The position numbers were made by a program, and so were the translations under genes. The notes beneath the pieces were generated by a model. The model was not told the origin of the DNA and did no database searches. It saw nothing but the letters and a program-made list of their open reading frames with translations. Of a stretch of DNA of 64,000 bases, positions 1 through 64,000 are shown piece after piece. This stretch comes from Escherichia phage EcS1. How positions within the stretch are numbered: the first letter of the stretch is position 1; each line of letters starts with the position of its first letter. The DNA lies in the sequence record NC_055721.1; one strand, given 5' to 3'.

Positions 1-109
1 CCTTCCTTTAACATCGTATCAGTTACCATTATTTCGGTATCTGAAAATAAGCTAACTAATTTATAGCGCCTTATTTCAGGCGCACATAAAAGGTGTTGGT
101 TTTGAAGTA

Positions 110-1792
110 TCATTGCATTACCGTAAAGCGACCTACCTTCAACATTTGAAGATGTTGGCCATAAGCTTGTGGGTCATGGTCTCGATGACTTATTATAAAC
201 ACGTTTGTGTTCTGCAAACTATTCAAAATAGTCGATATTGATTTAACACCATCAACATCAGTAGCAGAATCGAATACTTCATCCAAAATCAGAGTGGATA
301 TATTAACACCAGAAACACGAGAAGCAATATCACGCCATGTAAACAAAAGAGCGATATCAATACGTGCCTTTTCACCTTGACTAAATGAAGCATAACTAAA
401 GTCTTCACGGCCACGAGATTTAATAGTTTCATTAAACTCTTCGTCCAATGTGAACGAGTAATCGGCTTCCATAATTTTCAAATACATATTAATCTGTTTA
501 TTAAACAGTGGAATGTACTTTTTAATAATGGCACCTTTAATTCCAGAATCTTTCAACATCTCGGTTATGATACCACGATGATATTTTTCCATTACTAAAG
601 ATGTTTTAGACTTAACTATTTTATCAAGTTCTGTTTGAAGCTTAGCAATCTCATCAGCATGGTCAATGAACTCGGCTGCTGTTTGGTCAATAAGAGCTTT
701 AACTTTCTTAGCTTTATCGACAGCAGTCAGAACAATACTCTTCTGACCTTGGATGTTGTTTTTAATATCAACTGCTTTACCACGTTGAAGATGATATTCG
801 TCTTGAATAGCTTTCAAGTCACGTCTTTGTTGTTGTATTGTATCAATATTTTTTTGAAGCTCTTTGTTCTTATCTTTAATCTGAGAAACAACATTACCAT
901 GAGCTTCAAGATGTTGCATACATGTAGGACAATCACCGCCAGCTTCGTACAAACCGATAACCTTAGTAAAGGTTCTGAGTTCATTTTGAAGTGTGTATGT
1001 TTTGCCATCCAGCTTATCTAGGGAGTCGCTAGGGTCATCACCAATGACTACCTCAAGTAAATCATCAGTTAACTTTTCTATGTTCGCCTTGGCAGTCCTG
1101 GCTTCACTTAATAGTTCATCATACATATTCTGAAGACGAGCAACATTATCACCAGACAATTTCTTCTGACGTTCGACGTTGTCTTGATAAATCTTAACTT
1201 GTTGAACAACTCCATCATGACGTGTGTCAAGAACGTTCACTTGACTATTCACTTCACGAATCATTGTTTTGTTCAGTTTGTCCATATCAGCCAGCATAGA
1301 CACTTCGAGCAAATCTTCAACGAGTTTGCGTCGAGCGGGTGTCGATAAGCCCATGAACGGAGTATATCCCGCCGTTCCAAGTACGACAATCTGCTTAAAT
1401 GATGAATATGACATTCCAATGAGCTTTTCGAATTGGTCTTGGAAGTCTCGTACACTTGCGGACTCGTCAAGTTTTGCACCATCACGCTCAATTTCAAAGA
1501 CATTAGGTTTTTGTCCACGTTTGATATAAAACTGATGTCCGTCAAATTCCATCCAAAGTTCGACTAACATATCTTTCTTATTAGAACTGTTTACTAATTG
1601 TCCTTTCTTAATATCACGGAAAGGTTTGCCAAATAAAGCAAATGTGATTGCTTCAAGCATTGTACTCTTACCACCACCGTTCTTGCCAGTGATAAGAGTC
1701 TTTTGGACTTTGTCAAGTTCAATCTCAATAGTCTGTTGACCTACCGACATAATATTCTTGTACTTGACTTTTTTGAGTTTAAAAGTCTTCAT
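110..1792 (-). CDS. 46: recombination endonuclease subunit gp46 (Rad50/SbcC-like ATPase)
   Basis: 560 aa; N-terminal P-loop GKNGGGKST, long central coiled coil, C-terminal ATPase motifs; same length as T4 gp46 and directly downstream of gp47. Confidence 0.9.
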   Translation of the reverse strand: MKTFKLKKVKYKNIMSVGQQTIEIELDKVQKTLITGKNGGGKSTMLEAITFALFGKPFRDIKKGQLVNSSNKKDMLVELWMEFDGHQFYIKRGQKPNVFEIERDGAKLDESASVRDFQDQFEKLIGMSYSSFKQIVVLGTAGYTPFMGLSTPARRKLVEDLLEVSMLADMDKLNKTMIREVNSQVNVLDTRHDGVVQQVKIYQDNVERQKKLSGDNVARLQNMYDELLSEARTAKANIEKLTDDLLEVVIGDDPSDSLDKLDGKTYTLQNELRTFTKVIGLYEAGGDCPTCMQHLEAHGNVVSQIKDKNKELQKNIDTIQQQRRDLKAIQDEYHLQRGKAVDIKNNIQGQKSIVLTAVDKAKKVKALIDQTAAEFIDHADEIAKLQTELDKIVKSKTSLVMEKYHRGIITEMLKDSGIKGAIIKKYIPLFNKQINMYLKIMEADYSFTLDEEFNETIKSRGREDFSYASFSQGEKARIDIALLFTWRDIASRVSGVNISTLILDEVFDSATDVDGVKSISTILNSLQNTNVFIISHRDHDPQAYGQHLQMLKVGRFTVMQ

Positions 1793-2004
1793 GTATTGTT
1801 CTCACGAATATATTGTTCAGACCATTTTATCATATCTTCAGTATGCCCAAAACCCGCATTAAGACTGTCCATCCATACAATGCCTGGAGCGTATTCAGAA
1901 GTTACGTATAATGTTCCATTGAACCAAGTTCCTTCTTCAGTCCATTCAATATTACCAATATAGCCATCACCTAATCTGAATTCATGATAATAAGTTTTCA
2001 TCAT
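1789..2004 (-). CDS. hypothetical small protein (46.1 position)
   Basis: 71-aa ORF with start/stop overlap between gp47 and gp46. Confidence 0.4.
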   Translation of the reverse strand: MMKTYYHEFRLGDGYIGNIEWTEEGTWFNGTLYVTSEYAPGIVWMDSLNAGFGHTEDMIKWSEQYIRENNT

Positions 2005-3026
2005 TGGTTCTGTACCTCAACATAAAGTTGCTTAGATAATGCTTTCAAAGATTTAATATCTTCTTTAGATGCATCAGGCAGAGCTTCAATATATTCTTCC
2101 ATTAGTTCAAACAAACTCTTGACTTCGATTTCTTCATCGTCATCTGATTCGACAGAGTTATCAACCTTTGAAACAACACGTAATGAATGAACTACTTTTT
2201 CAAGTTCTGATTCGAACTTAGTAAGCTCTTTATCGACTTTTTCAACGATAACACGAACTGCAAGATTTTTAAAGTCTTCGAAGTTTATTGTGTCGTTTGG
2301 ATAGAAGATTTTTCTGTGCCAAGTAGTTTCATTGGGAATGAAATCCATGGAGCCCTTGGTTGTATCTTGAACCCAGAAACCTCGAGGGTCGTTTTCGTCA
2401 CCTGCTGTAAGGGTCCAAGGAGTACCGATATATTTGACGTTAGAAGCTTCACTGATAGTGTGGAAATGACCGGACCACACTTGTTTGTATTTTTTGAGGA
2501 AGTCTGGTTCGAGCCCATGAGATTTCATTCCTTTATAGAAGTAAAAGCCATTCAGCTCCCAGTGACCAATACAATATTCAGCAGAAGATGTACGAATATG
2601 CTCTAAGATTTCGGTTGTGTTTTCATCGCACATCCATGGAATCAAGTCAATCAGCGTACCGTCGAATTCCATTGTCATTGGTTTTTCAACAACAGTGATG
2701 TTTTTATACTTACCAAGAACTTCTGTTGCAGCATTAGGCGTCAACGTGTTCTTATAATGCATGTCGTGGTTTCCGACAATAGTAATTAAATGAATATCTG
2801 CTTCATCTAATCTTTCAGCAATTTCACGAGCGAATTCCATACACTTATGAGTAATAGCTTTTCGGACATCAAATATATCACCATATTGGATAATAGTTTT
2901 AATGTTGTGTTTCTTTGCGTAATCGATATGGTCTTGAATACCTTTACGCTGAATTTCTTGGACCCATGGGTCATCTGCCTTTACACCTAAGTGCCAATCA
3001 CCAGAATGTATAATTTTCATGTTCAC
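2001..3026 (-). CDS. 47: recombination endonuclease subunit gp47 (Mre11/SbcD-like phosphoesterase)
   Basis: 341 aa; N-terminal IHSGDWHLG and GNHD metallophosphoesterase motifs; T4 gp47 size and position. Confidence 0.9.
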   Translation of the reverse strand: MNMKIIHSGDWHLGVKADDPWVQEIQRKGIQDHIDYAKKHNIKTIIQYGDIFDVRKAITHKCMEFAREIAERLDEADIHLITIVGNHDMHYKNTLTPNAATEVLGKYKNITVVEKPMTMEFDGTLIDLIPWMCDENTTEILEHIRTSSAEYCIGHWELNGFYFYKGMKSHGLEPDFLKKYKQVWSGHFHTISEASNVKYIGTPWTLTAGDENDPRGFWVQDTTKGSMDFIPNETTWHRKIFYPNDTINFEDFKNLAVRVIVEKVDKELTKFESELEKVVHSLRVVSKVDNSVESDDDEEIEVKSLFELMEEYIEALPDASKEDIKSLKALSKQLYVEVQNQ

Positions 3027-3062
3027 CTCTTAGTTGGTTCATTATATCTAACGCCCTAGATA

Positions 3063-3083
3063 GCAAAAAAGGGCCGAAGCCCT
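3063..3083 (-). terminator. rho-independent terminator-like hairpin
   Basis: minus-strand GGGC-TTCG-GCCC stem followed by T6 immediately downstream of the 3083..3376 ORF. Confidence 0.5.
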
Positions 3084-3376
3084 TAAATTGGTTTAGTCAA
3101 TACCCAGCCATTTGCTTCTGCTTCTTTACGAAGAGCTTCAAATTTTCTGAGCATATGTTCTTTAGACTTTCTAATTTGTTCGAAATCTGGTACTTTAGCC
3201 TTAGCAGCTGTTTCGCAGACATAGCATCTCATTGAAAGTTTAGGACCAGTATATTGAGTAGAGCAAGTCATACACTTACCCATATACCACCCATCAGGCC
3301 AATCATTCACACTACGCCATTCGTTAGAGATCAGGTCTTTCATCGAAAAAATCCACGTCTTCGGCTGATTTAACAA
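3083..3376 (-). CDS. hypothetical Cys-rich protein
   Basis: 97-aa ORF with CxxC...CxxC pairs; co-oriented early array. Confidence 0.45.
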   Translation of the reverse strand: MLNQPKTWIFSMKDLISNEWRSVNDWPDGWYMGKCMTCSTQYTGPKLSMRCYVCETAAKAKVPDFEQIRKSKEHMLRKFEALRKEAEANGWVLTKPI

Positions 3377-3493
3377 TGATTTCAGTAATCACACGTTTTC
3401 CTTTTTCTGTACGATGATAATTCTCGGCAGCCTTTTTCAAGGCCTCTTTAGAATAGACAATACCATCACGATTAATAAAATCTGATTTAGCAA

Positions 3494-3691
3494 TTACCAC
3501 TTGTACCATGGTTTCACCTGTACATCATCAACCCAAACAACTTCTTTAGGATTAGCTTTAATGATCGTACCTTCAGTGCCTAGAACGCGGTAGTGTGTCT
3601 CGGAGAGCTTCACTGCCATAACACCATTAGATACAGATAGAGTGAACCCTGCGTTCACCTGGAGTCGTTTAAACTTTGCTTGAATGAGCAT
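3494..3691 (-). CDS. hypothetical protein
   Basis: 65-aa co-oriented ORF; no motif recognised. Confidence 0.35.
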   Translation of the reverse strand: MLIQAKFKRLQVNAGFTLSVSNGVMAVKLSETHYRVLGTEGTIIKANPKEVVWVDDVQVKPWYKW

Positions 3692-4022
3692 TGATGATGT
3701 CCCAAATCTGTTTACGAGTTGTCTGCCAGCCTACAGTAATGATTTCATCATTAAATGGCTGACGTAAGATAGTACGAGATTTTTCAATAGCGTACTTATA
3801 TGCAGCAAAATTATTTTCCAGAACAGCAGCCTGAGCATGGAGGTTCAGACGGTCAAGTTCACGTTTGTTCTTACGATAAATCTTTTGAGCTTTAGCATTA
3901 GCTTCTACGCGAGCAGCTTCTTGCATACGAGCAATTTCTTCTTGATATTCATTTTCGCTATGTTCAAGTTCTTCACGAAATGCTTCACCTGGTGCTAGGT
4001 CATTCTGATATTCTGGAGTCAT
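3669..4022 (-). CDS. hypothetical protein
   Basis: 117-aa co-oriented ORF. Confidence 0.45.
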   Translation of the reverse strand: MTPEYQNDLAPGEAFREELEHSENEYQEEIARMQEAARVEANAKAQKIYRKNKRELDRLNLHAQAAVLENNFAAYKYAIEKSRTILRQPFNDEIITVGWQTTRKQIWDIINAHSSKV

Positions 4023-4024
4023 AA

Positions 4025-4252
4025 TTATTCCGGTTTATAATTTAATTCAACGAAGAAACCTTCGTCATTAACTTGGTACTCGTAAGAAAGGACTCCCGAT
4101 TCGGTCGTTATTTCTTCTATACCAGGATTCTTGGGGTCAATAATAATAGGTAACTTTTCGATATCCCTTAGATACATTTTAAGTAAATAAGGAATAACGT
4201 TTTGGTCACCTACTTCTTCTAGGAACCCATTGAGGTTAAGCTTGAGCCTCAT
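4025..4252 (-). CDS. hypothetical protein
   Basis: ORF-track 4025..4330 trimmed to an internal Met to reduce overlap with gp55 3' end. Confidence 0.35.
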
Positions 4253-4769
4253 ATAAAAAATCCAATGCATTATCATCTTCAAGATCAAGTGCTTTATCTG
4301 ACCCTGGCACTTTAACAAGAGATGATTCATACTGCGTCATTTTATCGTAGATGTCCTGAATAAAGGTTTCATCTGCTAACGCAACCATATCATCGTCACG
4401 TGCGTCATACACATTGTGAACGAAATAGCTGTATTTCTTCGCGACTTCACGACGTTCTTTTTTGATACGTTGAACAAAGGCGTTGAAACAAGCCTGGGTT
4501 ATATACGCATGTGGGTTGTTGTACTTAGTTTCGTCGAAGTTTTTAAGACCTTTAATTGCAGCCTCAATACCGTCTTCAATCATTTCTTGCTTCCAGGATT
4601 GGGTATATCCAGAGAAGTTAAAACGTTTTGAAAGACCTTCTGAAATAAGCATAATAGCTTCACCAATCTTATCTGTCATTCGAACTAACGAATCAGGTTC
4701 GAGAGCACATCGTCTTTTCCAATCACAGATTTCAAGATAAAGCTCTTTATTATTTACATAGTTTGCCAT
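4236..4769 (-). CDS. 55: late-transcription sigma factor gp55
   Basis: 177 aa; near-identical blocks to T4 gp55 as recalled ([60 protein letters not shown]). Confidence 0.9.
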
Positions 4770-4835
4770 TTGTTTCTTCCGTCACTCAATATTAATATCT
4801 ATTATATCATTCAAAGGCGGAAGCAGTTTAAAGCA

Positions 4836-5102
4836 TTAACCTTTAATAACGTAGTACAGTTGAAACACCTTTTCAAGAATCTTGCAGAATTCATCGAATG
4901 TGATTTCGAATTCAGCAGCTTCTTCATAAGCAGTTTCTTTAAAGTTTTCCCAAAGAGAAGGATATTGTTTAACGTTCAACATTGAGACATGAGTTTCCCA
5001 ATAAACACCATAGTCTTCTTCATCAAACCAAACACCCATATCACCATCAACTGTGAACTGGCCAAGGCCTAATACAACTAATGAAGCAGTATTAATTTTC
5101 AT
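4836..5102 (-). CDS. hypothetical protein
   Basis: 88-aa ORF in tight overlapping start/stop array. Confidence 0.45.
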   Translation of the reverse strand: MKINTASLVVLGLGQFTVDGDMGVWFDEEDYGVYWETHVSMLNVKQYPSLWENFKETAYEEAAEFEITFDEFCKILEKVFQLYYVIKG

Positions 5103-5356
5103 GCAATTACCTCATGCAGTCGAACGATTTTATCAACTAATTGAGAGAAGCCATAAGCATTCATATCATATTCGATGACATCATTCTCGATTTCAGAATT
5201 AAACTCAGCCAACAAATCAATAGCAGGAGTATCAAACAAATGAGAGACTGTGGTTTCCCAAGTTGCTCCTACTAATGTATCAACACTCACTTGGCCATCT
5301 TCGAAAATAGAAATCAGGATATCAAGTTCATCTTCATGGAAATCAATTTTATTCAT
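5099..5356 (-). CDS. hypothetical protein
   Basis: 85-aa ORF, ATGA overlap with neighbours. Confidence 0.45.
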   Translation of the reverse strand: MNKIDFHEDELDILISIFEDGQVSVDTLVGATWETTVSHLFDTPAIDLLAEFNSEIENDVIEYDMNAYGFSQLVDKIVRLHEVIA

Positions 5357-5583
5357 TGTAAGTTCTTAGCGCAATCGTATGCGTCGTCAAATCCACCAAA
5401 AGCATCAACTGAAATATAATTGCCAGTTGTCGTAGCTTCATATACCCAGAAGGCTTCAAAGTCTTCTTCAATTAGATAATCAAGGCCAGCAGGAGATGTC
5501 CCTTCAACTAACACTCGGTCGTCATCAAGTTCTTTAACAAATAGACCAGCTAGTTGCAAGTCCATGATTTCTTGCTTAGTCAT
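5353..5583 (-). CDS. hypothetical protein
   Basis: 76-aa ORF, overlapping start/stop. Confidence 0.45.
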   Translation of the reverse strand: MTKQEIMDLQLAGLFVKELDDDRVLVEGTSPAGLDYLIEEDFEAFWVYEATTTGNYISVDAFGGFDDAYDCAKNLQ

Positions 5584-5824
5584 TCAAATATTCCTCAAGT
5601 TCTTCAAGAGTTCGACCATTATCCCAAGCTTCTTCAGTTGTTACATGAGTATACTTGATTTTAGAATCAATTAAATAAATTCTAATTTCTGGCCAAAATC
5701 TTTGAACTTCTTTGATAACATTGTTTAAGAAAACAGATTGAGAAATCTTTTGAGAACGATCGATGCTTCCGTCTTCGCATTTAGCTGTTAAAATGGCTGA
5801 TACACCTTCAGGTAATTCAATCAT
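5576..5824 (-). CDS. hypothetical protein
   Basis: 82-aa ORF ending ...LEELEEYLND. Confidence 0.45.
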   Translation of the reverse strand: MIELPEGVSAILTAKCEDGSIDRSQKISQSVFLNNVIKEVQRFWPEIRIYLIDSKIKYTHVTTEEAWDNGRTLEELEEYLND

Positions 5825-5874
5825 TCAAATATTCCTCAAGTTCTGTTCTAGTTAACCCTTCAGTCCACATATAT
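5821..5874 (-). pseudogene. truncated duplicate of the C-terminus of the adjacent 82-aa gene
   Basis: short minus-strand ORF MWTEGLTRTELEEYLND repeats the last 8 residues of the neighbour; a 23-bp nucleotide repeat occurs at 5579-5601 and 5820-5842. Confidence 0.3.
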
Positions 5875-5908
5875 TCTAGTGAGTACTTAGCTACTTCATT
5901 AGTCCCTA

Positions 5909-5941
5909 CTGGGAAATATTTGAAGTGATCATTAAGGTCAC
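5909..5941. repeat. 12-bp inverted repeat (hairpin) in intergenic remnant region
   Basis: TATTTGAAGTGA ... TCACTTCAAATA arms with 9-nt spacer. Confidence 0.5.
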
Positions 5942-6062
5942 TTCAAATAATTATTGGATAGAACTCTTCTGGCTTGTGAAAGAGATTCTGCATCAGTGTA
6001 GGCTCTGCACGTCTTTATAGTCGAATGCCATCCACTTGATTTAGAATGCATAACAATGATAG

Positions 6063-6371
6063 TTATGCCGTTTTCATGTCGCATAGCCATTCCTCTTTAT
6101 AACCTGGAACTCGGATTAGCAAATCATAACCTTTGCCGGTATTTGCTTCAATATCCATTCGCACAGAACAATTAGAAAATATTTCAGCGAACTTTTTGAT
6201 ATCCATATCACAACGAATATCAGTTGGCAAAGAATAAAGAATACCTCTGCCACCTAGATTAATCATTTTTAAAGTAGGACCAAACTCGCGACAGAGTCGA
6301 TGTCCTACTTCATTATATCGTGTGTATGGAAGAAAGCCATTATCAGCTTTAAAGAACACATGAAATTTCAT
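6063..6371 (-). CDS. hypothetical protein
   Basis: 102-aa co-oriented ORF. Confidence 0.45.
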   Translation of the reverse strand: MKFHVFFKADNGFLPYTRYNEVGHRLCREFGPTLKMINLGGRGILYSLPTDIRCDMDIKKFAEIFSNCSVRMDIEANTGKGYDLLIRVPGYKEEWLCDMKTA

Positions 6372-6733
6372 CGTGCATTCTTCACAATTTTGAGATCACA
6401 GAAGCCTTTCTTGCGTTGGTTCTTCATGCGACGAATAGTCTTATCAGAAATAACGCCTTTCTCTGGATCGTAGACACCTACACCAAATGCGGGAGTACCA
6501 AATTCAGACAAAATATAGCCAACTACAAGTTCACGGATACGAGCTTTACCAATCTTTTGTCCATCTTCTTTCATGGTGCCATGAAGAGACTGTTCCCAGA
6601 CATCAAGATGTTCAGGCGTAACATATTTCTCTGCAGCCAAAAGAGATTCGACTTTAGCAAATGCAAAAGAGTTCAGAACGTTTTTAATAGCTTGAGACAT
6701 TATGTTTTCCTCAGTTTGTTTTGACATAGGCAT
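6368..6733 (-). CDS. hypothetical protein
   Basis: 121-aa ORF overlapping stop of upstream gene. Confidence 0.45.
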   Translation of the reverse strand: MPMSKQTEENIMSQAIKNVLNSFAFAKVESLLAAEKYVTPEHLDVWEQSLHGTMKEDGQKIGKARIRELVVGYILSEFGTPAFGVGVYDPEKGVISDKTIRRMKNQRKKGFCDLKIVKNAR

Positions 6734-6761
6734 CTTAATTCAAAATGCCTATAGCAAATCA

Positions 6762-6995
6762 TTATCTAGTTAAAAGGTACAACAAACGCACGGCTTCATT
6801 ATTACTTACATTAATGCCTAGTTTTTTAAGTCCTATAATAAATGGTGTTTTGTTTACCGTATTATCCAGCATAAAACTATCTAAAATATAACCAACTGTA
6901 ACAACATCAGAAAGAAGGTCATATGTCAAATAAACGATAGAACCATTATGTTCGACCTGCATGTTTTTTGTTGAACGTTTGATTTCAAAGGTCAT
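6762..6995 (-). CDS. hypothetical protein
   Basis: 77-aa ORF. Confidence 0.4.
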   Translation of the reverse strand: MTFEIKRSTKNMQVEHNGSIVYLTYDLLSDVVTVGYILDSFMLDNTVNKTPFIIGLKKLGINVSNNEAVRLLYLLTR

Positions 6996-7002
6996 AAAGT
7001 CC

Positions 7003-7263
7003 TCACATCAGATGCTTGTAGACTTCACGAACAAGAAGGTCTAATTCTGTAGGAAAAACATCGCTAATTAAAGCACAGCAAGCATTAGCAATACGTTGAG
7101 GGTTTTGATGAGCTTGTATAGTACAGACTTCAGTCATGCAAGAACGAGCACGCAAAACAACTTGAGTGTCATCAATTTCAACATACAAACGTTCTTGTCC
7201 ACGGGATTCAGAGCGAATCAAGATAGATAATTCAATTTTCTTGGATTTAGATATGATGACCAT
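7003..7263 (-). CDS. hypothetical protein
   Basis: ORF-track 7003..7299, start moved to internal Met. Confidence 0.4.
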   Translation of the reverse strand: MVIISKSKKIELSILIRSESRGQERLYVEIDDTQVVLRARSCMTEVCTIQAHQNPQRIANACCALISDVFPTELDLLVREVYKHLM

Positions 7264-7328
7264 GTTAACTCCTTTGTTTATGTAGGAACATCTTAACATG
7301 AAGAAGGGTGCTTGTAAACACCCTTTGA

Positions 7329-7640
7329 TTAGTCTTCTATGAGGTCTTGGTCGTAGCCAAGTTCGATGAGTTTGTCTTTGAAGTATTTGATGTTGTACAT
7401 CTTTTCATCATTAACAAATATGACAGGATAGCGTATAGAGAGCGTAGGGAACCCTGCTCTCTTGGCTAGTGTAACAATAAGAGGTCTATTATGAACTATC
7501 CCCTGCTCCGTCTGACCAACAACTGGATAGAAAGTAAAGGGGATCTCAAGTTCTTTTAGGAGCTTAGTAGCCGTAAGACAGCCTGGGCATCGCCAGACTG
7601 TTTCAGGAATACCATAGATTTCAACTTTCAATTTGTCCAA
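7329..7640 (-). CDS. nrdH: NrdH-like glutaredoxin
   Basis: 103 aa; N-terminal CPGC redox motif; sits between gp55 block and nrdG as in T4. Confidence 0.6.
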   Translation of the reverse strand: MDKLKVEIYGIPETVWRCPGCLTATKLLKELEIPFTFYPVVGQTEQGIVHNRPLIVTLAKRAGFPTLSIRYPVIFVNDEKMYNIKYFKDKLIELGYDQDLIED

Positions 7641-7956
7641 GGTTCACCAACCCTACATTGAAGTCCCATTGTTGTTCGCCAATATAAACAGCAACAACAA
7701 AACCTGTTTCAGCCCATTGGATAGCAACAATAATATCATTAGTATCTTCGGCTTCAAGAGCTTCTTCAAAGATGCCCATTTGAACATCGCTAAAGAACTC
7801 AGGATTCAAGGTGCAATTATAAAACTGCATGCCATCATCAAGTTCGTCCCAACCAACATTTTTAGTAATTACAAATTCTTCAATACGTTTCATATTAACC
7901 TTTGATTTTGATTTCAAACTTACCAGTTTTGTCAATAGACTTAGTAGCGTCTTCAA
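7621..7956 (-). CDS. hypothetical protein
   Basis: 111-aa ORF. Confidence 0.4.
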   Translation of the reverse strand: MKTLLSLLTKLVSLKSKSKVNMKRIEEFVITKNVGWDELDDGMQFYNCTLNPEFFSDVQMGIFEEALEAEDTNDIIVAIQWAETGFVVAVYIGEQQWDFNVGLVNLGQIES

Positions 7957-8137
7957 GTTTCTTAGTCAGAGCTTCAAGTTTCTCTTTAGTGAGGATTTTA
8001 TCAGCTGAAGGACTAATCAAACCAACAAGCATAATAAGCAGTCCAATTGGAATCAGACACAATACACCAGCTGTCATTGCGATAGCTAGAAGAATCATTG
8101 CAATAGCGATACGGATTTTATCGAAAAACTTTTTCAT
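7895..8137 (-). CDS. small membrane protein
   Basis: 80 aa with one long hydrophobic segment. Confidence 0.4.
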   Translation of the reverse strand: MKKFFDKIRIAIAMILLAIAMTAGVLCLIPIGLLIMLVGLISPSADKILTKEKLEALTKKLEDATKSIDKTGKFEIKIKG

Positions 8138-8262
8138 TATTTACCTTAGTAAGCTAGAAAGAAAAGGAAAGAATACATGCTTGGGAACTCTTCACCCGCA
8201 GCAATTACATAGTTGTACGTGATTTCAGCTACTGCTTCAACTACTTCATGAATAACACTCAT

Positions 8263-8736
8263 TTAAATTTCCTCAGACCATTTATTGTCGTGGTTTCGCC
8301 ACATTGTTTGATTGTCACTACCACGCCAAGGCTTCAGAGTAGGTAATGATTGTTCGTATTTACCATCAATAATAACATCAACATTTTGAAGCAACTCAAG
8401 ATGTTTTATTTCTTCAAACTTATACCCAGTCCAAATCCAGATGTCTTTGTGCGGATGAGAATTATACAAACATTTTAATAAAGCATCAATTGTTTCTCGG
8501 TTATCAGGATAAAGTGGGTCACCACCAGTGATAGTTAACCCTTGAATATACTCAGGCTCAAGAAGCTCTCTGATTTCATCAATTGTTTCGCCTGTGAACT
8601 TCTTTCCATTACGTGGGTTCCACGTGCTCTTGTTATAACAACCTTCACATTTATGCGAACAACCTGTGACAAAAAGAACGACCCTGCATCCAGGGCCATT
8701 TACGAAATCATAAGGATAGATTCTATCGTAGTTCAT
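8263..8736 (-). CDS. nrdG: anaerobic ribonucleotide reductase activating protein NrdG (radical SAM)
   Basis: 157 aa; CxxxCxxC radical-SAM cluster (CSHKCEGCYN); overlaps nrdD stop. Confidence 0.9.
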   Translation of the reverse strand: MNYDRIYPYDFVNGPGCRVVLFVTGCSHKCEGCYNKSTWNPRNGKKFTGETIDEIRELLEPEYIQGLTITGGDPLYPDNRETIDALLKCLYNSHPHKDIWIWTGYKFEEIKHLELLQNVDVIIDGKYEQSLPTLKPWRGSDNQTMWRNHDNKWSEEI

Positions 8737-10546
8737 GTTTTGTACGATTCACCATTTCTTTGTTCTTACCTACGTTGAAGCCTCGAACTGATGGATTGCC
8801 TAAGTAGCCACACGTACGACGAACGGTATTCATTTTGGTAGGGTCTTTCTCGCCACAATGACGACAAATAAAGCCTTCTTCGGTAGGTTTCATCTCGTCA
8901 TGACTACCACATGTAAAGCATTTATCAACAGGCATATTAACACCAAAATAATCAAGCTTCTCTACAGCGTAGTCCCAAACGGCTTCAAGACCCTTAAGAT
9001 TATCTTTCATGTTAGGCAGTTCAACATAACTGATATGACCACCTTTAGCAATAAAGTGGAATGGTGCTTCACGATCAATCTTCTCGAATGGAGAAATCTT
9101 TTCTTCTACTGAAACATGGAAACTATTAGTGTACCAGCCTTTATCAGTGACACCAGGAACGAGTCCATGAACTTCAGTGTCAATCTTACAGAACCGATAA
9201 CAAAGATTCTCAGCCGGTGTTGAGTAAAGGCTAAATGAGTATCCTGTTTCTTGTGTCCAAAGTGTAAGGTAGTCATTAATAGTTTTGAGAACTATTTCGC
9301 CAAAACCTTTATAAGTCAAGAGGTCTAATTCGTGAAGTCCAATATAACCTAATGAGATAGATGATCGACCATTTTTAAAGAGCTCAATAATCTTATCGTC
9401 AGGTTTCATTCGAACACCAAATGCACCTTCTTGATACAAAATAGGAGCAACAGAAGCAGTCGTATTTTCTAATGAAGTGATACGACTCATTAATGCTTTA
9501 CGACAGATATGAAGTGTATCGTCTAAACGATGCATGAACTCAGTGAGATCCATACCACCTGCTTTAATAACATCAAGAGCAATGCGTGGCAGGTTTAATG
9601 TCACTACGCCAAGGTTATTACGACCATCAAGAATTTCTTGGAACTTATCGTTTTCCCATACGCTCAAGAAGCTACGACAACCCATTGGTGATACTGGAAC
9701 AAATGAACCTGTAATCTTTCGGTTGTTCTTAGATGAAATGATATCAGGATACATACGCTTTGAAGCACATTCTAACGCAAGTTGTTTGATATCATAGTTC
9801 ATATCGCCAGGATTCAGGTTGATATATTTTTCAACAAACATCACAAGTTTAGGGAACACCGGAGTAATTCCGTCTCGACCTAGTCCACGGATACGGTTCT
9901 TCAGAATAGCTTTCTGAATCATTCGTTCAGTCCAAGAAGTCCCGGTTCCGAATGTAACAGTCACGAAAGGAGTTTGTCCATTAGAACTAAACAAAGTGTT
10001 CACTTCATATTCATACGCCTGGAAAGCATCAAATACATCTTTCTCTGTTTTAGATTGAGCGTAATTAATCGAGTCTTCAACTTTATATTCTAAAGAATCA
10101 GCTAGATGCTTCAAATAAGTTTTAGAGACATAAGGAGCAAGTACTTTATCTACATTAGCGAAAGTAGTTCCACCATATTGATGAGAAGCAACCTGTGCAG
10201 TGATTTGGGACATAATAGCACAAGCAACACCAATTGATTTAGGCGTTTCAATTTGTGCATTACCAAGTTTGAAGCCGTTCTTTAACATGCCTTCTAAATC
10301 GACAAGACAACAGTTAGTAAACGGAAGAGCAGGGCTATAATCCATGTCATGAAAATGAATTAGGCCCTGCTCGTGTGCGGATAGTACATCAGCTGGAAGA
10401 ATACTCTTAGCAATATGCTTTGAAGCAATCCCAGCCATTAAATCTCGTTGCGTCGGAAAGACATTTCCGTCTTTATTAGCATTTTCATTAAGAAGGTCTT
10501 TATTTGACTTATTAATGACCGAGAGAATATCTTGTTCGATTGTCAT
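8723..10546 (-). CDS. nrdD: anaerobic ribonucleoside-triphosphate reductase NrdD
   Basis: 607 aa; C-terminal Zn-ribbon CxxC...CxxC and glycyl-radical motif RTCGYLG; uninterrupted (no intron). Confidence 0.9.
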   Translation of the reverse strand: MTIEQDILSVINKSNKDLLNENANKDGNVFPTQRDLMAGIASKHIAKSILPADVLSAHEQGLIHFHDMDYSPALPFTNCCLVDLEGMLKNGFKLGNAQIETPKSIGVACAIMSQITAQVASHQYGGTTFANVDKVLAPYVSKTYLKHLADSLEYKVEDSINYAQSKTEKDVFDAFQAYEYEVNTLFSSNGQTPFVTVTFGTGTSWTERMIQKAILKNRIRGLGRDGITPVFPKLVMFVEKYINLNPGDMNYDIKQLALECASKRMYPDIISSKNNRKITGSFVPVSPMGCRSFLSVWENDKFQEILDGRNNLGVVTLNLPRIALDVIKAGGMDLTEFMHRLDDTLHICRKALMSRITSLENTTASVAPILYQEGAFGVRMKPDDKIIELFKNGRSSISLGYIGLHELDLLTYKGFGEIVLKTINDYLTLWTQETGYSFSLYSTPAENLCYRFCKIDTEVHGLVPGVTDKGWYTNSFHVSVEEKISPFEKIDREAPFHFIAKGGHISYVELPNMKDNLKGLEAVWDYAVEKLDYFGVNMPVDKCFTCGSHDEMKPTEEGFICRHCGEKDPTKMNTVRRTCGYLGNPSVRGFNVGKNKEMVNRTKHELR

Positions 10547-11022
10547 TTAATACTTTTCCTGAGTTGTTTCTTGTATTCTTTTACAAGAGCAGCCTTAGAA
10601 TCAGACTCTTTGAAGATGAAGCTTTGGGCTTTCATTTCAGCAATCATTTCATCTTTGCCTAATCTTGAGAACCATTTGGCTTTGTCAGTGACATAATTTG
10701 GATGGATATTGTTTTTAGAATAGTCAGTTTTCAGATAGACAAGCAAATTCTCAAGCCACTCGAGGTAGTCAACATCTTGACCTTTCAAACCAGAGCGGTT
10801 GAACTTATGCTTCATTTGTCCTTCTGCAGCGTTACATAGATTACACAACAAACCACGAACCTTACCGGCTTTTGGTCCAGTCAGTTCGTGGTCATGGTCA
10901 AGATGGTTAGCTTGGATGTCAGAAGAGAGCTCGCGTTTACAGAGCAAACACTTACCGTGTTGTGCATCATAAAAGTTTTGTTTTTGTTCTTTGTACAGTT
11001 TGCCAGTTAATAACATGTTCAC
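10543..11022 (-). CDS. 49: recombination endonuclease VII (gp49)
   Basis: 159 aa; blocks matching T4 endo VII as recalled (HLDHDHELTGPKAGKVRGLLCNLCNAAEGQ). Confidence 0.9.
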   Translation of the reverse strand: MNMLLTGKLYKEQKQNFYDAQHGKCLLCKRELSSDIQANHLDHDHELTGPKAGKVRGLLCNLCNAAEGQMKHKFNRSGLKGQDVDYLEWLENLLVYLKTDYSKNNIHPNYVTDKAKWFSRLGKDEMIAEMKAQSFIFKESDSKAALVKEYKKQLRKSIK

Positions 11023-11046
11023 CTCAATATAAGATGAACATATTTA

Positions 11047-11349
11047 TCAAATTAAAACAAAGACTTCATTTTCACATTTATCTGAACCTTTAATACTAGA
11101 TTCAGTGAACAAGGCCCAACGATCGTCTATATCTTTCACGCCAAGAGTTGTGTTTGATTTAGAAACTAAAATCTTATACACACCAAAATATTTTCCACCT
11201 ACGACATGTTCATAGTCACCTTCTAAGATGACGATTTCATCGCCAGGCTCTACTAACTTTGCAAGTTCAATATAAGCATCCTTCATTAGGTCATAAATCA
11301 AAGTTGCTTGGTTAAACATAGGCGATACTATCAATTTACGATTTAGCAT
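11047..11349 (-). CDS. hypothetical protein
   Basis: 100-aa ORF. Confidence 0.45.
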   Translation of the reverse strand: MLNRKLIVSPMFNQATLIYDLMKDAYIELAKLVEPGDEIVILEGDYEHVVGGKYFGVYKILVSKSNTTLGVKDIDDRWALFTESSIKGSDKCENEVFVLI

Positions 11350-11797
11350 TTAATAGACCTTCTAAATGAACAATATATTCAGCAGCTTTCTGCATAGTGT
11401 CATATTCTTCTGAATCACAATTTTCTTGTCCAGCGAATGCACGTAATGCCATACTGATAGGAACGATTTTACCACCAAAATGATTAAGCTTAATCTCATT
11501 CATACCAGCAACTGGATCCCCATGACCAATTTCTTGAAGCTCTGACAAAATATTATCGTTACACCAGAAACAGTAGAACCAAGAATCAGGGTTATCAATA
11601 ATACGAATGACTTTAGCTGTGTCTAAACAAATGACAGATGTAATAACTAAACGAGTTCCGCTATAGCCATCTTCAGCATCAGTTAAGACTTGGAAACGAA
11701 AGCCTTTAACAAGTTCAGGGAACTGTTTAATAAGTTCTTCGTCTTCTTTAATAACTTCGTATTGTTTACCAACTAAAGATTCCATTTTTATCCTCAT
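11336..11797 (-). CDS. hypothetical protein
   Basis: 153-aa ORF, overlapping start/stop. Confidence 0.45.
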   Translation of the reverse strand: MRIKMESLVGKQYEVIKEDEELIKQFPELVKGFRFQVLTDAEDGYSGTRLVITSVICLDTAKVIRIIDNPDSWFYCFWCNDNILSELQEIGHGDPVAGMNEIKLNHFGGKIVPISMALRAFAGQENCDSEEYDTMQKAAEYIVHLEGLLNAKS

Positions 11798-11905
11798 AAT
11801 CTAAGAGTTCATTTTCTGTAGGCTCATCATAACACACTTCAGAATCTTTGTAAACCTCTTCAGGCTCTGGCTCGACAGTTTCCCATCGAGCCGAATACCA
11901 TGGCT

Positions 11906-12208
11906 TTAAACCTGCACCCATGACGTTACTGTGTGAGTCACAACTTTTTCTTGTTTCTCTACGATATAGACATCAGGGTCGCTATAGTACCAGTCGCTAT
12001 GATAAGAACCAGAACGTGATTCACATACTTGGATATAAACATTATGCTTATGAGACCAGTAAATCATATTACGATATTGGTACTTATGATTTTGAGTCCA
12101 TTCATCGTCTTCAATTTCTTCTAAGTATTCAGTATCATCGAAATCGTAGTTTTCAGAATAACCATTATGGTCTTCAAGGATTTCTTTTAAAATTTCAGCA
12201 TTAGTCAT
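11906..12208 (-). CDS. hypothetical protein
   Basis: 100-aa ORF. Confidence 0.4.
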   Translation of the reverse strand: MTNAEILKEILEDHNGYSENYDFDDTEYLEEIEDDEWTQNHKYQYRNMIYWSHKHNVYIQVCESRSGSYHSDWYYSDPDVYIVEKQEKVVTHTVTSWVQV

Positions 12209-12395
12209 TTAGTTTCACCATACAATCGCCATATTTCCACTTACTCATAACCTTATGGCCATTAGTGTAAGTGACTTCGACAATTGCTTTATGATTTTTA
12301 ATTTTCATGATTACACCTGTTTCAAGTGCACCATACCCATAATAAATGGCGACTACATCGCCTACGTTCAAAAGAGAACCGCGATAGTCGTTCAT
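12201..12395 (-). CDS. hypothetical protein
   Basis: 64-aa ORF. Confidence 0.35.
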   Translation of the reverse strand: MNDYRGSLLNVGDVVAIYYGYGALETGVIMKIKNHKAIVEVTYTNGHKVMSKWKYGDCMVKLND

Positions 12396-12544
12396 TTAAC
12401 CTCGAAGCTTTTGGAGCTCTTCATCATCAATCCAGGATTCAAGACCACTTGGAAGAGCACATTCTACTTCCCATAGAAGAGATTCAATCTTTTGGAGACG
12501 TTCTAGTTCGTCAAGCTTAATGAGCACTTCTTTATCTGTAACAA

Positions 12545-12868
12545 TCATTTATTCGCCTCGTAGTTTTTATCAACACACCAACTACAATCAACTTGGAAAT
12601 CAGGTTCACCATATTCCCAGCGATGCCCTACAACATTACCTTCAACATCGTATTCTTCTTCAACACCAACGTAAGACCATTGGATTGTATGAAGTTCTTT
12701 ACCTTGAAGAACATTGGTTTCACCCCATTGATTATTAAAAGCAAACCAAGGATTTGCAATTGCATTAGCAATCATATGAGATTCAAAAGCAGATTCTAAA
12801 TCGGATTGGTCACCAGCAGGTAAAACTAATTCAATCAACATTTTTAAAATTCCAGAATGAAGCAACAA
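12545..12868 (-). CDS. hypothetical protein
   Basis: 107-aa ORF. Confidence 0.4.
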   Translation of the reverse strand: MLLHSGILKMLIELVLPAGDQSDLESAFESHMIANAIANPWFAFNNQWGETNVLQGKELHTIQWSYVGVEEEYDVEGNVVGHRWEYGEPDFQVDCSWCVDKNYEANK

Positions 12869-12997
12869 TGAGCCATACAGGCCATAAGATTAAAGCAATA
12901 ACATTCACACCAAATTCATTCTCTTTGATAAGAGATGCTAATGTCTTAGCATATCCTATACCCATAATGATATAAGCAACTAAACAAATACCTTCGA

Positions 12998-13276
12998 TCA
13001 TTTCAAATATTCTCTGAGTTCGGTGAATCCACCAATTGCTGCACCTTTAGGGTCAAAGATTTGAGGCATTGTCAAACCTGATTGAGAAGGACGATTCAGT
13101 CGTACCAACAGTTCAGAAATGACTTCAGGGTCAAACAGAAGACCGTCAGGACCTTTTCCACTAACAACTGAGATAAACTCATATGAAATTTTCTTTGCGT
13201 CCAGCAGACGTTTAGCGTTGATACATGGGATACATTTATGAATGCTTTCGTCGTAACCAAAAATCTTGTACATCAC
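12998..13276 (-). CDS. nrdC: thioredoxin/glutaredoxin NrdC
   Basis: 92 aa; active-site CIPC and blocks matching T4 NrdC as recalled (KIFGYD, HKC, NAKRLL, GLTMPQIF). Confidence 0.85.
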   Translation of the reverse strand: MMYKIFGYDESIHKCIPCINAKRLLDAKKISYEFISVVSGKGPDGLLFDPEVISELLVRLNRPSQSGLTMPQIFDPKGAAIGGFTELREYLK

Positions 13277-13541
13277 TTTCTATTTCCTTAATCGTATCTT
13301 TAAGCCCGGCATCAAAATCAGGATGATTTGCTACATGATAAAGATGACGATCTGATTGAATACGTTGATGAACATCACTATAAATCATGCTGATAGCTTT
13401 ATCTCGACCTATAGTGCAGGTTCGTTTTAATTGAGAGTCAGTGGGCATCACACCCATCTCTTTATAATAACTTACAATGAGTTCAAGCATCATTCGCTCA
13501 GCGACGTTCAGATATTCTTTACGCTTTTTCTGTTTCGTCAT
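13236..13541 (-). CDS. hypothetical protein
   Basis: ORF-track 13236..13595, start moved to internal Met. Confidence 0.4.
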   Translation of the reverse strand: MTKQKKRKEYLNVAERMMLELIVSYYKEMGVMPTDSQLKRTCTIGRDKAISMIYSDVHQRIQSDRHLYHVANHPDFDAGLKDTIKEIESDVQDFWLRRKHS

Positions 13542-13673
13542 TACCAATACTTCCTTTAACAGAGATAAGCATAGTTTTATCGCCAAGCATTTCAATCAAA
13601 TCTTTAATACAACTATCAGGCATTGGTTGAACCGATACTAACATTTTAGCCAATTCATTAGGGTCTAGAATTT

Positions 13674-13961
13674 TCATTGTGTAGCTCGTTTATATGCTTC
13701 GTGAGCAGCTACTGCAACTTTGTCGTCTTGACATAATTTCGTTTCTGGTTGTTTAGCCAGATAATGAAACGCTAGTGACTTAAGCTTGATTATTGAAAAT
13801 GCTACATTAGTCTGGGTAGTAGATAATAAATTAATGAAATCAGCATGTTCGCCATTATCTTCGGCTTCTTGCAAGAACATTTTGCAAACAACACTGTCTA
13901 ACTCTTTAAAAAGAGCATTCATTTCATCAGAGCGCTTGAGATTAGTATCAAATGGATTCAT
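13674..13961 (-). CDS. hypothetical protein
   Basis: 95-aa ORF. Confidence 0.4.
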   Translation of the reverse strand: MNPFDTNLKRSDEMNALFKELDSVVCKMFLQEAEDNGEHADFINLLSTTQTNVAFSIIKLKSLAFHYLAKQPETKLCQDDKVAVAAHEAYKRATQ

Positions 13962-14467
13962 TACTTCACCTCTGGAAATACTTGAGCGATACGAACCTTG
14001 ATAGCTTCATCAAGAATAGTTGTCCACGCATTATTGATGCGATTACGAATCAGTTCATCAATTTTATTTTCGTTTTGACTGATGACATGCAGAATATGAT
14101 GCTCAAGCTTTTTATTAGCTCGTTGGGCTTGGTCAACAAGATAATCTTGAATTGCATTAGATGCAATCTTTTCAGCTTCTTCGCGAATCTTAAAATTAGC
14201 AATATCAGAAGCTTGAATACCTTTCCAACCTTGGTCAGACAGTAGTTTATTCATTTGCTTATTGACTTCATCTTTAACAGAAGGAATATCAACAGGGTGT
14301 GCCTTAATTTCTTCTTTAATTAAGGTAGACACACGGTTATTTGTGTCTTTCAAAATCAAGTCTTTAGTGATGTTCTGAATAACAGAACGACGAAGGTTAA
14401 CTTGAGCTTCAGTTCCTTCAGGGAACAATTGGCGTACTGCATGTGTATCAAGAGACATACTAATCAT
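13961..14467 (-). CDS. hypothetical protein
   Basis: ORF-track 13961..14485 uses a non-ATG start; first ATG is at 14465-14467 (MISMSLDTH...), exactly at the end of the tandem duplication. Confidence 0.45.
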   Translation of the reverse strand: MISMSLDTHAVRQLFPEGTEAQVNLRRSVIQNITKDLILKDTNNRVSTLIKEEIKAHPVDIPSVKDEVNKQMNKLLSDQGWKGIQASDIANFKIREEAEKIASNAIQDYLVDQAQRANKKLEHHILHVISQNENKIDELIRNRINNAWTTILDEAIKVRIAQVFPEVK

Positions 14468-14716
14468 TTTAATCCTCGAAATCAATTTTAATATCAGGGC
14501 GACCCATTTTACTCATAATAAGTTTAAGCAAATCACCTTCGTTAAAAGATGAACTACTACAACACGAAGCATGAGGTGTGAGATCGTCATCATTTTAATC
14601 CTCGAAATCAATTTTAATATCAGGGCGACCCATTTTACTCATAATAAGTTTAAGCAAATCACCTTCGTTAAAAGATGAACTACTACAACACGAAGCATGA
14701 GGTGTGAGATCGTCAT
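14465..14716. repeat. perfect 126-bp direct tandem duplication (2 copies)
   Basis: 14465-14590 and 14591-14716 are identical base for base; covers last 41 codons plus stop of the 85-aa gene. Confidence 0.9.
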
Positions 14717-14852
14717 ATTCTACGCCATCAATTATAATGTTGTATCCTTCGGCATCGTTACTACAGCCTAATTCGCATTCACTATAATCATAAAGTTTCT
14801 GTACTTTAATATTCATCATTGTCCTCAAAAGCAGAAGGTTTAGCAATACCAA
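14595..14852 (-). CDS. hypothetical Cys-rich small protein
   Basis: 85 aa; 3' end lies in the duplicated block. Confidence 0.4.
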   Translation of the reverse strand: MVLLNLLLLRTMMNIKVQKLYDYSECELGCSNDAEGYNIIIDGVEYDDLTPHASCCSSSSFNEGDLLKLIMSKMGRPDIKIDFED

Positions 14853-15219
14853 TCAGACACACTATACCGCCTACAATAGATATAGACCATAATATAACAC
14901 CACCAAAGAACCAGATAAGATTCTCCATAGGAGTTTGCTTAATGTCCATAGGGCGTAAATCAAATACGACCTTTTCACCAACCTTCAATTGAGAATAAGT
15001 AGAAGGTTTTAGGCGCAAATCGAAATAAACATTATCTTCTGTTTTAAAAACACCAATAAATTCCGTACTCGCATATCGCCCTGTTCCTTGTCCTGAATAG
15101 AGTTGAGTTGTTTCTACAGTATATGACTTCTCGGACATGTAATCATTGTTATGACTAAATGTAAACATTACGCTGATAATGATACATAAAGCAATTAAGA
15201 ACTTAGAGCGAGTTGTCAT
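14806..15219 (-). CDS. membrane protein
   Basis: 137 aa; N- and C-terminal hydrophobic helices. Confidence 0.45.
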   Translation of the reverse strand: MTTRSKFLIALCIIISVMFTFSHNNDYMSEKSYTVETTQLYSGQGTGRYASTEFIGVFKTEDNVYFDLRLKPSTYSQLKVGEKVVFDLRPMDIKQTPMENLIWFFGGVILWSISIVGGIVCLIGIAKPSAFEDNDEY

Positions 15220-15452
15220 TTTAATTCCTTCACAAATTTATGGTGACATTCACGACATTTCATTTTAAGGACTGGAGTTGACCAGTCCACTAATTGTACT
15301 TGCATAGTACCACACTTTGGGCATGGTGTTACTTGCTTACAGGCTGCTTCACGCCTGTCTACCATTGCAATAGTAGCACCCCAGTCGATTTCAAATACTT
15401 CTTCATCGCCTAAAGCTTCTAACTTATCGATTAAATTCTGTGTCTTAGGCAA
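15216..15452 (-). CDS. zinc-ribbon protein
   Basis: 78 aa; CPKCG ... CRECH pairs. Confidence 0.45.
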   Translation of the reverse strand: MPKTQNLIDKLEALGDEEVFEIDWGATIAMVDRREAACKQVTPCPKCGTMQVQLVDWSTPVLKMKCRECHHKFVKELK

Positions 15453-16491
15453 TTAACACCTCGATAGCATTTTTCAGCACATCGCGTTGAACTAAAAGAT
15501 TTGCATCTTGATGCGCAAGTTTTTGCAAACGCTTTTCAATTTCAATACGTTCTTGGCCATTTTTCTCTAGCTTGTCATCAATAGTCTTAATTGATGCACG
15601 CATCAAATTAGCATGATGAATTTCAATTTTAACTTCTTGCGGGTCGAAAGTATTAAATGACGCTGGTGTAGCTAATGAGCTTGCAGTGTAAGTTCCTGAC
15701 ATTTCTTTTGACACGGTATCGCCTTTTGGTGAAAGAATAAAGTCTGCACTATGTATATTGCGTTTATCGTATTGTTCTATTGTGCAAATATCAAGTTGAG
15801 TGAAAGCATTATATAACTGAGCAGCAAAACGGTCGCGAATTCTGGTGTAATTGTAAGCACTTTGGTCTTTATAATTACGAGCCTGAATCCGACAACGAAT
15901 CTGAGTGCCTTCAACAGTAAAGATAACACTTGTCATGTATTTGTTAGAAGGAGACTCAGTTCTAGTGTATGGCAAAATTTGACGGTCTTCACCTTCGACC
16001 AGTCGAGAGCCTTGCTCAAGAAGCCATTTAAGATTCAAATGCAAATTACCACATACGGTTTCAATATGAGATGGAGCTTGAGTAGATGGAGAAACCATAA
16101 AACGATTAGTAAAACTAACACCCTTACCATATTTTAAATTAACAATAGGCTTCAATTTATAATCTTTCAACTTGCATTGTGCTTTAATAGCACCTGCAGC
16201 ACGTGAACGACATAATGCTTTATAGAAGCCTTCAGCAGTATTACCAATTGAATGAAACTCAATCTTAGGTTTGAACTTATGAATAATAGGAAAATCTTCA
16301 GCAACTTTATTGATGAATGTAGCGCCAATGAAAGCTTGAGAAGAACTATTAGCCAAAGGTTTGAACATAGTCTCCATATCTGCATCAAGAGGATATTCAA
16401 TTTTCAATTGATTCGCCATTGGCCCACGAAGAATAAAACGCAAAGTGTCTAGTACATATTGACGCATTTCTTTAGAAGTTTTAATAATCAT
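15445..16491 (-). CDS. hypothetical protein (348 aa)
   Basis: long co-oriented ORF; no motif recognised. Confidence 0.55.
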   Translation of the reverse strand: MIIKTSKEMRQYVLDTLRFILRGPMANQLKIEYPLDADMETMFKPLANSSSQAFIGATFINKVAEDFPIIHKFKPKIEFHSIGNTAEGFYKALCRSRAAGAIKAQCKLKDYKLKPIVNLKYGKGVSFTNRFMVSPSTQAPSHIETVCGNLHLNLKWLLEQGSRLVEGEDRQILPYTRTESPSNKYMTSVIFTVEGTQIRCRIQARNYKDQSAYNYTRIRDRFAAQLYNAFTQLDICTIEQYDKRNIHSADFILSPKGDTVSKEMSGTYTASSLATPASFNTFDPQEVKIEIHHANLMRASIKTIDDKLEKNGQERIEIEKRLQKLAHQDANLLVQRDVLKNAIEVLIA

Positions 16492-16593
16492 TTTCTCACC
16501 TTACTGGCGCAGCCAGTATCTATTATCGTCGGATTTAAATAGGCCTTAACTAAAAGACCTTGATTCATTATACCGTACTCTTTATTAAAGCAA

Positions 16594-17370
16594 TTAGGCC
16601 TCATTAAACACTACTGAAGAAGGACGTTTGAAGAAAGAATGAGTGTTATCATCTTTAGCATGTTCAAACGTTGCTTTGAATTCGATTTCACCACGATAAT
16701 CAGCTGGAACTGCCTTTGGCAGAGAACCATAAACCGTGGCACCATTTTCTAAACGAACTGTCATCTTAAAGACAGGACCGTAGATATCCATCCAATCTTT
16801 AACTGAGACAACAATTCCTTTCACCACTAATTTACCCACAGGAGCTTCGCCTTTGTTGGCTTTCAATGATTCATAATAGTTATTGAACCATTGTTCAGAG
16901 TGTGCCTGAATCGCTTTCAGGATGTTCTTGTGGGCTCTTACTTCAACCATACCCACACGAGTTTCACCTAAGTCCCATAGTTTGTATGGAGCTTTCATTT
17001 CAATAAAGTTGAATGCTTTAAGTTCTAAGTACATATTAAAAGTTAAGCGCAGCTTCCACCAACCATGATCGCCTGTGTACTCAGGTTTATCCATTGACTC
17101 AAGTTCAGTAACATATGGAAGATAACTACCAGCATGATATGCTTCAACTTCACCTAATTCATTTTCCCACAAGTAGCCATCAAATGGAGCATGTGGACGA
17201 TCATCTTTACCCCAAGTAGGGCTAACACAACGATCAAATGAATCACGGCCATATTTTGATTTAGTCCAACCTGCATTTAATTCATATGCACGTTGTTCAA
17301 CACGTTTTCGTTGAGCTCTGTAAGCTGCACGATTTTCTTCGATTAAATCAGAAACGATTTTAGTTAGCAT
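16594..17370 (-). CDS. hypothetical protein
   Basis: ORF-track 16594..17406 trimmed to Met at 17368-17370. Confidence 0.5.
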   Translation of the reverse strand: MLTKIVSDLIEENRAAYRAQRKRVEQRAYELNAGWTKSKYGRDSFDRCVSPTWGKDDRPHAPFDGYLWENELGEVEAYHAGSYLPYVTELESMDKPEYTGDHGWWKLRLTFNMYLELKAFNFIEMKAPYKLWDLGETRVGMVEVRAHKNILKAIQAHSEQWFNNYYESLKANKGEAPVGKLVVKGIVVSVKDWMDIYGPVFKMTVRLENGATVYGSLPKAVPADYRGEIEFKATFEHAKDDNTHSFFKRPSSVVFNEA

Positions 17371-17428
17371 TTTATTCTCCTTGTTGGTGTAGGAGCATAA
17401 TACCACGTTCCTACACCATTGTAAACAC

Positions 17429-17635
17429 TTAGTTCACTACTATGTAAATCATCCATCCAGGCCAGAAGAACATCATAGACAGAGTCAATAGGTTACGTTT
17501 AAGTTTTTGATGCCATTCACGACACATGTGATCAGGCATACCTAAAGCCCAAGCACTAAGACACATGAAGTAAAAACCTGTGCCTAGATACACACATACA
17601 CCAAGGAAAATCAAAGCCATAATAATTGGAGTCAT
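17429..17635 (-). CDS. small membrane protein
   Basis: 68 aa, two hydrophobic segments. Confidence 0.35.
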   Translation of the reverse strand: MTPIIMALIFLGVCVYLGTGFYFMCLSAWALGMPDHMCREWHQKLKRNLLTLSMMFFWPGWMIYIVVN

Positions 17636-18000
17636 TAGTAAAAAGTCCTGTTTAAAGGTTCACCGGTGAACCAAGCTGAAGTCATCAGCTCTTGACCTTT
17701 AAGAGCAGTATCGCGTGATGCTACGATAACAATCTTTCTTGCATCAAGAAACTCTGTAGCCTTGATTTGAGCTCGGTCCATTTCGATAAGGTCTAAAGTG
17801 TTGCACTTTAACTTGAATCGCTTATGCTTTGGTTGGAACGAATTGTTCTCAAGTTCTTCATCTACGATAACCGAAGTAATCCATTTCTCGTTTTCATATT
17901 TGTCAATAGCTTTTTGCATTTCAGCCCTGAAATCTTCACGAGCCTCATTCAAAAAGTGTTCACATTGTCTAATGATTGAATCTGCAAAGTTCATTACCAA
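17635..18000 (-). CDS. hypothetical protein
   Basis: 121-aa ORF. Confidence 0.45.
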   Translation of the reverse strand: MVMNFADSIIRQCEHFLNEAREDFRAEMQKAIDKYENEKWITSVIVDEELENNSFQPKHKRFKLKCNTLDLIEMDRAQIKATEFLDARKIVIVASRDTALKGQELMTSAWFTGEPLNRTFY

Positions 18001-18167
18001 GGGTCCTTTTGTGAAAGTGGAATGTCATCAGCCCAGATAGACGCTATAGCAATTTCTTCGCCTTCAAGCAAGAGTTCAATGCGTAAAGTTGAATCCTTAT
18101 AGCTTGGAGACATGACATTGAAGCTTAAATTTTCTTTTAGATATTCTTTTAATTCTTCTTTAGTCAT
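17994..18167 (-). CDS. hypothetical small protein (57 aa, below ORF-track cutoff)
   Basis: hand-translated minus-strand ORF MTKEELKEYLKENLSFNV... filling the gap between neighbours. Confidence 0.3.
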   Translation of the reverse strand: MTKEELKEYLKENLSFNVMSPSYKDSTLRIELLLEGEEIAIASIWADDIPLSQKDPW

Positions 18168-18642
18168 GAGAAACCTCTTTAGGGTGATACTTTAATTGTA
18201 AGGCATCATGGACCTTAATAGCTTCGACATAAATTGTTGAGACTGTGAAGTCATAAACCCATTGAACAATTTCTTTATCTTTAAGCATCCATGGCTTATA
18301 GAATGACCATACGTCTTGGTGCTGTTTAAAAACATGGTCCATCTCGCGACGTGCTTCACGAGCCCAATACAAGAACGTTCCGATAACTTGAGCCCAATAT
18401 TCAGGTCGAACACTAATATGAGCTGGGCCTAAGTGGTGCATCTTTTCAGTAACTAACAGTTCTCGCCAGGCGTTTCTGAGTTCACCCAGAACGTTTGGTT
18501 TTGTACCGTGATTAAACTTATACAGGTCTTCACAGATACGTACTGCAGCCTTCTCTGGCTTACCTTGTGGCTTCCCAGCGTAGATATGAGCTGGAGGATA
18601 GATGCTGGTGTTTTGGACCCAATTGTTCATTAAAATAGACAT
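18160..18642 (-). CDS. hypothetical protein
   Basis: 160-aa ORF. Confidence 0.5.
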   Translation of the reverse strand: MSILMNNWVQNTSIYPPAHIYAGKPQGKPEKAAVRICEDLYKFNHGTKPNVLGELRNAWRELLVTEKMHHLGPAHISVRPEYWAQVIGTFLYWAREARREMDHVFKQHQDVWSFYKPWMLKDKEIVQWVYDFTVSTIYVEAIKVHDALQLKYHPKEVSHD

Positions 18643-18733
18643 TAGTAACCACCATGAGGACTGTTATCATTGACGCCTTGACTCATTTTATAGAGCATGA
18701 AAGCAAAAGCTATTACTATAATCGATAATGAAG

Positions 18734-19225
18734 CTATAAGCATGTTTTCACCGTTTCGTTAGATTGGACACTGATATAATTATCAGAATACTTACGCTGC
18801 ATAATATAATCGTATGGGTCATCAATATCATAACGCATCCAGAATACGCCCATATTAACGTTATATGGGTCATTGCCAGAAGAACCAGTAGCACGTCCTA
18901 CATCACGACGAGAATAACGATGATGTCCATGTTGGTCATATGCTGTTTCGTAAGAAGTACCAGTGCCAGTGATACCTTCAATAGTGATTTCTTCACCGCC
19001 ATTAGTGATGAACTTAGCACCTTTAGCGAAATGATTTGGGTTACCATTTTCAGATGAGACCATCACGATAACATCTTCAATATTTGGGTCATCATTGTAT
19101 GTTCCAAGATGCCATACTGCTTGATATTGATTTTCTGCAGTAACCGTTGTGATTCGGAACTTCTCGTCCCATACGCCATTAACAAAACGTTTGAACTTAA
19201 TATCATATTTCACTAAAGCACTCAT
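18734..19225 (-). CDS. hypothetical protein
   Basis: 163-aa ORF. Confidence 0.5.
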   Translation of the reverse strand: MSALVKYDIKFKRFVNGVWDEKFRITTVTAENQYQAVWHLGTYNDDPNIEDVIVMVSSENGNPNHFAKGAKFITNGGEEITIEGITGTGTSYETAYDQHGHHRYSRRDVGRATGSSGNDPYNVNMGVFWMRYDIDDPYDYIMQRKYSDNYISVQSNETVKTCL

Positions 19226-19446
19226 GCTGGAACCTTTTTAGTTTTTAAACCATGAACTAAAACAATAATTGCTGCAATAGCACCACCCACCATAATCATT
19301 AACAATGGGTCAATAAAGAAACGTTCTAAAGCTTGATGCCATTCAAGCCATTCCATACGCATACGGAAGAAAGCCATGAATTGTTCACCTTCACGGTCAA
19401 TGAACAGATTCACTATCCACCAATAAGCAAATACAATTGTAGCCAT
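19222..19446 (-). CDS. small membrane protein
   Basis: ORF-track 19222..19527 trimmed to internal Met; hydrophobic. Confidence 0.35.
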   Translation of the reverse strand: MATIVFAYWWIVNLFIDREGEQFMAFFRMRMEWLEWHQALERFFIDPLLMIMVGGAIAAIIVLVHGLKTKKVPA

Positions 19447-19447
19447 T

Positions 19448-19654
19448 TTATTTTCCTCGCTTATACGAGTAGAAACGAGCCTGATAGTTATTATCGAAGA
19501 ACTGCCAACCTTGCCAGATTGCATCATCAGGCTGAAGATTCAGTTCAAAGCCACCTTCTACTTTAGAGATTTCAGTTACGACTGCTGACCATTCAGCAAC
19601 CACTCCAAACCAAATTACATCACCAACTTTAACTTCATTGATAGGCTTTAACAT
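19448..19654 (-). CDS. hypothetical protein
   Basis: 68-aa ORF. Confidence 0.35.
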   Translation of the reverse strand: MLKPINEVKVGDVIWFGVVAEWSAVVTEISKVEGGFELNLQPDDAIWQGWQFFDNNYQARFYSYKRGK

Positions 19655-19713
19655 TTTATTCTCCGGTTCGTTTCAGTACAGCCATCATACCATGTACAAT
19701 GGCTGTTGTAAAC

Positions 19714-20007
19714 TTATAAATTCACTAATCTTTCTCGATCACCACGCCAACTAAGATCAATAGGAATCTTGTGATAAGAAGCAATATCATTTCTATTAGC
19801 CAATAATTTAGAGACCTTAACTTGGGTGTCTTTAATCAATTCCTGAAGTCTTTCACTTGTGGCTGATGGGTTATATTCCTTTTCTATAAAAGAGTCCAGA
19901 ATCATCTTCTCAACTAACGATTTGAACTGTTCTTCAATAAGGTCCGATAAAGGACCTTTTTCGTATTGAGCTTTATTACCAAATACATCTTTACCAGTTT
20001 TAAGCAT
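19714..20007 (-). CDS. hypothetical protein
   Basis: 97-aa ORF. Confidence 0.4.
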   Translation of the reverse strand: MLKTGKDVFGNKAQYEKGPLSDLIEEQFKSLVEKMILDSFIEKEYNPSATSERLQELIKDTQVKVSKLLANRNDIASYHKIPIDLSWRGDRERLVNL

Positions 20008-20013
20008 AAATCC

Positions 20014-20991
20014 TCATTTCAACATTGTTACTTCAGCGATTTCCATCCAGTTATCATGGTCAGTAGCTACGAAGTCTGCTACATAAAGAGCCGTACGGAG
20101 TGAGACGTTACGAAGACGATTAACGTTAGACTTCATCCATTGTAAAGCTTCGATTGTTTCACTGTTTGATAAGCCACGTTTCTGCAACATATCTGTGTTC
20201 ATGATTACATCTTCAACGCGAACCATGATTTCTTCGTTTGAATGAACACCAAGGTCCAAATAAACAGAACGTGAAACCAGAGCTGCAAGATGTGGAGCAA
20301 GTTTAGAACCACGTTCTAATTCTTTGTCAACATCAACGTTAGTGATGAACACAACAGTTCCAGCAAATTCGAATTCTTTATCGATGTCTTTGTCATCAAG
20401 ATAAGACGAAGCAGTGCTCCAACAAACTTTACGAGTCTCACCAGTGTCTAAAGCAGCTTTCAGAAGGTTCAGGATATCCATGTCAGAGAAGATATCAACA
20501 TCATCAATCAGAAGCACATTACCTTCTTCTTTATTGTTCCAGAGTTGTTCGTAGAGACCGATACCTGAAATTTTGCCATTAATGCTTTTGAAAACAATAT
20601 CACCTTTTGCATCAGCACGTTTTAGAGCTTTCTCAAGGCTGTATGTCTTACCAATACCTGCAGCACCAGAGATGATTAAAGAACGAATGTTACCATTTAT
20701 GATACCAGTTGTCATCATGTTCATTACGTTAAAGCGCTTAGTGATACGAGCTTTCATTTCTTCAACTGATTCAACTTCCAGTGGAGAAGTTTCAACACCT
20801 TCCATTTCGATATCAGTTTTGAACACCCATACACCACGTTCTTTGCCATCGATTTGAACGAATACTTTGCCATCTCCCAAGTGTGCTTCATGAGCTGGAA
20901 CCATGTCCGGGAACCAAGTACGAGAAGCAATGTATTTACCAGAGATTTCGTTACCGCGGTAAGTACCTTTATTGATTTGAACGTTGAACAT
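20014..20991 (-). CDS. P-loop ATPase (AAA-like) with N-terminal extra domain
   Basis: Walker A GAAGIGKT, Walker B LLIDDVD, sensor-like TVVFITN; start set to ATG at 20989-20991, downstream of repeated promoter-like element. Confidence 0.6.
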   Translation of the reverse strand: MFNVQINKGTYRGNEISGKYIASRTWFPDMVPAHEAHLGDGKVFVQIDGKERGVWVFKTDIEMEGVETSPLEVESVEEMKARITKRFNVMNMMTTGIINGNIRSLIISGAAGIGKTYSLEKALKRADAKGDIVFKSINGKISGIGLYEQLWNNKEEGNVLLIDDVDIFSDMDILNLLKAALDTGETRKVCWSTASSYLDDKDIDKEFEFAGTVVFITNVDVDKELERGSKLAPHLAALVSRSVYLDLGVHSNEEIMVRVEDVIMNTDMLQKRGLSNSETIEALQWMKSNVNRLRNVSLRTALYVADFVATDHDNWMEIAEVTMLK

Positions 20992-21018
20992 TTTATTTCT
21001 CCAAGTAAGTCTGTTTTG

Positions 21019-21060
21019 TTTCGATGTAGCTATAATAACATGTTTGAAGCAGATGTACAC
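21019..21060 (-). promoter_or_regulatory. early-type sigma70 promoter-like element (repeat copy 1)
   Basis: minus strand: GTGTAC - 17 nt - TGtTATTATAGCT then conserved leader CATCGAAACAA; shared with three other copies. Confidence 0.5.
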
Positions 21061-21062
21061 AC

Positions 21063-21503
21063 TTATTTGCAAAGATTCCACTGAATCAAAGTATATTTTT
21101 CGTTGTAACCAGCTTTTTCCATTTGAGCAGCAAATTCTTCAAAGTTTTTAGAAGATTCAAAGAAATTCACAGCCAATTTAGTAGGCTTAGCAACACGTTT
21201 TTCAGATTTAACTTCAACTGCTTTAACAACTTCAACCACTGGAGCTGATTCAATGATATCACATGAACCATCTGAATAACGAGCCCATACTTCGTTACCA
21301 ACTTTAAACATTGCTGCTTTACGACCGTTAGGCATTTCTACCATTTTACCTTTCAACTTAGTTACTTCAGTAATAACTTTGTCACCATACTCTTCAAAAC
21401 GATCTTTAGCCATTACGCCATCAGTAGAAGCAATCATTGGGAAGTTGAAATGGTAATAAGCAAAATTACGAATTGCATAATAAGTTTTCATTTTTAACTC
21501 CAT
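21063..21503 (-). CDS. hypothetical protein
   Basis: 146-aa ORF directly downstream of promoter copy 2. Confidence 0.5.
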   Translation of the reverse strand: MELKMKTYYAIRNFAYYHFNFPMIASTDGVMAKDRFEEYGDKVITEVTKLKGKMVEMPNGRKAAMFKVGNEVWARYSDGSCDIIESAPVVEVVKAVEVKSEKRVAKPTKLAVNFFESSKNFEEFAAQMEKAGYNEKYTLIQWNLCK

Positions 21504-21516
21504 TTACTTGTTTTGT

Positions 21517-21560
21517 TTCGATGCAGCTATAATAACATGTTTGAAGCAGATGTGTACTTT
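21517..21560 (-). promoter_or_regulatory. early-type promoter-like element (repeat copy 2)
   Basis: same conserved core as copy 1. Confidence 0.5.
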
Positions 21561-21590
21561 TATTTTTGCAAATCTAAAAATAAATGCCCG

Positions 21591-21612
21591 AAAGGGACCA
21601 CAAAGGTCCCTT
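21591..21612 (-). terminator. terminator-like hairpin
   Basis: AAAGGGACC-loop-GGTCCCTTT stem downstream of 21615..21896 ORF, T-rich tract after a short gap on minus strand. Confidence 0.45.
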
Positions 21613-21614
21613 TA

Positions 21615-21896
21615 TTAAGAGTGTTTATTAATCTGATTATGAGCTAGTTTTTTAGGTAAGAACCAAATAGCTTTAAACAAAGATACAATACCAATACAGA
21701 TAGCAATCCATAACCATAACGTCAAGAAGAACCAGAAATCAGTAGCTGTATCAACTACACCACGTTTAATCAGTTGACGAGTAATAATGTAGCCTACTAT
21801 AAAGTAGACAATAAGGATGAACCCAAATAATACCATAAGTGTTATACTCATATTTCGTCCCAATATAACTTGAACTCTATTTGATGACGAGCCCAT
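21615..21896 (-). CDS. membrane protein
   Basis: 93 aa with two to three hydrophobic helices. Confidence 0.4.
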   Translation of the reverse strand: MGSSSNRVQVILGRNMSITLMVLFGFILIVYFIVGYIITRQLIKRGVVDTATDFWFFLTLWLWIAICIGIVSLFKAIWFLPKKLAHNQINKHS

Positions 21897-22042
21897 CTTT
21901 TAAATTTACGAACTTGATTCTTAGTAGGTTTACAAGCAAACTTACTATTCACTCTGAAACCAGTTTCTCTGCAAACAGCTTCAAGATACCAACGTCTGCC
22001 TGTTCGAGGATGAGCTCTCCCGTAAGAGAGCCAGGTTTTCAT
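21848..22042 (-). CDS. hypothetical small basic protein
   Basis: ORF-track 21848..22093 trimmed to internal Met to remove overlap. Confidence 0.3.
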   Translation of the reverse strand: MKTWLSYGRAHPRTGRRWYLEAVCRETGFRVNSKFACKPTKNQVRKFKRWARHQIEFKLYWDEI

Positions 22043-22046
22043 TATA

Positions 22047-23060
22047 CTATCTGTTGTAATAAGCATCATGGTTTTCAAGATAAACCTCTTCAACGAATTT
22101 GTCCCAAAAGCTCATATCGACTTTAGAAGGCATACCGTTCTTGTGAGCCTGAACAGATAAACGCTCTACATCATCTACACAGATTTCTAACCATTCTTGA
22201 ACTTGTTTAAACGGAACAGTACCAGTTTTAACTTTAGTCAAGAATTCAGCATCTTTCAAAGGATATTTCAAGTCGCCAGTTGAATAGATTTCTTGAAGTT
22301 GAATACCACCACGTAATGCATGACTCAAAGCTTTCCAATCGATACCTTGGTTAGCTTCGGCCTTACGAGCACGTTCGCCATATTCGTCCCATAGTTTCAT
22401 GAGAGAATGTTTCATTTCTTTAATTGTGATAGTTGTCTGGAACTTACGGCCCAACACTTCATAGAAATGTTGTTGACCTGATTTATGGTCTGTAAACGTT
22501 GTCCATTCCAGGAATTCACCTAATGGAAGTTGAGAAGCAAAGTCAGACACACGCCAACGATCATTGATACCTTTCTGTTCTGGACGGTCAGAGTATTTCC
22601 ATTCAGGGATAGGTTCGATGACTTCGATTACTTTACGTAGGTCGGCCAGTCTTGAACCCTTTACACCATATTTCGCAGCTTGCTTACGGACATAACCAAG
22701 ATAGGCTTTCATGTCTGTCGTATAGAACTTGCTACGGTTGTCTTGGATAAACTTCCAGATATCAGGCAGGTCAGACTTAACTACAAGATTGCTAGGAGTA
22801 TGAAGCATGTCAAGAGCAACAGTTTCTCCTTCAGCAGCGAGTTTGAAGAAATACTTGAGAGAAAAGAGTTCATGGTCAACGTCATCTTTAGAGTTCTTAG
22901 AAGAACTGTTGTTAGTGTTCAAGTTAGTGTGATTCATTGCCTGGCACATCAAGATATCACGTGGATGTGGCACAAAGATTTCTTTATAGTCGACATCACT
23001 TTCTGGAGTAGATGTGCCATAAAGATGTGAGCCAAAATAACCTTTCATTACTGTTTTCAT
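22047..23060 (-). CDS. Pol-beta-superfamily nucleotidyltransferase (predicted)
   Basis: 337 aa; N-terminal GSHLYGTSTPESDVDY fits the GS-x(9-13)-DxD nucleotidyltransferase signature. Confidence 0.6.
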   Translation of the reverse strand: MKTVMKGYFGSHLYGTSTPESDVDYKEIFVPHPRDILMCQAMNHTNLNTNNSSSKNSKDDVDHELFSLKYFFKLAAEGETVALDMLHTPSNLVVKSDLPDIWKFIQDNRSKFYTTDMKAYLGYVRKQAAKYGVKGSRLADLRKVIEVIEPIPEWKYSDRPEQKGINDRWRVSDFASQLPLGEFLEWTTFTDHKSGQQHFYEVLGRKFQTTITIKEMKHSLMKLWDEYGERARKAEANQGIDWKALSHALRGGIQLQEIYSTGDLKYPLKDAEFLTKVKTGTVPFKQVQEWLEICVDDVERLSVQAHKNGMPSKVDMSFWDKFVEEVYLENHDAYYNR

Positions 23061-23500
23061 AAGTAGATATGTTCCCGTTTAGCGAATTTAACCAGCTCAT
23101 TAGCTTGTTTAATCTTGCCTTCAATTTCAGCTTTATCTGTACTTTTTTTAGAAGTTACTTGAATATTTCCAATTTGCTTATACGTATAGAAATATTCTAC
23201 TTCATGCTGGTGATACATTTCGCCGTCAGGATGTTGTTCACGATTCACTACAGAACGCATCTTAGTTTCAATAATAGGCCAAACCGCCCAATCAGATGGA
23301 GTCTTAATGATTGCAACAGAGATTTTATATTTCTCATACTTGTAGTCATTAATATAACCTAAAATACGTGCAGCAGGATCCATCATCGCAAAACGAATAT
23401 CAGCATGACTTGCACGAGGCATTTGATTCACGATGCTCATTGTGAGCTTCTTTTTAGTCGTTACGATTTCAATATCCACGGATGAATTCCCATTGACCAT
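23057..23500 (-). CDS. hypothetical protein
   Basis: 147-aa ORF, stop overlaps nucleotidyltransferase start. Confidence 0.45.
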   Translation of the reverse strand: MVNGNSSVDIEIVTTKKKLTMSIVNQMPRASHADIRFAMMDPAARILGYINDYKYEKYKISVAIIKTPSDWAVWPIIETKMRSVVNREQHPDGEMYHQHEVEYFYTYKQIGNIQVTSKKSTDKAEIEGKIKQANELVKFAKREHIYL

Positions 23501-23708
23501 TATGATAACGAATCATTGACTCAGGGTCTAATCGACCTTCAGTCACAGAAGTATTGCCTGTAATAATATTATGCTTAACTTTAATTACTTCACCGTTTTC
23601 AAAAGTGAAAATAGCAATAGGGTAAAGAGATATTAAACCTCTTTCGACTGAAGCATTAAACACGGCCTTACGGTCGTTTACTACACAATTACTATATTCT
23701 TTAAGCAT
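23469..23708 (-). CDS. hypothetical protein
   Basis: trimmed ORF. Confidence 0.35.
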   Translation of the reverse strand: MLKEYSNCVVNDRKAVFNASVERGLISLYPIAIFTFENGEVIKVKHNIITGNTSVTEGRLDPESMIRYHNGQWEFIRGY

Positions 23709-24255
23709 TTTGAAGTCCAAAGGCTGCAATAGCTGTGTTATCACGAGGGTTAACCATAGAAGCTTTGCCACGAGGGTCTGTCAAGAACAGAGTACCGTCT
23801 GGAGCTACAGCAACAACTGTATAACACTTACTATCTTTAAACAAAATATCAGAGGCCACTACAGGAGTGAATTCAGGTTCAGACACGCGTTTCATTTTAC
23901 AAGGCATCATAGCTTCGTTGAATGTAACTTTCTCATTGCCAATAGAGTCAACAGACATTTCGCCTAAGTTACTAGCATTCATTGAAGTACTATTAACCAT
24001 AGTGTATGTCTTACCCATAAGGTCAATAATAATCAAATGATTATCGTTAGATGAAAGATGTTGAGCATACATCACAGTTTTACTTGGTGTTTTATGAATC
24101 AAGCGGATAATATACTTAGTCCAATCAGAAATAGAATATCGTCCTCGATCAAGATAGATATTATCACCAACAGCGAACTCTACTAATTTAGTTTTTGATA
24201 CGTTTTTAGAATGACCAATCATTTTGTGTTCCTCAATGAGGGCCTTGCGGCCCAT
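23701..24255 (-). CDS. hypothetical protein
   Basis: 184-aa ORF. Confidence 0.45.
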   Translation of the reverse strand: MGRKALIEEHKMIGHSKNVSKTKLVEFAVGDNIYLDRGRYSISDWTKYIIRLIHKTPSKTVMYAQHLSSNDNHLIIIDLMGKTYTMVNSTSMNASNLGEMSVDSIGNEKVTFNEAMMPCKMKRVSEPEFTPVVASDILFKDSKCYTVVAVAPDGTLFLTDPRGKASMVNPRDNTAIAAFGLQNA

Positions 24256-24260
24256 TTTAA

Positions 24261-24749
24261 TTATTTAGATTTTTCTACATCAATGAATTCAAGGCTCGGG
24301 CAGTATTTAGACTTTTTAGCCTTAATAAAACTTACCAGCAAAGATGGTTCTTTTTCAGGCACGCCTGATTCAATACGTTCACGTCGTTTACGATAGCGAC
24401 GTTCTTCAAAATAATCTTTAATATATTCATAGACCCAATGGGTACCAAATGCAATACCTAAACCCACTGCGATTGTAGTAGCTAACATGATAGCGCCGAC
24501 AATAACACCTGGAACAATAGCACCAATTGTACCTAAATGAATGCCAATATAACTTGCCAGCCAAATAGCTATTTCATGACCTAAGAACCAAGCAAAGAAT
24601 CCAATAATCAAAGCTTTAAATGATGCAAAGCAAGTAAAGAACAAAGTTTTCCAGAAATAAGGACATAATGAAGTAGGAATACGCCATTCACTGTTATTAC
24701 AATAGAACATATTCAGTTTGTAGTGCCAAGAATTACGTTTAATTTGCAT
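24261..24749 (-). CDS. integral membrane protein
   Basis: 162 aa; several hydrophobic helices, basic C-terminal tail. Confidence 0.45.
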   Translation of the reverse strand: MQIKRNSWHYKLNMFYCNNSEWRIPTSLCPYFWKTLFFTCFASFKALIIGFFAWFLGHEIAIWLASYIGIHLGTIGAIVPGVIVGAIMLATTIAVGLGIAFGTHWVYEYIKDYFEERRYRKRRERIESGVPEKEPSLLVSFIKAKKSKYCPSLEFIDVEKSK

Positions 24750-24966
24750 TTAATGCCTCTTTCATTGAAGGAATAACTGAAGTCAGATAACGAACCATTG
24801 CTTCTGCTTCTTGTTTAGTAAATGTAATCGTATCTCGGTCTTGACCAATTATAACGATATCAACGTTTTTAAATTTAGAACGGCTCAAATGAGTCGTTTC
24901 ATTTTTGAAAGGTCCTACATCCGATTTGATTACGGCTTTAGTTCCAATTCCAGTCCATAACAACAT
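24739..24966 (-). CDS. hypothetical protein
   Basis: 75-aa ORF. Confidence 0.35.
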   Translation of the reverse strand: MLLWTGIGTKAVIKSDVGPFKNETTHLSRSKFKNVDIVIIGQDRDTITFTKQEAEAMVRYLTSVIPSMKEALNAN

Positions 24967-24974
24967 AATACACC

Positions 24975-25238
24975 TTAGAGCAAGTTATATTCGGGATCAT
25001 TAGCTTTGATAGCTTCGAGAATGTTATTATAACCTTCAGAATCTTTACGCACAATAGTCATACAATATGGTAATGATTCAGTTTGTTTCACGAAACGTTC
25101 GAGATAATGAACATTAGGTTGGTTCATACCATACATCAATGAACCAGTAGCGCCTTCATATTGGCAAACTTCAACTAGCATTTTATTGTTATATTGGCGA
25201 GATAAAATAAAGTCGCCTACATGAATTTTAGTTGTCAT
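24975..25238 (-). CDS. hypothetical protein
   Basis: 87-aa ORF. Confidence 0.4.
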   Translation of the reverse strand: MTTKIHVGDFILSRQYNNKMLVEVCQYEGATGSLMYGMNQPNVHYLERFVKQTESLPYCMTIVRKDSEGYNNILEAIKANDPEYNLL

Positions 25239-25410
25239 TGAAAACCTCTTTAAGCATCAAATAGAGCTCTTTAGTTTGCTGCTCATCTAGAACAACAAGG
25301 TCTTTAACTTGTTCTAAGGTAATTTTAGGACCACGGTCCATTATGTTGTATTGGCTAACAGAACAAGTAAAATTAGCATCATATGATTTATTGAATATAA
25401 CTTTTTTCAT
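25228..25410 (-). CDS. hypothetical protein
   Basis: 60-aa ORF. Confidence 0.3.
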   Translation of the reverse strand: MKKVIFNKSYDANFTCSVSQYNIMDRGPKITLEQVKDLVVLDEQQTKELYLMLKEVFNDN

Positions 25411-25411
25411 A

Positions 25412-25705
25412 TTACCTCAATTGTGAGTCTTTTGACCCACGGCGGTTGTAGTAGCTTTTAACCATGTTATCAGCCTTGCTTTGACATTCAACACAAAGTA
25501 GACAACCACGAACAGCCTGACGACGAGCCAAAGGAATAGGTTCATCACAATCCTCACAGAATTCATTACTTTCACGTTTTGAAGCAATTTCTAATTCAAG
25601 GCGAGCCCAAGAAACTGCATCATCGATAACGGCTTCACGAGTAGCAAAACCTTCATCACTTGGACCCCATCCGTTCATTATAAGTTCTCCTGATTGAGAG
25701 GACAT
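25412..25705 (-). CDS. DksA/TraR-type C4 zinc-finger protein
   Basis: 97 aa; CEDCDEPIP...RRQAVRGCLLCVECQ with CxxC-x17-CxxC spacing. Confidence 0.55.
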   Translation of the reverse strand: MSSQSGELIMNGWGPSDEGFATREAVIDDAVSWARLELEIASKRESNEFCEDCDEPIPLARRQAVRGCLLCVECQSKADNMVKSYYNRRGSKDSQLR

Positions 25706-25732
25706 CTTATAATGACCTCTCTGTGTTGTAAA

Positions 25733-26278
25733 CTAGTCTTCGTACCAAAAATCAGACCAATCGTTCATTTCTTGTTGCTCAAAATGGTCTTGAGCAGTTA
25801 TACGTTCAGCATAAGCAGCATCATCAGGGTCACTGAACTTGTCATCACGAAGTTCCTGAAGGAACATCATAGCATCTTCTTTAGAAGGCATGACTCGGTT
25901 CAAGTTATGAGCAGAACGATGTTGATGAGCACCATCAAATACACCACAATCAGCAATTGATGTTTCGGTTTCATAAGAACGTTCTTCACCATCTGACATA
26001 TAAACACAGATAATCTTAACAAACATAGCAGTATATGGTGTTGAACTATGAGTACCTAAAGCAACTGGATAAGGCTTACTCAAGATAATGTATTTGCTGA
26101 TTTCAGATTCATCAACTTTAGTGTTAGTACGATTAACTCCGTACACATGATACATGATACGACCTGGGTAGAACTCGGAAACAGATTTGATACGTTTCAT
26201 TTTAATTTCCTCAGTTTGTTTCAGTAGGTCTATAGTATCACGTCCCTCGAGGATGTAAACATCTAAACAAAAAGGCAC
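25733..26278 (-). CDS. hypothetical protein
   Basis: 181-aa ORF. Confidence 0.45.
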   Translation of the reverse strand: MPFCLDVYILEGRDTIDLLKQTEEIKMKRIKSVSEFYPGRIMYHVYGVNRTNTKVDESEISKYIILSKPYPVALGTHSSTPYTAMFVKIICVYMSDGEERSYETETSIADCGVFDGAHQHRSAHNLNRVMPSKEDAMMFLQELRDDKFSDPDDAAYAERITAQDHFEQQEMNDWSDFWYED

Positions 26279-26297
26279 TCCTCTTTTGAGAAGTGCC
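26269..26297 (-). terminator. rho-independent terminator-like hairpin
   Basis: minus strand GGCACT...AGTGCC stem followed by T5, just downstream of 26303..26683. Confidence 0.45.
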
Positions 26298-26302
26298 GAT
26301 AA

Positions 26303-26683
26303 TTATTCCAACGAAAGCAAATATTTCGTTTGGTAACATACGCCTACGATCTCATCGACCGTGTTCTGGATAGCGGATGGTAACGTTTTGTGAATAGTGT
26401 TGGATTCATTTACTATCATGTCCAACATCTTGATTGTGTCAGTCGGGAATGCAGGTTGAGGTGCAGGCACGAATTTTTTGCCACTGAATCCTAACCATTG
26501 TTCGCCAAACTTGTCGGTTAACTCTGGGATTTCACTAAAGAACTTATCATAAGCTTTATGTCTTGAATAGTTCTTAGTTTCGAAATGTGCTGAATGGAAG
26601 TATGATGCTGAAGCAAGCAAAAGACTAATATATGAATCAGCTGGTTCTACTTTCCCATCCTTTATGAACTCATTAAATTTCAT
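26303..26683 (-). CDS. hypothetical protein
   Basis: 126 aa; N-terminus MKFNEFIKDG weakly resembles a capsid targeting sequence. Confidence 0.45.
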   Translation of the reverse strand: MKFNEFIKDGKVEPADSYISLLLASASYFHSAHFETKNYSRHKAYDKFFSEIPELTDKFGEQWLGFSGKKFVPAPQPAFPTDTIKMLDMIVNESNTIHKTLPSAIQNTVDEIVGVCYQTKYLLSLE

Positions 26684-26963
26684 TTTCTAAAGGAACCTTC
26701 ATACGATTAGCGTATTCTTGACCTGCACTTTTCCCATCAATAGAACAGTTGTTATAGCACTCACCTTCTTGTTCTTGCCATTTAGCACTAATAAAAGCAA
26801 AGAACTTTTCGGACTGTTGTTTACTCGGTTCTTTGAACTTAGAATAAACTGTTAATGCTCCTTCAACGTATTGATTGAAACTAGCATCTTGTGCCGATGA
26901 AACTGATGGAGCCAAACAGGCTCCAATTAATATTGTTGTTGATAAAACACGAATAAGGCCCAT
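26673..26963 (-). CDS. secreted or periplasmic small protein
   Basis: 96 aa with signal-peptide-like N-terminus (hydrophobic core, ...SSAQDA). Confidence 0.4.
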   Translation of the reverse strand: MGLIRVLSTTILIGACLAPSVSSAQDASFNQYVEGALTVYSKFKEPSKQQSEKFFAFISAKWQEQEGECYNNCSIDGKSAGQEYANRMKVPLENEI

Positions 26964-26972
26964 AAGGACTCC

Positions 26973-27185
26973 TTATTTTTGCCCTGTATTTTTCTTATGC
27001 TGCAGAACAGCCTTAACCGTAACGAGGTATTTTTCTAGCAATCGACAGTGAATGTAATCAGCTTCGAATCCGTTATCTTTGAAATCTTGTTTAGAAGCAG
27101 CGATAGCCGTTCCTAGCTCACGACGGATTTCATCGAGAGATTCAGTGCGTAGATTACGAAGTTTCTTTTCGCTCAAATATTGCAT
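26973..27185 (-). CDS. hypothetical protein
   Basis: 70-aa ORF. Confidence 0.35.
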   Translation of the reverse strand: MQYLSEKKLRNLRTESLDEIRRELGTAIAASKQDFKDNGFEADYIHCRLLEKYLVTVKAVLQHKKNTGQK

Positions 27186-27231
27186 GTAGACCTCTTAGGT
27201 TAGTTACACAAGTATTTATATTCTTTTACAG

Positions 27232-27576
27232 TTAGTCCCACATCATCTGGGCGACGCCTTTTTCGTACTTACGAGCAGCAATTTCGTCCCAGTTGTAGTC
27301 GGTACCATTTTTCAACGAACTTTTTATTTCCATTTTATGCATATTACGAGGAATAGGCATTGAATATTGAGACCAACGAAGAGTTTTCCAAAAGGAATCA
27401 CGATGGCGTTCTTTCTGAAGCTTCTCAGCTTGAGCAGGCATTTCTAAATTATCTTCAATGTAACGTTTAATGCAATAAGAATCTTTACGTACATGATAGA
27501 AGATATTTGTGTTCTGGTCATTCCACTTTGAAGATGTAGTGCAATGCCAGCCTTTACGACGGATAGTTCTTGACAT
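27232..27576 (-). CDS. hypothetical protein
   Basis: 114-aa ORF. Confidence 0.45.
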   Translation of the reverse strand: MSRTIRRKGWHCTTSSKWNDQNTNIFYHVRKDSYCIKRYIEDNLEMPAQAEKLQKERHRDSFWKTLRWSQYSMPIPRNMHKMEIKSSLKNGTDYNWDEIAARKYEKGVAQMMWD

Positions 27577-27912
27577 ATTAACCTCTGAGTTTACATTAAA
27601 GTAGCTCAGTGGTAATAGAATCCTGATTTAAACATTAGCTGTTCCTTACGATTTCTACAACTATCATAATCATTGCTAGAAAACCCATAGCAGCATAATC
27701 ACTTGTACCAAGTGCAATAAGCGATAGGATAAGCATAGCAATGGAATAGATAATCATATTAACCTCTGTCAATTATTTCATAGATTTCATTTAGCGAATC
27801 ATTACCGTCTCGAGCTATAATAAGTTCTTCAAGACTGATTTCTTTTTCACCACAACCTAACTGTACAAAATGTTCTTTTAAGAGAGAACGTAAAGCTTCT
27901 AGAGCTTCTTGT

Positions 27913-28506
27913 TTAGTTTGTACTGTCATACATACCTACTTTATCACACCAATGTTTTCTGCACAATGAAACATACTTATCATTACCACCCATTACTACT
28001 TGGGCTCCATCAATAACAGCATTACCTTCTTCATCGAGACGAGCTACCATTGTTGCTTTACGTCCGCAATGACAGACACCTTTAAGTTCTACTAACTTAT
28101 CGGCTACGGCTAACAATGCTTTAGAACCTTCGAACAGATCGCCACGGAAGTCAGTTCTGAGCCCGTAAGCCATCACAGGGACATCATATAAATCAACAAT
28201 ACGACACAGTTGGAACACCTGTTCAGCCATTAAGAACTGTGCTTCATCAATCAGAACACAATGAATATCTCGTTGAGCTTGAGCCCATTTAAAGAATTCA
28301 AGGATGTCCATATCACGTGTGATAATGTTAGCTTCTTGACGAAGACCAATGCGAGAAACAACTTCAGAGGCCGAATCACGATCATCTAAAGCAGGTTTCA
28401 TTACTAGCGTACCCATACCACGTTCTTTGTAGTTATGAGCTACCGAAAGAAGCGCAGTACTTTTACCAGCGTTCATTGATGCAAAATTAAAATAAAGTTG
28501 AGCCAT
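27913..28506 (-). CDS. tk: thymidine kinase
   Basis: 197 aa; P-loop NAGKST, C-terminal Zn-binding cysteines; T4 tk position. Confidence 0.9.
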   Translation of the reverse strand: MAQLYFNFASMNAGKSTALLSVAHNYKERGMGTLVMKPALDDRDSASEVVSRIGLRQEANIITRDMDILEFFKWAQAQRDIHCVLIDEAQFLMAEQVFQLCRIVDLYDVPVMAYGLRTDFRGDLFEGSKALLAVADKLVELKGVCHCGRKATMVARLDEEGNAVIDGAQVVMGGNDKYVSLCRKHWCDKVGMYDSTN

Positions 28507-28718
28507 TATTTAGGTTCCTTTGATTCAATCCATTCAGGGGTAGTTTGAAAGAACCCTTCACCAGCATGGTTTTTGCAGGTCTTATTGGAACAATACAACC
28601 ACCAGTCCCATTCGCTATAAGGTAGTTGATTAAACATACCGTCATTACATAAAGTGAATACAATAGGCCAATGACAATCTTTACAACGACATTTATCTTT
28701 TGTATGAGCTTGTGGCAT
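28506..28718 (-). CDS. Cys-rich small protein
   Basis: 70 aa with CxCxxC and further cysteines; ATGA overlap with tk. Confidence 0.4.
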   Translation of the reverse strand: MPQAHTKDKCRCKDCHWPIVFTLCNDGMFNQLPYSEWDWWLYCSNKTCKNHAGEGFFQTTPEWIESKEPK

Positions 28719-28918
28719 TATAGTTTACCTACTTCACATCCAGCTGGAGGAGTCCAAAAATTCTCTTGGACAAAGTCAATTAAAGCCTGACGTTGAAAAT
28801 CAGCTTCAGTTTCGCGAGTTCGCCATTCCATATCTGAAATTTCTGAATCGCAATTAGCTTCTTCTGCTGCACGAGCTGCATCTTCGAAACGCTTTAATAC
28901 TGCAAAGAATTCTTTCAT
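28718..28918 (-). CDS. hypothetical protein
   Basis: 66-aa ORF. Confidence 0.35.
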   Translation of the reverse strand: MKEFFAVLKRFEDAARAAEEANCDSEISDMEWRTRETEADFQRQALIDFVQENFWTPPAGCEVGKL

Positions 28919-29093
28919 TCTGATATACTCTCAAGAAATTGGTTTAATGCGAATTGAGCATTATTTTTGTATTCAAGGGCTTTATCATACCCATCCATAT
29001 CACCTTGTGAAGACTCATAACAAAGGTCTCCTTCGGCTTCTACAACATCAGCGACTAAATCAAGAATAACTCGAACATGTTCTTTAGTAATCA

Positions 29094-29291
29094 TTATACA
29101 CCTATTACGTCAAGAAGCTCTTTATACACAGAAGCTAATTCATCAGCGGATTCTTTAACTAATTGACTAGGCCCTTCCATTGATTGATACTGATGGTCTT
29201 TAGCTGCATCAATTAGTCGATCAATAACTTCACAAATCATAGCATGTTCTTCATCAGATCGTGTGCTCATATCCATTGGACCCTTAAACAA
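29094..29291 (-). CDS. hypothetical protein
   Basis: 65-aa ORF. Confidence 0.3.
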   Translation of the reverse strand: MFKGPMDMSTRSDEEHAMICEVIDRLIDAAKDHQYQSMEGPSQLVKESADELASVYKELLDVIGV

Positions 29292-29447
29292 AATTCTTCA
29301 ATATGTTGTGTTCGTTTCTTTTTATCAATATAATTATATTCGATAAAAGTGCCAAGATATTCTTTTTCTTGAACTTTAGAAATAATAGGACAACGAGTTT
29401 TGCGGACTTCTTGCCATTGTCTAATTATTGTTGCTTTATTTTTTGGA

Positions 29448-29939
29448 TCAAATGGGTGTGGATAGTGTATTTTCATTAGGAGCCCAATCAACAATAACCA
29501 CGTCAATATTAGGTGTGAACATATTGATTAATGCTTCAACTTTAGTCCAATCACCACCTGCAATACCACATCCAATACGAGGCATATAGATTTGAGGAAT
29601 ACAAATCTGATTCTCGGCCCATTTGTTCAATTCTATCAAAGAATCTACTAATGCACCATAGCGTAAATCAGGCCCAGCATAATATTGAGTATAAAGATTA
29701 AAGCAAATATTTTCTTGCTTATTGAAGCGAGTGCTTAATACGGCTTTAGTAAAGGTACCAAGTTTTCGGATATCAGCAAAATCTGTATCTTTGTCAATAG
29801 CTTCAATAGGATAATAAGCTTTAGCTAATTGACCCGCTATGCCACCACCCATTGTATGGAAACAGTTACAGCCATGAGCGATATTTTTACCTGAAAGAAA
29901 CAAGGCGACGATGTCGCCTTTAATATATTTTGTAATCAT
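29448..29939 (-). CDS. macro-domain protein (ADP-ribose binding/processing)
   Basis: 163 aa; glycine-rich macro-type motifs HGCNCFHTMGGGIAGQL and RIGCGIAGGDW. Confidence 0.6.
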   Translation of the reverse strand: MITKYIKGDIVALFLSGKNIAHGCNCFHTMGGGIAGQLAKAYYPIEAIDKDTDFADIRKLGTFTKAVLSTRFNKQENICFNLYTQYYAGPDLRYGALVDSLIELNKWAENQICIPQIYMPRIGCGIAGGDWTKVEALINMFTPNIDVVIVDWAPNENTLSTPI

Positions 29940-30289
29940 CTTTTACTCAATCCACGGTTATAAGAATCAACTAATCTATCTACCATTGAAGCACACATAT
30001 CTTTATAATGTGCTTGTGCTGGTATACATTCTAGCGTCATCAATCGACCTTCATATCGACGAATTAGCGTATCGTTTTTAAAACGAGACTTACTATCCCT
30101 TTCGCCATCTTTATATGAAGACATCATTTGTAAAGAAAAACCATTGATGCAGTCGATATTAGTAGGAGAACAGTAATCCTTCGCTGTTCGCGTAACATAT
30201 TCTAATACCTCAGTCGGTTCAGTCGACTGTTCTGCATGGACTCCCAGACCCACGGTTAACCCAAGGATTAGAACTGTTTGTTTTAGCAT
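29936..30289 (-). CDS. secreted or periplasmic protein
   Basis: 117 aa; signal-peptide-like N-terminus MLKQTVLILGLTVGLGVHA. Confidence 0.4.
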   Translation of the reverse strand: MLKQTVLILGLTVGLGVHAEQSTEPTEVLEYVTRTAKDYCSPTNIDCINGFSLQMMSSYKDGERDSKSRFKNDTLIRRYEGRLMTLECIPAQAHYKDMCASMVDRLVDSYNRGLSKR

Positions 30290-30837
30290 TATTCCACCGT
30301 TTGATGTAACATCTTATTTGATTTAAGATAGTTCGCTTTAGATAGAACATCAGAAGCATATTTGTTTCCGGCCTTTACTGCCCAACCTGCATTATAACTA
30401 GACAGAGCCTTACGCATATCACCTTTATGAATTTCAAGCCAATAGCTTAATTCAATATATGCCCATGCTGCAGAATTTTCTCTACTCTTGACCATTCGAA
30501 TAATTTCACGGTCAGACATGTTGTAGCCTAATTGCTTAGTACGACTACGTAACGTTGGAAGATAATTCTGAAACATTCCATACGCATGATGTTCTTTCGA
30601 CTTTTTTGTAAGAACTCCAGCAGAAGATTCTTGCCAAGCCAAACCGGCCATAATATACCCAAGGCCATTATTATTGTATCGAGCGTTGTGCTCTTTGAAC
30701 TTACCCGACTTCTGATATTGTTCACCAAAAGCATACGCGAATTGTAAATTATCGAGTTGTTCATTACTGAAGTTAGGCGTAGACCCATGGGCCATAGAAC
30801 TAATAGCCAATAGAACTACTGCTATTGCTTTTTTCAT
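30289..30837 (-). CDS. lytic transglycosylase (SLT domain) with signal peptide
   Basis: start set to internal ATG at 30835-30837 (MKKAIAVVLLAISSMAHG); SLT motifs WQESS, YGMFQ, SYNAG. Confidence 0.7.
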   Translation of the reverse strand: MKKAIAVVLLAISSMAHGSTPNFSNEQLDNLQFAYAFGEQYQKSGKFKEHNARYNNNGLGYIMAGLAWQESSAGVLTKKSKEHHAYGMFQNYLPTLRSRTKQLGYNMSDREIIRMVKSRENSAAWAYIELSYWLEIHKGDMRKALSSYNAGWAVKAGNKYASDVLSKANYLKSNKMLHQTVE

Positions 30838-30847
30838 GATTTCTCTC

Positions 30848-31306
30848 TTATAGGTCAATAACTTTTGTGCTAATTTTTCCTTCAAGACGTTTGTTGTTGA
30901 TGAATGCCATACGACATGTGAGCCCATAAGAGCTAGCCGTTTGACCTTTGTCTACTGTCATACCAAGCCACAAGTTGCGGTCAGTAATTTCGAGACGGAG
31001 TGGACGATATTCTACACCAGGAAGAATATGATCTTCAATATCAGGCAATGGTTTCAGACGTAGATATTCTACGACATCAACCACTTTTCTGTGAAGTTTA
31101 TGGAACAAGTTGAACACATAAGTTTCGTCGATTTCACGTTGGATAGCACGGTCCAATAGATGAGGTGAATACTTAAGGTGAAAAACTTCTTTTATACCAT
31201 ATTCTTTACAGGCCTTTTTAAGTTCAGCATTGATTGAGTTAAACTCCGTTTCAAAGATACGACGGAGTTTGTTACGACGGATATAAACACTAGAATCAAT
31301 AGACAT
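30848..31306 (-). CDS. regB: endoribonuclease RegB
   Basis: 152 aa; blocks matching T4 RegB as recalled (FIRRNKLRR, HLKYS.HLLDRAIQREIDETYVF, GVEYRP.RLEITD.NLWLG). Confidence 0.85.
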   Translation of the reverse strand: MSIDSSVYIRRNKLRRIFETEFNSINAELKKACKEYGIKEVFHLKYSPHLLDRAIQREIDETYVFNLFHKLHRKVVDVVEYLRLKPLPDIEDHILPGVEYRPLRLEITDRNLWLGMTVDKGQTASSYGLTCRMAFINNKRLEGKISTKVIDL

Positions 31307-31361
31307 TTTCTTCTCCTTTGTTTGTGTAAGGTCATCTTAACACATCCTTAGGAGAAGTAAA

Positions 31362-31634
31362 CTAGTAAGATTCTACTGGTTGGAATACTGCACGACAGGC
31401 CCACATGCTTGCTTCTTTCAGACGTTCTTTAGCAGTAGAAACTTGGTGCACACGGTCCATAAGATCATCTAAGACCTTAACATCTTCATTATATGCTTTA
31501 GAGTATTGATCAGAGAGTTCAGTTTCAATTTCAGTAAACAATGCACCTAACTCAACTTCAAGAGATTTGATACGATTTACAGTTTCGATCTTTTTATTGG
31601 TATGAGGCTTATAGCCTTTGATGTCTTCAATCAT
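31362..31634 (-). CDS. hypothetical protein
   Basis: trimmed ORF. Confidence 0.35.
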   Translation of the reverse strand: MIEDIKGYKPHTNKKIETVNRIKSLEVELGALFTEIETELSDQYSKAYNEDVKVLDDLMDRVHQVSTAKERLKEASMWACRAVFQPVESY

Positions 31635-31878
31635 AATGAATTTCCTCATTAGTTTCTTTATCATATTCAACAAGTTCAATAGGTTCTAAGTGACCATAAC
31701 CTCTGGTACCGAGATAACTATTGCTATCTTCATATGTCATGGTTTTAGGATTCCAGCCTGAATCAGCCCAAGCTTCCATTAAACCTTGTTCACCTGAATT
31801 ACTGAACCAGCTACAGAATTCAGCTATTGCTTTTTCACTACCCTTTATAATAACTTGCGCCATGTAGGCTCCATACAA
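31627..31878 (-). CDS. hypothetical protein
   Basis: 83-aa ORF. Confidence 0.35.
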   Translation of the reverse strand: MYGAYMAQVIIKGSEKAIAEFCSWFSNSGEQGLMEAWADSGWNPKTMTYEDSNSYLGTRGYGHLEPIELVEYDKETNEEIHYD

Positions 31879-32183
31879 ATGATTCGTTGGTCATAAGTGA
31901 TAAGACTTGATGTTCTAAGTCCGTCGAGTTTGCCGCCTAAAAATACGACAGAAAAATGTGGATGCTTATTCATCAAACTCACATCAGGAGATGTACATAA
32001 AAATCGTTGACCTTTAAAAGGTCCTGACATGAATCGATACATTTTATAATCTAATACATCAATTGAATGAAGTATCTTAAAGAAGACTTTTTGATCGGTC
32101 TGCTTTGAAGCCGTCATAAAATCAATGTATTCGGAAATGGTCATGCCTAGAGCATTCATAGCTTTTAAAAACGAAGTTTTCAT
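31845..32183 (-). CDS. hypothetical protein
   Basis: 112-aa ORF. Confidence 0.4.
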   Translation of the reverse strand: MKTSFLKAMNALGMTISEYIDFMTASKQTDQKVFFKILHSIDVLDYKMYRFMSGPFKGQRFLCTSPDVSLMNKHPHFSVVFLGGKLDGLRTSSLITYDQRIICMEPTWRKLL

Positions 32184-32701
32184 TGTATTCCCATCACGAA
32201 GAAAAGAGGTAGAGGAACTTCACCTTGAGAAGTATAATTCACCCGCATAGATTCCCATGCTTCATAGAACTTATACATCTCAGGGATACGAATTGGTTCT
32301 TCAATTATAATCAATGTTCTCTGAAGCGAAAGGCCTCGATAACGATCTTTATTATCACTCAAGAAGTTTCTGATTGTATCATCAACTAATACACCTTTGA
32401 CTTTATCGATATTTTCTAAAGCCATCCATCGACGCATAATACGGTCTCTGGTTTTTCGAGCATAAGGAGATTTGTTGGCTAGAACAATTACTGATTTACC
32501 GTCAGCGAGCCATTCAGCAGCGAATCTAGAGACAGCTTCAGTTTTACCAGATTGACGACCACCGTCAATACGAAGTGTGCAATATTCTTGCAGCAATGAG
32601 ATAGGGTGTAACCCTTTATTATTCTTGTCTTCTAAACAATCATCAGCACGGTTATTAAAAGCATGCATCAAGGTTAGATAGATTGGAGTTAAGTATTTCA
32701 T
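32180..32701 (-). CDS. P-loop NTPase-like protein
   Basis: 173 aa; GGRQSGKT Walker-A-like and hydrophobic-EE Walker-B-like (TLIIIEEP). Confidence 0.45.
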   Translation of the reverse strand: MKYLTPIYLTLMHAFNNRADDCLEDKNNKGLHPISLLQEYCTLRIDGGRQSGKTEAVSRFAAEWLADGKSVIVLANKSPYARKTRDRIMRRWMALENIDKVKGVLVDDTIRNFLSDNKDRYRGLSLQRTLIIIEEPIRIPEMYKFYEAWESMRVNYTSQGEVPLPLFFVMGIQ

Positions 32702-32951
32702 GTTGCCTCAGTTAGGGTATGCTTAAGAGGGGACATCCATGTCAATAAATCCATCAGCCGAATGTAACCTTTAGAGACGCGGTCTCACCTTAATTAAGAT
32801 TAAGGTAGGAAGGCCCATTATTAAGAGGGTCGGGGTCCTTTTTTCTCGATTGTAACTGGCTTTACCGCACTTGGGCTAGACCTTTTCACAGGTACCAGAA
32901 GCCACTTCACTAGAGGAACGAATGTTCATAGGAGAGGTTCGAGTTAGCTTT

Positions 32952-33401
32952 TTACATATCTACCAATTTGCCGTTTTTAACTCGCATAACTTTAGCGGCT
33001 AATTTATTAGTTGGATTTTTCTGACGGACAATAGATGCTAAGCTATTAGCTGCTGTTTTAGCTGCGGCATAATCGTCATACCAATCACGACCAGTTTTAA
33101 TACGCTTAGTTCCTTTGTCTACTGTAACAATCCATTGAGATTGATCATTAGGGTCCATTTCTATGCGAATATCACCACCTGATACTAAACCAGATTGGAC
33201 CTTAGTAGGTTTGTTAGGGACAGTACCACCTAATGCTTTCGCCGCCTTTACAGCATCTTCATAACTCAGCCCAGCTTCAATAGTTTCAGCCTTGCGTCCT
33301 TTGCCACGATTAACATTAAAGGTTGTACCCCATCCAGGAACAATTTCAATATCCATTTCATGTTTTGCCGCTTCAGCTATAAATTCTTGATAAGTTTTCA
33401 T
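32952..33401 (-). CDS. internal (capsid-packaged) protein, IPII/IPIII-like
   Basis: 149 aa; N-terminus MKTYQEFIAEA is the T4 capsid targeting sequence with gp21 cleavage context; adjacent to denV as in T4. Confidence 0.6.
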   Translation of the reverse strand: MKTYQEFIAEAAKHEMDIEIVPGWGTTFNVNRGKGRKAETIEAGLSYEDAVKAAKALGGTVPNKPTKVQSGLVSGGDIRIEMDPNDQSQWIVTVDKGTKRIKTGRDWYDDYAAAKTAANSLASIVRQKNPTNKLAAKVMRVKNGKLVDM

Positions 33402-33415
33402 AATATCCTTTGTAG

Positions 33416-33829
33416 TTAGTTAATAGCCTTACCATAATGTTTATACCACAAAGGCTTTTGAGTAATCTTTTCGTCAAGACGTTCCTGAGATAAACGAAGA
33501 GCACGTTGATTAGGAATATAATCATTACACCACTCGACAGGAATATCTGTTATGGGCTTAACAGTAGTATCAGTAATTTTGAAACCACGTTTTAAGCATT
33601 CATTGATGAGCTTAAACTGACGATTATGTAAGAACTTTAACTTGTTATAGAAGAATGTAACATGACCAGTCCCAAGCAAAAAGGTATCAGAGATTTTGAA
33701 ATCAGAAACCTTTTTACCAGCAGCAATATGCTTACGAACAGCACCAAACACACGAGGGAGCTCGCGATACTCCGCCATTAGATGTTGATCAGTTAATTCA
33801 GAAACAGGTGTTAAGTTAATACGTGTCAT
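33416..33829 (-). CDS. denV: endonuclease V, pyrimidine-dimer DNA glycosylase
   Basis: start at MTRINLT; long blocks matching T4 DenV as recalled ([45 protein letters not shown]). Confidence 0.9.
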
Positions 33830-33884
33830 GATGTCCTCCATTAGTTTAGGAAGACATCATACCACAGTACTATCTTGTTGTAAA

Positions 33885-34172
33885 CTACTTCTTAGAGTAA
33901 TCACTCATTAGTTTAACTATGTCACCAAGTTTCTTGTTGAACAGATAATCTACTTCTTTACCTGCTTTGTTAACAATCTGCCATTGGCCATCGCCTTTGT
34001 TACCGAAAGTGTAGTCGCCAACTTTAAATGAGTAGCCGCCTACTTTTTTAACAGGAGTTACTTCAAAGCCAAGTTTTTTAGCTTGGAAAGTTACACGACG
34101 CAGAGTGTCGTCCATTTCGCTTTCAGTTAGTGGTTGGGTATAAGTTTCAAGGTAAGATTCTAGTAAAGTCAT
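33885..34172 (-). CDS. hypothetical protein
   Basis: trimmed ORF between e and denV. Confidence 0.4.
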
Positions 34173-34657
34173 TCGTATGCACCCCAAGTGCCAGTTTTAA
34201 AAGTAGAGATAACACGCTTAGCGCGATTAGGTGTCTGATTATACCATCGGGATTTAGATAAATTAACTGCTGCTTCATCCCAACGTTTTTCTTTAAGCAT
34301 ACGCATAGAATTCGTAAATCCTGCGACGCCTGCAACACCCATTTGGAAGACCATATTAATCAGTGCAGCACGACGAACACCATCCAGAACATCATATACA
34401 GGCTTCAGAACTGAGTTGCCTAAGATGCCTCGAGTTGCCTTTTCAACATCTTTATTAAAGATGCTTTCAGCTTCGGCTTGACTGAGCTGACCGTTACAGT
34501 CGCGTCCAACAAGTTTATTAAGTTCAGTTTTAGCAATATCAAGAGATGGTTCTTTGGTCAAAAGATGACCGATACCAATTGTGTAATACCCTTCGGTATC
34601 TTTATAAATTTTAGAATCGTATCCTTCATCGATACGAAGCATTCCGAAAATATCCAT
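34169..34657 (-). CDS. e: lysozyme (endolysin e)
   Basis: 162 aa; near-identity blocks to T4 lysozyme as recalled ([46 protein letters not shown]). Confidence 0.9.
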
Positions 34658-34695
34658 AGAAACTCCTATACATTAATATAGGAGTATTTATTTAG

Positions 34696-35208
34696 TTACT
34701 TCCAGTTAGCTTCATGGATTTCCTTTCCGTAAAGCTTCTGCATTACATTGTAAAGAGATGGGCCCATTACGTAGTTCCACATACGAGGTTGGATAAAAGC
34801 AAATGCATCTAGTTCCGGGAAACTGACGCCGTCTTCACCAGTGTGTTGAGCTGTACAAACACAACCCTTGAAGTCCTCGACTTCGACAGCAAATGGATAG
34901 ACAAACAAATGAATATCTTTATTGGGCGCGTAGTCGTGTCGTCCTAGGTCCACTAGGGCTCCAGGATTGTACTTCTCGAAACTGGTTTCTTCTGTACATT
35001 CACGGACTGCAGCTTGAAGAACAGTTTCGCCTTCTTCAACATGTCCTTTAGGAATGTCCCAACGATGACCCTTGCCTGCTAGTCCCGAACCCGTAACGCG
35101 TCCCATGAATAAATGGTGTTCTTTTGTGAAGAACAAAATACCTGCTGATAATTCTTTTACTTTAGTCATTAAAGTCGTCCCCGAGCCATGATAGGCTATA
35201 GATTTCAC
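34696..35208 (-). CDS. nudE: Nudix hydrolase
   Basis: 170 aa; Nudix box GHVEEGETVLQAAVRECTEETS; T4 nudE position upstream of e. Confidence 0.75.
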   Translation of the reverse strand: MKSIAYHGSGTTLMTKVKELSAGILFFTKEHHLFMGRVTGSGLAGKGHRWDIPKGHVEEGETVLQAAVRECTEETSFEKYNPGALVDLGRHDYAPNKDIHLFVYPFAVEVEDFKGCVCTAQHTGEDGVSFPELDAFAFIQPRMWNYVMGPSLYNVMQKLYGKEIHEANWK

Positions 35209-35401
35209 GAATCGTTTCTTCTACATCAGATTCTTCATATTCTGAATTTTCACTAACCGCTATAGTCCAATCAGCTATTGGTGAAAAATAGTCTAAATTT
35301 TCAGATAATTTAGAATGGATGGAATCTAATGATTGTGAATCTTCAAAAGAATACAGGTAAGAATCACCAGATTCAGATTTAATATAAACTGCTACAGCCA
35401 T
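35162..35401 (-). CDS. hypothetical acidic protein
   Basis: 79-aa ORF. Confidence 0.35.
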   Translation of the reverse strand: MAVAVYIKSESGDSYLYSFEDSQSLDSIHSKLSENLDYFSPIADWTIAVSENSEYEESDVEETIREIYSLSWLGDDFND

Positions 35402-35706
35402 TAAAAGGCCTCCACAAAGTTATAGAGATTAAAATCTTTTGCATCATACTTACCATAATGAATGGCTTTCATAGTATCGTACATATCATAATACTTTTCA
35501 CGAGCCAGCGTACCAAAGAGATGAATCTTGAGAATGTCCCAATCTTTGCCTAATTCACCACTACTGAAAGAATAAACCTTTTCTACTATTTTAATAATAC
35601 GAAGAGCAACTTCTTGGTCAGTAGGTGAGACCCAACCCCAGTTATGATAAACTGTTCCAGTCACTACACCATCTTTAAAACTTGCTAATCCGGTTGGACA
35701 ACTCAT
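35401..35706 (-). CDS. hypothetical protein
   Basis: 101-aa ORF. Confidence 0.4.
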   Translation of the reverse strand: MSCPTGLASFKDGVVTGTVYHNWGWVSPTDQEVALRIIKIVEKVYSFSSGELGKDWDILKIHLFGTLAREKYYDMYDTMKAIHYGKYDAKDFNLYNFVEAF

Positions 35707-36056
35707 GAGCGAATACCTTTTATGAAATCAAGTGCTTCATCTTTTTTAGATGGTTTAGTTTCTTTAACTATTTTAGGTTTCACAACATCAAAAGTTCCTC
35801 TTTGGACTTGACCTACAAAGAACACCCAACGAGCTGTGATACTTGAAAATGTAATTATTGCTGCAGCTATAGCTAAAAATAACAGTGGACTTCCAAAGAT
35901 AGGACTAAAGAAGAATAAAGTATAATAAGTCCCGAAGCCAGCTATTGCGGTTGAACCAAAAAGAACCAGAATGAAGAAGAATACCCAGCCTTCTTCATTG
36001 TAAGAAGACTTTCGGTACCCACGATAAATGGTCTTAATCATTTTGAACCTCTGCAT
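35703..36056 (-). CDS. membrane protein
   Basis: 117 aa; two hydrophobic helices. Confidence 0.4.
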   Translation of the reverse strand: MQRFKMIKTIYRGYRKSSYNEEGWVFFFILVLFGSTAIAGFGTYYTLFFFSPIFGSPLLFLAIAAAIITFSSITARWVFFVGQVQRGTFDVVKPKIVKETKPSKKDEALDFIKGIRS

Positions 36057-36583
36057 CCTTGAATAAAGTCAGCAATTGATTTCTGTGCTTCATATTTCTT
36101 CTCTTTACGAATAGCAAAAGGAAGTTTAACTAATGACCAAATGAGTCCATCAATCCAAGTTGTTAGAACAGAAAATAAAATCAATGTAATGTTAAGAAGA
36201 ATCCCTACAAAGATTAATTCAATTGTAGAATGAGACTGAGTTATAAAAGTAAAATTAGCTAAAACAATCATTGCAATAGTGATAGGGCCTAAGACACGGT
36301 TGATTCCAGTATCCTTAGGTTTCTTAATTTGAGGCTGATAACCTCTTGCTACGTAAGCCATAGTATTTTCCTCATAATGAAGACCAAGTTCTTCGGCTAC
36401 TTCTATTTCGGCTGATTTACGAATTTGGCGATCATAGTCACCATATTTTTCTTCAAAATTACGTACTCTTCTACAGAGTTTACAATCACAGTCGTCACTA
36501 TACCCTTCGCTAGTAGGCCAAAGGTCATGATGTTGAACAACCATTTTTAATCTCCAAAATTGAGTGACCAGTATATCACTCAA
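36038..36583 (-). CDS. membrane protein
   Basis: 181 aa; Cys-containing N-terminal region plus C-terminal transmembrane helices. Confidence 0.45.
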   Translation of the reverse strand: MSDILVTQFWRLKMVVQHHDLWPTSEGYSDDCDCKLCRRVRNFEEKYGDYDRQIRKSAEIEVAEELGLHYEENTMAYVARGYQPQIKKPKDTGINRVLGPITIAMIVLANFTFITQSHSTIELIFVGILLNITLILFSVLTTWIDGLIWSLVKLPFAIRKEKKYEAQKSIADFIQGCRGSK

Positions 36584-36650
36584 TCTATTTGTTGTACACT
36601 ACTTTTTAACGTAGGTGATGAACTCAAGAGCATCAGAGATTTCAGCGCGT

Positions 36651-36989
36651 CTAGCTTCGGCTTTTTTTTTGTTTCTTAGCTTCTTTTGTTTCTTTGAATT
36701 GTTTACCGATCCATCCGTCTTGAGAATGAACTTGACAGCTGCTGTCCATTTTAACCCACCAACACCAACGGTAAATCCAATGAGCCCAAACATAGAATCC
36801 TGATACTATAAAGGACCAAACCAAGATACCTGAGTCTTCAACTTTAAAAATGGTTTCTAATCCAGTATAAACTGTGATTGCTGTCAACGTGCTGAAAATA
36901 ATTGAACATAAAAGGAACAAGAAGAATTTCTCAGTCTTCCAGATTTCACGAGAGTTACGATAATACATGTACAGAGTTTCAATAATCAT
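36651..36989 (-). CDS. membrane protein
   Basis: hydrophobic helices; basic tail. Confidence 0.4.
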   Translation of the reverse strand: MIIETLYMYYRNSREIWKTEKFFLFLLCSIIFSTLTAITVYTGLETIFKVEDSGILVWSFIVSGFYVWAHWIYRWCWWVKMDSSCQVHSQDGWIGKQFKETKEAKKQKKSRS

Positions 36990-37363
36990 TATTTCACCTT
37001 ACATTCTTTGATGAACATCTCTATTTTAAGACTAGTTTTATTAGCTTCGGCTGCAGCTTCTTCTATTTGATTTTGTAGTTTGAGCTTTTGATTCCGAAGA
37101 CGAGCTGGGATAAAATAAATCCATCCTAATGGTTTATACCCAAATAATGCTAAAAATTCTACAATTACAAGAGAATAACCACCAATTGCGAAAAACAGTT
37201 TACCAAACTCTTGTCCAGAAACACCTATAATTCCTAAAGTCATAATTAATATTAATAAAACAAGACACCAAACTAATAATCCAATAAGAGCAGAAGATAT
37301 TTTATCAGGTTTATCAAATGAAGTGCGTTCAAAAGAATTATAACGAAAATAATGAGCCATCAT
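36989..37363 (-). CDS. membrane protein
   Basis: 124 aa; two to three transmembrane helices. Confidence 0.4.
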   Translation of the reverse strand: MMAHYFRYNSFERTSFDKPDKISSALIGLLVWCLVLLILIMTLGIIGVSGQEFGKLFFAIGGYSLVIVEFLALFGYKPLGWIYFIPARLRNQKLKLQNQIEEAAAEANKTSLKIEMFIKECKVK

Positions 37364-38172
37364 TTCACCTCAACATGCTTAGTACGACACATCTTAACAA
37401 ACTCTTCTACAGCAAGAAGATTTACGCCTTTATCATGATCAACAAATGATTTCATTTGTTCTGGTAAATCTTCTAAGAACCATTGGCGATTTTTATCACT
37501 ATAACTTCCACGAGAAGATTCAAAATTATACACACTCATGCATAAAGCAAATCGGAATGTTTTACCTTCAATACGAGCTTCAAACCAGGCACCATATAAA
37601 GATTCAGTAGAATATTTACTTGAATCAGGTTTAATAAAATGATTAGCAGCATCATTATAATGCATCAAAGAATATTCATAAGCTCTGAGACCTAAGAACT
37701 TAATACCTTCAGACATACAAGAAACATCTTTTATAACTTTCAAAAATGTTTTTGAATCTTTAACATATACTGGAGCTGGGATTTTATTACCAATAGCATA
37801 TTGATGCATACGGATTTTATCAGTGCTCTGACGTTCGATATGCTTTACAATGTAATGTAAAAATGTATTAGGTGCTCCAGTATCAATTAGCTGTTGCATC
37901 ATAAGTACTCCGCCTGCGCTTGTTACATTCGACGGAATTTTAAATTTTTCTGGCTCTGCAGTCCAGACACCATCGCCTTCATAAAACATATTATTTCTCT
38001 CACTTAAAGGTAATGAATTTAATGCAATGAGTGCTTTCACTACGTATGAATCAAGTTTGCTCAATTCATAATTATCATGTAACAATGGTGTAATAAAACC
38101 TACACTCAGAGCATGTTCTTGACCTTGTTTGTTCGCATAGAAAACACGAAAGTCGTTAGTGAAAATAAACAT
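37360..38172 (-). CDS. hypothetical protein (270 aa)
   Basis: long co-oriented ORF; no motif recognised. Confidence 0.5.
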   Translation of the reverse strand: MFIFTNDFRVFYANKQGQEHALSVGFITPLLHDNYELSKLDSYVVKALIALNSLPLSERNNMFYEGDGVWTAEPEKFKIPSNVTSAGGVLMMQQLIDTGAPNTFLHYIVKHIERQSTDKIRMHQYAIGNKIPAPVYVKDSKTFLKVIKDVSCMSEGIKFLGLRAYEYSLMHYNDAANHFIKPDSSKYSTESLYGAWFEARIEGKTFRFALCMSVYNFESSRGSYSDKNRQWFLEDLPEQMKSFVDHDKGVNLLAVEEFVKMCRTKHVEVK

Positions 38173-38211
38173 TGTTCCTCCAAAGAGGACCGAAGTCCTC
38201 TTTATTACGAT

Positions 38212-38817
38212 TTATGCTTTCAGAGATTCGAGGTATTCAGCCAAGTCAGCGCTGGTAGACTCGACACCTGTTGCATTGCTGCCGTTGAATGTATCGATAC
38301 GAGAGATAATGGTATCAACATCAACTTTAGCGAGTTCAGCTGTTTCAATGATATCGTCTGCGGTAGAGAGACCCATTGAGTTGGCTGCATTACTTTCACG
38401 GATGAACTCAAGCTTAACAGCCAGGTCAGCACGTTGGTCATCAAGAGCAACTGTAGTACGTTCAATTTCTTCTTGCATTGCTACAAGTTCAGAAGCTTTA
38501 GTACGAAGAGCTGCTGCGGTACGACGATACAGAAGACCCAGTTTAGCGTGAGTGGTCACATCAACTGTAGGCTGAGTTTGCATCAGATGACGGATTTCAC
38601 GTTCTTTAGAAGCTGCATTTTGGTCTTTTTCATCAGCCAGAGCTTTCAAACGTGAGATTTCTTTCTTAGAAGTCGCATAACGTTTACGCAACTGATTGAT
38701 TTTATCGATGATTTTGTTCGCTGCTTCAGCATACTGTTGTTCGATTGTAGTGTGCTTAGTCATGAAGAAAGACAGCTGAGAACGAATGAATTCAACGATT
38801 TTTTTCAGAATAGACAT
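38212..38817 (-). CDS. coiled-coil protein, possibly PspA/IM30-like
   Basis: 201 aa predominantly heptad-like helical sequence; weak resemblance to PspA. Confidence 0.5.
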   Translation of the reverse strand: MSILKKIVEFIRSQLSFFMTKHTTIEQQYAEAANKIIDKINQLRKRYATSKKEISRLKALADEKDQNAASKEREIRHLMQTQPTVDVTTHAKLGLLYRRTAAALRTKASELVAMQEEIERTTVALDDQRADLAVKLEFIRESNAANSMGLSTADDIIETAELAKVDVDTIISRIDTFNGSNATGVESTSADLAEYLESLKA

Positions 38818-38874
38818 AATATTTCCTTTCAGTTTAAAGTAGATGTATTTTAATACTCAATAATATAAGCAAAC

Positions 38875-39075
38875 TTAGATTGTAGAACCAATCACAACTT
38901 TAGCGAAAGACCAATTTTTGTTAACATGCTTAACAATATCAGCCATTTTAACAGCTTCAAACAAATCAGTAACATGATACTCATGAGTTTCGGTATTCAG
39001 TATTGCACGGAAGTTTTCAAAACAGCCAAAGTCATCAGTGATTTCATCGATTGTTACTGTATTGAAAGTAGTCAT
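38875..39075 (-). CDS. hypothetical protein
   Basis: trimmed ORF downstream of promoter copy 3. Confidence 0.35.
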   Translation of the reverse strand: MTTFNTVTIDEITDDFGCFENFRAILNTETHEYHVTDLFEAVKMADIVKHVNKNWSFAKVVIGSTI

Positions 39076-39100
39076 TTTATTTCTCCAGGTTTCCATCATT

Positions 39101-39146
39101 TGTTTCGATGGAGCTATAATAACATGCCCTCAGGAGAAGTAAACAG
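39101..39146 (-). promoter_or_regulatory. early-type sigma70 promoter-like element (repeat copy 3)
   Basis: minus strand GTTTAC - 17 nt - TGtTATTATAGCT then CATCGAAACAA leader. Confidence 0.55.
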
Positions 39147-39162
39147 CTTTGTTTAAAGACCC

Positions 39163-39190
39163 GAAAGGGACCGCTAGGGTCCCTTCTTTT
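39163..39190. terminator. GC-rich hairpin, terminator-like
   Basis: AAGGGACC-GCTA-GGTCCCTT stem with T-run on the plus side; lies just downstream of the minus-strand IP-like gene. Confidence 0.4.
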
Positions 39191-39794
39191 ATTTACGTGA
39201 TTTTTCGTAACGAGCAGCGTCAGCAGCCAGAGTACCAGCGTTGCGAAGCTTATTGCTGATTTCTTTATGCAGAGGCTGAGTATAACGCAAACTTTCAATT
39301 GTTAGATACAGATTGTAAAGGTCTGGAGTTTCAAGGTTGTTCATGTGTTGATTATTACGCAGCTTAGCATATTCACGAACCAGAACGTTAGTTTCACTTT
39401 CAATCTCATTAATCAGTGAAGATAATTGCTTATACTTTTTAACTAATGAAGAAGTATCAAAGTTAAACTTAGGTCCTGCAACTGGTTTAGGAGCTGGCTT
39501 TGCGGCCGCAGGCTTAGGAGCCACAACTGGTTTAGCAACAGGAGCAGACTTAGGTGCTGGAGTTGCTTTTGGAGTTGCTTTAGCAGTACCGCCACCAGCT
39601 ACGATATCTTTAAACGCTTTAGATGCTTTATAATAGTCTTTTTGACTATCAGTACTAAAGCCATACATGTCTTTCACTGCTTTAAAGAACTCTGTAGTGG
39701 TTTTAGTTCCTTTAATCGAATCATAAGCAGCTTGCCACTTGTCTTTAGTCATACGCTCAGTAGCTTCTGAGATGAATTCTTTGAATTTTAACAT
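39189..39794 (-). CDS. internal-protein-like with capsid targeting sequence and Pro/Ala-rich linker
   Basis: 201 aa; N-terminus MLKFKEFISEA (CTS-like); central PA/K-rich low-complexity region. Confidence 0.55.
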   Translation of the reverse strand: MLKFKEFISEATERMTKDKWQAAYDSIKGTKTTTEFFKAVKDMYGFSTDSQKDYYKASKAFKDIVAGGGTAKATPKATPAPKSAPVAKPVVAPKPAAAKPAPKPVAGPKFNFDTSSLVKKYKQLSSLINEIESETNVLVREYAKLRNNQHMNNLETPDLYNLYLTIESLRYTQPLHKEISNKLRNAGTLAADAARYEKSRK

Positions 39795-40119
39795 TTTTGG
39801 TTCCTTTGAATATGAATTAGGTTTATTTTATATTTATCATATTCGTCCAGTGCGCACCGCTTGCTCAGATAGCCCGAAAGGGTCCCACCGAAGTAGAACC
39901 CTTTCAGAAGAATTGACAGCACTACCCACTTGCGGATAGCCTGCAAATGTTCATTTTATTATGCTCGTAGAGGCAAGTCTCACATAATAAAACATAGCGT
40001 CAGGAGGTGTCACTTTGCAGGTGATTAACAACTATGCTCATCCTCGGATAGAACATAGCAACGTAAACGTTCTCTTCTAGACTGACGTCTTATCGTAGGG
40101 TTGCAGCCCTAAACGAAAT

Positions 40120-40195
40120 TGGTGCTGAATGCAGGAATCGAACCCGCGACCTTCTCATTACAAGTGAGCTGCTCTACCTACTGAGCTAATTCAGC
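40120..40195 (-). tRNA. tRNA-Thr (anticodon UGU)
   Basis: 76 nt; perfect 7-bp acceptor stem, canonical D and T arms (TTCGATT), anticodon loop CTTGTAA, encoded CCA. Confidence 0.8.
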
Positions 40196-40199
40196 AATT

Positions 40200-40284
40200 T
40201 GGTGCATCGAGAGGGATTCGAACCCTCAATCCTCGCGGCGTGGCATTTTAAGTGCCATGTGTATACCAGTTCCACCATCGATGC
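40200..40284 (-). tRNA. tRNA-Leu (anticodon UAA)
   Basis: 85 nt class-II tRNA; anticodon arm TGGCA-CTTAAAA-TGCCA, T loop TTCGAAT, CCA encoded. Confidence 0.8.
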
Positions 40285-40288
40285 GAAT

Positions 40289-40364
40289 TGGTCGAGACAG
40301 TAGGGATCGAACCTACGACCTAGGACTTAGAAGGTCCTTGCTCTTCCGTCTGAGCTATGCCCCG
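40289..40364 (-). tRNA. tRNA-Arg (anticodon UCU)
   Basis: 76 nt; anticodon arm AGGAC-CTTCTAA-GTCCT, T loop TTCGATC, CCA encoded. Confidence 0.75.
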
Positions 40365-40537
40365 TCTTTGTATAAACGTTCTAAGTAAACATGCTCCATC
40401 GGTTTAACGATTTCGCCTTGTTTCAATAATTGTGTTTGAATAGGATTCAAATTATAAAATTTGATCACATCTCTGAGATCTTGTTCGCTATAATTAAAAG
40501 TTCCTACTTCTACTCCGATTTGCATAAGTATCCTTTT

Positions 40538-40624
40538 TGGAGCTAGGAGTGAGATTCGAACTCACGAAAGCATAACGCTACTGGATTTGCAATCCAGCGC
40601 CTTTGACCACTCGGCAATCCTAGC
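40538..40624 (-). tRNA. class-II tRNA with anticodon GCA (Ser/Tyr-type architecture, Cys anticodon)
   Basis: 87 nt; perfect acceptor stem GCTAGGA/TCCTAGC, D arm GCC-GAGTGGTCAAA-GGC, anticodon arm CTGGA-TTGCAAA-TCCAG, long variable arm, T loop TTCGAAT, CCA. Confidence 0.65.
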
Positions 40625-40755
40625 AAATGTTCAGGTGGGAGTCGAACCCACACGATTGAAGCCTCTCATCGGGTTACCTCTTACTCAGCTGGGTGCTTAA
40701 ACCAGCGTTTCAAACAGAGTCCGCCAACATGTCTACCGATTCCATCACTGAACAA
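40625..40755 (-). ncRNA. tRNA-like structured RNA, about 130 nt (possible stable-RNA analogue)
   Basis: canonical T arm GTGGG-TTCGACT-CCCAC and 7-bp acceptor pairing, but the ends are about 130 nt apart and no standard anticodon arm was found. Confidence 0.3.
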
Positions 40756-40758
40756 TTT

Positions 40759-40983
40759 TTACATATCTACTTGACAAAACCAGTTCATTTCAAAATATTC
40801 ATCAAAATGTAATGCAGGTTCTACTTGACAATTTTCTTCTAATAAGACCAAATTTCTTCTAACAATAGGGTCTAATGACGTGATGGTCAAAGCACTATCA
40901 TGATAGTAAATCAGAACACGAAGCGAATCTGTATCAACTAAATACCGAACATTCATATCAGGATGTTTGTAGAGGTTAATCAT
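40759..40983 (-). CDS. hypothetical protein
   Basis: 74-aa ORF. Confidence 0.35.
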   Translation of the reverse strand: MINLYKHPDMNVRYLVDTDSLRVLIYYHDSALTITSLDPIVRRNLVLLEENCQVEPALHFDEYFEMNWFCQVDM

Positions 40984-40989
40984 AACATT

Positions 40990-41436
40990 TTATCCTTGAA
41001 GCATTTCACGAACACGATAAAGATTAGAACAGAATTCTTGTTCAGTTAGAACAGTTTCATTCTTTTTATTCTTACCCATGCTATGAGTTAATGTTGAGTT
41101 ACGCGTAGCTAGGAGTGCTCTCTTGAATCCTTCATTCAAAGCCAGAGAATCATATGCTCGCTGAATTAAAGACGTATAGGCTATACTTTGACGTAAAATA
41201 GGGACACCTTTCCAGTACAACGTTTGGGTGCGCCACCAGTTCTTTTTCTTACCTTTGAACTTAGCTTTCTTACCAACTAATGTACAGACATGCTCTTGCA
41301 TTTCTACTGAAGAAAACTTCAATGATTGCAAGAAACCTTCCATTGATGCACACTGTACTCCATCAATTTCGAAAGCATGAGGAGCAAAGTTACTTAATGC
41401 ACAACTTGGGTACATTGAACCTGAACCAATATCCAT
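40990..41436 (-). CDS. NADAR (YbiA-like) domain protein
   Basis: 148 aa; SNFAPHAFEIDG...SMEGFLQSLKF, KRALLATRN, NLYRVREML align with remembered YbiA/NADAR blocks. Confidence 0.7.
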   Translation of the reverse strand: MDIGSGSMYPSCALSNFAPHAFEIDGVQCASMEGFLQSLKFSSVEMQEHVCTLVGKKAKFKGKKKNWWRTQTLYWKGVPILRQSIAYTSLIQRAYDSLALNEGFKRALLATRNSTLTHSMGKNKKNETVLTEQEFCSNLYRVREMLQG

Positions 41437-41527
41437 TATCCATTATTCCTTTGATGATAATAACAGCGTTTACATCGATACCAACCGAAATAATCTTTGT
41501 AGATTATTCTATTGCAGTTGGGACATT

Positions 41528-41782
41528 TCATGCTGGTTCTACCTCAGTCATTGTTGTCCGTTTCAGAACCACACAACCTTCTATTTCAGGGTCTTTCTTA
41601 ACCAGAACTCGTCCAGTAGGCGAAATAAGGCCAGTAATATGATTCAGAGCTTTAGCAGCATCATTGAAGCCATCAGCTTGCATAATCGTTCCGAATGAGA
41701 ACCCTTGATAGTGATTACTAAACTCGTAATAAGCGTATTCTTCACGAATAGGGCAATAAATCACATAATCAACATTCAGCAT
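41528..41782 (-). CDS. hypothetical protein
   Basis: 84-aa ORF. Confidence 0.35.
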   Translation of the reverse strand: MLNVDYVIYCPIREEYAYYEFSNHYQGFSFGTIMQADGFNDAAKALNHITGLISPTGRVLVKKDPEIEGCVVLKRTTMTEVEPA

Positions 41783-42114
41783 AAGTCACCTACACATTGG
41801 AGAGCACGATGGTGTGACCATATTTCTAAAGTCTTTTCGTTGGCTTTATTAATTCGACGAAGGTCATTTAAATTACCTTTAACATATAACCCAAGTTCAC
41901 TTAACAAATGATCGATAGTGAAATAAGAAATATCTCGCAGTGGAGCATAACGGAACTTAATGAAGTGCCATTCATCAAACTCGTTTTTGGTAAACGCATA
42001 ATCAGCATGCATCATGAGTTCGCGAATCGTTTCACGCATCAAAAAGACATTACCGTGATAAGAATCATTTATAGCAACAATATGTGGACCTACACCTAGA
42101 TAGATACGAGACAT
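41776..42114 (-). CDS. hypothetical protein
   Basis: 112-aa ORF. Confidence 0.45.
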   Translation of the reverse strand: MSRIYLGVGPHIVAINDSYHGNVFLMRETIRELMMHADYAFTKNEFDEWHFIKFRYAPLRDISYFTIDHLLSELGLYVKGNLNDLRRINKANEKTLEIWSHHRALQCVGDLC

Positions 42115-42324
42115 AATATTTTCCTCAGTCAGTTTATTCTACATCATATTCAACTACAAGCACTTCTTCATAATCTTCAGGATTAAGAGTTTTAATGTAG
42201 TCTTCTGCTTTTTCTTTACTCGATAGAATCTTTAATGGCTTTGAATATTCATCATATCCATATTCACAGTTAAACTCTGACATAACAACTGCGTATACTA
42301 TCATAATATTTTCCTCATTTGAAT

Positions 42325-42401
42325 TGGTGGCCCTTGTCGGAGTCTAACCGACCTTACACCAGTTATGAGCTGGGCACTTTCACACGAAAGTATAAAGGGC
42401 C
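42325..42401 (-). tRNA. tRNA-like element with CAU anticodon (Met or Ile2), atypical T loop
   Basis: 77 nt; perfect acceptor GGCCCTT/AAGGGCC, anticodon loop CTCATAA, T arm GTCGG-TTAGACT-CCGAC, CCA encoded; 5' end overlaps a terminator hairpin. Confidence 0.5.
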
Positions 42402-42434
42402 ATTATTAAAATATTTTTACTTTAATAATGGCCC
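42397..42434 (-). terminator. rho-independent terminator (14-bp perfect inverted repeat)
   Basis: GGGCCATTATTAAA ... TTTAATAATGGCCC with 10-nt loop; on minus strand followed by TTTATAC; downstream of 42459..42743. Confidence 0.55.
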
Positions 42435-42458
42435 TCTCCGAAGAGAGGACAGAGGGTA

Positions 42459-42743
42459 TTACTTACACATGAACTTAGCAACTTCATCGAAGCTGTTCAA
42501 GATGTAATAAGACTTAGGCGCACTGTATTCAGTAGGTTTAATAGTAATACGTACACGACCATGCAAGTCTTCAACTAATCCAACAACAGCACTTGAACGA
42601 ACAACAGCACGAGCAGTTGTAGGAATCTGACCGGTAGTCAGAGCTTGAAGTTCGGTGTCAATAAGGATTACAATACGTTCAGACATTTTAATTTCCATTT
42701 GTTGTTTCGATGTAGTAATAATAACATGATTATTTTGAAGCAT
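42459..42743 (-). CDS. hypothetical protein
   Basis: 94-aa ORF downstream of promoter copy 4. Confidence 0.4.
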   Translation of the reverse strand: MLQNNHVIITTSKQQMEIKMSERIVILIDTELQALTTGQIPTTARAVVRSSAVVGLVEDLHGRVRITIKPTEYSAPKSYYILNSFDEVAKFMCK

Positions 42744-42750
42744 AACCGTT
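42703..42750 (-). promoter_or_regulatory. early-type promoter-like element (repeat copy 4)
   Basis: minus strand ATGCTTCA...TGtTATTATTACT...CATCGAAACAA. Confidence 0.45.
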
Positions 42751-42801
42751 CAGAGACTAAAAAGCCCAGTACAAGATTTCTCTTGCCCGGGCGTCATTAT
42801 T

Positions 42802-42876
42802 TGGAGCAGCATATCGGACTCGAACCGATGTCGACTGGGTGGAAGCCAGTAATATTAACCACTATACGAATGCTGC
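42802..42876 (-). tRNA. tRNA-Gly (anticodon UCC)
   Basis: 75 nt; anticodon arm ACTGG-CTTCCAC-CCAGT, T arm ATCGG-TTCGAGT-CCGAT, CCA. Confidence 0.75.
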
Positions 42877-42877
42877 A

Positions 42878-42951
42878 TGGCAGGCCCTGTAGGAATCGAA
42901 CCCACGTCGCTGAGGTTGGAGCTCAGAATGATACCACTATACCAAGGACCC
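42878..42951 (-). tRNA. tRNA-Trp (anticodon CCA)
   Basis: 74 nt; anticodon arm CTGAG-CTCCAAC-CTCAG, T loop TTCGATT; D stem weak. Confidence 0.6.
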
Positions 42952-43262
42952 GTTGATTGTACGGAACGCCTGGATTCGAACCAGGTTACAAAGCAGTTGA
43001 CGCTCCTTTGTATTTTGTAAGGCCATCATCTCGACCATATCCGAACGTTTCGTCAAAAACGCTACTCGGCTTATGGCAAAGACAAATCCTCGAACCGATA
43101 ATTGGTGGGAGCTGTTGGTAACGATCCAACCTCTCGAGCTCTTCAGGCAAGCGCTAATCCGTCTCAGCTAAACTCCCAGATCCACAAGAACTTTACAAGC
43201 ATTGCGCTTAACCTTTTCAGGAAGTTAGGGTACTATTTCTAGTCTGTGGTTATCCCTATTTT
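42952..43262 (-). ncRNA. structured non-coding region inside tRNA cluster (tRNA-like fragments)
   Basis: contains a canonical T arm CCTGG-TTCGAAT-CCAGG at about 42967-42985 and several hairpins but no complete cloverleaf was found by eye. Confidence 0.25.
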
Positions 43263-43338
43263 TGGTGGGAATAGCTGGATTTGAACCAGCGACCTATCGC
43301 TTATCGGGCGAGTGCTCTACCAACTGAGCTATATTCCC
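43263..43338 (-). tRNA. tRNA-Ile (anticodon GAU)
   Basis: 76 nt; GGGAATA acceptor, GCTCAGTTGGTAGAGC D arm, anticodon loop CCGATAA, T loop TTCAAAT, CCA. Confidence 0.8.
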
Positions 43339-43344
43339 ATAATT

Positions 43345-43421
43345 TGGTCTCCATATAAGGATTTGAACCTTAGACCTCCTGGCCCCAAACCAGGCGCTCT
43401 ACCAAACTGAGCTACACGGAG
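43345..43421 (-). tRNA. tRNA-Pro (anticodon UGG)
   Basis: 77 nt; anticodon arm CCTGG-TTTGGGG-CCAGG, T loop TTCAAAT, CCA. Confidence 0.75.
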
Positions 43422-43422
43422 A

Positions 43423-43668
43423 TTAATTTATATCAAATATGGTGCCATCTTTCCACATCATTGCGAAAAGAGGTGAAACTTTTGTTAAACGGTGTGCAAC
43501 TTTAACTTGACGGCTAAAACCTTCAATTTGAGCACCATAACCATTTATATCTAATACAAGACCAATATGAACTTTGCCAATATCAGACATACCATTTGAA
43601 GGTAATCCAATCATGACATAATCGTTAACTTCGATTTGTTTACCATATTTGTCAAATAATATCTTCAT
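43423..43668 (-). CDS. hypothetical protein embedded in tRNA cluster
   Basis: 81-aa ORF between tRNA-Pro and tRNA-Ser. Confidence 0.35.
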   Translation of the reverse strand: MKILFDKYGKQIEVNDYVMIGLPSNGMSDIGKVHIGLVLDINGYGAQIEGFSRQVKVAHRLTKVSPLFAMMWKDGTIFDIN

Positions 43669-43693
43669 AATTATTTATTCACCATATTTTAAT

Positions 43694-43787
43694 TGGAGGA
43701 AGCTGTGAGATTTGAACTCACGGAACCTGTCCCCAGGACCTCTAGTTTTCAAGACTAGTGCAATAAACCAGACTCTGCCAAGCTTCC
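43694..43787 (-). tRNA. tRNA-Ser (anticodon UGA)
   Basis: 94 nt class-II; anticodon arm CTAGT-CTTGAAA-ACTAG, long variable arm, T loop TTCAAAT, CCA. Confidence 0.75.
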
Positions 43788-43791
43788 GAAT

Positions 43792-43867
43792 TGGGGTGAC
43801 CTGTGGAATTCGAATCCACGACTACGAGAATCACAATCTCGAGTTCTACCAACTGAACTAAGGCCAC
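43792..43867 (-). tRNA. tRNA-His (anticodon GUG)
   Basis: 76 nt; anticodon arm CGAGA-TTGTGAT-TCTCG, T loop TTCGAAT, discriminator C, CCA. Confidence 0.7.
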
Positions 43868-43967
43868 ATCAATATTCACTCAGCCACTTCGTGCGGACCT
43901 GTCTCGATATTACGTGTAGTGGATTAGCTAGTTCACACCACTATATCGTCTAGAATGAATATTAATT

Positions 43968-44043
43968 TGGCTAGAGCGCTTGGATTCGAACCAAGGAATA
44001 CCAGAATCAAAATCTGGTGTCGTAACCGCTTGACTACGCTCTA
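43968..44043 (-). tRNA. tRNA-Gln (anticodon UUG)
   Basis: 76 nt; anticodon arm CCAGA-TTTTGAT-TCTGG, T loop TTCGAAT, CCA. Confidence 0.75.
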
Positions 44044-44045
44044 AT

Positions 44046-44121
44046 TGGAGGCGAGTGATGGAATCGAACCATCGCGTAAAGGGATATGAACCCTTTATTC
44101 TACCACTGAAGTTAACTCGCT
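44046..44121 (-). tRNA. tRNA-Met (anticodon CAU), initiator-like
   Basis: 76 nt; anticodon stem ends in three consecutive G-C pairs (AAGGG/CCCTT), loop TTCATAT, position 1-72 unpaired (A-C), CCA. Confidence 0.65.
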
Positions 44122-44248
44122 ATTGTCCGGGTTCTCGAAGTAAAAACAAGTAGCTTGATGTAGAACACATAAAGTGGGAACAACTCACTTCATCTCCTAG
44201 CATTATTGTATGGAGACTCAAACTCATCTTCAAGAACTGCTTCGTATT

Positions 44249-44325
44249 TGGCGGACGTGCTTGGACTCGAACCAAGGACCTATCGCTTAACAGGCGACCG
44301 CTCTAACCAACTGAGCTACACATCC
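44249..44325 (-). tRNA. tRNA-Asn (anticodon GUU)
   Basis: 77 nt; anticodon loop CTGTTAA, T loop TTCGAGT, CCA. Confidence 0.75.
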
Positions 44326-44329
44326 AAAA

Positions 44330-44461
44330 TTTACTTTCAGGGTTACTCGAAGCTCTCAAACCTTCCGGAAAGTCGAATAAGCATCTCATCCTCTCAGAAT
44401 CCCGTGCACAGGAAAAATCTTTATTAGGAGGAGACTAAATCAATATAACCCTGAAAGTAAA
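44330..44461. repeat. 16-bp perfect inverted repeat flanking a 100-nt spacer
   Basis: TTTACTTTCAGGGTTA at 44330-44345 and TAACCCTGAAAGTAAA at 44446-44461. Confidence 0.8.
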
Positions 44462-44475
44462 CTTACTTTCGAATT

Positions 44476-44552
44476 TGGTGGGACATCATGGACTCGAACC
44501 ATGGACACCCGGATTAAAAGTCCGGTGCTCTAACCAACTGAGCTAATATCCC
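44476..44552 (-). tRNA. tRNA-Lys (anticodon UUU)
   Basis: 77 nt; anticodon arm CCGGA-CTTTTAA-TCCGG, T loop TTCGAGT, CCA. Confidence 0.8.
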
Positions 44553-45015
44553 ATAGATATTTATCTATAAATCTCTTAGCTTGAGTATGACTTATATTTA
44601 AACTTTTACTAAACTTGGTTAATGCACCTCGTTTAGTAAAATCTATTAAATTATAAGCTTCAATTCTAGAAGCAATTTCTTCTTCAGACAAAACCAAAGC
44701 ATGGTTTTCTGAAATCTTTTTACGAGATTCTGTTGTATGTGACATACCAGTAAAACCAAGAGTAGGTTTTAGTCTACCATTAGCTTTAGCGTCTTGTGCA
44801 TTTTGTTTATTTGTCGCACAATAAATGTTTTCTAATGAATAAGGACCTATATCGCCTTTACGACACATGCAATAATCCAAACTTGCTTTACCACGTAAAT
44901 GATATTTACCTGTTGATTTCCACCAAGTAAACCACTCATCAAAAGTTAGATTAAATTCAATACCACGAGCTTTGGCATGAACTTTTTGCATACGGTACTT
45001 TTCATAATCTTCCAT
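44530..45015 (-). CDS. homing-endonuclease-like protein (NUMOD3-like motif, C-terminal DNA-binding region)
   Basis: start set to ATG at 45013-45015 (MEDYEKY...); GFTGMSHTTESRKKISENH resembles NUMOD3; 3' end reads through the 5' part of tRNA-Lys. Confidence 0.4.
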   Translation of the reverse strand: MEDYEKYRMQKVHAKARGIEFNLTFDEWFTWWKSTGKYHLRGKASLDYCMCRKGDIGPYSLENIYCATNKQNAQDAKANGRLKPTLGFTGMSHTTESRKKISENHALVLSEEEIASRIEAYNLIDFTKRGALTKFSKSLNISHTQAKRFIDKYLWDISSVG

Positions 45016-45030
45016 ACAACTCTCACAAAT

Positions 45031-45106
45031 TGGCAGTGCCGACGGGATTCGAACCCGCATGGTCTCCCGTGACAGGGGAGTATATTACCAAGTCTACCAC
45101 GGCACT
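45031..45106 (-). tRNA. tRNA-Asp (anticodon GUC)
   Basis: 76 nt; anticodon arm CTCCC-CTGTCAC-GGGAG, T loop TTCGAAT, CCA. Confidence 0.75.
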
Positions 45107-45112
45107 ATTGTT

Positions 45113-45187
45113 TGGTACTCTGTAGGAGAATTGAACTCCTCTTCCCAGGTTGAAAACCTGGTGTCCTAACCGATAGACGAACAGAGC
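45113..45187 (-). tRNA. tRNA-Glu (anticodon UUC)
   Basis: 75 nt; D arm TCGTCTATCGGTTAGGACACC, anticodon arm CCAGG-TTTTCAA-CCTGG, CCA. Confidence 0.75.
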
Positions 45188-45195
45188 TAAGAATT

Positions 45196-45284
45196 TGGTG
45201 CACCGAGAAGGACTCGAACCTACGAAGCTCATTACAAGCAGGAGATTTACAGTCTCCACCCTTTGCCACTCGGGTCATCGATGC
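45196..45284 (-). tRNA. tRNA-Tyr (anticodon GUA)
   Basis: about 89 nt class-II; anticodon arm GGAGA-CTGTAAA-TCTCC, long variable arm, T loop TTCGAGT, CCA. Confidence 0.7.
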
Positions 45285-45394
45285 ATTGAAGACGTTATAT
45301 TTTATTTATATCATCGAAATGATATCGTCTTCGGCATGACTTGCTTCATTAGCAAGTCCATGTATTAATAATAACACTTAAAACTTAAAGCATA

Positions 45395-45586
45395 TTACAA
45401 ATCGCCACTTCCAACAACAGTGAATGAAGAATCAACAATTTGGTATTCACCACCACAACTGTAGCCTGATTCATTCTGTTTGGCTTCTACGGTCTTCATA
45501 GCTTCTTCAAGAGAATCGTATTCACCTTCAAGGTCGTTCAGCCCACCACGTGGGTAATAATTGTCCCACAAAAATAATTTATACAT
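45395..45586 (-). CDS. hypothetical protein
   Basis: trimmed ORF. Confidence 0.3.
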   Translation of the reverse strand: MYKLFLWDNYYPRGGLNDLEGEYDSLEEAMKTVEAKQNESGYSCGGEYQIVDSSFTVVGSGDL

Positions 45587-45788
45587 CTTCACGTTTCCAA
45601 GACATATGAATAACAAACAGACCAACAAGTAAAGCTAACATAAAACTACCAATATTTACTAAAGTAGCACCAGCAGCCATACCCATCATAGCGTAGTCCC
45701 ACTTGCCAAGTTCATCTTTAACTTCGTAGTTCTTTTTGAACCAAGTTTTAGCTTTCAAGAACAGTTCATTAACTTTTTGCATTTGCAT
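45579..45788 (-). CDS. small membrane protein
   Basis: trimmed ORF; hydrophobic helix. Confidence 0.35.
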   Translation of the reverse strand: MQMQKVNELFLKAKTWFKKNYEVKDELGKWDYAMMGMAAGATLVNIGSFMLALLVGLFVIHMSWKREDV

Positions 45789-45960
45789 TTGCAATTTTAT
45801 CCATAATGAATGATACAATACCAGATGCAAATGATGCACCTAGCACAATGATTGTTTCTTTAGTATCGATAACTCCAAGACTTCCAGCGAAGATTGCAGT
45901 ACCGACAGCTCCTAATGTTACTACACTTGCAATGTTACGAATCAGTTCACAACGTTTCAT
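45769..45960 (-). CDS. small membrane protein
   Basis: trimmed ORF; glycine-rich hydrophobic helices. Confidence 0.35.
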   Translation of the reverse strand: MKRCELIRNIASVVTLGAVGTAIFAGSLGVIDTKETIIVLGASFASGIVSFIMDKIANANAKS

Positions 45961-46021
45961 TTTACATCTCCATTTAGTTTGTAGGAGTACTATACCATGT
46001 TCAAATGGAGATGTAAACACC

Positions 46022-46933
<912 letters not shown>

Positions 46934-46934
<1 letters not shown>

Positions 46935-47623
46935 TATATTACCTTTTTAATTTGTTCAAATAGTTGTTCTAAAGTACCAGTGTTCATTATAACACTGTCA
47001 CCAGGAGAAATTGGAAGACCTGCTTCAGTTATGTGCTGGTCTGTATTTTGATCGGTTTCAGGACGAACTACATGAATAATCGTAGCACCCATCGCCCTGA
47101 GCGAATCAATTTCGTGCACTTGACGGACATCAGGAATAACATAATAGTTATAACCTGAATAGAAGTTATCAAGATAGTTTTCTGTAAATAATTTAACCCA
47201 ATACATACGGTCGAGTTTATTAACAATCACATCAGTCCCAAGGGTCTGCATGAGACGACGGATTGTCCATTCCTCTACATTATTATTTAATACAGAAGAA
47301 ATCGCATCTTGGACTTTACTATCATATCGAGTGTATCTGAAATTGAAAACTTCATGAAGGACTTCAATACATTCATGCAGAAGAACACACACATCTTCAT
47401 TGTTTATAGGAAGGACCATTTCACGATCTATGCCAGTTCCTTCCCAATCACAATATAGTAACTGATGTAGTTCATTGATACCAGAGCGTTCCCAGGCACA
47501 CCTAAGAGCATACTTAATAGGCATAGCAAGTTGCCATTTCAAAGAACTAAAATTTTCAGTTATGTAATCAGCCGTAGTATCTTTACCACTACGTTTTTTA
47601 CCCACAATCACTAAGAGTTTCAT
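46934..47623 (-). CDS. 1: deoxynucleoside monophosphate kinase (gp1)
   Basis: 229 aa; N-terminal P-loop VGKKRSGKDTTADYI as recalled for T4 gp1. Confidence 0.8.
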
Positions 47624-47624
47624 A

Positions 47625-48212
47625 TTACCTCATTGATGGATGCATAGCCATTCTGGCCTCTATATTACTTTGCGCCGCAGAATCAATCTGAGGACGACCT
47701 TGTACTATTTTACCATCAATTTCAACTTCAAAATATTTGTATTGGAATGTTGCTGTAGAAACAATTGCCGGGTCGCCATCTTCAGCATAGTTAAATTCAA
47801 CTTCGGTTAAATCTGATGGCCAAGCACCATAATAATGAATGGACATCACGATACTAGTTTTCTTATTGTCAAGGATATGTAGAGTTACCGCTTCAGGCTG
47901 TCCCTTTGGATGCCAGGCGGTGCTCTCGTGTGTAGAATAGTTATTGAGTGTTAACATCCATTTATAGATGTCGAGCCAACTGACGAGTTCCCTGTCCACT
48001 AGGAAGCGCACGACCAAAGGGTCAAATTCTATAGTTGAACCTGGTAGATTAGCACGGGCTATACCTTGAGTACCTGAAGGCACGTTTGATGGCGGAATAT
48101 GAATCCCAGGAATCAAAGCCATTTGTACATTCATTTTGAATGTTTCAGTTAATCCTGAATCAGCTACTTCAAGAATAAAGTTAGTTGTATTTGTTTGGTT
48201 AGATAATGACAT
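47625..48212 (-). CDS. 3: tail completion / sheath stabiliser gp3
   Basis: 195 aa; synteny 1-3-2-4. Confidence 0.6.
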   Translation of the reverse strand: MSLSNQTNTTNFILEVADSGLTETFKMNVQMALIPGIHIPPSNVPSGTQGIARANLPGSTIEFDPLVVRFLVDRELVSWLDIYKWMLTLNNYSTHESTAWHPKGQPEAVTLHILDNKKTSIVMSIHYYGAWPSDLTEVEFNYAEDGDPAIVSTATFQYKYFEVEIDGKIVQGRPQIDSAAQSNIEARMAMHPSMR

Positions 48213-48306
48213 AGTTCCTCCAGGGCCGAAGCCCTGTTTGCTAAATTATAATGACGGTATAATGGTTTTAGGTCTTTAAAACAGGGTGATTCAGTTGGTG
48301 ATAGAA

Positions 48307-49149
48307 TTAAGAAGACCAGACTTTGGTTGCTGAATAACGCTTACCTTGAGACATAAATTGCTGAGTTGGTAACATAACGACATTAGCCCAATCAGAAGGT
48401 TTTATTTCAATCAACTTTCCTTTTATATTGCCTGGAATATAGGCTTTAATCATCTTATCTGCACCAGCAAATCCTTTCACAGAAGACCAATCAATTTTTA
48501 ATTTAGTATTATTAGTTATCGTAGGTGTGCTTGCATATTGCTTCAGCAATTCTTCTAAGAACTGTTGACGAGCCTTAGGTGGAATATAGTGCAAGTTCAA
48601 ACCATACATTAAATGACCAGTAGTACCTGAACCACGTCCTAGATAAATGATAAGTGGATACTTATCCCAGAATGGAAGAGTATCTTTATGCTTTGCATCG
48701 TAGATGTAAGCATATAACTTACCAGCCATTGGTTTGGTTACTTGGTGACCACGCACGTTCTTTTTAATAGTTTCAGCAAACCATTTAGCTGATTTATTAT
48801 TGACTGCAGCACCTTCGTTAGCGAGTTTATCTCGAATCGAAGTACGAAAACTATTAATCATTAAAACTTGACGTTCTTGCTTAGTCATTTTATTAGGAGA
48901 TTTCTTTCCTAAATCATCAACTTGTAAAGCAACCTTGATTCGCGAAGCGTATCGAGACATCGATTTAGTAAATGTAGCATAATTGATACCACGTTCGTCT
49001 GCGAATGCTTTAGCTGTTACACCTTTACGCTTTTCTTTTTGATACTCTACACCAATCTTAACCCATTGTTGTTCTGATTTCGTAGCTGGTCTTAATGGTT
49101 TAGCAACTGATTCGTTTATTAATTGAAAAATAGCCATTATCCTCTCCAA
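48307..49149 (-). CDS. 2: DNA end protector gp2
   Basis: 280 aa basic protein; synteny and size. Confidence 0.6.
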
Positions 49150-49586
49150 CCTATTTTCTTCAATCCATCCTCAGTTAGAACTCTAAAGATGATACCCATT
49201 TTATCTGCTGTAGCTTGAGCAGCTTTCCATTTATCTTGATTCACACTCCATGTATAAACTTCATTGATATATCGTTTTTTAGCTGCTGTAGTAAGCTTAA
49301 CAGGCGTAGGTGGAGCAGTTGTTTCTTTCTTAGGCTTCACCTCAATGAAGAATTGTTTACCGTCTTGTGTTTTGAACCAAAAGTCCATAAAATAACGGCG
49401 CTTCTTTCCTTCAGCATTACAGAAATAAGGAATCACAACCTCTTCAGAGTTCCATTGAATTACTTCATTGTTATTATCTAACCATTTCATGAAGTAATGC
49501 TCCCAAGAAGAACGGTATGTAATCTTTCTGAAATCGCCTTTATATTTTTCTAATTTAGTTGGCAGAAACTTCCCGCTATAGGCCAT
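49137..49586 (-). CDS. 4: head completion protein gp4
   Basis: 149 aa; synteny, divergent from gp53. Confidence 0.65.
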
Positions 49587-49596
49587 AATGCCTCCT

Positions 49597-49604
49597 TATA
49601 AATA
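49597..49604 (+). promoter_or_regulatory. T4-type late promoter TATAAATA (for gp53-gp8 operon)
   Basis: exact TATAAATA about 30 nt upstream of the gp53 ATG. Confidence 0.65.
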
Positions 49605-49614
49605 TTCATATACT

Positions 49615-49622
49615 TATTTATA
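49615..49622 (-). promoter_or_regulatory. T4-type late promoter TATAAATA (for gp4)
   Basis: exact TATAAATA on minus strand about 29 nt upstream of the gp4 ATG; divergent pair with the plus-strand promoter. Confidence 0.6.
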
Positions 49623-49634
49623 AATGGAGACTCT

Positions 49635-50210
49635 ATGATCTTTTCATTTTTTGACCCAGTCTCATACCAGGCAAAAACTGTCGATGTGAATGCACCAGTT
49701 GTTAAGCTAACGGATATTTATCGAGACTACCAAACATACTTCAATCGTGTGATCGCTAAATTCAAATTAAAAACATATTACATTAGTGGTGCTCCACGCC
49801 CTGAAGAACTAGCTAACATTCTTTATGGTAATACTCAATTATATTGGGTCCTACTGATGTGTAATGCTAATTTCGATCCGTTCCATGGTTGGATTACATC
49901 TCAAGAAGCAGCATATCAATCAGCAATCCAAAGATATCAAGATGTTGGCGGCGAACAAGTTTTATACCATATTGATGCCCTAGGCGAACTCTGGTATAAC
50001 TTAGTTGAAGACCCAGCGAACCCAGGTAATTGGTATGATAAAGGCGATAAGCTTATGCGATATAGACAATATCAAGGGCCTTTAGCGGCTGTAGATACTT
50101 ATGAAGATGCTATTCGTAAGAATGAACACGCTCGCGAAATTAAAATAATTGACCCTAATGATATTGAGTCGTTCCTTTCCGGATTAATTAGAGAAATGGA
50201 AAAAGCATAA
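49635..50210 (+). CDS. 53: baseplate wedge protein gp53
   Basis: 191 aa; synteny and size. Confidence 0.7.
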   Translation: MIFSFFDPVSYQAKTVDVNAPVVKLTDIYRDYQTYFNRVIAKFKLKTYYISGAPRPEELANILYGNTQLYWVLLMCNANFDPFHGWITSQEAAYQSAIQRYQDVGGEQVLYHIDALGELWYNLVEDPANPGNWYDKGDKLMRYRQYQGPLAAVDTYEDAIRKNEHAREIKIIDPNDIESFLSGLIREMEKA

Positions 50211-51937
50211 TGTTGAATATGAATACACACGTTGAGTGGTTCGTTGGCGTAGTTGAAGATCGAATGGACCCTCTAGAACAAGGCCGTGTACGCACCCGTG
50301 TATACGGTCTACACCCTTACCAGAAAACTCAAGGTAATATCTCTGGTGTCCCTACAGCAGAATTACCATGGATGTCTATCCTTCAAGGAACAAATTCAGC
50401 AGCTATTTCAGGCGTACAATCTGCAATTACCGGTATGGTTGAAGGGACCCATGTCTTTGGTCTTTGGTTAGATGAATATAAATTGAACGGTTTAATTATT
50501 GGAACATATTCATCTAATTCAAAAACAAAACCGAACTTTAATGAAGGCTTCTCTGACCCAACAGGTCAGTATCCTCGTTATTTAGGTAATGACACAAACC
50601 CATTAAACCGTGGTGGAGAATCGGGTTTTACATCAACACCAAACGTTATTCAAGATGCGAATTTAGACACAGGCATTAATCCAGATGATACAGATTTATC
50701 TGATATTCCTGAAGATGATAACCCAGACTATACAATCCAAGCAATGCTTCGCCGTGATGAAGGACTCAGATTAAAAGTGTATTGGGATAGTGAAGGATAT
50801 CCTACTATTGGTATTGGTCATTTAATAATGACAACCAAAACACGTAATATGGATGAAATCAATAAAGCATTAAGTAATCAAATAAAACGTGAAGTTAGAG
50901 GTAATCCTGGCTCAATCTCTATGGATGAAGCAGTTTCTTTATTCCAACAAGATTTAAAAAAGATGCAGGACGATATCACTAAAAATTCCACTGTTGGTCC
51001 TGTTTATGCTAAAATGAACAAATCCCGTAAAATGGCTCTTGAAAATATGTCATTCCAAATGGGCGTAGGTGGGTTAGCTAAATTTACTAATATGTTAGCT
51101 GCTATGTTTATCGGTGATTGGACTACAGCTTATAATGAAGCAAGAGATTCAACATGGTATAACCAAACTAAAGGCCGTGCATCAAGAGTATCAATGATTA
51201 TTCTTGTAGGCAACATGGAATCATATGGCATTCCTGTTTCAACTTCAACACCTAAATCATTATCGGCAGCAGCGACTGTAAGAACTAGTTCTGACCCTAG
51301 TGACCCATGGACTCCTACTGATTCTCGTATTCTGTTTAAAGAACCTATAAGTTCATATAAAGGACAATATCCTTATGTCCAAAGTATGGAAACTGAAGGT
51401 GGTCATATTCAAGAGTTTGATAATACTCCAGGACAAGAACGTTATCGCTTAAGTCATCCTACAGGAAGTTATGAAGAAGTTGCTCCTGACGGACGCAGAA
51501 CAATTAAAACTGTGGCTGACGGTTATTACATCACTAATGGTGACGGGAATACTTTAATTTCAGGTGACAATAAAGTCAACGTTGGCGGTGATGAAGTTTA
51601 TTACAACATGTCCAGCAGACGTCAACAAATTGACGGAAACCAAGAAATCTTTATAAGAGGAAATGATACTTGTACTGTTGAAGGCGATGGGACTTTAATT
51701 GTAAAGGGTAACATCAAAATTGTCGTAGAAGGTGATGCTGATATAGAAGTTCAAGGTAATGCCAAGTCTCATGTTGTTGGCAATCATGAATATACTGTAG
51801 ATGGGAATCTTGTTTGGAAAGTTGCTGGAACAGTTGATATGCAGGCTGGTGGCGCATGGACACAAACAATGGCTTCGATGTCTTCTAAAGCAGCTGGACA
51901 ATACACAATCGACGGTTCACGTATCGATATAGGCTAA
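50210..51937 (+). CDS. 5: baseplate hub / tail lysozyme gp5
   Basis: 575 aa; internal lysozyme domain YWDSEGYPTIGIGHL, C-terminal beta-helix repeats (VxGxxxxxV). Confidence 0.9.
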   Translation: MLNMNTHVEWFVGVVEDRMDPLEQGRVRTRVYGLHPYQKTQGNISGVPTAELPWMSILQGTNSAAISGVQSAITGMVEGTHVFGLWLDEYKLNGLIIGTYSSNSKTKPNFNEGFSDPTGQYPRYLGNDTNPLNRGGESGFTSTPNVIQDANLDTGINPDDTDLSDIPEDDNPDYTIQAMLRRDEGLRLKVYWDSEGYPTIGIGHLIMTTKTRNMDEINKALSNQIKREVRGNPGSISMDEAVSLFQQDLKKMQDDITKNSTVGPVYAKMNKSRKMALENMSFQMGVGGLAKFTNMLAAMFIGDWTTAYNEARDSTWYNQTKGRASRVSMIILVGNMESYGIPVSTSTPKSLSAAATVRTSSDPSDPWTPTDSRILFKEPISSYKGQYPYVQSMETEGGHIQEFDNTPGQERYRLSHPTGSYEEVAPDGRRTIKTVADGYYITNGDGNTLISGDNKVNVGGDEVYYNMSSRRQQIDGNQEIFIRGNDTCTVEGDGTLIVKGNIKIVVEGDADIEVQGNAKSHVVGNHEYTVDGNLVWKVAGTVDMQAGGAWTQTMASMSSKAAGQYTIDGSRIDIG

Positions 51938-52452
51938 TGGCTCAAATACTCCCAGTAAATACTACCCTAGATGAAGATATCGAGGGTAGTTCAATAGACA
52001 TAATGTTTACTCCTGTATTTGATACAGGAGAAAGTCTTGTCTCAATAAATATAACTGACTATCAACCTACTCCTGGTATAAATGTTGATGGAGCTCATTT
52101 ATATGGAACTTATTCAAGCGTATTTTCATTTAGTGGAGATGCATTAAGTTATAGAATAGGTGATGAATTAAAAAGTGCTTCAGCATGGGAGGACCTTCCT
52201 CCTAAAGAAGATGCTGATTTATACTTATGGAGAGCCCCCTCTAAGCTCGAGAGGACATTCACTTATACGGTTGAGTTAATCTATATGTACCAGGCTCCTG
52301 ATGTCCCTGGCGCTACAGGAAGTGACGGATCGGCTGGTACTCCAACTACGCCTCCTCCAGTTCAAAAGACCTTAACTCAAGTTTATTCAAAACGAATAGT
52401 CGGTAATTGGTCTAAATGGGCAATTCAACTTCGTAACTATGTGGTGAGATAA
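51937..52452 (+). CDS. baseplate-associated protein (5.1 position)
   Basis: 171-aa ORF with ATGA overlap between gp5 and gp5.4. Confidence 0.5.
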
Positions 52453-52745
52453 TGGCAGGTCTTTCATTCAATCAATGCGTAACTGCTGGACATGATGCTT
52501 ATCCTCCTACAGCAGTTAATGCAACGCAATCTAAAGTATTCACTGGTGGAATCCCAGTATTAGTAGATGGTGATAAAATTACACCTCATACTAAAACAGT
52601 TAAGCCTTATGACACACATGATGGCACTGTTCAACCTCGTACGTCTAAAGTGTATGTGACAGGGAAAAAGGCAGTCCAAATGGCCGATCCTATTTCTTGT
52701 GGTGACACTGTGGCTCAATCCTCAAATAAAGTGTTTATAAAATAA
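52452..52745 (+). CDS. 5.4: PAAR-repeat spike tip protein gp5.4
   Basis: 97 aa; PAAR-like pattern; same size as T4 gp5.4. Confidence 0.7.
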
Positions 52746-54700
52746 TGGCAACTACTCAACCAGTAAATTACCAACTGACACGTACAGTTAATGCAATCCC
52801 AGAAGCATTCGTGGGTGGAACGTTCGATGAAATTAAAAAGAACTTAACTGACTGGCTACGTGGTCAAAAAGAATTCTTGGATTATGATTTCACCGGTTCA
52901 AGAATTAACGTCCTTTTAGACCTTTTAGCATATAACACTCTTTATATGCAGCAGTTCGCGAACACGGCAATCTATGAAAGTTTTATCGGAACTGCTAACC
53001 AACGTTCTTCAGTTGTTCAGGCTGCTCAAGACGAAGGATATCTGCCTTCATCTAAATCGGCTGCACAAACAAGTATCCTTTTAACATGTACTCATGCATT
53101 GAATCAGCCTAATATTAAAATTCCACGTGGAACAAGATTCTTGGCTTATGCTCGAGATACAAGCGCCGATCCATATGCATTCGTCGTATTAGAAGACGTA
53201 ATTGCAATTAAAGACAACAAGAGCCAATACAAGCCTATTGTTAATTTAGCTCAAGGTCGTATTATTCGTACTGAATTACTTTATGACCCAACACAACCTA
53301 TTTTGATTCGCGACGAAAAGATTGACCGTAAACAAGTCAACTTATCAGTGAATGGCGTTTCATGGACTGACTGGACCAATAAATCAATGGTTCATGCTGG
53401 CTCTACCTCTACTATTTTCTATATGCGTGAAACCATTGATGGTCATACTGAATTCTTCTTTGGTGAAGGTGTTCAGTCTAAAGCTGTTGCAGGTGGCGTG
53501 TTAGAATCAAATTATATTGGTGGGTTGAAGCCAACTGCCAATTCAAGTATTGTAATCGAATACTTACGTACTGATGGTGAATCAGCTAATGGTGCAACAG
53601 ACTTTAGTTATGCCGATTCATTGCAATATATCACTGTAGAAAAAATCACTGAAAACTACGATGAGAATCCTGATTATGTAGGTGCTGATGGTGGTGGTGA
53701 ACCTGAAAATATTGAACGTATTCGCGAACTAGCCGTAGTGAAACGTGAATCACAGATGCGTTGTGTAACAGCAAGTGACTATGATACATTTGTTTCCGAA
53801 CGTTTTGGTTCTATTGTTCAAGCTGTTCAAACGTTTACTGACTCTGAAAAACCTGGTTATGCATTCATTGCGATTAAACCTAATTCTGGTTTATACTTGA
53901 CTGCAGTACAACGTGAAGATATTCAAGCTTATTTGAATGACTACAACTTGGCTCCAATTACTCCTTCAGTTATTTCACCAAACTATCTTTTCTTGAAGCA
54001 TAATATCAAGGTGTCATATGCCTTAAATAAACTCCAAGAATCAGAACAATGGTTGAGAAGTCAGGTAATTGATCAAATTGATGCTTATTACACTAAAGAA
54101 GTTGAAATCTTTAATGCTGGATTTGCTAAATCTAAGATGTTGACTTATGTCGATAATGCAGACCATAGTATCTTGGGTTCAACTGCAGTAATAACAATGG
54201 TTCGTGAAATATTGAACTTTGCTGCGACTCCTTCAGCTGGTATTAAATACTATAATCAATATACGCCGCGTTCTGTAGTTTCAAGTCCATTTGAATTTAC
54301 CCCAGTAGCTCCACTCGTTCCGTATATGGTTCGAATTGCTTCAACTGATAAAGGCGAAGATGGAATGGGTAAAATGGTAATCGGTCCATTCAGGGATGGA
54401 GATGTTAAAGAAAATGCTAACATCGTTCCTTACACAGGAACTGATTTCAATAAAATGACTGCTCCTGCAGACCAAACAAAATATTACGTCATTGGTGAAT
54501 TAAGCTATTATTCTGATTACATTTATTGGGATATTGCTAAAATTGATTTAACTTCTGCTCAATTTGAAGTCCAATCAATTGAATTATCTGCTGACCCAAT
54601 AGAAGATAATATCTTTACTAAAGACGGTTCACTTATCGTATTTGAAGACGATCTTCGTCCTCAATACACAGTTATCACAATGGAGCCAATTACTCAATGA
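52745..54700 (+). CDS. 6: baseplate wedge protein gp6
   Basis: 651 aa; synteny and size. Confidence 0.8.
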   Translation: MATTQPVNYQLTRTVNAIPEAFVGGTFDEIKKNLTDWLRGQKEFLDYDFTGSRINVLLDLLAYNTLYMQQFANTAIYESFIGTANQRSSVVQAAQDEGYLPSSKSAAQTSILLTCTHALNQPNIKIPRGTRFLAYARDTSADPYAFVVLEDVIAIKDNKSQYKPIVNLAQGRIIRTELLYDPTQPILIRDEKIDRKQVNLSVNGVSWTDWTNKSMVHAGSTSTIFYMRETIDGHTEFFFGEGVQSKAVAGGVLESNYIGGLKPTANSSIVIEYLRTDGESANGATDFSYADSLQYITVEKITENYDENPDYVGADGGGEPENIERIRELAVVKRESQMRCVTASDYDTFVSERFGSIVQAVQTFTDSEKPGYAFIAIKPNSGLYLTAVQREDIQAYLNDYNLAPITPSVISPNYLFLKHNIKVSYALNKLQESEQWLRSQVIDQIDAYYTKEVEIFNAGFAKSKMLTYVDNADHSILGSTAVITMVREILNFAATPSAGIKYYNQYTPRSVVSSPFEFTPVAPLVPYMVRIASTDKGEDGMGKMVIGPFRDGDVKENANIVPYTGTDFNKMTAPADQTKYYVIGELSYYSDYIYWDIAKIDLTSAQFEVQSIELSADPIEDNIFTKDGSLIVFEDDLRPQYTVITMEPITQ

Positions 54701-57700
54701 CTGTAAAAGCACCTATCGTTACCAGTTTACGAATTGATAAACTGTCTGCGAACCAGGTTCACATTCGTTGGGATGACGTTGGTGCTAATTTCTACTATTT
54801 TGTAGAACTTACTAATACACGAGATGGTCTTGGGGTCGTAATTGACCCCTCTCGTTATCAGTGGAGAGCACTAGGTTATACCGCGGACAATGACTGGTTT
54901 GAAGAAGCATACATCTATCCACTCTCATATTATAAAATGCGCGTAGGCGTAGCTGCTGCAGGCTTCGAACAATCTGAATGGGTTACAACTGAAGAATTCC
55001 AAACATTTGAGACAAATGCGTATACATTTGAGACTATGCGTGAATTAACTTTAGTTAATAAGTTTATTCAAGAAAAATTTACAAAAAACAATCAAGATTA
55101 TATTAATTTCAACAGAGATTCTATTGAAGCTTCTTTAATGAATGAGAGCTTCCAATTTAGTCCTTCTTTTGACGACTTATCTTCAGTTAAAAACTTTATT
55201 TTAAATGAAGATCAATATCATGAGGTCCAAGGTCCAATAGTCCATGTTTGTAATCCGGACACAGACCGAGTAATGTTAGCTGAGATGGATGATGTTCTTT
55301 ATTTGTTTGAGCGCTTCCAACCTATGGTTAAAGTGTCAAATGATAAAGGACAGAACTGGCAATATATCCAATTGTTTAATGACCGTGTAGGCAATCCTGT
55401 TTCACGTATTTGTCATTATCAATCTAAATCGACTACGTATGTTCTTGGATATGACCGTATATTTTATGGACGTCGTTCTAATGATATCAGATGGTCAGCT
55501 GATGATGTTAAATTCAGTTCACAAGATATAACCTTCGCTAAAATCGGTGACCAATTAAAACTTGGATTTGATGTTGAAATCTTTGGGACTTATTCTAGAC
55601 TCCCAGGTGAAGTCTCTCGTATCGCAGAGGCAATCGTATGTAATGATGACTATGTCTATGTGGTTGCTCGTGATAAAGTCCGCTATGCTAAGCTGAAGAA
55701 TGCTCCTATAGATGTTGACCCAGCTTCTCCTACCTTTGGTGAGAAATTATTTGAAACTGAAGTTTTGAATATCACAGGCAATCCTAAAGCTGTATGCTTT
55801 AAAATGGATTCAATTGGCGGTCGTATATTTGCTTTAATCACAGGTGAAGTTAAAGTAGAAAAACAAGACCCAACGAATCCTGAAAATGTCATTGATTCAG
55901 CATCTAAAGGCGTTTATGTTCTTGAAGGTTCTACATGGCGCAGAGTATTCGGTAACACTGATGAAGAACGACGTCGGATTGAGCATCAATATACTTCAAT
56001 GTCTACTGATGGTATCGAATTATTCTTTAGCTCAAGTAACTTCAAATATCTTGAAACTGTTAAAGACACTGCACTGCTTCTTGAATACCCAGAATTATCA
56101 GATGCAATAAAATACGTCCCAGTCGAAGAGTTCTTGCATGATAAGCATTATCATATGATGAGCTTCCGTTCAGGCGAAGATTCTAATTGGGAAACATTTA
56201 AACCAGGACGTATGAAGTATTATGCTGAGCCATTCTTTGCTTGGATGAAACGTTCTGGGAATCGCAATTGGATTACAACTGATGACCACTGTATGGTTGT
56301 TTATGCAGACCGTTTGTATACAACTGTAATTGATGAATATGGTTCAGGTTCTCCAGACCGTATTATGCATGAAACTTGGAACAAAGGTGAATGTATTGTC
56401 AATTCGCCTAACATTGAGTTCAGAGGTTTTAAAAAATATGCCGGTGGTGTTTTGATTCATAAAAACACCGGTGAGCTTATTGGATATTTTGAATTTGACT
56501 ATCGAGTTCGTGATGAAGCTCGTATCATTTGGAAACCAAAAGAAGTAATGCTTAAAGCATATCTTCAGAACCAGGTTCGTGAAGTTCCTTGGACTCCAGA
56601 AGTAAACGATGCAGAACGTGATCCTGATTTACGACCACTAATTAATAAAATGATGCCTGACACTTACTTACTTCAAGATACTAATTTTGAAAAGTTTAGT
56701 GAATACTATTTGCAATATATTTCAGATGGATATGGCACTCATTATAATAAATTGTTGAATCTTATCAAAGAGAAATATCCTAGAGAAGAACATGCTTGGG
56801 AATACCTTTGGTCTGAAGTGTATAAACGCAATATCTATTTGGATAAAGAAAAACGTGATACAGTAACTCGATTCTTTGAGGCTCGTAAAGCTGACTTCTT
56901 TAAAACAAAAGGTATTGAAGAATCATATAAGTTCTTATTCAAAGTTCTTTATAATGAAGATGTTGAAATTGATATTGAATCTAAGAACACAACTGAATAT
57001 GGTGTTATTGTCGAATCTGATAATATCAGTGAAGATTTAGCAGGAAGAACAGTTTATACGCCAACAGGTCGTTGTAATGTGACTTATATCGAACGAGTTT
57101 ATTCTGAAGGTAAGCTGCAATGGCGATTAACTATTCATAACCTTTTAGGACGTTTCTTAGTTGGTCAAACTATTAAATCTGAAAAGACTAATTTCACTGG
57201 GACTATTGTTCAAGGTGTAAGAGGTAAAGAACTTCTTTCTAACAATATCGATTATATTAATCGTAATCGTTCTTATTACGTTATGAAGATTAAGTCTAAC
57301 CTGCCTACATCACGTTATCGTAATGACGTGTTAAGATTCGTTCATCCAGTTGGCTTTGGCTTTATTGGTATAACTCTTTTAACCATGTTCATTAACGTTG
57401 GTCTTACATTAAAGCATTCGGAAACAATCATCAATATGCTCAAAACATATCGTTGGGATGCTGGTTTACCTAATGTCTGGCCTGATAGAATTGCCGTCCT
57501 TGATTCAAATGGTAATATTGAATTTGACTCAGTTACAGGTGAAGCTAAATATGATAACCACCCTAATTCAGGACAACCGTTCCCATTGCCTACAGATTAT
57601 AATTCTGAAAATGACGATAGTATATTTGGTGGACAAACTCCGGATGAACGCCGTAAAGAATTAAGTCCAACTATGGACCAATCTGCAGTGACGTTCTCTA

Positions 57701-57786
57701 AATTCCGTAATTTGGTTGATAAGAGACTTAAAGATAATATTGGACATCCTCGTGACCCAATTAATCCAACACAGGCTAAAGTATAA
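54697..57786 (+). CDS. 7: baseplate wedge initiator gp7
   Basis: 1029 aa; synteny and size. Confidence 0.8.
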   Translation: MTVKAPIVTSLRIDKLSANQVHIRWDDVGANFYYFVELTNTRDGLGVVIDPSRYQWRALGYTADNDWFEEAYIYPLSYYKMRVGVAAAGFEQSEWVTTEEFQTFETNAYTFETMRELTLVNKFIQEKFTKNNQDYINFNRDSIEASLMNESFQFSPSFDDLSSVKNFILNEDQYHEVQGPIVHVCNPDTDRVMLAEMDDVLYLFERFQPMVKVSNDKGQNWQYIQLFNDRVGNPVSRICHYQSKSTTYVLGYDRIFYGRRSNDIRWSADDVKFSSQDITFAKIGDQLKLGFDVEIFGTYSRLPGEVSRIAEAIVCNDDYVYVVARDKVRYAKLKNAPIDVDPASPTFGEKLFETEVLNITGNPKAVCFKMDSIGGRIFALITGEVKVEKQDPTNPENVIDSASKGVYVLEGSTWRRVFGNTDEERRRIEHQYTSMSTDGIELFFSSSNFKYLETVKDTALLLEYPELSDAIKYVPVEEFLHDKHYHMMSFRSGEDSNWETFKPGRMKYYAEPFFAWMKRSGNRNWITTDDHCMVVYADRLYTTVIDEYGSGSPDRIMHETWNKGECIVNSPNIEFRGFKKYAGGVLIHKNTGELIGYFEFDYRVRDEARIIWKPKEVMLKAYLQNQVREVPWTPEVNDAERDPDLRPLINKMMPDTYLLQDTNFEKFSEYYLQYISDGYGTHYNKLLNLIKEKYPREEHAWEYLWSEVYKRNIYLDKEKRDTVTRFFEARKADFFKTKGIEESYKFLFKVLYNEDVEIDIESKNTTEYGVIVESDNISEDLAGRTVYTPTGRCNVTYIERVYSEGKLQWRLTIHNLLGRFLVGQTIKSEKTNFTGTIVQGVRGKELLSNNIDYINRNRSYYVMKIKSNLPTSRYRNDVLRFVHPVGFGFIGITLLTMFINVGLTLKHSETIINMLKTYRWDAGLPNVWPDRIAVLDSNGNIEFDSVTGEAKYDNHPNSGQPFPLPTDYNSENDDSIFGGQTPDERRKELSPTMDQSAVTFSKFRNLVDKRLKDNIGHPRDPINPTQAKV

Positions 57787-58790
57787 TGTTAAATTCAAGC
57801 GTAATTTATCGTGCAATTGTTACTTCAAAGTTTCGTACTGAGAAATTGCACACGTTTTACCAAAACGTAGGTGATGGTAAAACACAAAATACCTTGTTTA
57901 TTACATTTGGTCGTTCTGAGCCTTGGGCTGCAAACGAAACGGAGGCGGGCTTCGCCCCGCCTTATCCAAATGATAGTGAAGAAGGCGTAGTAGATATGTG
58001 GACTCATATGATGGGTTCAGTTAAAGTAATGCCATCAATGTTAGATGCTGTTACTCCGCGTAAAGACTGGGGTGATATTCGTTTTCCAAACCCAAGAAAC
58101 TTCCAAATTGGTGAAATAATTGTATCTAATACTGCTCCATATAACAAAACAGATGTAGGCGCAGGTTGGATGGTTTATCGTTGTGTCGATATTCCTGAAG
58201 ACGGAACTTGTTCTGTTGCTTCCATTACCAATAAGTCTGAATGTATTAAATTAGGCGGAACTTGGACTGCTAACCATGAATCAGCATTCCCACCTCGTGG
58301 TCGTGGCGATACAGAGGGAATGGTAGATTTAGGTGATGGATATCTATGGGAATATCTTTATGAGATCCCTGCCGACGTCTCTATTAACCGTTGCACTAAC
58401 GAATACATTGTTGTGCCATGGCCAGACGAAGTAGCTGCTGATCCTGAACGTTGGGGCTACAATAACAACTTGACTTGGCAACATAATGATTATGGAATCA
58501 TTTATCGAGTTAAGGCTAATACTATTCGATTCAAAGCTTATTTGGATTCGGTGTATTTCCCAGAAGCTTCTTTACCAGGTAATAAAGGTTTCCGTCAGAT
58601 TTCTTTAATCATAAATCCATTAGAGAAAAAAGTTCATCCAAGTGACCCTAATGTTAAAGCAGTTAAAGACTATTATAATGTAGTCGATATGGAACGTCAT
58701 TCAGGTGAAATGGTGTATATGGAAAACCGTCCTCCAATTGTTCGTTCAATGGACCAAACAGAAGAAATCAATTTGATCTTCGAATTCTAA
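57786..58790 (+). CDS. 8: baseplate wedge protein gp8
   Basis: 334 aa; N-terminal blocks match T4 gp8 as recalled (SSVIYRAIVTSKFRTEK, FITFGRSEPW, GFAPPYP, DMWTHMMG). Confidence 0.85.
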   Translation: MLNSSVIYRAIVTSKFRTEKLHTFYQNVGDGKTQNTLFITFGRSEPWAANETEAGFAPPYPNDSEEGVVDMWTHMMGSVKVMPSMLDAVTPRKDWGDIRFPNPRNFQIGEIIVSNTAPYNKTDVGAGWMVYRCVDIPEDGTCSVASITNKSECIKLGGTWTANHESAFPPRGRGDTEGMVDLGDGYLWEYLYEIPADVSINRCTNEYIVVPWPDEVAADPERWGYNNNLTWQHNDYGIIYRVKANTIRFKAYLDSVYFPEASLPGNKGFRQISLIINPLEKKVHPSDPNVKAVKDYYNVVDMERHSGEMVYMENRPPIVRSMDQTEEINLIFEF

Positions 58791-58794
58791 TAAA

Positions 58795-58816
58795 GGGCCG
58801 AAAGGCCCTTTCGGGG
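58795..58816 (+). terminator. hairpin after gp8
   Basis: AAAGGGCC-GAAA-GGCCCTTT stem immediately after gp8 stop; no clear T-run. Confidence 0.4.
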
Positions 58817-58817
58817 C

Positions 58818-58825
58818 TATAAATA
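58818..58825 (+). promoter_or_regulatory. T4-type late promoter TATAAATA (for gp9)
   Basis: exact TATAAATA 28 nt upstream of the gp9 ATG. Confidence 0.65.
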
Positions 58826-58852
58826 TAACTATAACTTATATGAGGCTAAATT

Positions 58853-59722
58853 ATGGTCGTTCAAACTCCAAAACAAATAGTAGACACCGGTGAAATCGGT
58901 AACGCCTCGACTGGCGACATTTTATTTGACGGTGGTAAAAAACTAAACGATAACTTCAATGCTGTGTATAACACCTTTGGAGACCAACGTCTTTTTGCTG
59001 GTAATGAAGGCGAAGCAACACAAGTTCTTCATGCTACTGGCTATTATCAAAAAGCTGTGAGTCCTAGTGAATTCGCAGTAGAATTACCACTTGGCTCTCA
59101 ACACGATATTGATAGCACAACTGGTCCTATAGTTGTTCGACTTAAAAAGGGTAAACTTGGCGAAGGCTATGTATTCATTAACTCTAACGGAACACTTAGT
59201 CAAGATAATCCATTAATCATTCAACCTAATGGTTCATTCGTTAATTTAGGTGGTGATGGTAATCTTCGAGTAACGTCTCCTCATTCTCGAGTACTAGTTT
59301 GGTGTATATCTGATGTAGGTGGCGTATCGCGCTGGGATTATTCTATTGAATCAATGTTTGGCCAGAAATATATTCCACTCGACAGAACTTACTCATTAAA
59401 TAATACTATTAAAGAGATTCGTATTTCATATCGTGACGAATTCCACACAATGAAACTTCTTTTGACTGCTGCAACAACGGATGACTCTAAAGTTAAAACT
59501 TCTGAAGTTATGGTTTCAGCTGATTGGAAGAACAAAAAAGTATATTCTACAGAGTATGCTGTTGTTCGTCGTGGCAATCTTAATGAAGAAGATGAAATAT
59601 ATGATCTTGACTTCAAATATGATAGTGATGGGTATTTGATTGCGGCTGCGCGCTCAGATAATAACAACTTACGCTTTGCTATTAAAGTAATTGCGACTCA
59701 GAAGATTGGGGTATCAGTATAA
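58853..59722 (+). CDS. 9: baseplate protein gp9 (long tail fibre socket)
   Basis: 289 aa; synteny and size. Confidence 0.75.
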   Translation: MVVQTPKQIVDTGEIGNASTGDILFDGGKKLNDNFNAVYNTFGDQRLFAGNEGEATQVLHATGYYQKAVSPSEFAVELPLGSQHDIDSTTGPIVVRLKKGKLGEGYVFINSNGTLSQDNPLIIQPNGSFVNLGGDGNLRVTSPHSRVLVWCISDVGGVSRWDYSIESMFGQKYIPLDRTYSLNNTIKEIRISYRDEFHTMKLLLTAATTDDSKVKTSEVMVSADWKNKKVYSTEYAVVRRGNLNEEDEIYDLDFKYDSDGYLIAAARSDNNNLRFAIKVIATQKIGVSV

Positions 59723-61548
59723 TGAAACAAAATTTAAAAATAGGTAATGTCGTTGATGATGGTACTGGCGACTATCTTCGTGCTGGTGGTTTAAAATTAA
59801 ATTCCAACTTTGACGAACTTTACTATCAATTAGGCGATGGCGATGTACCACATGCTGCTGGTGCCTGGAAAACTCATAAAACCTCAGATGGTGCTGATGT
59901 TGCTGCAGATTTTGGTAAATCCTACACATTAGATACAACTGCCGGTCGTATTAACTTTAAATTGCCTAAAGGCTCAATTACCGATTATAATAAAGTAATT
60001 CGTGTACGTGATGTATTCAATACTTGGCAACGTCAACCGGTTTCTTTGATTCCAGCTACAGGTGATACCATTAAAGGTGCTGCTACACCTAAAGAAATTG
60101 CTCGTAATTTAGCTGACCTTGAATTAGTTTATTGCGCACCAGGCCGTTGGGAATATATCGACAATAAACAAGTCGACAAAATTTCTAATAACGATTTAGC
60201 TACTGTTGTTCGTGAAGACTTTGTTGCTACTGAAGGTCAAACTGACTTCTTAGATGTCTTCTCTGGGTATGATTATAATATCGCAAGTCTTCAAGTTTAT
60301 CATCGTGGTAACTTGCTGTTTTATGCTGAAAAAGGCAAAGACTTCGATAAATCAATTGCTGAATTTGGTTCTCCTGATACTAACCCAGCTGATATCAAAG
60401 CCTTAGATGGAAGAAATATCCGTATTAAAATGGCTTGTAAAGCAGGTGATACTGTTACAGTTGTGTCATTTATGGATGGTATTAGCCAATGGCGTTCATC
60501 TTATAATCGTCGTGAAGTTCGTATTTTAGATAAAAACTTTACTCAAAAAACTACTATTAATGGTTCAATTGTTGTTGCTGATTTAGCTACTAAAACAAGT
60601 ATCACTGTTGCCGAATTAGGTATTGATACTTCATCACCAATAAATCCAAGATCGCTTCAAGTTTATTTGAATAGTACTTTGTTATATGAAGCTGGCACTG
60701 CTGGTTTACCTACATTTATTTGTGAAGGCTATGATCATATAACTGATAGTGCATCGTGTGCAACAGTAAATGGTAATTGGAAAGAATCTTATACTGATTA
60801 TTTGTTTACCACAGATGATGCTACAGGTATTATTGAAGAATTTAAATTCGATAGAAAATTCGAAGATAATGACGTTCTTTCAATTGTTTGGTATAATAAT
60901 GATATTGGAACTACATTAGATATTGATGATATCACTGATGTGACAAATGAAATGTATGTTGCAATTGGTAGCACACTTAGTATCACCGGTGCTGTTAATA
61001 TTACAGATTTTGATCACCCAGGTTGGCCTAACGTAGAACCAGCAGCGGCATCCGAAACAAAACCTTCTTCTGTTGGCTCTATTTTTGAATTAGTTTATCC
61101 AATTGGAACAATTTACGAAAATGCAGTGAACCCAAACAACCCTGCTACATATATGGGATTTGGTCAATGGAAACGTTGGGGTGAAGGTAAGTTTTTAGCT
61201 GGTTGGTCATCTGATTCAAGCAATGCAGCATTTGGCTTAAATAACAATGACATTAATGCTTCTGGTGACCCTTCTCATACAGCAGGTGGTACCCACGGTG
61301 TTGAAAGCATTTATATTAAAGATGTTAACGTTCCTAAGCTTAAAACTGACGACAAAGTTTTAGTATCTGACGCTAATGGAAACATTGTTATTGGTGGGTG
61401 TCAATTTGACCCAGATGACAACGGTCCTGCTTATACTAAATATCGTGAAGATAATGCGACAATTAATAAGCAATTTGACCCAGATGCTCAAGCCGTTGCC
61501 ACTATGCCGCCATATATCACCGTTTATCGCTGGTTAAGGATTTCATAA
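59722..61548 (+). CDS. 10: baseplate wedge protein gp10
   Basis: 608 aa; synteny and size. Confidence 0.75.
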   Translation: MKQNLKIGNVVDDGTGDYLRAGGLKLNSNFDELYYQLGDGDVPHAAGAWKTHKTSDGADVAADFGKSYTLDTTAGRINFKLPKGSITDYNKVIRVRDVFNTWQRQPVSLIPATGDTIKGAATPKEIARNLADLELVYCAPGRWEYIDNKQVDKISNNDLATVVREDFVATEGQTDFLDVFSGYDYNIASLQVYHRGNLLFYAEKGKDFDKSIAEFGSPDTNPADIKALDGRNIRIKMACKAGDTVTVVSFMDGISQWRSSYNRREVRILDKNFTQKTTINGSIVVADLATKTSITVAELGIDTSSPINPRSLQVYLNSTLLYEAGTAGLPTFICEGYDHITDSASCATVNGNWKESYTDYLFTTDDATGIIEEFKFDRKFEDNDVLSIVWYNNDIGTTLDIDDITDVTNEMYVAIGSTLSITGAVNITDFDHPGWPNVEPAAASETKPSSVGSIFELVYPIGTIYENAVNPNNPATYMGFGQWKRWGEGKFLAGWSSDSSNAAFGLNNNDINASGDPSHTAGGTHGVESIYIKDVNVPKLKTDDKVLVSDANGNIVIGGCQFDPDDNGPAYTKYREDNATINKQFDPDAQAVATMPPYITVYRWLRIS

Positions 61549-62231
61549 TGATTAAAAGTAAAATTATTACCAAAGCGGGAGTTTACTCTCGTGATGCAGA
61601 CCATATTGAATTTAGACAAGACTTAACAAAACCTGCCGTAGTGGCAGGTAACAACAAATTTGGCGATGTGACTGTATCCCAATTGAGTTCTGGATTTGAC
61701 TTCCCAACAGTTCAAAGCGCGATTAATGACCTTCAATATCGTTGTGAAGTCCCAGTTAATGGTGTTGTAATGAATACAAGTGGTGTTATTCCAACATTCT
61801 TACAACAAAATGACCAATGGAAAATTACAGGTGAAATCAAACCAACTGCATCTTCATCTACAACTGGCGATGCTGTAATGATTTATTTCCTTGGGTTCCC
61901 AGTGATGGTATCTGTTGGTGACCAACCTGTAAAAATAGCATCAGAAATTCAAAAAGTATTGAATGAAGCTTCTATTAATTTAAAGGCTATTTCAACTGCT
62001 GCTATTGATGCTACAGATACGACTATCATTAATGTTAAATACTTAGATTACCAACATCATGTATTTGAGCCATTAGAATTACAAGGTGCGTTGGCTACCC
62101 AAACCACAGTCGTTTTACCACAAGCTGGATATGGCACATGGGAACAAATGGGTACTCAATCAGTAACTTTAGCAGGTGGTTCAGCTAATGGTACTCCATT
62201 CACTATGTATTATTTTAAGAGAACAGCATAA
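61548..62231 (+). CDS. 11: baseplate protein gp11 (short tail fibre attachment)
   Basis: 227 aa; synteny and size. Confidence 0.7.
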   Translation: MIKSKIITKAGVYSRDADHIEFRQDLTKPAVVAGNNKFGDVTVSQLSSGFDFPTVQSAINDLQYRCEVPVNGVVMNTSGVIPTFLQQNDQWKITGEIKPTASSSTTGDAVMIYFLGFPVMVSVGDQPVKIASEIQKVLNEASINLKAISTAAIDATDTTIINVKYLDYQHHVFEPLELQGALATQTTVVLPQAGYGTWEQMGTQSVTLAGGSANGTPFTMYYFKRTA

Positions 62232-63775
62232 TGGCTACTAATACTATTGCTCACATCAGTGATGATTCAAGATATAAAACATTTGACCCAGCGGGAACTA
62301 GTTTCCCTGGAAATATCACTAATGTTCAGGCAGCTTTGGCTGCCTTAAAACCTATTGCAGTTGATGGCATTCCTGATGCAACAACAACTGTAAAGGGTAT
62401 TATTCGTATTTCGACTCAACAAGAAGTAACAGATGGCGTTGATACAACATCAGCTGTTACTCCTGCTACTTTAGCTGTTCGACTTCAACACCCACAAGCA
62501 ACTGAAACTGTTTTAGGGATAACTCGTTATTCTACTTTAGCTGAAACAAAAGCCGGAACTATTTCTAATGCTGCTGTTGTTCCTTCAACATTAAAAGGAA
62601 CATTAGATGAAGCTTTCACTGTAAGAACTTCTTCTGAAACTGTTTTAGGTGTTATTAAGCTTTCAACCACTCCGGCTGCTTTAGCTGGTGTTGATGATAC
62701 TACCGCTATGACCCCTCTAAAGACCACTCAGGCTATTAATGCAGCTACTGCTAAGATACCATCACCTGCAGTAGGTAATGAAACAGTGACTGGCTTGCTA
62801 CGTTTAGCGACGGCAGCAGAAACTCGTGCAGGAACATTCCGTGATGGCGTGGCTGTTTCACCATTTGGATTAATGTCCTTACGCTCATCTGCTACAGAAT
62901 TTGGTATTGTTAAAGGAACATCTCAAGCTGAAGTTGCTGCAGGTGCAATTACTAACCAATACGTTTCGCCACAGTCTTTGTTAGGATTAACAGGTAATAC
63001 TGGACGTCTTGGGTTAGTTAAATTAACAACTACCGCTGGTGCCGGTGATGCAAATACCGCTTTAGCCTTTAATGCTGATGTTGTTCATTTACGTGGTGGA
63101 CAAACAATTAACGGTTCATTGGTTGTTGGTGGTAATTTTAATACAAACCGTATTGATATGACTTCAGGTTTTATTAATGGTCAACAAATCATGACTACCA
63201 ATATGATTACGGATGACGTTCCAGTTGGTTGTATTATGATGTGGCCTACAGATAATTTGCCTAATGGTAAGTGGCGCTTCTGTCATGGTGGAACATTGCC
63301 AAGTGCTAGTTTCCCTACTTATTATAATACTGTAGGAACTACGTATGGTGGTGATGGCGGAAATGCTGGTATACCTGATATGCGAGGACTTTTTGTTCGT
63401 GGTACAGGTCGAAGTGCTATGATGGCTGCATTTGACGGTAATGATTCTAAAGGTAAACAAGGTTTAGGTTATGGATGTTCAGGTGCAGGTATTGGACAAG
63501 TCCAGGCACAACAAAACCGTGTTCATAAACATGAATCTGGATGGGGTGAACATTATCAACGTGGTGAAGCTCGTAATGGGTGTTCGGTTTATAGCGGTCA
63601 ATTAGGTTCCAACAAAACTGACTGGGACAACTACAAATATTTTACCAATGATGGACAAGAAGTAGAAGCTGCTAATGTTCGAGACTCATGGGGTACGATG
63701 AATACTGAAAATCTTATGGGTTGGGAAAACCGTCCTTGGAATATATCAATGAACTATATTATCAAAGTAGCATAA
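62231..63775 (+). CDS. 12: short tail fibre protein gp12
   Basis: 514 aa; repetitive N-terminal segments (VxGxIRxST...), Gly-rich C-terminal domain. Confidence 0.75.
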   Translation: MATNTIAHISDDSRYKTFDPAGTSFPGNITNVQAALAALKPIAVDGIPDATTTVKGIIRISTQQEVTDGVDTTSAVTPATLAVRLQHPQATETVLGITRYSTLAETKAGTISNAAVVPSTLKGTLDEAFTVRTSSETVLGVIKLSTTPAALAGVDDTTAMTPLKTTQAINAATAKIPSPAVGNETVTGLLRLATAAETRAGTFRDGVAVSPFGLMSLRSSATEFGIVKGTSQAEVAAGAITNQYVSPQSLLGLTGNTGRLGLVKLTTTAGAGDANTALAFNADVVHLRGGQTINGSLVVGGNFNTNRIDMTSGFINGQQIMTTNMITDDVPVGCIMMWPTDNLPNGKWRFCHGGTLPSASFPTYYNTVGTTYGGDGGNAGIPDMRGLFVRGTGRSAMMAAFDGNDSKGKQGLGYGCSGAGIGQVQAQQNRVHKHESGWGEHYQRGEARNGCSVYSGQLGSNKTDWDNYKYFTNDGQEVEAANVRDSWGTMNTENLMGWENRPWNISMNYIIKVA

Positions 63776-63784
63776 GGAAAATAA

Positions 63785-64000
63785 ATGATTAACGATCTGG
63801 TACTAAAAGACATTCCTTTTGTTGATGGGCTCCCAGATGATGGTCAGCAGCGTATCCGTTGGATACGCACTGGCGATTGTTTAAGTGCCGCTGAAACAAA
63901 AAATGGCAATGAAGGTTTTCTTAATACAGCAGGAGTAGAGATTCAAAAGAACGTAGTTCTTCTGGATGAGAATGCTGAAACTACTAAAGCCACTGTTAAT
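63785..64000 (+). CDS. wac: fibritin (wac), N-terminal fragment truncated by window end
   Basis: ATG at 63785; MINDLVLKDIPFVDGLPDDGQQRIRWI parallels the remembered T4 Wac N-terminus. Confidence 0.7.
   Translation, partial: MINDLVLKDIPFVDGLPDDGQQRIRWIRTGDCLSAAETKNGNEGFLNTAGVEIQKNVVLLDENAETTKATVN

Follow-up and report, generated by a model that had tools for sequence, protein, structure and literature searches.

The internal proteins (IPs) of phage T4 are the closest known counterparts of the gene product analyzed here. Mutations of their N-terminal tag, or capsid targeting sequence (CTS), assigned capsid targeting to residues 4 and 7 and processing to residues 8 and 10 (PMC9026906). The first 10 residues of T4 IPIII suffice to load foreign proteins, which stay in the head (PMC9026906). 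T4 Ip1, Ip2 and Ip3 are injected, and each inhibits a distinct GmrSD restriction enzyme (PMC12373910), which makes further CTS-tagged proteins prime candidates for counter-defence.

A stretch of 64,000 nucleotides from Escherichia phage EcS1 (accession number, NC_055721.1; Tevenvirinae, genus Kagamiyamavirus), referred to below as the window, contains on its minus strand a real, well-defined and uncharacterised gene of this kind. Its ORF (39189..39794; 201 aa plus stop, ATG start) was intact in both the ORF list and the sequence, and was 100% identical to the hypothetical protein KNT65_gp149 of Escherichia phage EcS1, hereafter gp149. The protein was matched by PHROG 2280 (function unknown) with an E-value of 3.4e-53, residues 1-196 being aligned with profile positions 1-178 of 178. 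A Pfam search of gp149 gave nothing above the cut-off; sequence searches of Pfam, NCBIfam and PDB with gp149 and with a profile of its C-terminal domain returned sub-threshold, compositional or coiled-coil matches only, and fold searches returned generic helical-bundle matches only, with no function supported by homology. After removal of the tag, the predicted mature protein has 191 aa, a mass of 21.2 kDa, a pI of 9.75 and a net charge of +14, and is thus small and basic, as are the CTS-targeted internal proteins. Judged by its sequence, gp149 appears to belong to the known CTS-tagged internal proteins of the T4 type, among which its architecture is new, and it is a candidate for an injected protein. 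The features of the gene and its surroundings, each with its basis, were as follows.

39189..39794, minus strand: complete CDS of EcS1 gp149, PHROG 2280 (ORF list, sequence, identity to KNT65_gp149)
39765..39794, minus strand: capsid-targeting-sequence-like propeptide, residues 1-10 (MLKFKEFISE), predicted cut after Glu10 (comparison with T4 IPs)
39597..39764, minus strand: N-module, residues 11-66, three predicted helices, pI 9.2 (AF2)
39468..39596, minus strand: disordered cationic Pro/Ala/Lys tether, residues 67-109 (composition, pLDDT)
39558..39581, minus strand: perfect 12-nt tandem duplication within the tether, KATP KATP (Tandem Repeats Finder)
39192..39467, minus strand: C-module, residues 110-201, predicted antiparallel three-helix bundle (AF2, alignments)
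39801..39806, minus strand: ribosome-binding site AAGGAA, 7-12 nt upstream of the ATG (sequence)
39831..39838, minus strand: GATAAATA, the T4 late promoter TATAAATA with one mismatch, starting 44 nt upstream of the ATG (sequence)
39876..39905, minus strand: G+C-rich hairpin GAAAGGGTTCTACTTCGGTGGGACCCTTTC, just upstream of the promoter-like site (sequence, conservation)
39165..39185, no strand assigned: terminator-like hairpin directly after the stop codon (promoter/terminator scan and sequence)

The initial annotation placed a CTS at the N-terminus of this protein, and residues 1-10 agreed with the T4 tag at every position to which a function has been mapped (F4, F7, I8 and E10, with Ala11 next). 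The N-terminus MLKFKEFISE↓A (the arrow marks the cut) matches MKTYQEFIAE↓A of T4 IPII and IPIII, and T4 IPI starts with MKTFKEF; positions 4 and 7 are aromatic or hydrophobic in gp149 (F4/F7) as they are in T4 IPIII (Y4/F7) and T4 IPI (F4/F7). The motif of the prohead protease (gp21), L/I-x-E followed by a small residue, is present as I8-S9-E10↓A11, where the cut is predicted. The pattern M-x-x-[FY]-x-[ED]-[FI]-[LIV]-x-E was kept in every family member, in most cases with another [LI]-x-E-[AS] site behind it; one or two L/I-x-E sites were present in the relatives (e.g., EFLNE↓S..VLNE↓A). The tag was the most constant feature of the family, and was retained even where the N-module was replaced or only 24-36% identical. 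Additional internal gp21 sites separating the modules were considered and rejected, because the EcS1-type sequence has no conserved L/I-x-E outside the structured helices.

The gp149 gene lies within a variable region that holds other CTS ORFs. An ORF of 149 aa (32952-33401, minus strand) with the near-canonical CTS MKTYQEFIAEA is located immediately downstream of the denV homologue and beside the lysozyme gene, near the position where T4 has ipII and ipIII. Another ORF, of 70 aa (46022-46234, minus strand; phrog_23867), also with a near-canonical CTS, follows the 57B homologue directly, at the position of ipI in T4. In a tblastn search of the T4 IPs against the window, neither ORF had homology to T4 IPI, IPII or IPIII past the tag. 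A third ORF, of 126 aa (26303-26683, minus strand), has a weaker CTS-like start, MKFNEFIKDG, with Asp for Glu at position 10; in T4 IPIII, Asp at this position was reported to allow targeting and to block processing (PMC9026906).

Behind the tag, the initial annotation described an N-terminal domain of roughly 70 aa, about 40 residues of PA/K-rich low-complexity sequence and a helical C-terminal domain. The N-terminal domain was recovered by AF2 modelling at a smaller size, about 56 aa (residues 11-66; helices 17-26, 33-44 and 51-66; pLDDT about 80-86). The low-complexity string that had been quoted, TPKATPAPKSAPVAKPVVAPKPAAAKPAPKPVAGPK, was present exactly in the gp149 translation, and the stretch was delimited as a tether of 43 aa (residues 67-109) comprising 11 P, 12 A and 8 K with no acidic residue and with Lys every 4-6 residues; in its core (residues 75-109), 28 of the 35 residues are P, A or K, and the net charge is +8. 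Disorder was predicted by a pLDDT below 50 across residues 68-103 (AF2). The helical C-terminal domain (residues 110-201), modelled alone by AF2, gave three helices (6-37, 48-61 and 64-91 in domain numbering) with a pLDDT of 94.3 and a pTM of 0.74. In alignments it was the best-conserved part of the protein within its type, with invariant NNL-TP-LY-LYL and YTQP.

The P/A/K run is far beyond chance. When 35-aa windows were compared among 80 long ORFs on the same strand, it was an outlier with 28/35 against a background of 17.7% P+A+K, and the runner-up window held 15. Tandem Repeats Finder detected within the tether a repeat of period 12 with 2.0 copies and a 100% match (KATPKATP). Every full-length relative has a P/A/K/V-rich tether, 9-44 aa long and with a net charge of +2 to +9, whose sequence is not alignable in detail; the family-wide composition of the tether is 30% P, 26% A and 23% K, with a Lys spacing of 4-6 and almost no KK.

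In a tblastn search for homologues, gp149 was matched in 142 phage records, and in 123 of these a single piece spans at least 80% of the protein. When 1.84 billion representatives were searched exhaustively with a profile, 15 clusters were obtained, all of them phage-like and none containing a T4 protein; a second, word-indexed homologue search with alignment gave no additions and was probably swamped by low-complexity words. The members were found in phages of Escherichia, Serratia, Erwinia, Enterobacter, Klebsiella and Yersinia, and the family is small, accessory and narrow. Yersinia phage fHe-Yen9-01 carries the gene, and its relative phiR1-RT is without a member at the gp149 slot. The orthologues of Serratia phage CHI14 and Erwinia phage Vettismorki are collinear with gp149 and about 96% identical. 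In some genomes the copies are truncated, either as two pieces or as C-terminal fragments (H51, H52; P0019, P0023).

A point absent from the initial annotation is that this family is mosaic, with the linker as the joint between independently exchanged modules. Compared with EcS1, the two modules of its relatives gave the following identities.

P0002: N-module 36%, C-module 98%
JS98 group: N-module about 85%, C-module about 68%
P0025 (Klebsiella Jiaodavirus; Enterobacter phages Q7622 and CIP9): N-module about 50%, unrelated C-domain at the same slot
P0028 (Serratia phage 92A1): N-module 41%, a third, unrelated C-domain at the same slot

In relatives with other C-domains, PHROG 2280 was matched only by the N-terminal half. 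The alternative C-domains (P0025, P0028 and others) gave no Pfam match, no PHROG function and no recognisable toxin or enzyme domain. Between EcS1 (Kagamiyamavirus) and CHI14 (Winklervirus), the DNA of the whole gene is 96.4% identical, compared with 82.0% for the neighbouring e.6-like gene. The C-module DNA differs at 1 position in 276 nt (99.6% identical), and most of the differences in the gene fall in the tether (14 in 129 nt, corresponding to 6 of 43 aa). Just outside the bounding hairpins, the DNA identity to CHI14 and Vettismorki collapses. These sequence comparisons show that N- and C-modules have been exchanged independently across an always-cationic tether; the module-wise identities, together with the differences between EcS1 and CHI14, point to the tether as the recombination joint, and the C-module looks recently mobile.

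The first CDS to follow the tRNA cluster is the gp149 gene, with homologues of e.8 and e.6 after it. The same slot holds a family member in JS98 (orf135), Q7622, EnC15, ValerieMcCarty04, CHI14 and Vettismorki; in T4, rnaC and rnaD are present at this position, between the tRNA cluster and e.8, with no family gene. In JS98, EnC15 and ValerieMcCarty04, the start codon of the family member is preceded at 36-39 nt by an exact TATAAATA, each time after a G+C-rich hairpin, and GATAAATA, with its one mismatch, was found at -43 to -45 in EcS1, Q7622, CHI14 and Vettismorki, again each time after a hairpin. This promoter-like context suggests that gp149 may be expressed late; the T4 ip genes themselves have early-type promoters upstream. 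The upstream hairpin GAAAGGGTTCTACTTCGGTGGGACCCTTTC bounds the expression cassette; it is conserved with Q7622, CHI14 and Vettismorki, and analogous hairpins are present in JS98, EnC15 and ValerieMcCarty04.

The leader from the hairpin to the gene (39795-39905, minus strand; GGGA..CCTTTCGGG.TATCTGAGCAAGCGGTGCGC ... CGAATATGATAAATATAA..AACCTATTCATATTC.AAGGAA) is nearly identical in Enterobacter phage Q7622 (Kanagawavirus; L004:2390-2500). Behind the near-identical leaders, the proteins of Q7622 and EcS1 have about 41% identity in the N-module and unrelated C-domains. Conservation of the leader despite divergence of the proteins suggests that hairpin and leader form a regulatory cassette that is conserved or mobile.

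A non-coding block of about 220 nt (39868-40085, minus strand) lies between tRNA-Thr (40120-40195) and the gp149 promoter; conserved counterparts are present in Enterobacter phage EnC15 (L005:2228-2462) and in Klebsiella phage ValerieMcCarty04 (L006:1225-1462). With these three sequences only, RNAalifold predicted 54 pairs in the block, 14 of them with compensatory double changes, and the clearest hairpin has a conserved loop GAGACTnnnnCTnCGAG on a fully covarying stem. The covariation suggests that the block probably encodes an RNA of stable structure, which would be produced together with the tRNA cluster and is placed where T4 has rnaC and rnaD. Homology of the block to T4 rnaC/rnaD was rejected, since blastn found no similarity between them and no Rfam family was matched. 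Within the conserved block of ValerieMcCarty04, a 57-aa ORF is annotated as 'vertex head subunit' (VMC04_132; L006:1061-1234); it has low-confidence peptide matches only in published virion data (E-values 2.5-3.0) and has probably been annotated in error across the region of the structured RNA. A segment of the EcS1 cluster of 17 tRNA genes, at 43106-43177 (minus strand), scored 36 bits with the Rfam tRNA model (gathering score 29) and was not called by ARAGORN; the cluster may thus hold an 18th tRNA of divergent sequence, or the segment may be a pseudo-tRNA.

The explanation that we favour, tentatively and with a confidence that falls a little short of an even chance, is that gp149 is a late-made, CTS-loaded and protease-trimmed internal protein that is injected with the DNA and has the C-module as its effector. 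The gene would be transcribed late, the 10-residue CTS would direct the product into the prohead core, and a prohead protease of the gp21 type would cut after Glu10 to leave a basic protein of 21 kDa with a net charge of +14. The mature protein would lie among the packaged DNA and would exit via the tail with the DNA at infection; its description in the initial annotation as an injected protein is what the tag would predict. CTS, N-module and tether would together serve as a conserved chassis for loading and DNA-riding, and the basic N-module and tether could plausibly lie on DNA; the association with DNA that had been suggested is plausible from charge alone. The C-module would be the part that does the work and can be exchanged, and most likely it binds or inhibits some host factor as infection begins; this likely effector role is drawn from the analogy with T4 Ip1-3 and GmrSD and from the domain swapping. 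From the helix lengths, two narrow helical bundles (56 and 92 aa) on a tether of about 40 residues could pass the tail channel in series. Packaging, cleavage, injection and an anti-defence role are thus what we infer for gp149. In favour of this explanation are the agreement of the CTS with the T4 tag, the late-promoter motifs, a size and charge like those of processed T4 IPIII, the location in a region with other CTS ORFs, the narrow accessory distribution, the mosaic structure and the precedent of T4 Ip1-3. Against it, the EcS1 promoter is one mismatch off the consensus, the C-module shows good conservation within its type and is not hypervariable, the fold searches supported no function, and a virion proteome of a relative, described next, gave a negative result.

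Virion mass spectrometry of CsCl-purified particles has been published for the Klebsiella phages ValerieMcCarty03/04 (PMC13119998). The family member of ValerieMcCarty04, VMC04_131 (WKM80661.1), is a distant Jiaodavirus relative of gp149, with a tag one residue shorter and a different (C2-type) C-domain. Among the matches listed in that source, it had zero peptide matches, with neighbouring accessions present, and none of its predicted peptides was among the peptides listed (PMC13119998). In the same data, two CTS proteins of ValerieMcCarty04 were detected, gp118 (an IPII homologue, MKTYKEFITE..) with 26 matches and gp119 (MKTYQEFLNE..) with 66, in a virion proteome of 135 proteins in all (PMC13119998), in which the peptide assignment looks loose. 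Because of the zero count for VMC04_131, our confidence that gp149 is packaged in the head was kept near the midpoint, and the count sustains the explanation considered next.

According to that explanation, gp149 would be a late protein that uses its CTS-like tag transiently or not at all and is absent from mature virions. It could be an accessory of the prohead core or of assembly, lost by expulsion or degradation at maturation, or a cytoplasmic protein with a vestigial N-terminus. Proteins of the scaffolding type often consist of helical bundles with flexible segments between them, and extra L/I-x-E motifs occur in the C-domain of VMC04_131. To these points is added the lack of listed peptides from the Jiaodavirus relative where the two other CTS proteins were detected (PMC13119998). 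The tag and cleavage motif are, however, conserved family-wide and more strongly than the adjacent domain, and the EcS1 protein itself is without a conserved internal L/I-x-E outside its structured helices. An accessory and patchy family would be unexpected for an assembly factor, and foreign proteins loaded by the first 10 residues of T4 IPIII stay in the head (PMC9026906). We regard absence from the mature virion as unlikely on balance.

Still less probable, though conceivable, is a purely physical role, in which gp149 would be a packaged histone-like protein whose Lys-studded tether and basic domains neutralise or organise the head DNA, or protect its ends on entry, without a specific host target. 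The net charge of +14 and the tether, with 8 Lys and no acidic residue in EcS1 and a net positive charge in every member, would suit such a role, and in H1 tails and AlgP-type proteins it is Lys/Pro/Ala repeats that bind DNA. The T4 internal proteins are likewise basic and have long been assumed to contact DNA (PMC9026906). A general packaging need is contradicted by the absence of the gene from most T4-like phages, including T4, and both the length (9-44 residues) and the charge (+2 to +9) of the tether vary. KK clusters of the H1 kind are lacking, families of the H1, Hc1, HU and AlgP types gave no Pfam or NCBIfam match to gp149, and bulk charge hardly accounts for the exchange of entire C-domains.

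The initial annotation also raised a possible membrane association. In an explanation of this kind, gp149 would be injected and would span the envelope or attach to a membrane, and its Pro-rich segment would serve as a periplasmic spacer like that of TonB. The best NCBIfam match of the tether, and its only family match, was the TonB proline-rich spacer, and about 40 extended residues could span roughly 10 nm; the match is compositional, confined to the spacer and far under threshold (16.8 bits against a cut-off of 315), and both domains look like soluble basic helical bundles. A Kyte-Doolittle scan of gp149 detected no hydrophobic or transmembrane segment (highest 19-residue mean, 0.25; GRAVY, -0.67), and membrane association was rejected on hydropathy, which leaves the envelope role very improbable. 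Fusion of two ORFs by a sequencing frameshift in the low-complexity region, named in the initial annotation as what would overturn its reading, has in its favour the few genomes with the gene in two pieces or as C-terminal fragments and the short tandem duplication in the region, but is refuted to the point of being negligible by the continuous frame in 123 of the 142 phage records from many laboratories and genera, by the collinear, 96% identical orthologues of CHI14 and Vettismorki, and by the recurrence of the three-part architecture with different modules.

Returning to the favoured reading of gp149 as an injected internal protein, the family provides a defined set of C-domains that alternate on a shared chassis at a single genomic slot and can be tested. 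If the reading is true, gp149 shows how a larger cargo, built as two narrow bundles on a tether, can still leave through the tail, a design that would help in turning T4-type heads into vehicles for protein delivery. Should the family prove not to be packaged, a good CTS match would be insufficient to predict a virion protein. A bolder proposal, possible but doubtful in our judgement, is a polymorphic injected-effector system, in which the chassis of tag, N-module and tether would be loaded into the head and ride in with the DNA, and the C-domains, swapped by recombination within the tether, would each disarm a different host defence, as a modular extension of Ip1-3/GmrSD.

Among the known systems, gp149 was most similar to T4 IPIII. 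The two share a near-identical N-terminal tag with an I/L-x-E↓A cut site and are encoded by non-essential accessory genes in the variable region of tRNA, e and 57B. Processed T4 IPIII (IPIII*) and the predicted mature gp149 have 183 and 191 aa, masses of 20.4 and 21.2 kDa, pI values of 9.65 and 9.75, and net charges of +10 and +14, respectively. A weak profile match joins IPIII to the first 25 residues of gp149, including (M/I)(T/N)KD.W. By hhalign against the T4 IPs, the alignment was restricted to residues 1-11 (IPII) or 1-26 (IPIII, probability 26%), and no homology to the T4 IPs was detected past about residue 25 of gp149, so that the mature part shows no significant similarity to them. 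The initial annotation had called gp149 unlike the compact T4 internal proteins; this holds for the architecture, as the T4 IPs are without a low-complexity tether and without a two-module build, but not for size and charge, which are those of IPIII*. The T4 ip genes are also located at different slots, whereas the gp149 gene lies between the tRNA cluster and e.8, and packaging and an anti-GmrSD role have been demonstrated for the T4 IPs, whereas we infer the corresponding properties of gp149.

The tether resembles the Pro/Ala(/Lys) spacers of TonB, of the lipoyl linkers of 2-oxo-acid dehydrogenase E2, of AlgP and of the KPAA/AKP tails of H1 in composition, predicted disorder and position between folded modules, a likeness that is compositional only, with scores far below the family cut-offs. 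TonB differs in its EP repeats and membrane anchor, both absent from gp149, and H1 differs in its KK clusters, which the gp149 tether does not have. The setting is different too, as the gp149 tether would be located within a phage head. In architecture, and not by homology, the gp149 family is also comparable with the CDI/Rhs toxins, in which a conserved N-terminal delivery part is joined to swappable C-terminal domains; at least three unrelated C-domains occur at the one slot of the gp149 family, and N- and C-modules have independent histories. The CDI/Rhs toxins are delivered by secretion systems, whereas the gp149 family would use the phage head. Lastly, modules of T4-type phages are shuffled by mobile regulatory cassettes (PMC2839356), and the gp149 cassette is similar to these in being bounded by hairpins and in having a leader conserved across genera.

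Follow-up and report, generated by a model that had tools for sequence, protein, structure and literature searches.

An expanded T4-type tRNA and stable-RNA cluster with 19 tRNA genes in Escherichia phage EcS1

Within the 64-kb stretch of the Escherichia phage EcS1 sequence analysed here (the window; phage GC content 37.7%), ARAGORN, run on the whole window, called 17 tRNA genes, each of them on the minus strand and located between positions 40120 and 45284. Rfam model RF00005, run at its gathering threshold, returned 18 tRNA matches, comprising the same 17 genes (42.5-72.8 bits, E 5e-14 to 1e-5) and a tRNA-Phe(GAA) (matched at 43106-43177, 36 bits, E 7e-4) that was not called by ARAGORN; neither program called a tRNA elsewhere in the window. 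With the addition of a CAU-anticodon variant at 42325-42401, called by neither ARAGORN nor RF00005, the total is 19 tRNA genes covering 18 amino acids, one for each plus a second tRNA-Ile for AUA, with Ala and Val absent. The genes occupy three locations (42802-45284, 42325-42401 and 40120-40624) with blocks of small ORFs between them.

45303-45310, minus: TATAAATA, T4 late-promoter consensus, 18 nt upstream of the first tRNA gene (Tyr)
45196-45284, minus: tRNA-Tyr(GUA), class II, 89 nt, A73-CCA (ARAGORN, Rfam 42.5 bits)
45113-45187, minus: tRNA-Glu(UUC) (ARAGORN, Rfam 56.9 bits)
45031-45106, minus: tRNA-Asp(GUC) (ARAGORN, Rfam 55.8 bits)
44530-45015, minus: ORF of 161 aa between tRNA-Asp and tRNA-Lys (phrog_16521, E 1e-56)
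44476-44552, minus: tRNA-Lys(UUU) (ARAGORN, Rfam 72.2 bits; 100% identical in X20)
44327-44464, minus: structured spacer RNA, ~140 nt, 20-bp closing stem (MFE -48.4 kcal/mol, z = -4.4)
44249-44325, minus: tRNA-Asn(GUU) (ARAGORN, Rfam 71.4 bits)
44046-44121, minus: tRNA-Met(CAU), initiator-like features (ARAGORN, Rfam 44.1 bits)
43968-44043, minus: tRNA-Gln(UUG) (ARAGORN, Rfam 61.5 bits)
43792-43867, minus: tRNA-His(GUG), C73 (ARAGORN, Rfam 62.9 bits)
43694-43787, minus: tRNA-Ser(UGA), class II, 94 nt, U73 (ARAGORN, Rfam 55.7 bits)
43423-43668, minus: ORF of 81 aa (phrog_3358; homolog annotated in LC53)
43345-43421, minus: tRNA-Pro(UGG) (ARAGORN, Rfam; 93% identity to T4 tRNA-Pro)
43263-43338, minus: tRNA-Ile(GAU) (ARAGORN, Rfam 72.8 bits)
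43103-43177, minus: tRNA-Phe(GAA), T5-type (Rfam 36 bits; homology to LC53, T5 and PG7)
42960-43098, minus: homolog of T4 rnaC (species 1 stable RNA), tRNA-like 3' domain (86% identity over 124 nt)
42878-42951, minus: tRNA-Trp(CCA) (ARAGORN, Rfam 48.6 bits)
42802-42876, minus: tRNA-Gly(UCC) (ARAGORN, Rfam 60.8 bits)
42325-42401, minus: non-canonical CAU tRNA, tRNA-Ile2-like (fold, homologs, compensatory changes)
40990-41436, minus: gp30.3-family ORF of 148 aa within the cluster (PF08010, E 1.5e-57)
40627-40754, minus: tRNA-like RNA, ~127 nt (conserved in Winklervirus, Roskildevirus and Marfavirus)
40538-40624, minus: tRNA-Cys(GCA), class II, 87 nt (ARAGORN, Rfam 59.1 bits)
40289-40364, minus: tRNA-Arg(UCU) (ARAGORN, Rfam 64 bits)
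40200-40284, minus: tRNA-Leu(UAA), class II (ARAGORN, Rfam 59 bits)
40120-40195, minus: tRNA-Thr(UGU) (ARAGORN, Rfam 71.6 bits; 88% identity to T4 tRNA-Thr)

The original prediction had parsed about 18 tRNAs by hand, in three minus-strand locations, and all 18 proved to be real: 17 were called at the predicted positions by both ARAGORN and Rfam, and a "CAU tRNA-like element" was upheld by homology and covariation. Automated tools thus confirmed most of the hand-parsed genes and the analysis recovered one more, the tRNA-Phe(GAA) at 43103-43177 that the earlier tally had overlooked. A 3' CCA, predicted for most of the genes, is encoded in all 19, acceptor and T stems are likewise intact throughout, and the discriminator bases fit the expected identities (U73 in Cys and Gly, G73 in Gln and Trp, A73 in Pro, Leu and Tyr, C73 in His). 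The initiator-like features of tRNA-Met(CAU) are an A1xC72 mismatch and G29-31:C39-41, and the 1:72 mismatch is retained, as UxC, in phages LC53, X20 and PG7. Departures from identity rules were also seen, namely the two anticodon-stem mismatches of tRNA-Phe, the D- and T-loop nucleotides of the CAU variant, and the lack of an encoded G-1 in tRNA-His, where position -1 is T, not G, in the window, LC53, X20 and PG7 alike.

Three of the tRNAs (the class-II tRNA-Cys, the CAU variant and tRNA-Phe) are oddly shaped and merit specialist attention. Judged by homology and covariation, the CAU element is a real tRNA: it folds as a cloverleaf (z = -3.3), and among its ~30 homologs from further phages, some labelled tRNA-Ile2 or tRNA-Met and others left unannotated, the acceptor, D and anticodon stems show compensatory changes. 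The acceptor stem is 7 bp long, the D stem spans 6 bp and is capped by a tetraloop that has no G18G19, the T loop reads UUAGACU (A56) and the 3' end is A73-CCA. The nucleotides for D-loop/T-loop pairing are missing. In tRNA-Phe the anticodon stem is interrupted by the mismatches U28.C42 and U29.U41, and the T loop shows an A54/U58 swap; the gene is 100% identical to the annotated tRNA-Phe of LC53 and to that of Kc304, while the flanks diverge. Its homologs include the tRNA-Phe of PG7 and of T5, the latter sharing 87% identity over positions 6-66 and the CUGAAGA anticodon loop, and being mismatched at the same two positions, 28:42 and 29:41, though as two U.U pairs rather than U.C plus U.U; the acceptor stem differs, and the T-loop swap is a feature of the window's gene. 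The tRNA-Cys(GCA) has a 7/5 acceptor/T arrangement, U73-CCA and a variable arm of 15 nt with a stem of 3-4 bp, an architecture conserved across genera with compensatory changes; this 87-nt class-II lineage is widespread in viral contigs and Phycisphaerae. Similarly to selC* tRNA-Cys it combines U73, GCA and a long variable arm, and the CAU variant shares a long D stem with tetraloop with allo-tRNAs (PMC5389517). However, those groups have 8/4 or 9/3 arrangements and longer anticodon stems, and membership of either was ruled out for both window tRNAs by their ordinary 7/5 arrangement.

The cluster lies downstream of genes 1, 57A and 57B, the same position as in T4 (gene 1/57A/57B side to e side), where the syntenic locus holds rnaC, rnaD, segB and, as originally stated, eight tRNAs, compared with 19 in the window. 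All eight T4 anticodon specificities are kept, tRNA-Thr (88%), tRNA-Pro (93%) and rnaC (86%) are recognisable orthologs, and, as T4 does with segB, the window has a mobile-endonuclease-like ORF within its cluster. In contrast, gene order differs, T4 leaves the CCA unencoded in four of its eight genes, and BLAST found no homolog of T4 rnaD in the window. Closer relatives are the Serratia phages LC53, X20 and CHI14 (Winklervirus), to which the window DNA is ~80-86% identical, indicating a distinct species-level phage. Across the Winklervirus set compared (Serratia LC53, X20 and CHI14/CBH8, Erwinia Virsaitis27 and Gravdalen, and Kosakonia Kc304), clusters agree with the window's in position, strand and order, in 18 of the 19 specificities (tRNA genes 85-100% identical), and in the rnaC homolog, the 127-nt tRNA-like RNA and the structured spacers. 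ARAGORN found 17 tRNAs at syntenic positions in both LC53 and X20, and a paper on LC53 lists 18 tRNAs and puts forward a GC/codon-compensation hypothesis (PMC10132071). This type of cluster is already published and normal for Winklervirus-related phages; the original prediction was unaware that an expanded repertoire is the norm among the phage's genus-level relatives. The window differs from these in its additional class-II tRNA-Cys, in having the 6-bp-D-stem variant in place of a T4-type tRNA-Ile(CAU), and in lacking the rnaD-like segment that lies beside the structured spacer in LC53. Source-like relatives of the odd tRNAs occur in Karamvirus (Enterobacter PG7, Cronobacter Pet-CM3-4), which has a class-II tRNA-Cys ~85% identical to the window's (32 records), a CAU variant 89% identical in Pet-CM3-4, and a canonical form of the T5-type tRNA-Phe, the PG7 anticodon stem being fully paired where the window's is mismatched. 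However, the 19-20 tRNAs of Karamvirus follow a different gene order, and PG7 has a canonical tRNA-Ile2-like gene, not the CAU variant.

Further elements accompany the tRNA genes. The rnaC homolog folds with z = -2.7; ARAGORN calls its PG7 counterpart a 95-nt 'tRNA-Met'. The ~127-nt RNA retains an intact acceptor stem, tRNA-Leu-like D arm and T arm, with an extended hairpin of ~60 nt in place of the anticodon arm and compensatory changes in 11 of 21 predicted pairs (acceptor-stem covariation was judged by eye). The ~140-nt spacer RNA, with no match in Rfam, recurs in LC53 and Karamvirus PG7, and its closing stem shows compensatory changes. The 161-aa ORF, whose stop codon falls within tRNA-Lys, is 91% identical at the DNA level in LC53, where it is unannotated; it has no Pfam match, its N terminus weakly resembles the HNH endonuclease phrog_3118 (E 5e-5, 31 aa), and it is possibly a degenerate free-standing HNH-type homing endonuclease. 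A promoter/terminator scan found no enrichment, and as the five TATAAATA matches in 64 kb are not above chance, only the position of the one upstream of tRNA-Tyr is suggestive.

Codon usage was compared between 67 ORFs (14,943 phage codons) and 13,177 E. coli codons, K-12 serving as a proxy that may not be the host. Codons read by U34 or CAU tRNAs were enriched in the phage (AGA 5.2x, AUA 3.9x, ACA 3.9x, UCA 3.4x, UUA 2.6x, GGA 2.0x, CAA 2.0x and CCA 1.7x). The phage/E. coli ratio was higher for Watson-Crick-read than for unread codons (Mann-Whitney p = 0.02, with K-12 as proxy), overall usage of read and unread codons did not differ significantly (p = 0.09), and 64.5% of phage codons are readable by phage tRNAs. 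For the G34 tRNAs not found in T4 (Cys, His, Asn, Asp, Tyr and Ile-GAU), the C-ending codons read by Watson-Crick pairing were rarer in the phage (UGC 0.38x, CAC 0.33x, AUC 0.59x, AAC 0.81x), and so codon compensation does not obviously account for these tRNAs. That explanation, originally mentioned as a general association of large phage tRNA sets, is supported only for the eight T4-type U34/CAU tRNAs, with their A-ending codons at 1.7-5.2x E. coli, and not for the added G34 tRNAs.

The locus is probably best understood as a T4-type tRNA/stable-RNA cluster of a Winklervirus-related member of the Tevenvirinae, expanded from 8 to 19 tRNAs, which we propose supplements the host tRNA pool. As the genes share one strand, encode their own CCA and are separated by short A/T-rich spacers, they would most likely be transcribed as multi-tRNA precursors which, by analogy with T4, would be cut by host RNase P and 3' nucleases; the phage tRNAs would then be charged by host synthetases and join the host pool. 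The eight T4-type U34/CAU tRNAs would add decoding capacity for A-ending codons, which are far commoner in the AT-rich phage than in an enterobacterial host, while the eleven extra tRNAs would make phage translation broadly less reliant on the host pool. Such independence would help across hosts whose codon usage varies and wherever host tRNAs have been cleaved or depleted, and the extra tRNAs may possibly buffer against host tRNA loss.

The literature agrees with the general link, drawn in the original prediction, between phage tRNA sets and codon compensation or nuclease resistance (PMC10132071, PMC11464382, PMC11555353, PMC10264068), and an anti-nuclease role may be inferred for the window's cluster. 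A stronger version, which we regard as possible but somewhat doubtful, holds that the main value of the expansion is counter-defence, with the phage supplying its own copies of tRNAs destroyed by host nucleases or tRNA-depleting systems (PrrC, PARIS AriB, retron-Eco7 PtuAB, Schlafen-like and colicin-like nucleases), whether these copies are themselves insensitive or just present in excess. Phage tRNAs defeat PARIS, retron-Eco7 and PrrC (PMC11464382, PMC11555353, PMC10264068); for example, T5 tRNA-Tyr neutralises retron-Eco7 and phage tRNA-Lys neutralises PrrC (PMC11555353), and a counter-defence role has been proposed generally (PMC10264068). Among the tRNAs that T4 lacks are Lys, Tyr, His, Asn and Asp, which codon bias explains poorly, and tRNA-Cys, with its class-II shape, and the CAU variant, with its altered D arm, would be structurally unlike host tRNAs. 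In tRNA-Lys, the anticodon stem is CCGGA/UCCGG versus GUUGA/UCAAU in E. coli lysT (C27-G43, C28-G42 and G29-C41 against G.U, U-A and U-A), so that nucleotide 41, adjoining the AriB cut, differs. However, ordinary divergence would give such stem differences anyway, and tRNA-Lys and tRNA-Cys have exactly the anticodon-loop sequences of their E. coli counterparts, indicating that loop-reading nucleases such as PrrC would not be evaded by sequence; nor are counter-defence and codon supplementation mutually exclusive.

Gene content also varies among close relatives: the window has gained tRNA-Cys and a 56-aa ORF, its differing CAU tRNA lies in a window-specific small-ORF block (41437-42392), and X20 has another gene order and extra ORFs. 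Together with the HNH-like ORF inside the cluster (compare segB in T4), the non-decoding rnaC homolog and 127-nt RNA, and a tRNA-Phe with two anticodon-stem mismatches and only 36 bits, this could mean that much of the cluster is evolutionary baggage, shuffled by homing endonucleases and recombination, with several genes being decaying pseudogenes or tRNA-derived RNAs that decode nothing. Such a reading is improbable given the intact acceptor and T stems, encoded CCA and consistent discriminator bases of the 19 tRNAs, and the odd members are kept across genera with compensatory changes; even tRNA-Phe is unchanged in LC53 and Kc304 despite its diverging flanks, with T5 mismatched at the same positions. 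The 87-nt GCA tRNA might be charged by SerRS (or LeuRS/TyrRS) rather than with Cys and misinsert at UGC/UGU, since SerRS recognises the long variable arm and not the anticodon, and long-arm allo-tRNAs with G73 or U73 are predicted Ser acceptors (PMC5389517). U73 is also present in the window's own tRNA-Ser, and tRNA-Cys has G15:C48 instead of the G15:G48 pair on which E. coli CysRS strongly relies (PMC9976931). Mischarging nevertheless appears very improbable: U73 and GCA, the principal elements specifying Cys identity (PMC9976931), are invariant in the class-II family (of 98 sequences from viral contigs, 90 end in U73-CCA), Leu and Tyr identities require A73 and are therefore excluded by U73, and C35 also excludes Tyr. 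The 3-4 bp variable stem resembles bacterial tRNA-Tyr and is far shorter than that of the window's tRNA-Ser, from which C2:G71 (versus G2:C71) in the acceptor stem also separates it. In 117 of 120 Phycisphaerae/Planctomycetota loci, a tRNA of the same architecture is encoded by one chromosomal gene, consistent with an ordinary cellular tRNA-Cys.

ARAGORN, run over the whole 64-kb window, predicted 17 tRNA genes, confined to the minus strand and to positions 40120-45284. The same 17 genes scored 42.5-72.8 bits against the Rfam tRNA model (RF00005; gathering threshold 29 bits), with coordinates that agree with those from ARAGORN, and neither tool predicted a tRNA in the rest of the 64-kb window. 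The original prediction, made by parsing cloverleaves by hand, had listed 18 tRNAs, and all of them are real: 17 were recovered by ARAGORN and Rfam, with ARAGORN anticodons exactly as listed, while the remaining one, a CAU element, is supported by its cloverleaf fold and its homologs. Rfam also matched a gene absent from that list, tRNA-Phe(GAA), at 43106-43177 with 36 bits, which brings the true count to 19. The proposed expansion over the eight tRNAs of T4 is therefore confirmed and slightly extended, the figure of about 18 having overlooked tRNA-Phe. A permissive Rfam search of 39500-45700 gave no RNA family beyond tRNA; weak matches to YrlA, plastid-UTR and tmRNA were look-alikes lying on tRNA genes.

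Features of the tRNA cluster and its spacers
40365-40537: window-specific insertion relative to LC53, with a 56-aa ORF adjoining tRNA-Cys
40538-40624, minus strand: class-II tRNA-Cys(GCA), 87 nt, with 7-bp acceptor, 5-bp T and 3-bp D stems and a U73-CCA end
40627-40754, minus strand: tRNA-like RNA of about 127 nt
41437-42392: window-specific insertion relative to LC53, with four small ORFs (31, 84, 112 and 56 aa) adjoining the CAU variant
42325-42401, minus strand: CAU variant (tRNA-Ile2-like), GGCCCUU...AAGGGCCACCA, folding as a four-arm cloverleaf (z = -3.3)
42960-43098: rnaC homolog, 86% identical to T4 rnaC (species 1 stable RNA)
43103-43177, minus strand: tRNA-Phe(GAA), mismatched at 28:42 (U.C) and 29:41 (U.U), with an A54/U58 swap; ARAGORN silent
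43792-43867, minus strand: tRNA-His, with C73 and T at -1
44046-44121, minus strand: tRNA-Met(CAU), with 1:72 unpaired, three G:C pairs at 29-31:39-41, and U73 rather than A73
44327-44464, minus strand: structured spacer of about 140 nt between tRNA-Lys and tRNA-Asn, with a 20-bp closing stem (z = -4.4)
44530-45015, minus strand: 161-aa ORF between tRNA-Asp and tRNA-Lys, with a weakly HNH-endonuclease-like N-terminus

The closest relatives of the tRNA region belong to Winklervirus (Straboviridae, Tevenvirinae), with matches to Serratia phages LC53, X20 and CHI14/CBH8, Erwinia phages Virsaitis27 and Gravdalen, and Kosakonia phage Kc304. Compared with this group, the tRNA region is about 86% identical and the neighbouring baseplate genes about 80%, and no record spanned at least 80% of the query taken from the tRNA region, so the window represents a distinct relative of Winklervirus. 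LC53 and X20 carry the same cluster in the same place, with 17 ARAGORN tRNAs each, and LC53 was published with 18 tRNAs, which were proposed to offset the lower GC content of the phage (PMC10132071). The expanded cluster has thus been reported before in the nearest relatives and is nothing unusual in these phages; for annotation, it marks the window as a Winklervirus-like T4 relative.

The tRNA region of T4 has the same setting, with genes 1, 57A and 57B upstream of it and the e.x genes downstream, and contains eight tRNAs, the small stable RNAs rnaC and rnaD, and the homing endonuclease segB. The cluster in the window has the T4-type location between genes 1/57A/57B and e (from the flanks in LC53, X20 and T4), lies on a single strand and includes rnaC. 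It also retains all eight T4 specificities (Arg-UCU, Ile-CAU, Thr-UGU, Ser-UGA, Pro-UGG, Gly-UCC, Leu-UAA and Gln-UUG), with identities to the T4 genes of 88% for tRNA-Thr and 93% for tRNA-Pro. In contrast to T4, where four of the eight tRNA genes lack an encoded CCA, all 19 tRNAs of the window encode it. T4 rnaD had no BLAST match in the window, and the rnaD-like segment found in LC53 and in the Enterobacter phage PG7 (Karamvirus) is absent from it. The tRNA-Asn calls in PG7 (locus L003, 1212-1296) and X20 (locus L002, 5569-5652) are 84-85 nt long, versus 77 nt in the window, and may reflect an insertion or a mis-call.

Large phage tRNA sets had been linked in the original prediction to codon-usage compensation and to resistance against anticodon nucleases and tRNA-depleting defences, which is a reasonable interpretation. 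In 67 long window ORFs (14,943 codons), compared with a sample from E. coli K-12 (13,177 codons), 64.5% of all phage codons are readable by phage tRNAs, and Watson-Crick-read codons have a higher phage/E. coli usage ratio than codons that are not read (p = 0.02). The phage uses the Watson-Crick codons of the eight T4-type tRNAs 1.7 to 5.2 times as often as the E. coli sample does, which supports codon supplementation for that subset. The phage under-uses the C-ending codons cognate to the G34 tRNAs that it has beyond the T4 set, and codon bias leaves these genes unexplained. A plausible alternative is that the added G34 tRNAs make the phage generally less reliant on host tRNAs, also when tRNA-targeting defences are active. 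In published work, tRNA-Lys and tRNA-Tyr of phage T5 counteract the host defences PARIS and retron-Eco7 (PMC11464382, PMC11555353). The tRNA-Lys of the window differs from E. coli lysT at three anticodon-stem pairs, including nucleotide 41 adjoining the cut made by AriB of PARIS, while the loop is identical; these sequence differences are compatible with a role in counter-defence.

What remains most interesting in the cluster is a set of tRNAs that are conserved despite an unorthodox structure, the class-II tRNA-Cys lineage foremost among them. Textbooks hold tRNA-Cys to be strictly class I. The GCA tRNA of the window has a variable region of 15 nt with a stem of 3-4 bp, and so falls in class II (10 nt or more with its own stem-loop), in contrast to the class-I cysT of E. 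coli, which is 74 nt long. Within the family, the variable stem covaries (AGC/GCU, GGG/CCC, GGC/GCC). Both U73 and the GCA anticodon, the major cysteine determinants (PMC9976931), are present, and the anticodon loop UUGCAAA with its adjoining stem pairs (GGAUUGCAAAUCC) equals that of E. coli cysT. The G15:G48 Levitt pair, a strong determinant favoured by E. coli CysRS, differs: both nucleotides are G in E. coli cysT, but the window tRNA combines G15 with C48, the last nucleotide of its variable region (UUC). A genuine Cys tRNA is the best reading, and the missing pair may affect how efficiently it is charged.

Other identities were considered for this gene. It occupies the same slot as tRNA-Leu(UAA) of X20, as a mutated tRNA-Leu might, but what the two share is mainly the upstream flank, and its closest relatives are Karamvirus tRNA-Cys genes, which argues against a tRNA-Leu derivation. 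Reviews place tRNA-Cys in class I (PMC4810241, PMC7609411), and the only long-arm Cys tRNAs that those reviews describe are of the selC* type (PMC5389517), with acceptor and T stems of 8 and 4 bp (8/4). Identity as selC* tRNA-Cys or as an allo-tRNA (8/4 or 9/3) was rejected for the GCA tRNA and the CAU variant alike, both of which have a 7-bp acceptor and a 5-bp T stem (7/5). Literature searches, incomplete in their coverage, found no prior description of a 7/5 class-II tRNA-Cys.

Other Winklervirus genomes have no class-II tRNA-Cys gene. The window gene is about 85% identical to annotated tRNA-Cys in 32 Karamvirus-type genomes, and Caulobacter phage CcrColossus has an 87-nt counterpart. A pattern-based scan of IMG/VR returned at least 119 stretches (loci L010-L128); the matches listed include 98 GCA tRNAs, about 60 of them unique, with 94 of the 98 longer than 77 nt and 90 ending in U73-CCA. 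Among the 60 unique viral sequences in the matches listed, the variable region alone folds into a hairpin of at least 3 bp in 70% of cases, versus 19% of shuffles, mostly with GNRA loops. The same pattern applied to bacterial genomes gave at least 120 loci (L129-L248), and among the matches listed almost all were Phycisphaerae/Planctomycetota MAGs with a single chromosomal GCA/U73 tRNA of 81-88 nt and no CCA. These viral and bacterial matches indicate that class-II tRNA-Cys exists in cells and in many phages, and members of the lineage may have a short, GNRA-capped variable arm.

The lineage may have originated from bacterial class-II tRNA-Tyr through the changes U35C and A73U, and in the tRNA-Cys of the window and of Karamvirus both the D and the variable arms look Tyr-like. 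Whole-sequence identity to tRNAs on the same contig is 0.67 for Tyr, 0.63 for Leu and 0.64 for Ser (small n); as the Tyr value is barely above the other two, we keep the Tyr origin as a hypothesis only. A class-II tRNA-Cys, structurally unlike the class-I tRNA-Cys of enterobacterial hosts, might escape nucleases or depletion aimed at the host tRNA-Cys. On a joint reading, which we offer as tentative and rather doubtful in its entirety, the GCA/U73 tRNA would represent a widespread and apparently undescribed 7/5 class-II Cys lineage in phages of unrelated hosts and in Phycisphaerae, possibly Tyr-derived and possibly nuclease-escaping.

The CAU variant was called by neither ARAGORN nor Rfam because its D arm and T loop are non-canonical. 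The D arm has a 6-bp stem and a GUGU tetraloop without G18G19, the T loop reads UUAGACU with A56, and the canonical pairing of G18G19 to U55/C56 is absent, so the usual D-loop/T-loop lock cannot form. The variant replaces, at the same site, the canonical CAU tRNA of LC53 and X20, an ortholog of the T4 tRNA-Ile (CAU) that reads AUA. E. coli TilS separates tRNA-Ile2 from tRNA-Met by the pairs C4:G69 and C5:G68 (PMC11947777), and the variant has both of these tRNA-Ile2 marks together with the CUCAUAA loop and A73. E. coli ileX, T4 tRNA-Ile, the LC53 CAU tRNA and three members of the variant family all share, without variation, the GGCCC 5' end, the CUCAUAA loop, C29, G41 and A73. About 30 homologs occur in other phage genomes, where they are annotated as tRNA-Ile2, as tRNA-Met or not at all, and the acceptor, D and anticodon stems of the family covary across Karamvirus, Kanagawavirus, Aeromonas T4-like phages and jumbo phages. 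The family is rare, with 6 loci in IMG/VR (family loci L249-L255). A search of E. coli genomes gave no match, so the variant does not derive from that species. Since AUA is 3.9 times commoner in the window's ORFs than in those sampled from E. coli, and the window has no other AUA decoder, the variant is, judged from sequence, most likely the phage's AUA decoder.

An unpaired 1:72 and three consecutive G:C pairs in the anticodon stem mark bacterial initiator tRNA-fMet. At 1:72, the tRNA-Met of the window has AxC and those of LC53, X20 and PG7 have UxC, and all four share a GGG/CCC anticodon stem. The only AUG-reading tRNA of the window is initiator-like, and the cluster contains no elongator tRNA-Met. 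Similarly, tRNA-His has T at -1 with C73 in the window, LC53 (locus L001, 4293-4368), X20 (L002, 4680-4755) and PG7 (L003, 2147-2222); the bacterial-type arrangement, an encoded G-1 opposite C73, was found in none of the four phages, and G-1 is normally required by gammaproteobacterial HisRS. The tRNA-Phe is 100% identical in LC53, where it is annotated as tRNA-Phe, and in Kc304. It belongs to the same lineage as T5 tRNA-Phe, which has U.U pairs at both of the mismatched anticodon-stem positions, and this kinship suggests that T4-like and T5-like phages have exchanged tRNA genes.

The cluster is of value as comparative material. Differences of whole tRNAs between close phages, such as the gained tRNA-Cys and the different AUA decoder, are natural experiments on tRNA retention. 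Three tRNAs break the rules yet are conserved: the class-II tRNA-Cys, the candidate AUA decoder without the D-loop/T-loop lock and the tRNA-His without G-1. If charged and used, these would provide a measure of the structural latitude of host synthetases, TilS and the ribosome, and all three are candidate nuclease-resistant tRNAs.

The two window-specific insertions, as arranged in the sequence, point to modular gain of tRNAs together with small ORFs. The small ORFs of the cluster include a gp30.3-family protein (PF08010); no other Pfam domain was found in them beyond a sub-threshold DUF7336, and their PHROGs families lack an assigned function. The stop codon of the 161-aa ORF falls inside tRNA-Lys. 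In LC53, a stretch 91% identical to the region of this ORF is not annotated as a gene. A late-promoter motif, TATAAATA, lies 18 nt upstream of the first tRNA, with a motif count in the window at chance level. Counts of sigma-70 promoters and intrinsic terminators were at or below shuffled expectation, and no transcription units could therefore be defined.

Besides tRNAs, the cluster contains further structured RNAs. The tRNA-like 3' domain of the rnaC homolog is called a 95-nt "tRNA-Met" by ARAGORN in PG7. The tRNA-like RNA of about 127 nt (LC53, L001 ~1749-1880; X20, L002 ~2285-2415; also loci L257-L260) is conserved in Winklervirus, Roskildevirus and one Marfavirus. The acceptor stem, the T arm and a D arm resembling that of tRNA-Leu all covary, as does an extended hairpin of about 60 nt that replaces the anticodon arm. 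It has no annotation in any genome examined and no Rfam family. As a possible rnaD homolog, it shares only short motifs in an alignment with T4 rnaD (species 2), and homology is not claimed.

The structured spacer of about 140 nt, which has no Rfam match, is kept with compensatory changes in LC53 (L001 ~5271-5409) and PG7 (L003 ~1400-1540), in both of which it is preceded by the segment resembling T4 rnaD, while X20 is without it altogether. Two other spacers on the minus strand bring their flanking tRNAs together, namely that between tRNA-His and tRNA-Gln (43868-43967; 14-bp closing stem, z = -2.4) and that between tRNA-Met and tRNA-Asn (44122-44248; 10-bp closing stem, z = -0.8). From their predicted folds, these may be sites of processing or additional small RNAs.

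Follow-up and report, generated by a model that had tools for sequence, protein, structure and literature searches.

A putative cysteine tRNA with a long variable arm in a T4-like phage and its counterparts in other phages and in Phycisphaerae

Reviews describe tRNA-Cys as a class I tRNA and reserve the long variable arm for tRNA-Leu, tRNA-Ser, bacterial tRNA-Tyr and tRNA-Sec. Synthetases of class I, CysRS among them, usually dock on the tRNA in such a way that its variable region points away from the enzyme. The only precedent for a long-armed tRNA-Cys in the literature searched is of the 8/4 selC* type, which CysRS cysteinylates and which serves in translation (Mukai et al. 2017, PMC5389517). 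In selC* tRNAs A51a is bulged and the acceptor and anticodon stems are long, as in tRNA-Sec; their genes are linked to selB*/cysS* in anaerobic bacteria. Allo-tRNAs and nematode nev-tRNAs also combine a long arm with the anticodon of an amino acid normally carried on a class I tRNA. These keep the identity of their scaffold (Ser or Leu) while the anticodon is free, and allo-tRNAs, which have 8/4 or 9/3 helices and a long D stem with a tetraloop, carry 35 different anticodons. The literature searched (full text, with few subscription journals) yielded no description of 7/5 long-armed tRNA-Cys from phages or Planctomycetes, and automatic pipelines routinely annotate long-armed genes as tRNA-Cys.

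The window, that is, the whole stretch of 64,000 nucleotides analysed here, belongs to a T4-like phage (Tevenvirinae, nearest Winklervirus) and has a G+C content of 37.7%. In GenBank it comes closest to Winklervirus phages that infect Serratia, Erwinia and Kosakonia; across roughly 60% of a 20-kb stretch they are about 82% identical to it. A cluster of 18 tRNA genes extends from 40120 to 45284; 17 are recognized by ARAGORN and the 18th, a tRNA-Phe, by Rfam only. On the minus strand at 40538-40624, ARAGORN calls an 87-nt tRNA-Cys(gca) with the anticodon at position 35. The features of this gene and of its downstream neighbors are as follows.

40538..40624, minus strand: tRNA-Cys(GCA), 87 nt, folding as a 7/5 cloverleaf; long variable arm, CCA encoded (ARAGORN, Rfam, fold, orthologues)
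40618..40624, minus strand: 5' strand of the acceptor stem, GCUAGGA (sequence; pairing across phage copies)
Within 40618..40624 and 40542..40548, minus strand: acceptor pairs G1-C72, C2-G71, U3-A70, A4-U69, G5-C68, G6-C67 and A7-U66 (sequence)
40599..40615, minus strand: D arm GCC-GAGUGGUCAAA-GGC, with a 3-bp stem, G13.A22, G15 and G18G19 (sequence)
40581..40597, minus strand: anticodon arm CUGGA UUGCAAA UCCAG (sequence)
40588..40590, minus strand: anticodon GCA, predicted to read UGC and, by wobble, UGU (ARAGORN)
40566..40580, minus strand: variable arm UAGCGUUAUGCUUUC, 15 nt, with a 4-bp stem AGCG/UGCU and a 3-nt loop (manual parse)
40566..40580, minus strand: flanks of the variable arm, a single unpaired base 5' and three 3', the final one (C48) being able to pair with G15
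40549..40565, minus strand: T arm GUGAG UUCGAAU CUCAC (sequence)
40542..40548, minus strand: 3' strand of the acceptor stem, UCCUAGC (sequence)
40541, minus strand: discriminator U73 (sequence)
40538..40540, minus strand: encoded 3' CCA (sequence)
40120..40364, minus strand: tRNA-Arg(UCU), tRNA-Leu(UAA) and tRNA-Thr(UGU), co-oriented, downstream of tRNA-Cys (ARAGORN, Rfam)

The first part of the RNA reads GCUAGGA UU GCC-GAGUGGUCAAA-GGC G CUGGA UUGCAAA UCCAG and the second UAGCGUUAUGCUUUC GUGAG UUCGAAU CUCAC UCCUAGC U CCA, with an acceptor/T helix of 7/5 and a D loop of 11 nt. The Rfam tRNA model RF00005 matches it end to end (model positions 1-71) with 59.1 bits against a gathering threshold of 29 (E = 3e-11), a score in the middle of the range of the window's 17 other tRNAs. 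Folding of this sequence alone returns the cloverleaf at -31.1 kcal/mol (z = -3.05). A sequence-only reading of the DNA had described a class-II-type cloverleaf with a Cys anticodon, and this structural claim stands: the 7-bp acceptor stem, the 3-bp D stem, the long variable arm, the canonical T loop and the encoded CCA are all present, and GCA lies in the loop UUGCAAA, where ARAGORN also places the anticodon. That reading had further counted all these parts as class II hallmarks, which is right for the long variable arm and wrong for the D arm. A 3-bp D stem with G13.A22 and a long D loop does not single out Ser, Tyr or Leu tRNAs, because ordinary short-armed phage tRNA-Cys have the same D arm; among the matches listed from IMG/VR, G13.A22 occurs in 77 of 104 such genes and a 17-nt D arm in 71 of 104. 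Judged by its sequence, the only unusual trait for a cysteine tRNA is the long variable arm.

Comparison with the described tRNA types leads to the same trait. The gene resembles class I tRNA-Cys (E. coli cysT, T5) in U73, the loop UUGCAAA, G1-C72, the 7/5 helix and the 3-bp D stem with a purine-purine 13:22, and the short-armed tRNA-Cys of T5 (76 nt) shares its D-arm and T-arm features. It differs in a variable region of 15 nt with a hairpin, whereas class I tRNA-Cys have 4-6 nt; a 15-nt arm also lies outside the class I variable loop of 4-5 nt. With selC* tRNA-Cys it has the long arm, U73 and GCA in common, but its helix is plain 7/5, its acceptor and T stems are fully paired, and it is found in a phage tRNA cluster. 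Since selC*, the one tested precedent, is cysteinylated, a long arm is compatible with CysRS. In contrast to allo-tRNAs and nev-tRNAs, the anticodon and the discriminator of the window family are fixed to cysteine, and the 7/5 helix, 3-bp D stem and 11-nt D loop set the window gene apart from the allo-tRNA fold.

The major determinants of bacterial CysRS are U73 and GCA; G2-C71 and C3-G70 are minor ones, a tertiary core is listed too, and the atypical G15:G48 found in E. coli tRNA-Cys counts, for the E. coli enzyme, as a strong determinant (Giege & Eriani 2023, PMC9976931). The window gene has both GCA and U73, the latter a discriminator on which the sequence-only reading was silent. Unlike E. 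coli tRNA-Cys, it has C2-G71 and U3-A70 in place of G2-C71 and C3-G70, and the E. coli-type core (G15:G48, A13:A22) is replaced by G15:C48 and G13.A22. Lacking G15:G48, the tRNA is possibly a poor substrate in an enterobacterial host. That core is not universal, because most short-armed phage tRNA-Cys also have G15/C48 (79 of 104 among the matches listed).

Bacterial TyrRS depends on A73, G34 and U35, of which A73 and U35 are the two critical determinants, and bacterial LeuRS on A73 (Giege & Eriani 2023, PMC9976931). Only G34 is present in the window gene, where U73 replaces the A73 of both sets and C35 replaces U35. For bacterial SerRS the determinants are G73, C72, G2-C71, R4-Y69, C11-G24, a large arm and G30-C40, and G2-C71 is absolutely conserved in bacterial tRNA-Ser (Giege & Eriani 2023, PMC9976931). 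This set bears on the proposal, made in the sequence-only reading, that SerRS would recognize the long arm and that the tRNA would place serine at some cysteine codons as a missense tRNA. Besides the long arm, C72, A4-U69 (R4-Y69), C11-G24 and G30-C40 are indeed present, although these are features common to many tRNAs, and the T arm is identical at 16 of 17 positions to that of the window's tRNA-Ser(UGA). Absent are G73 and G2-C71. Taken alone, U73 would be no block to SerRS in these hosts, because the phage's own tRNA-Ser has U73.

The arm is long, but its geometry differs from that of most tRNA-Ser. In the same loci, tRNA-Ser arms measure 16-23 nt, mostly with stems of 5-8 bp, and have 1/1 flanks in 16 of 24 genes, while the arms of tRNA-Tyr measure 11-17 nt and, in 8 of 11 genes, leave one base unpaired on the 5' side and three on the 3' side. 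The variable arm of the window gene (15 nt, 4 bp, flanks 1/3) has the geometry of tRNA-Tyr, which SerRS rejects. Himeno and colleagues reportedly obtained, in 1990, some serine acceptance in vitro when the 3-bp arm of tRNA-Tyr from E. coli was lengthened by one base pair; the arm in the window has 4 bp, as against those 3 bp. Crude isotype HMMs, built at the nucleotide level from the tRNA-Leu, tRNA-Ser and tRNA-Tyr genes of the examined loci with the anticodon masked, give most of the long-armed Cys genes a slightly better score for tRNA-Ser than for tRNA-Tyr, and allo-tRNAs are a precedent for Ser-type tRNAs with non-Ser anticodons. From the identity nucleotides as a whole, cysteine would be by far the most likely identity of the window tRNA.

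The gene has orthologues outside its nearest relatives. By blastn, a full-length tRNA-Cys with 84-86% identity is found in 30 records, nearly all from Karamvirus and most annotated as tRNA-Cys; their hosts are Enterobacter in 24 cases, with Klebsiella, Cronobacter and one each of Aeromonas and Erwinia making up the rest. In the three loci examined, those of PG7, vB_EluP_RZH and Pet-CM3-4 (tRNA features are annotated in two), the gene lies between tRNA-Arg and tRNA-Leu, and GCA and U73 are kept. The anticodon stem is CUGGA/UCCAG in the window and GCGGA/UCCGC in Karamvirus, so that pairs 27:43 and 28:42 have changed in a compensatory manner, as has the variable-arm stem (AGC/GCU in the window, GGG/CCC in Karamvirus). 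Compensatory stem changes together with the kept GCA and U73 rule out a recent single-base accident. Two suspicions attached to the sequence-only reading are thereby answered: every orthologue examined carries GCA and none GCU or UGA, as a single-base variant of such orthologues would imply, and a decayed copy is contradicted by stems kept through compensatory change and by the same architecture in 116 distinct genes (among the matches listed).

These orthologues also weigh on the broader possibility of a non-functional relic, a mutated copy of a tRNA-Tyr (GUA to GCA) or a tRNA-Ser (GCU to GCA). The anticodon GCA is one substitution from each, and the scaffold is like that of tRNA-Tyr and tRNA-Ser. 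A tRNA-Cys is moreover absent from the Winklervirus relatives, whose tRNA set otherwise nearly matches that of the window, and it is dispensable in this lineage since the window's closest relatives do without any. On the other hand, intact tRNA-Tyr and tRNA-Ser genes with clearly different sequences are already present in the window, every stem is maintained by compensatory change at 84-86% identity, the discriminator is U in all copies and not the A or G of the supposed parents, and with Rfam the gene scores much as the window's other tRNAs do. We regard a relic as extremely improbable.

To place the gene in a wider family, contigs were scanned with the motif GGATTGCAAATCC-N15-30-GTTCGAATC, corresponding to the tRNA-Cys anticodon arm followed by the T-loop core, with a variable region of 9-24 nt required. 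In IMG/VR it is found in 31 viral contigs, which range from small fragments to jumbo phages of 280-500 kb. The bacterial scan returned at least 120 contigs, and among the matches listed nearly all are Phycisphaerae/Planctomycetota MAGs, including chromosome-level assemblies; beyond the matches listed, bacteria besides Phycisphaerae may carry a long-armed tRNA-Cys as well. ARAGORN assigns 149 of 157 candidate stretches (the bacterial ones among the matches listed) to tRNA-Cys(gca), with lengths of 81-92 nt. Pseudomonas phage D6 is a second cultured carrier. Variable regions in this family measure 12-18 nt, and those of short-armed tRNA-Cys in IMG/VR only 4-6 nt (at least 120 matches; among the matches listed). 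No tRNA-Cys with a variable region of 7 or 9-11 nt is among the matches listed, although the patterns allowed those lengths, so that the lengths appear bimodal among the matches listed, with 8 nt falling outside both the short-armed and the long-armed search pattern. Two Phycisphaerae contigs (L117, 1659-1732, and L139, 3611-3684) contain a 74-nt tRNA-Cys that combines the acceptor, D and T arms of the long-armed copies with a variable loop of 5 nt, and in L139 the long- and short-armed genes are 200 nt apart.

The structure of these tRNAs is, by the covariation across copies, under selection. In 24 distinct phage copies, 98.9% of the stem cells form a standard pair, compared with 68.5% after shuffling (none of 500 shuffles reaches the observed value) and 28-43% after sliding by 1-3 columns. 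Cells changed on both sides number 133, against 34 in shuffled and 11-29 in slid alignments. Each of the seven acceptor pairs is formed in 24 of 24 phage copies, by between 2 and 5 kinds of pair. No weight attaches to the inner three pairs of the anticodon stem or to the T loop with its closing pair, all of which the search pattern fixed. Position 73 was left free by that pattern; a U stands there in all 24 phage and all 92 bacterial long-armed tRNA-Cys, or 116/116 distinct copies (among the matches listed). G2-C71 occurs in 89 of 92 Phycisphaerae copies (among the matches listed), and both G2-C71 and C3-G70 are variable across the phage copies, with position 2:71 being CG in 10, GC in 7, UA in 6 and AU in 1.

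This pattern of conservation bears on serine as well. A mixed 2:71 pair, C2-G71 in the window, is at odds with the G2-C71 of tRNA-Ser, and the combination of GCA and U73 is invariant in the 116 copies (among the matches listed), unlike the 35 anticodons of the allo-tRNAs; a tRNA charged by SerRS would gain nothing from keeping its anticodon constant. Phycisphaerae, in addition, encode the long-armed form chromosomally beside short-armed paralogues of the same body. A serine-inserting missense tRNA is therefore very unlikely in our judgement: the gene has the CysRS set of U73 and GCA, lacks G73 and G2-C71, and bears an arm of tRNA-Tyr geometry. It is best annotated as tRNA-Cys, and a recoding device seems unlikely. 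The explanation that we favor is that the long arm is probably no sign of Ser, Tyr or Leu identity and is instead, with good likelihood, an inherited trait of a distinct tRNA-Cys lineage, chromosomal in Phycisphaerae and scattered among phages.

Where the scaffold came from is less clear-cut. Bacterial tRNA-Tyr shares with the window gene the 3-bp D stem, G13.A22, the GAGYGGNCAAA D loop, a similar arm length and the flanks of one unpaired base 5' and three 3' (...YUUC), and differs from it in A73 and U35, where the window has U73 and C35. C35 removes the G34-U35 context of queuosine tRNAs. For two viral long-armed tRNA-Cys (from L019 and L032), blastn gives co-linear matches of 76-79% identity to phage tRNA-Tyr genes. 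Derivation from a tRNA-Tyr by a U35C anticodon switch together with A73U is nevertheless not established by the HMM, D-arm profile or identity comparisons. The D-arm profile scores the window copy at 20.4 bits for class I Cys, 19.2 for Ser, 16.6 for Tyr and -4.3 for Leu. Counted across nt 8-26 (the D region) plus the T arm, the window gene is identical to the class I tRNA-Cys of T5 at 29/37 positions, to tRNA-Ser at 29/39, to tRNA-Tyr at 26/37 and to E. coli tRNA-Cys at 17/37. Given short-armed tRNA-Cys with the same D arm and Phycisphaerae paralogues with the same body, a hairpin gained or lost within the tRNA-Cys lineage would be no less likely an origin than a remoulded Tyr or Ser gene. A host-derived gene was rejected, as blastn of the window tRNA-Cys gave no match in 5,426 E. 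coli genomes; E. coli tRNA-Cys itself has no close match in enterobacterial phages.

From the gene, its fold, conservation, covariation, identity nucleotides and family, we infer expression, charging with cysteine and decoding along the following lines. The tRNA-Cys would be transcribed from the minus strand together with the neighboring tRNAs and small ORFs, and the transcript trimmed to the 87-nt RNA, its CCA being part of the gene. In the tRNA cluster, scans for promoters and terminators gave results no better than shuffled sequence. The RNA would fold into a normal 7/5 L-shape with an extra 4-bp hairpin in the variable region, and host CysRS would charge it with cysteine through U73 and G34-C35-A36. 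The charged tRNA would then read UGC and UGU, adding to or replacing the host's single tRNA-Cys during infection, and the other 17 phage tRNAs would play the same part for their amino acids. Cysteine codons account for 0.97% of the 13,318 codons in the 52 long ORFs of the window (UGU 108, UGC 21), with a UGU share of 84%. We consider the gene to be, probably, a functional cysteine tRNA of a T4-like phage, charged by host CysRS and reading UGC/UGU, and most plausibly one of a nearly complete set of phage tRNAs that keeps translation going late in infection.

A tRNA-shaped RNA charged poorly or not at all, with a mainly non-decoding role as a nuclease decoy or inhibitor or as a nuclease-resistant spare, is the alternative to such decoding. 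The missing G15:G48 core, which is favored by E. coli CysRS, and the lack of a tRNA-Cys in the closest relatives would fit it, and T5, apparently like this phage, encodes tRNA-like stable RNAs beside its tRNAs. Phage tRNAs can also defeat tRNA-cleaving defences, and some have been suggested to act as inhibitors when over-expressed (PMC12409363). The anticodon loop of the window family has 7 nt with U33 and A37, and GCA, U73, CCA, G18G19 and the T loop are all conserved, which speaks against a non-decoding role, as does the chromosomal gene of the same form in a bacterial clade. We know of no Cys-specific anticodon nuclease, nor of any defence targeting tRNA-Cys, in enterobacteria. A mainly non-decoding role is accordingly, in our estimate, unlikely.

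A different view, rather unlikely when its parts are taken jointly, is that the arm is not neutral and that 7/5 long-armed tRNA-Cys form an unrecognized further class II family. The phage would then have a distinct cysteine adaptor that remains functional when the host tRNA-Cys is depleted or is cleaved by a host defence or by the phage; or both CysRS and SerRS would charge the tRNA, in a deliberate Cys/Ser ambiguity. An extra benefit of the long arm, such as escape from a nuclease, is speculation. If the arm is not neutral, the long-armed tRNA-Asn, tRNA-Thr, tRNA-Lys, tRNA-His and tRNA-Ile(UAU) of related phage loci could reflect the same strategy.

Should the cysteine identity be correct, CysRS would tolerate a class II scaffold, in a family that is kept by cultured phages (Enterobacter phage PG7, Pseudomonas phage D6) and across Phycisphaerae. 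The family would offer a natural test case for the gain or loss of an arm without a change of amino-acid identity, and a scaffold for tRNA engineering, including orthogonality to arm-reading enzymes. Its interest is mainly for tRNA specialists; with respect to phage coding it is ordinary.

Several other long-form tRNAs were observed in phage loci. In two loci from the window's closest relatives (L004, 2774-2857; L005, 2764-2847), an 84-nt long-armed tRNA-Asn(GUU) with G73 occupies the Lys-Asn-Met slot, and its counterpart in the window is an ordinary 77-nt tRNA-Asn at 44249-44325. By blastn this long tRNA-Asn, mostly annotated as tRNA-Asn, occurs in 645 records of phages, among them T5-like, rV5-like, Klebsiella T4-like and Karamvirus phages. 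The tRNA-Asn of T5 was considered as a tested long-armed phage tRNA (PARIS study, PMC12409363), a link that fails because T5's own tRNA-Asn and tRNA-Cys are short-armed. About 20 long tRNA-Ile(UAU) of 90-95 nt are present in phage contigs, many with a D arm like that of tRNA-Sec or allo-tRNAs and a CCAGAUUAGCG motif in the arm. Other long forms are tRNA-Lys(UUU) and tRNA-His(GUG), both of 87 nt, and tRNA-Thr(UGU) of 82-84 nt; examples of the long-form isoacceptors in IMG/VR are L162 5908-5999, L188 3509-3600, L014 12382-12468, L029 8887-8973 and L008 1201-1284. Several viral contigs with a long-armed tRNA-Cys also encode a CUA (amber) tRNA, called 'tRNA-Pyl' by ARAGORN (e.g. L006 2647-2720).

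Within the window, the tRNA-Phe(GAA) at 43106-43177 (minus strand) scores 36 bits with Rfam and is 98% identical to an annotated tRNA-Phe of Erwinia phage Gravdalen; it was missed by ARAGORN probably because of its odd T loop, GGUUGG-AUCGUUA-CCAAC. The tRNA-Ser(UGA) at 43694-43787 (minus strand) has U73 and not the usual bacterial G73, and so have the orthologues from Gravdalen, X20 and PG7. A 56-aa ORF (40355-40525, minus strand) with a Shine-Dalgarno-like AAGGA occupies the space from tRNA-Cys to tRNA-Arg; its stop codon overlaps the first bases of tRNA-Arg, and no PHROG family was found for it.

Three nucleotides upstream of tRNA-Cys lies a tRNA-like element of about 123 nt (40628-40750, minus strand). 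Its parts are a 7-bp helix resembling an acceptor stem (UGUUCAG/CUGAACA), a Leu-like D arm, a canonical T arm and about 60 nt in place of the anticodon and variable arms. ARAGORN makes no call here, Rfam gives only a 17-nt match to the tmRNA end, and the fold is no better than that of shuffled sequences. In Winklervirus phages the element is 88-98% identical, above its flanks, and unannotated. Compared with Gravdalen, the tRNA-Cys and the 56-aa ORF look inserted between this element and tRNA-Arg. It presumably recalls the species 1/2 RNAs of T4, and a comparable 'tRNA-like stable RNA with unknown functions' is annotated in the T5 record.
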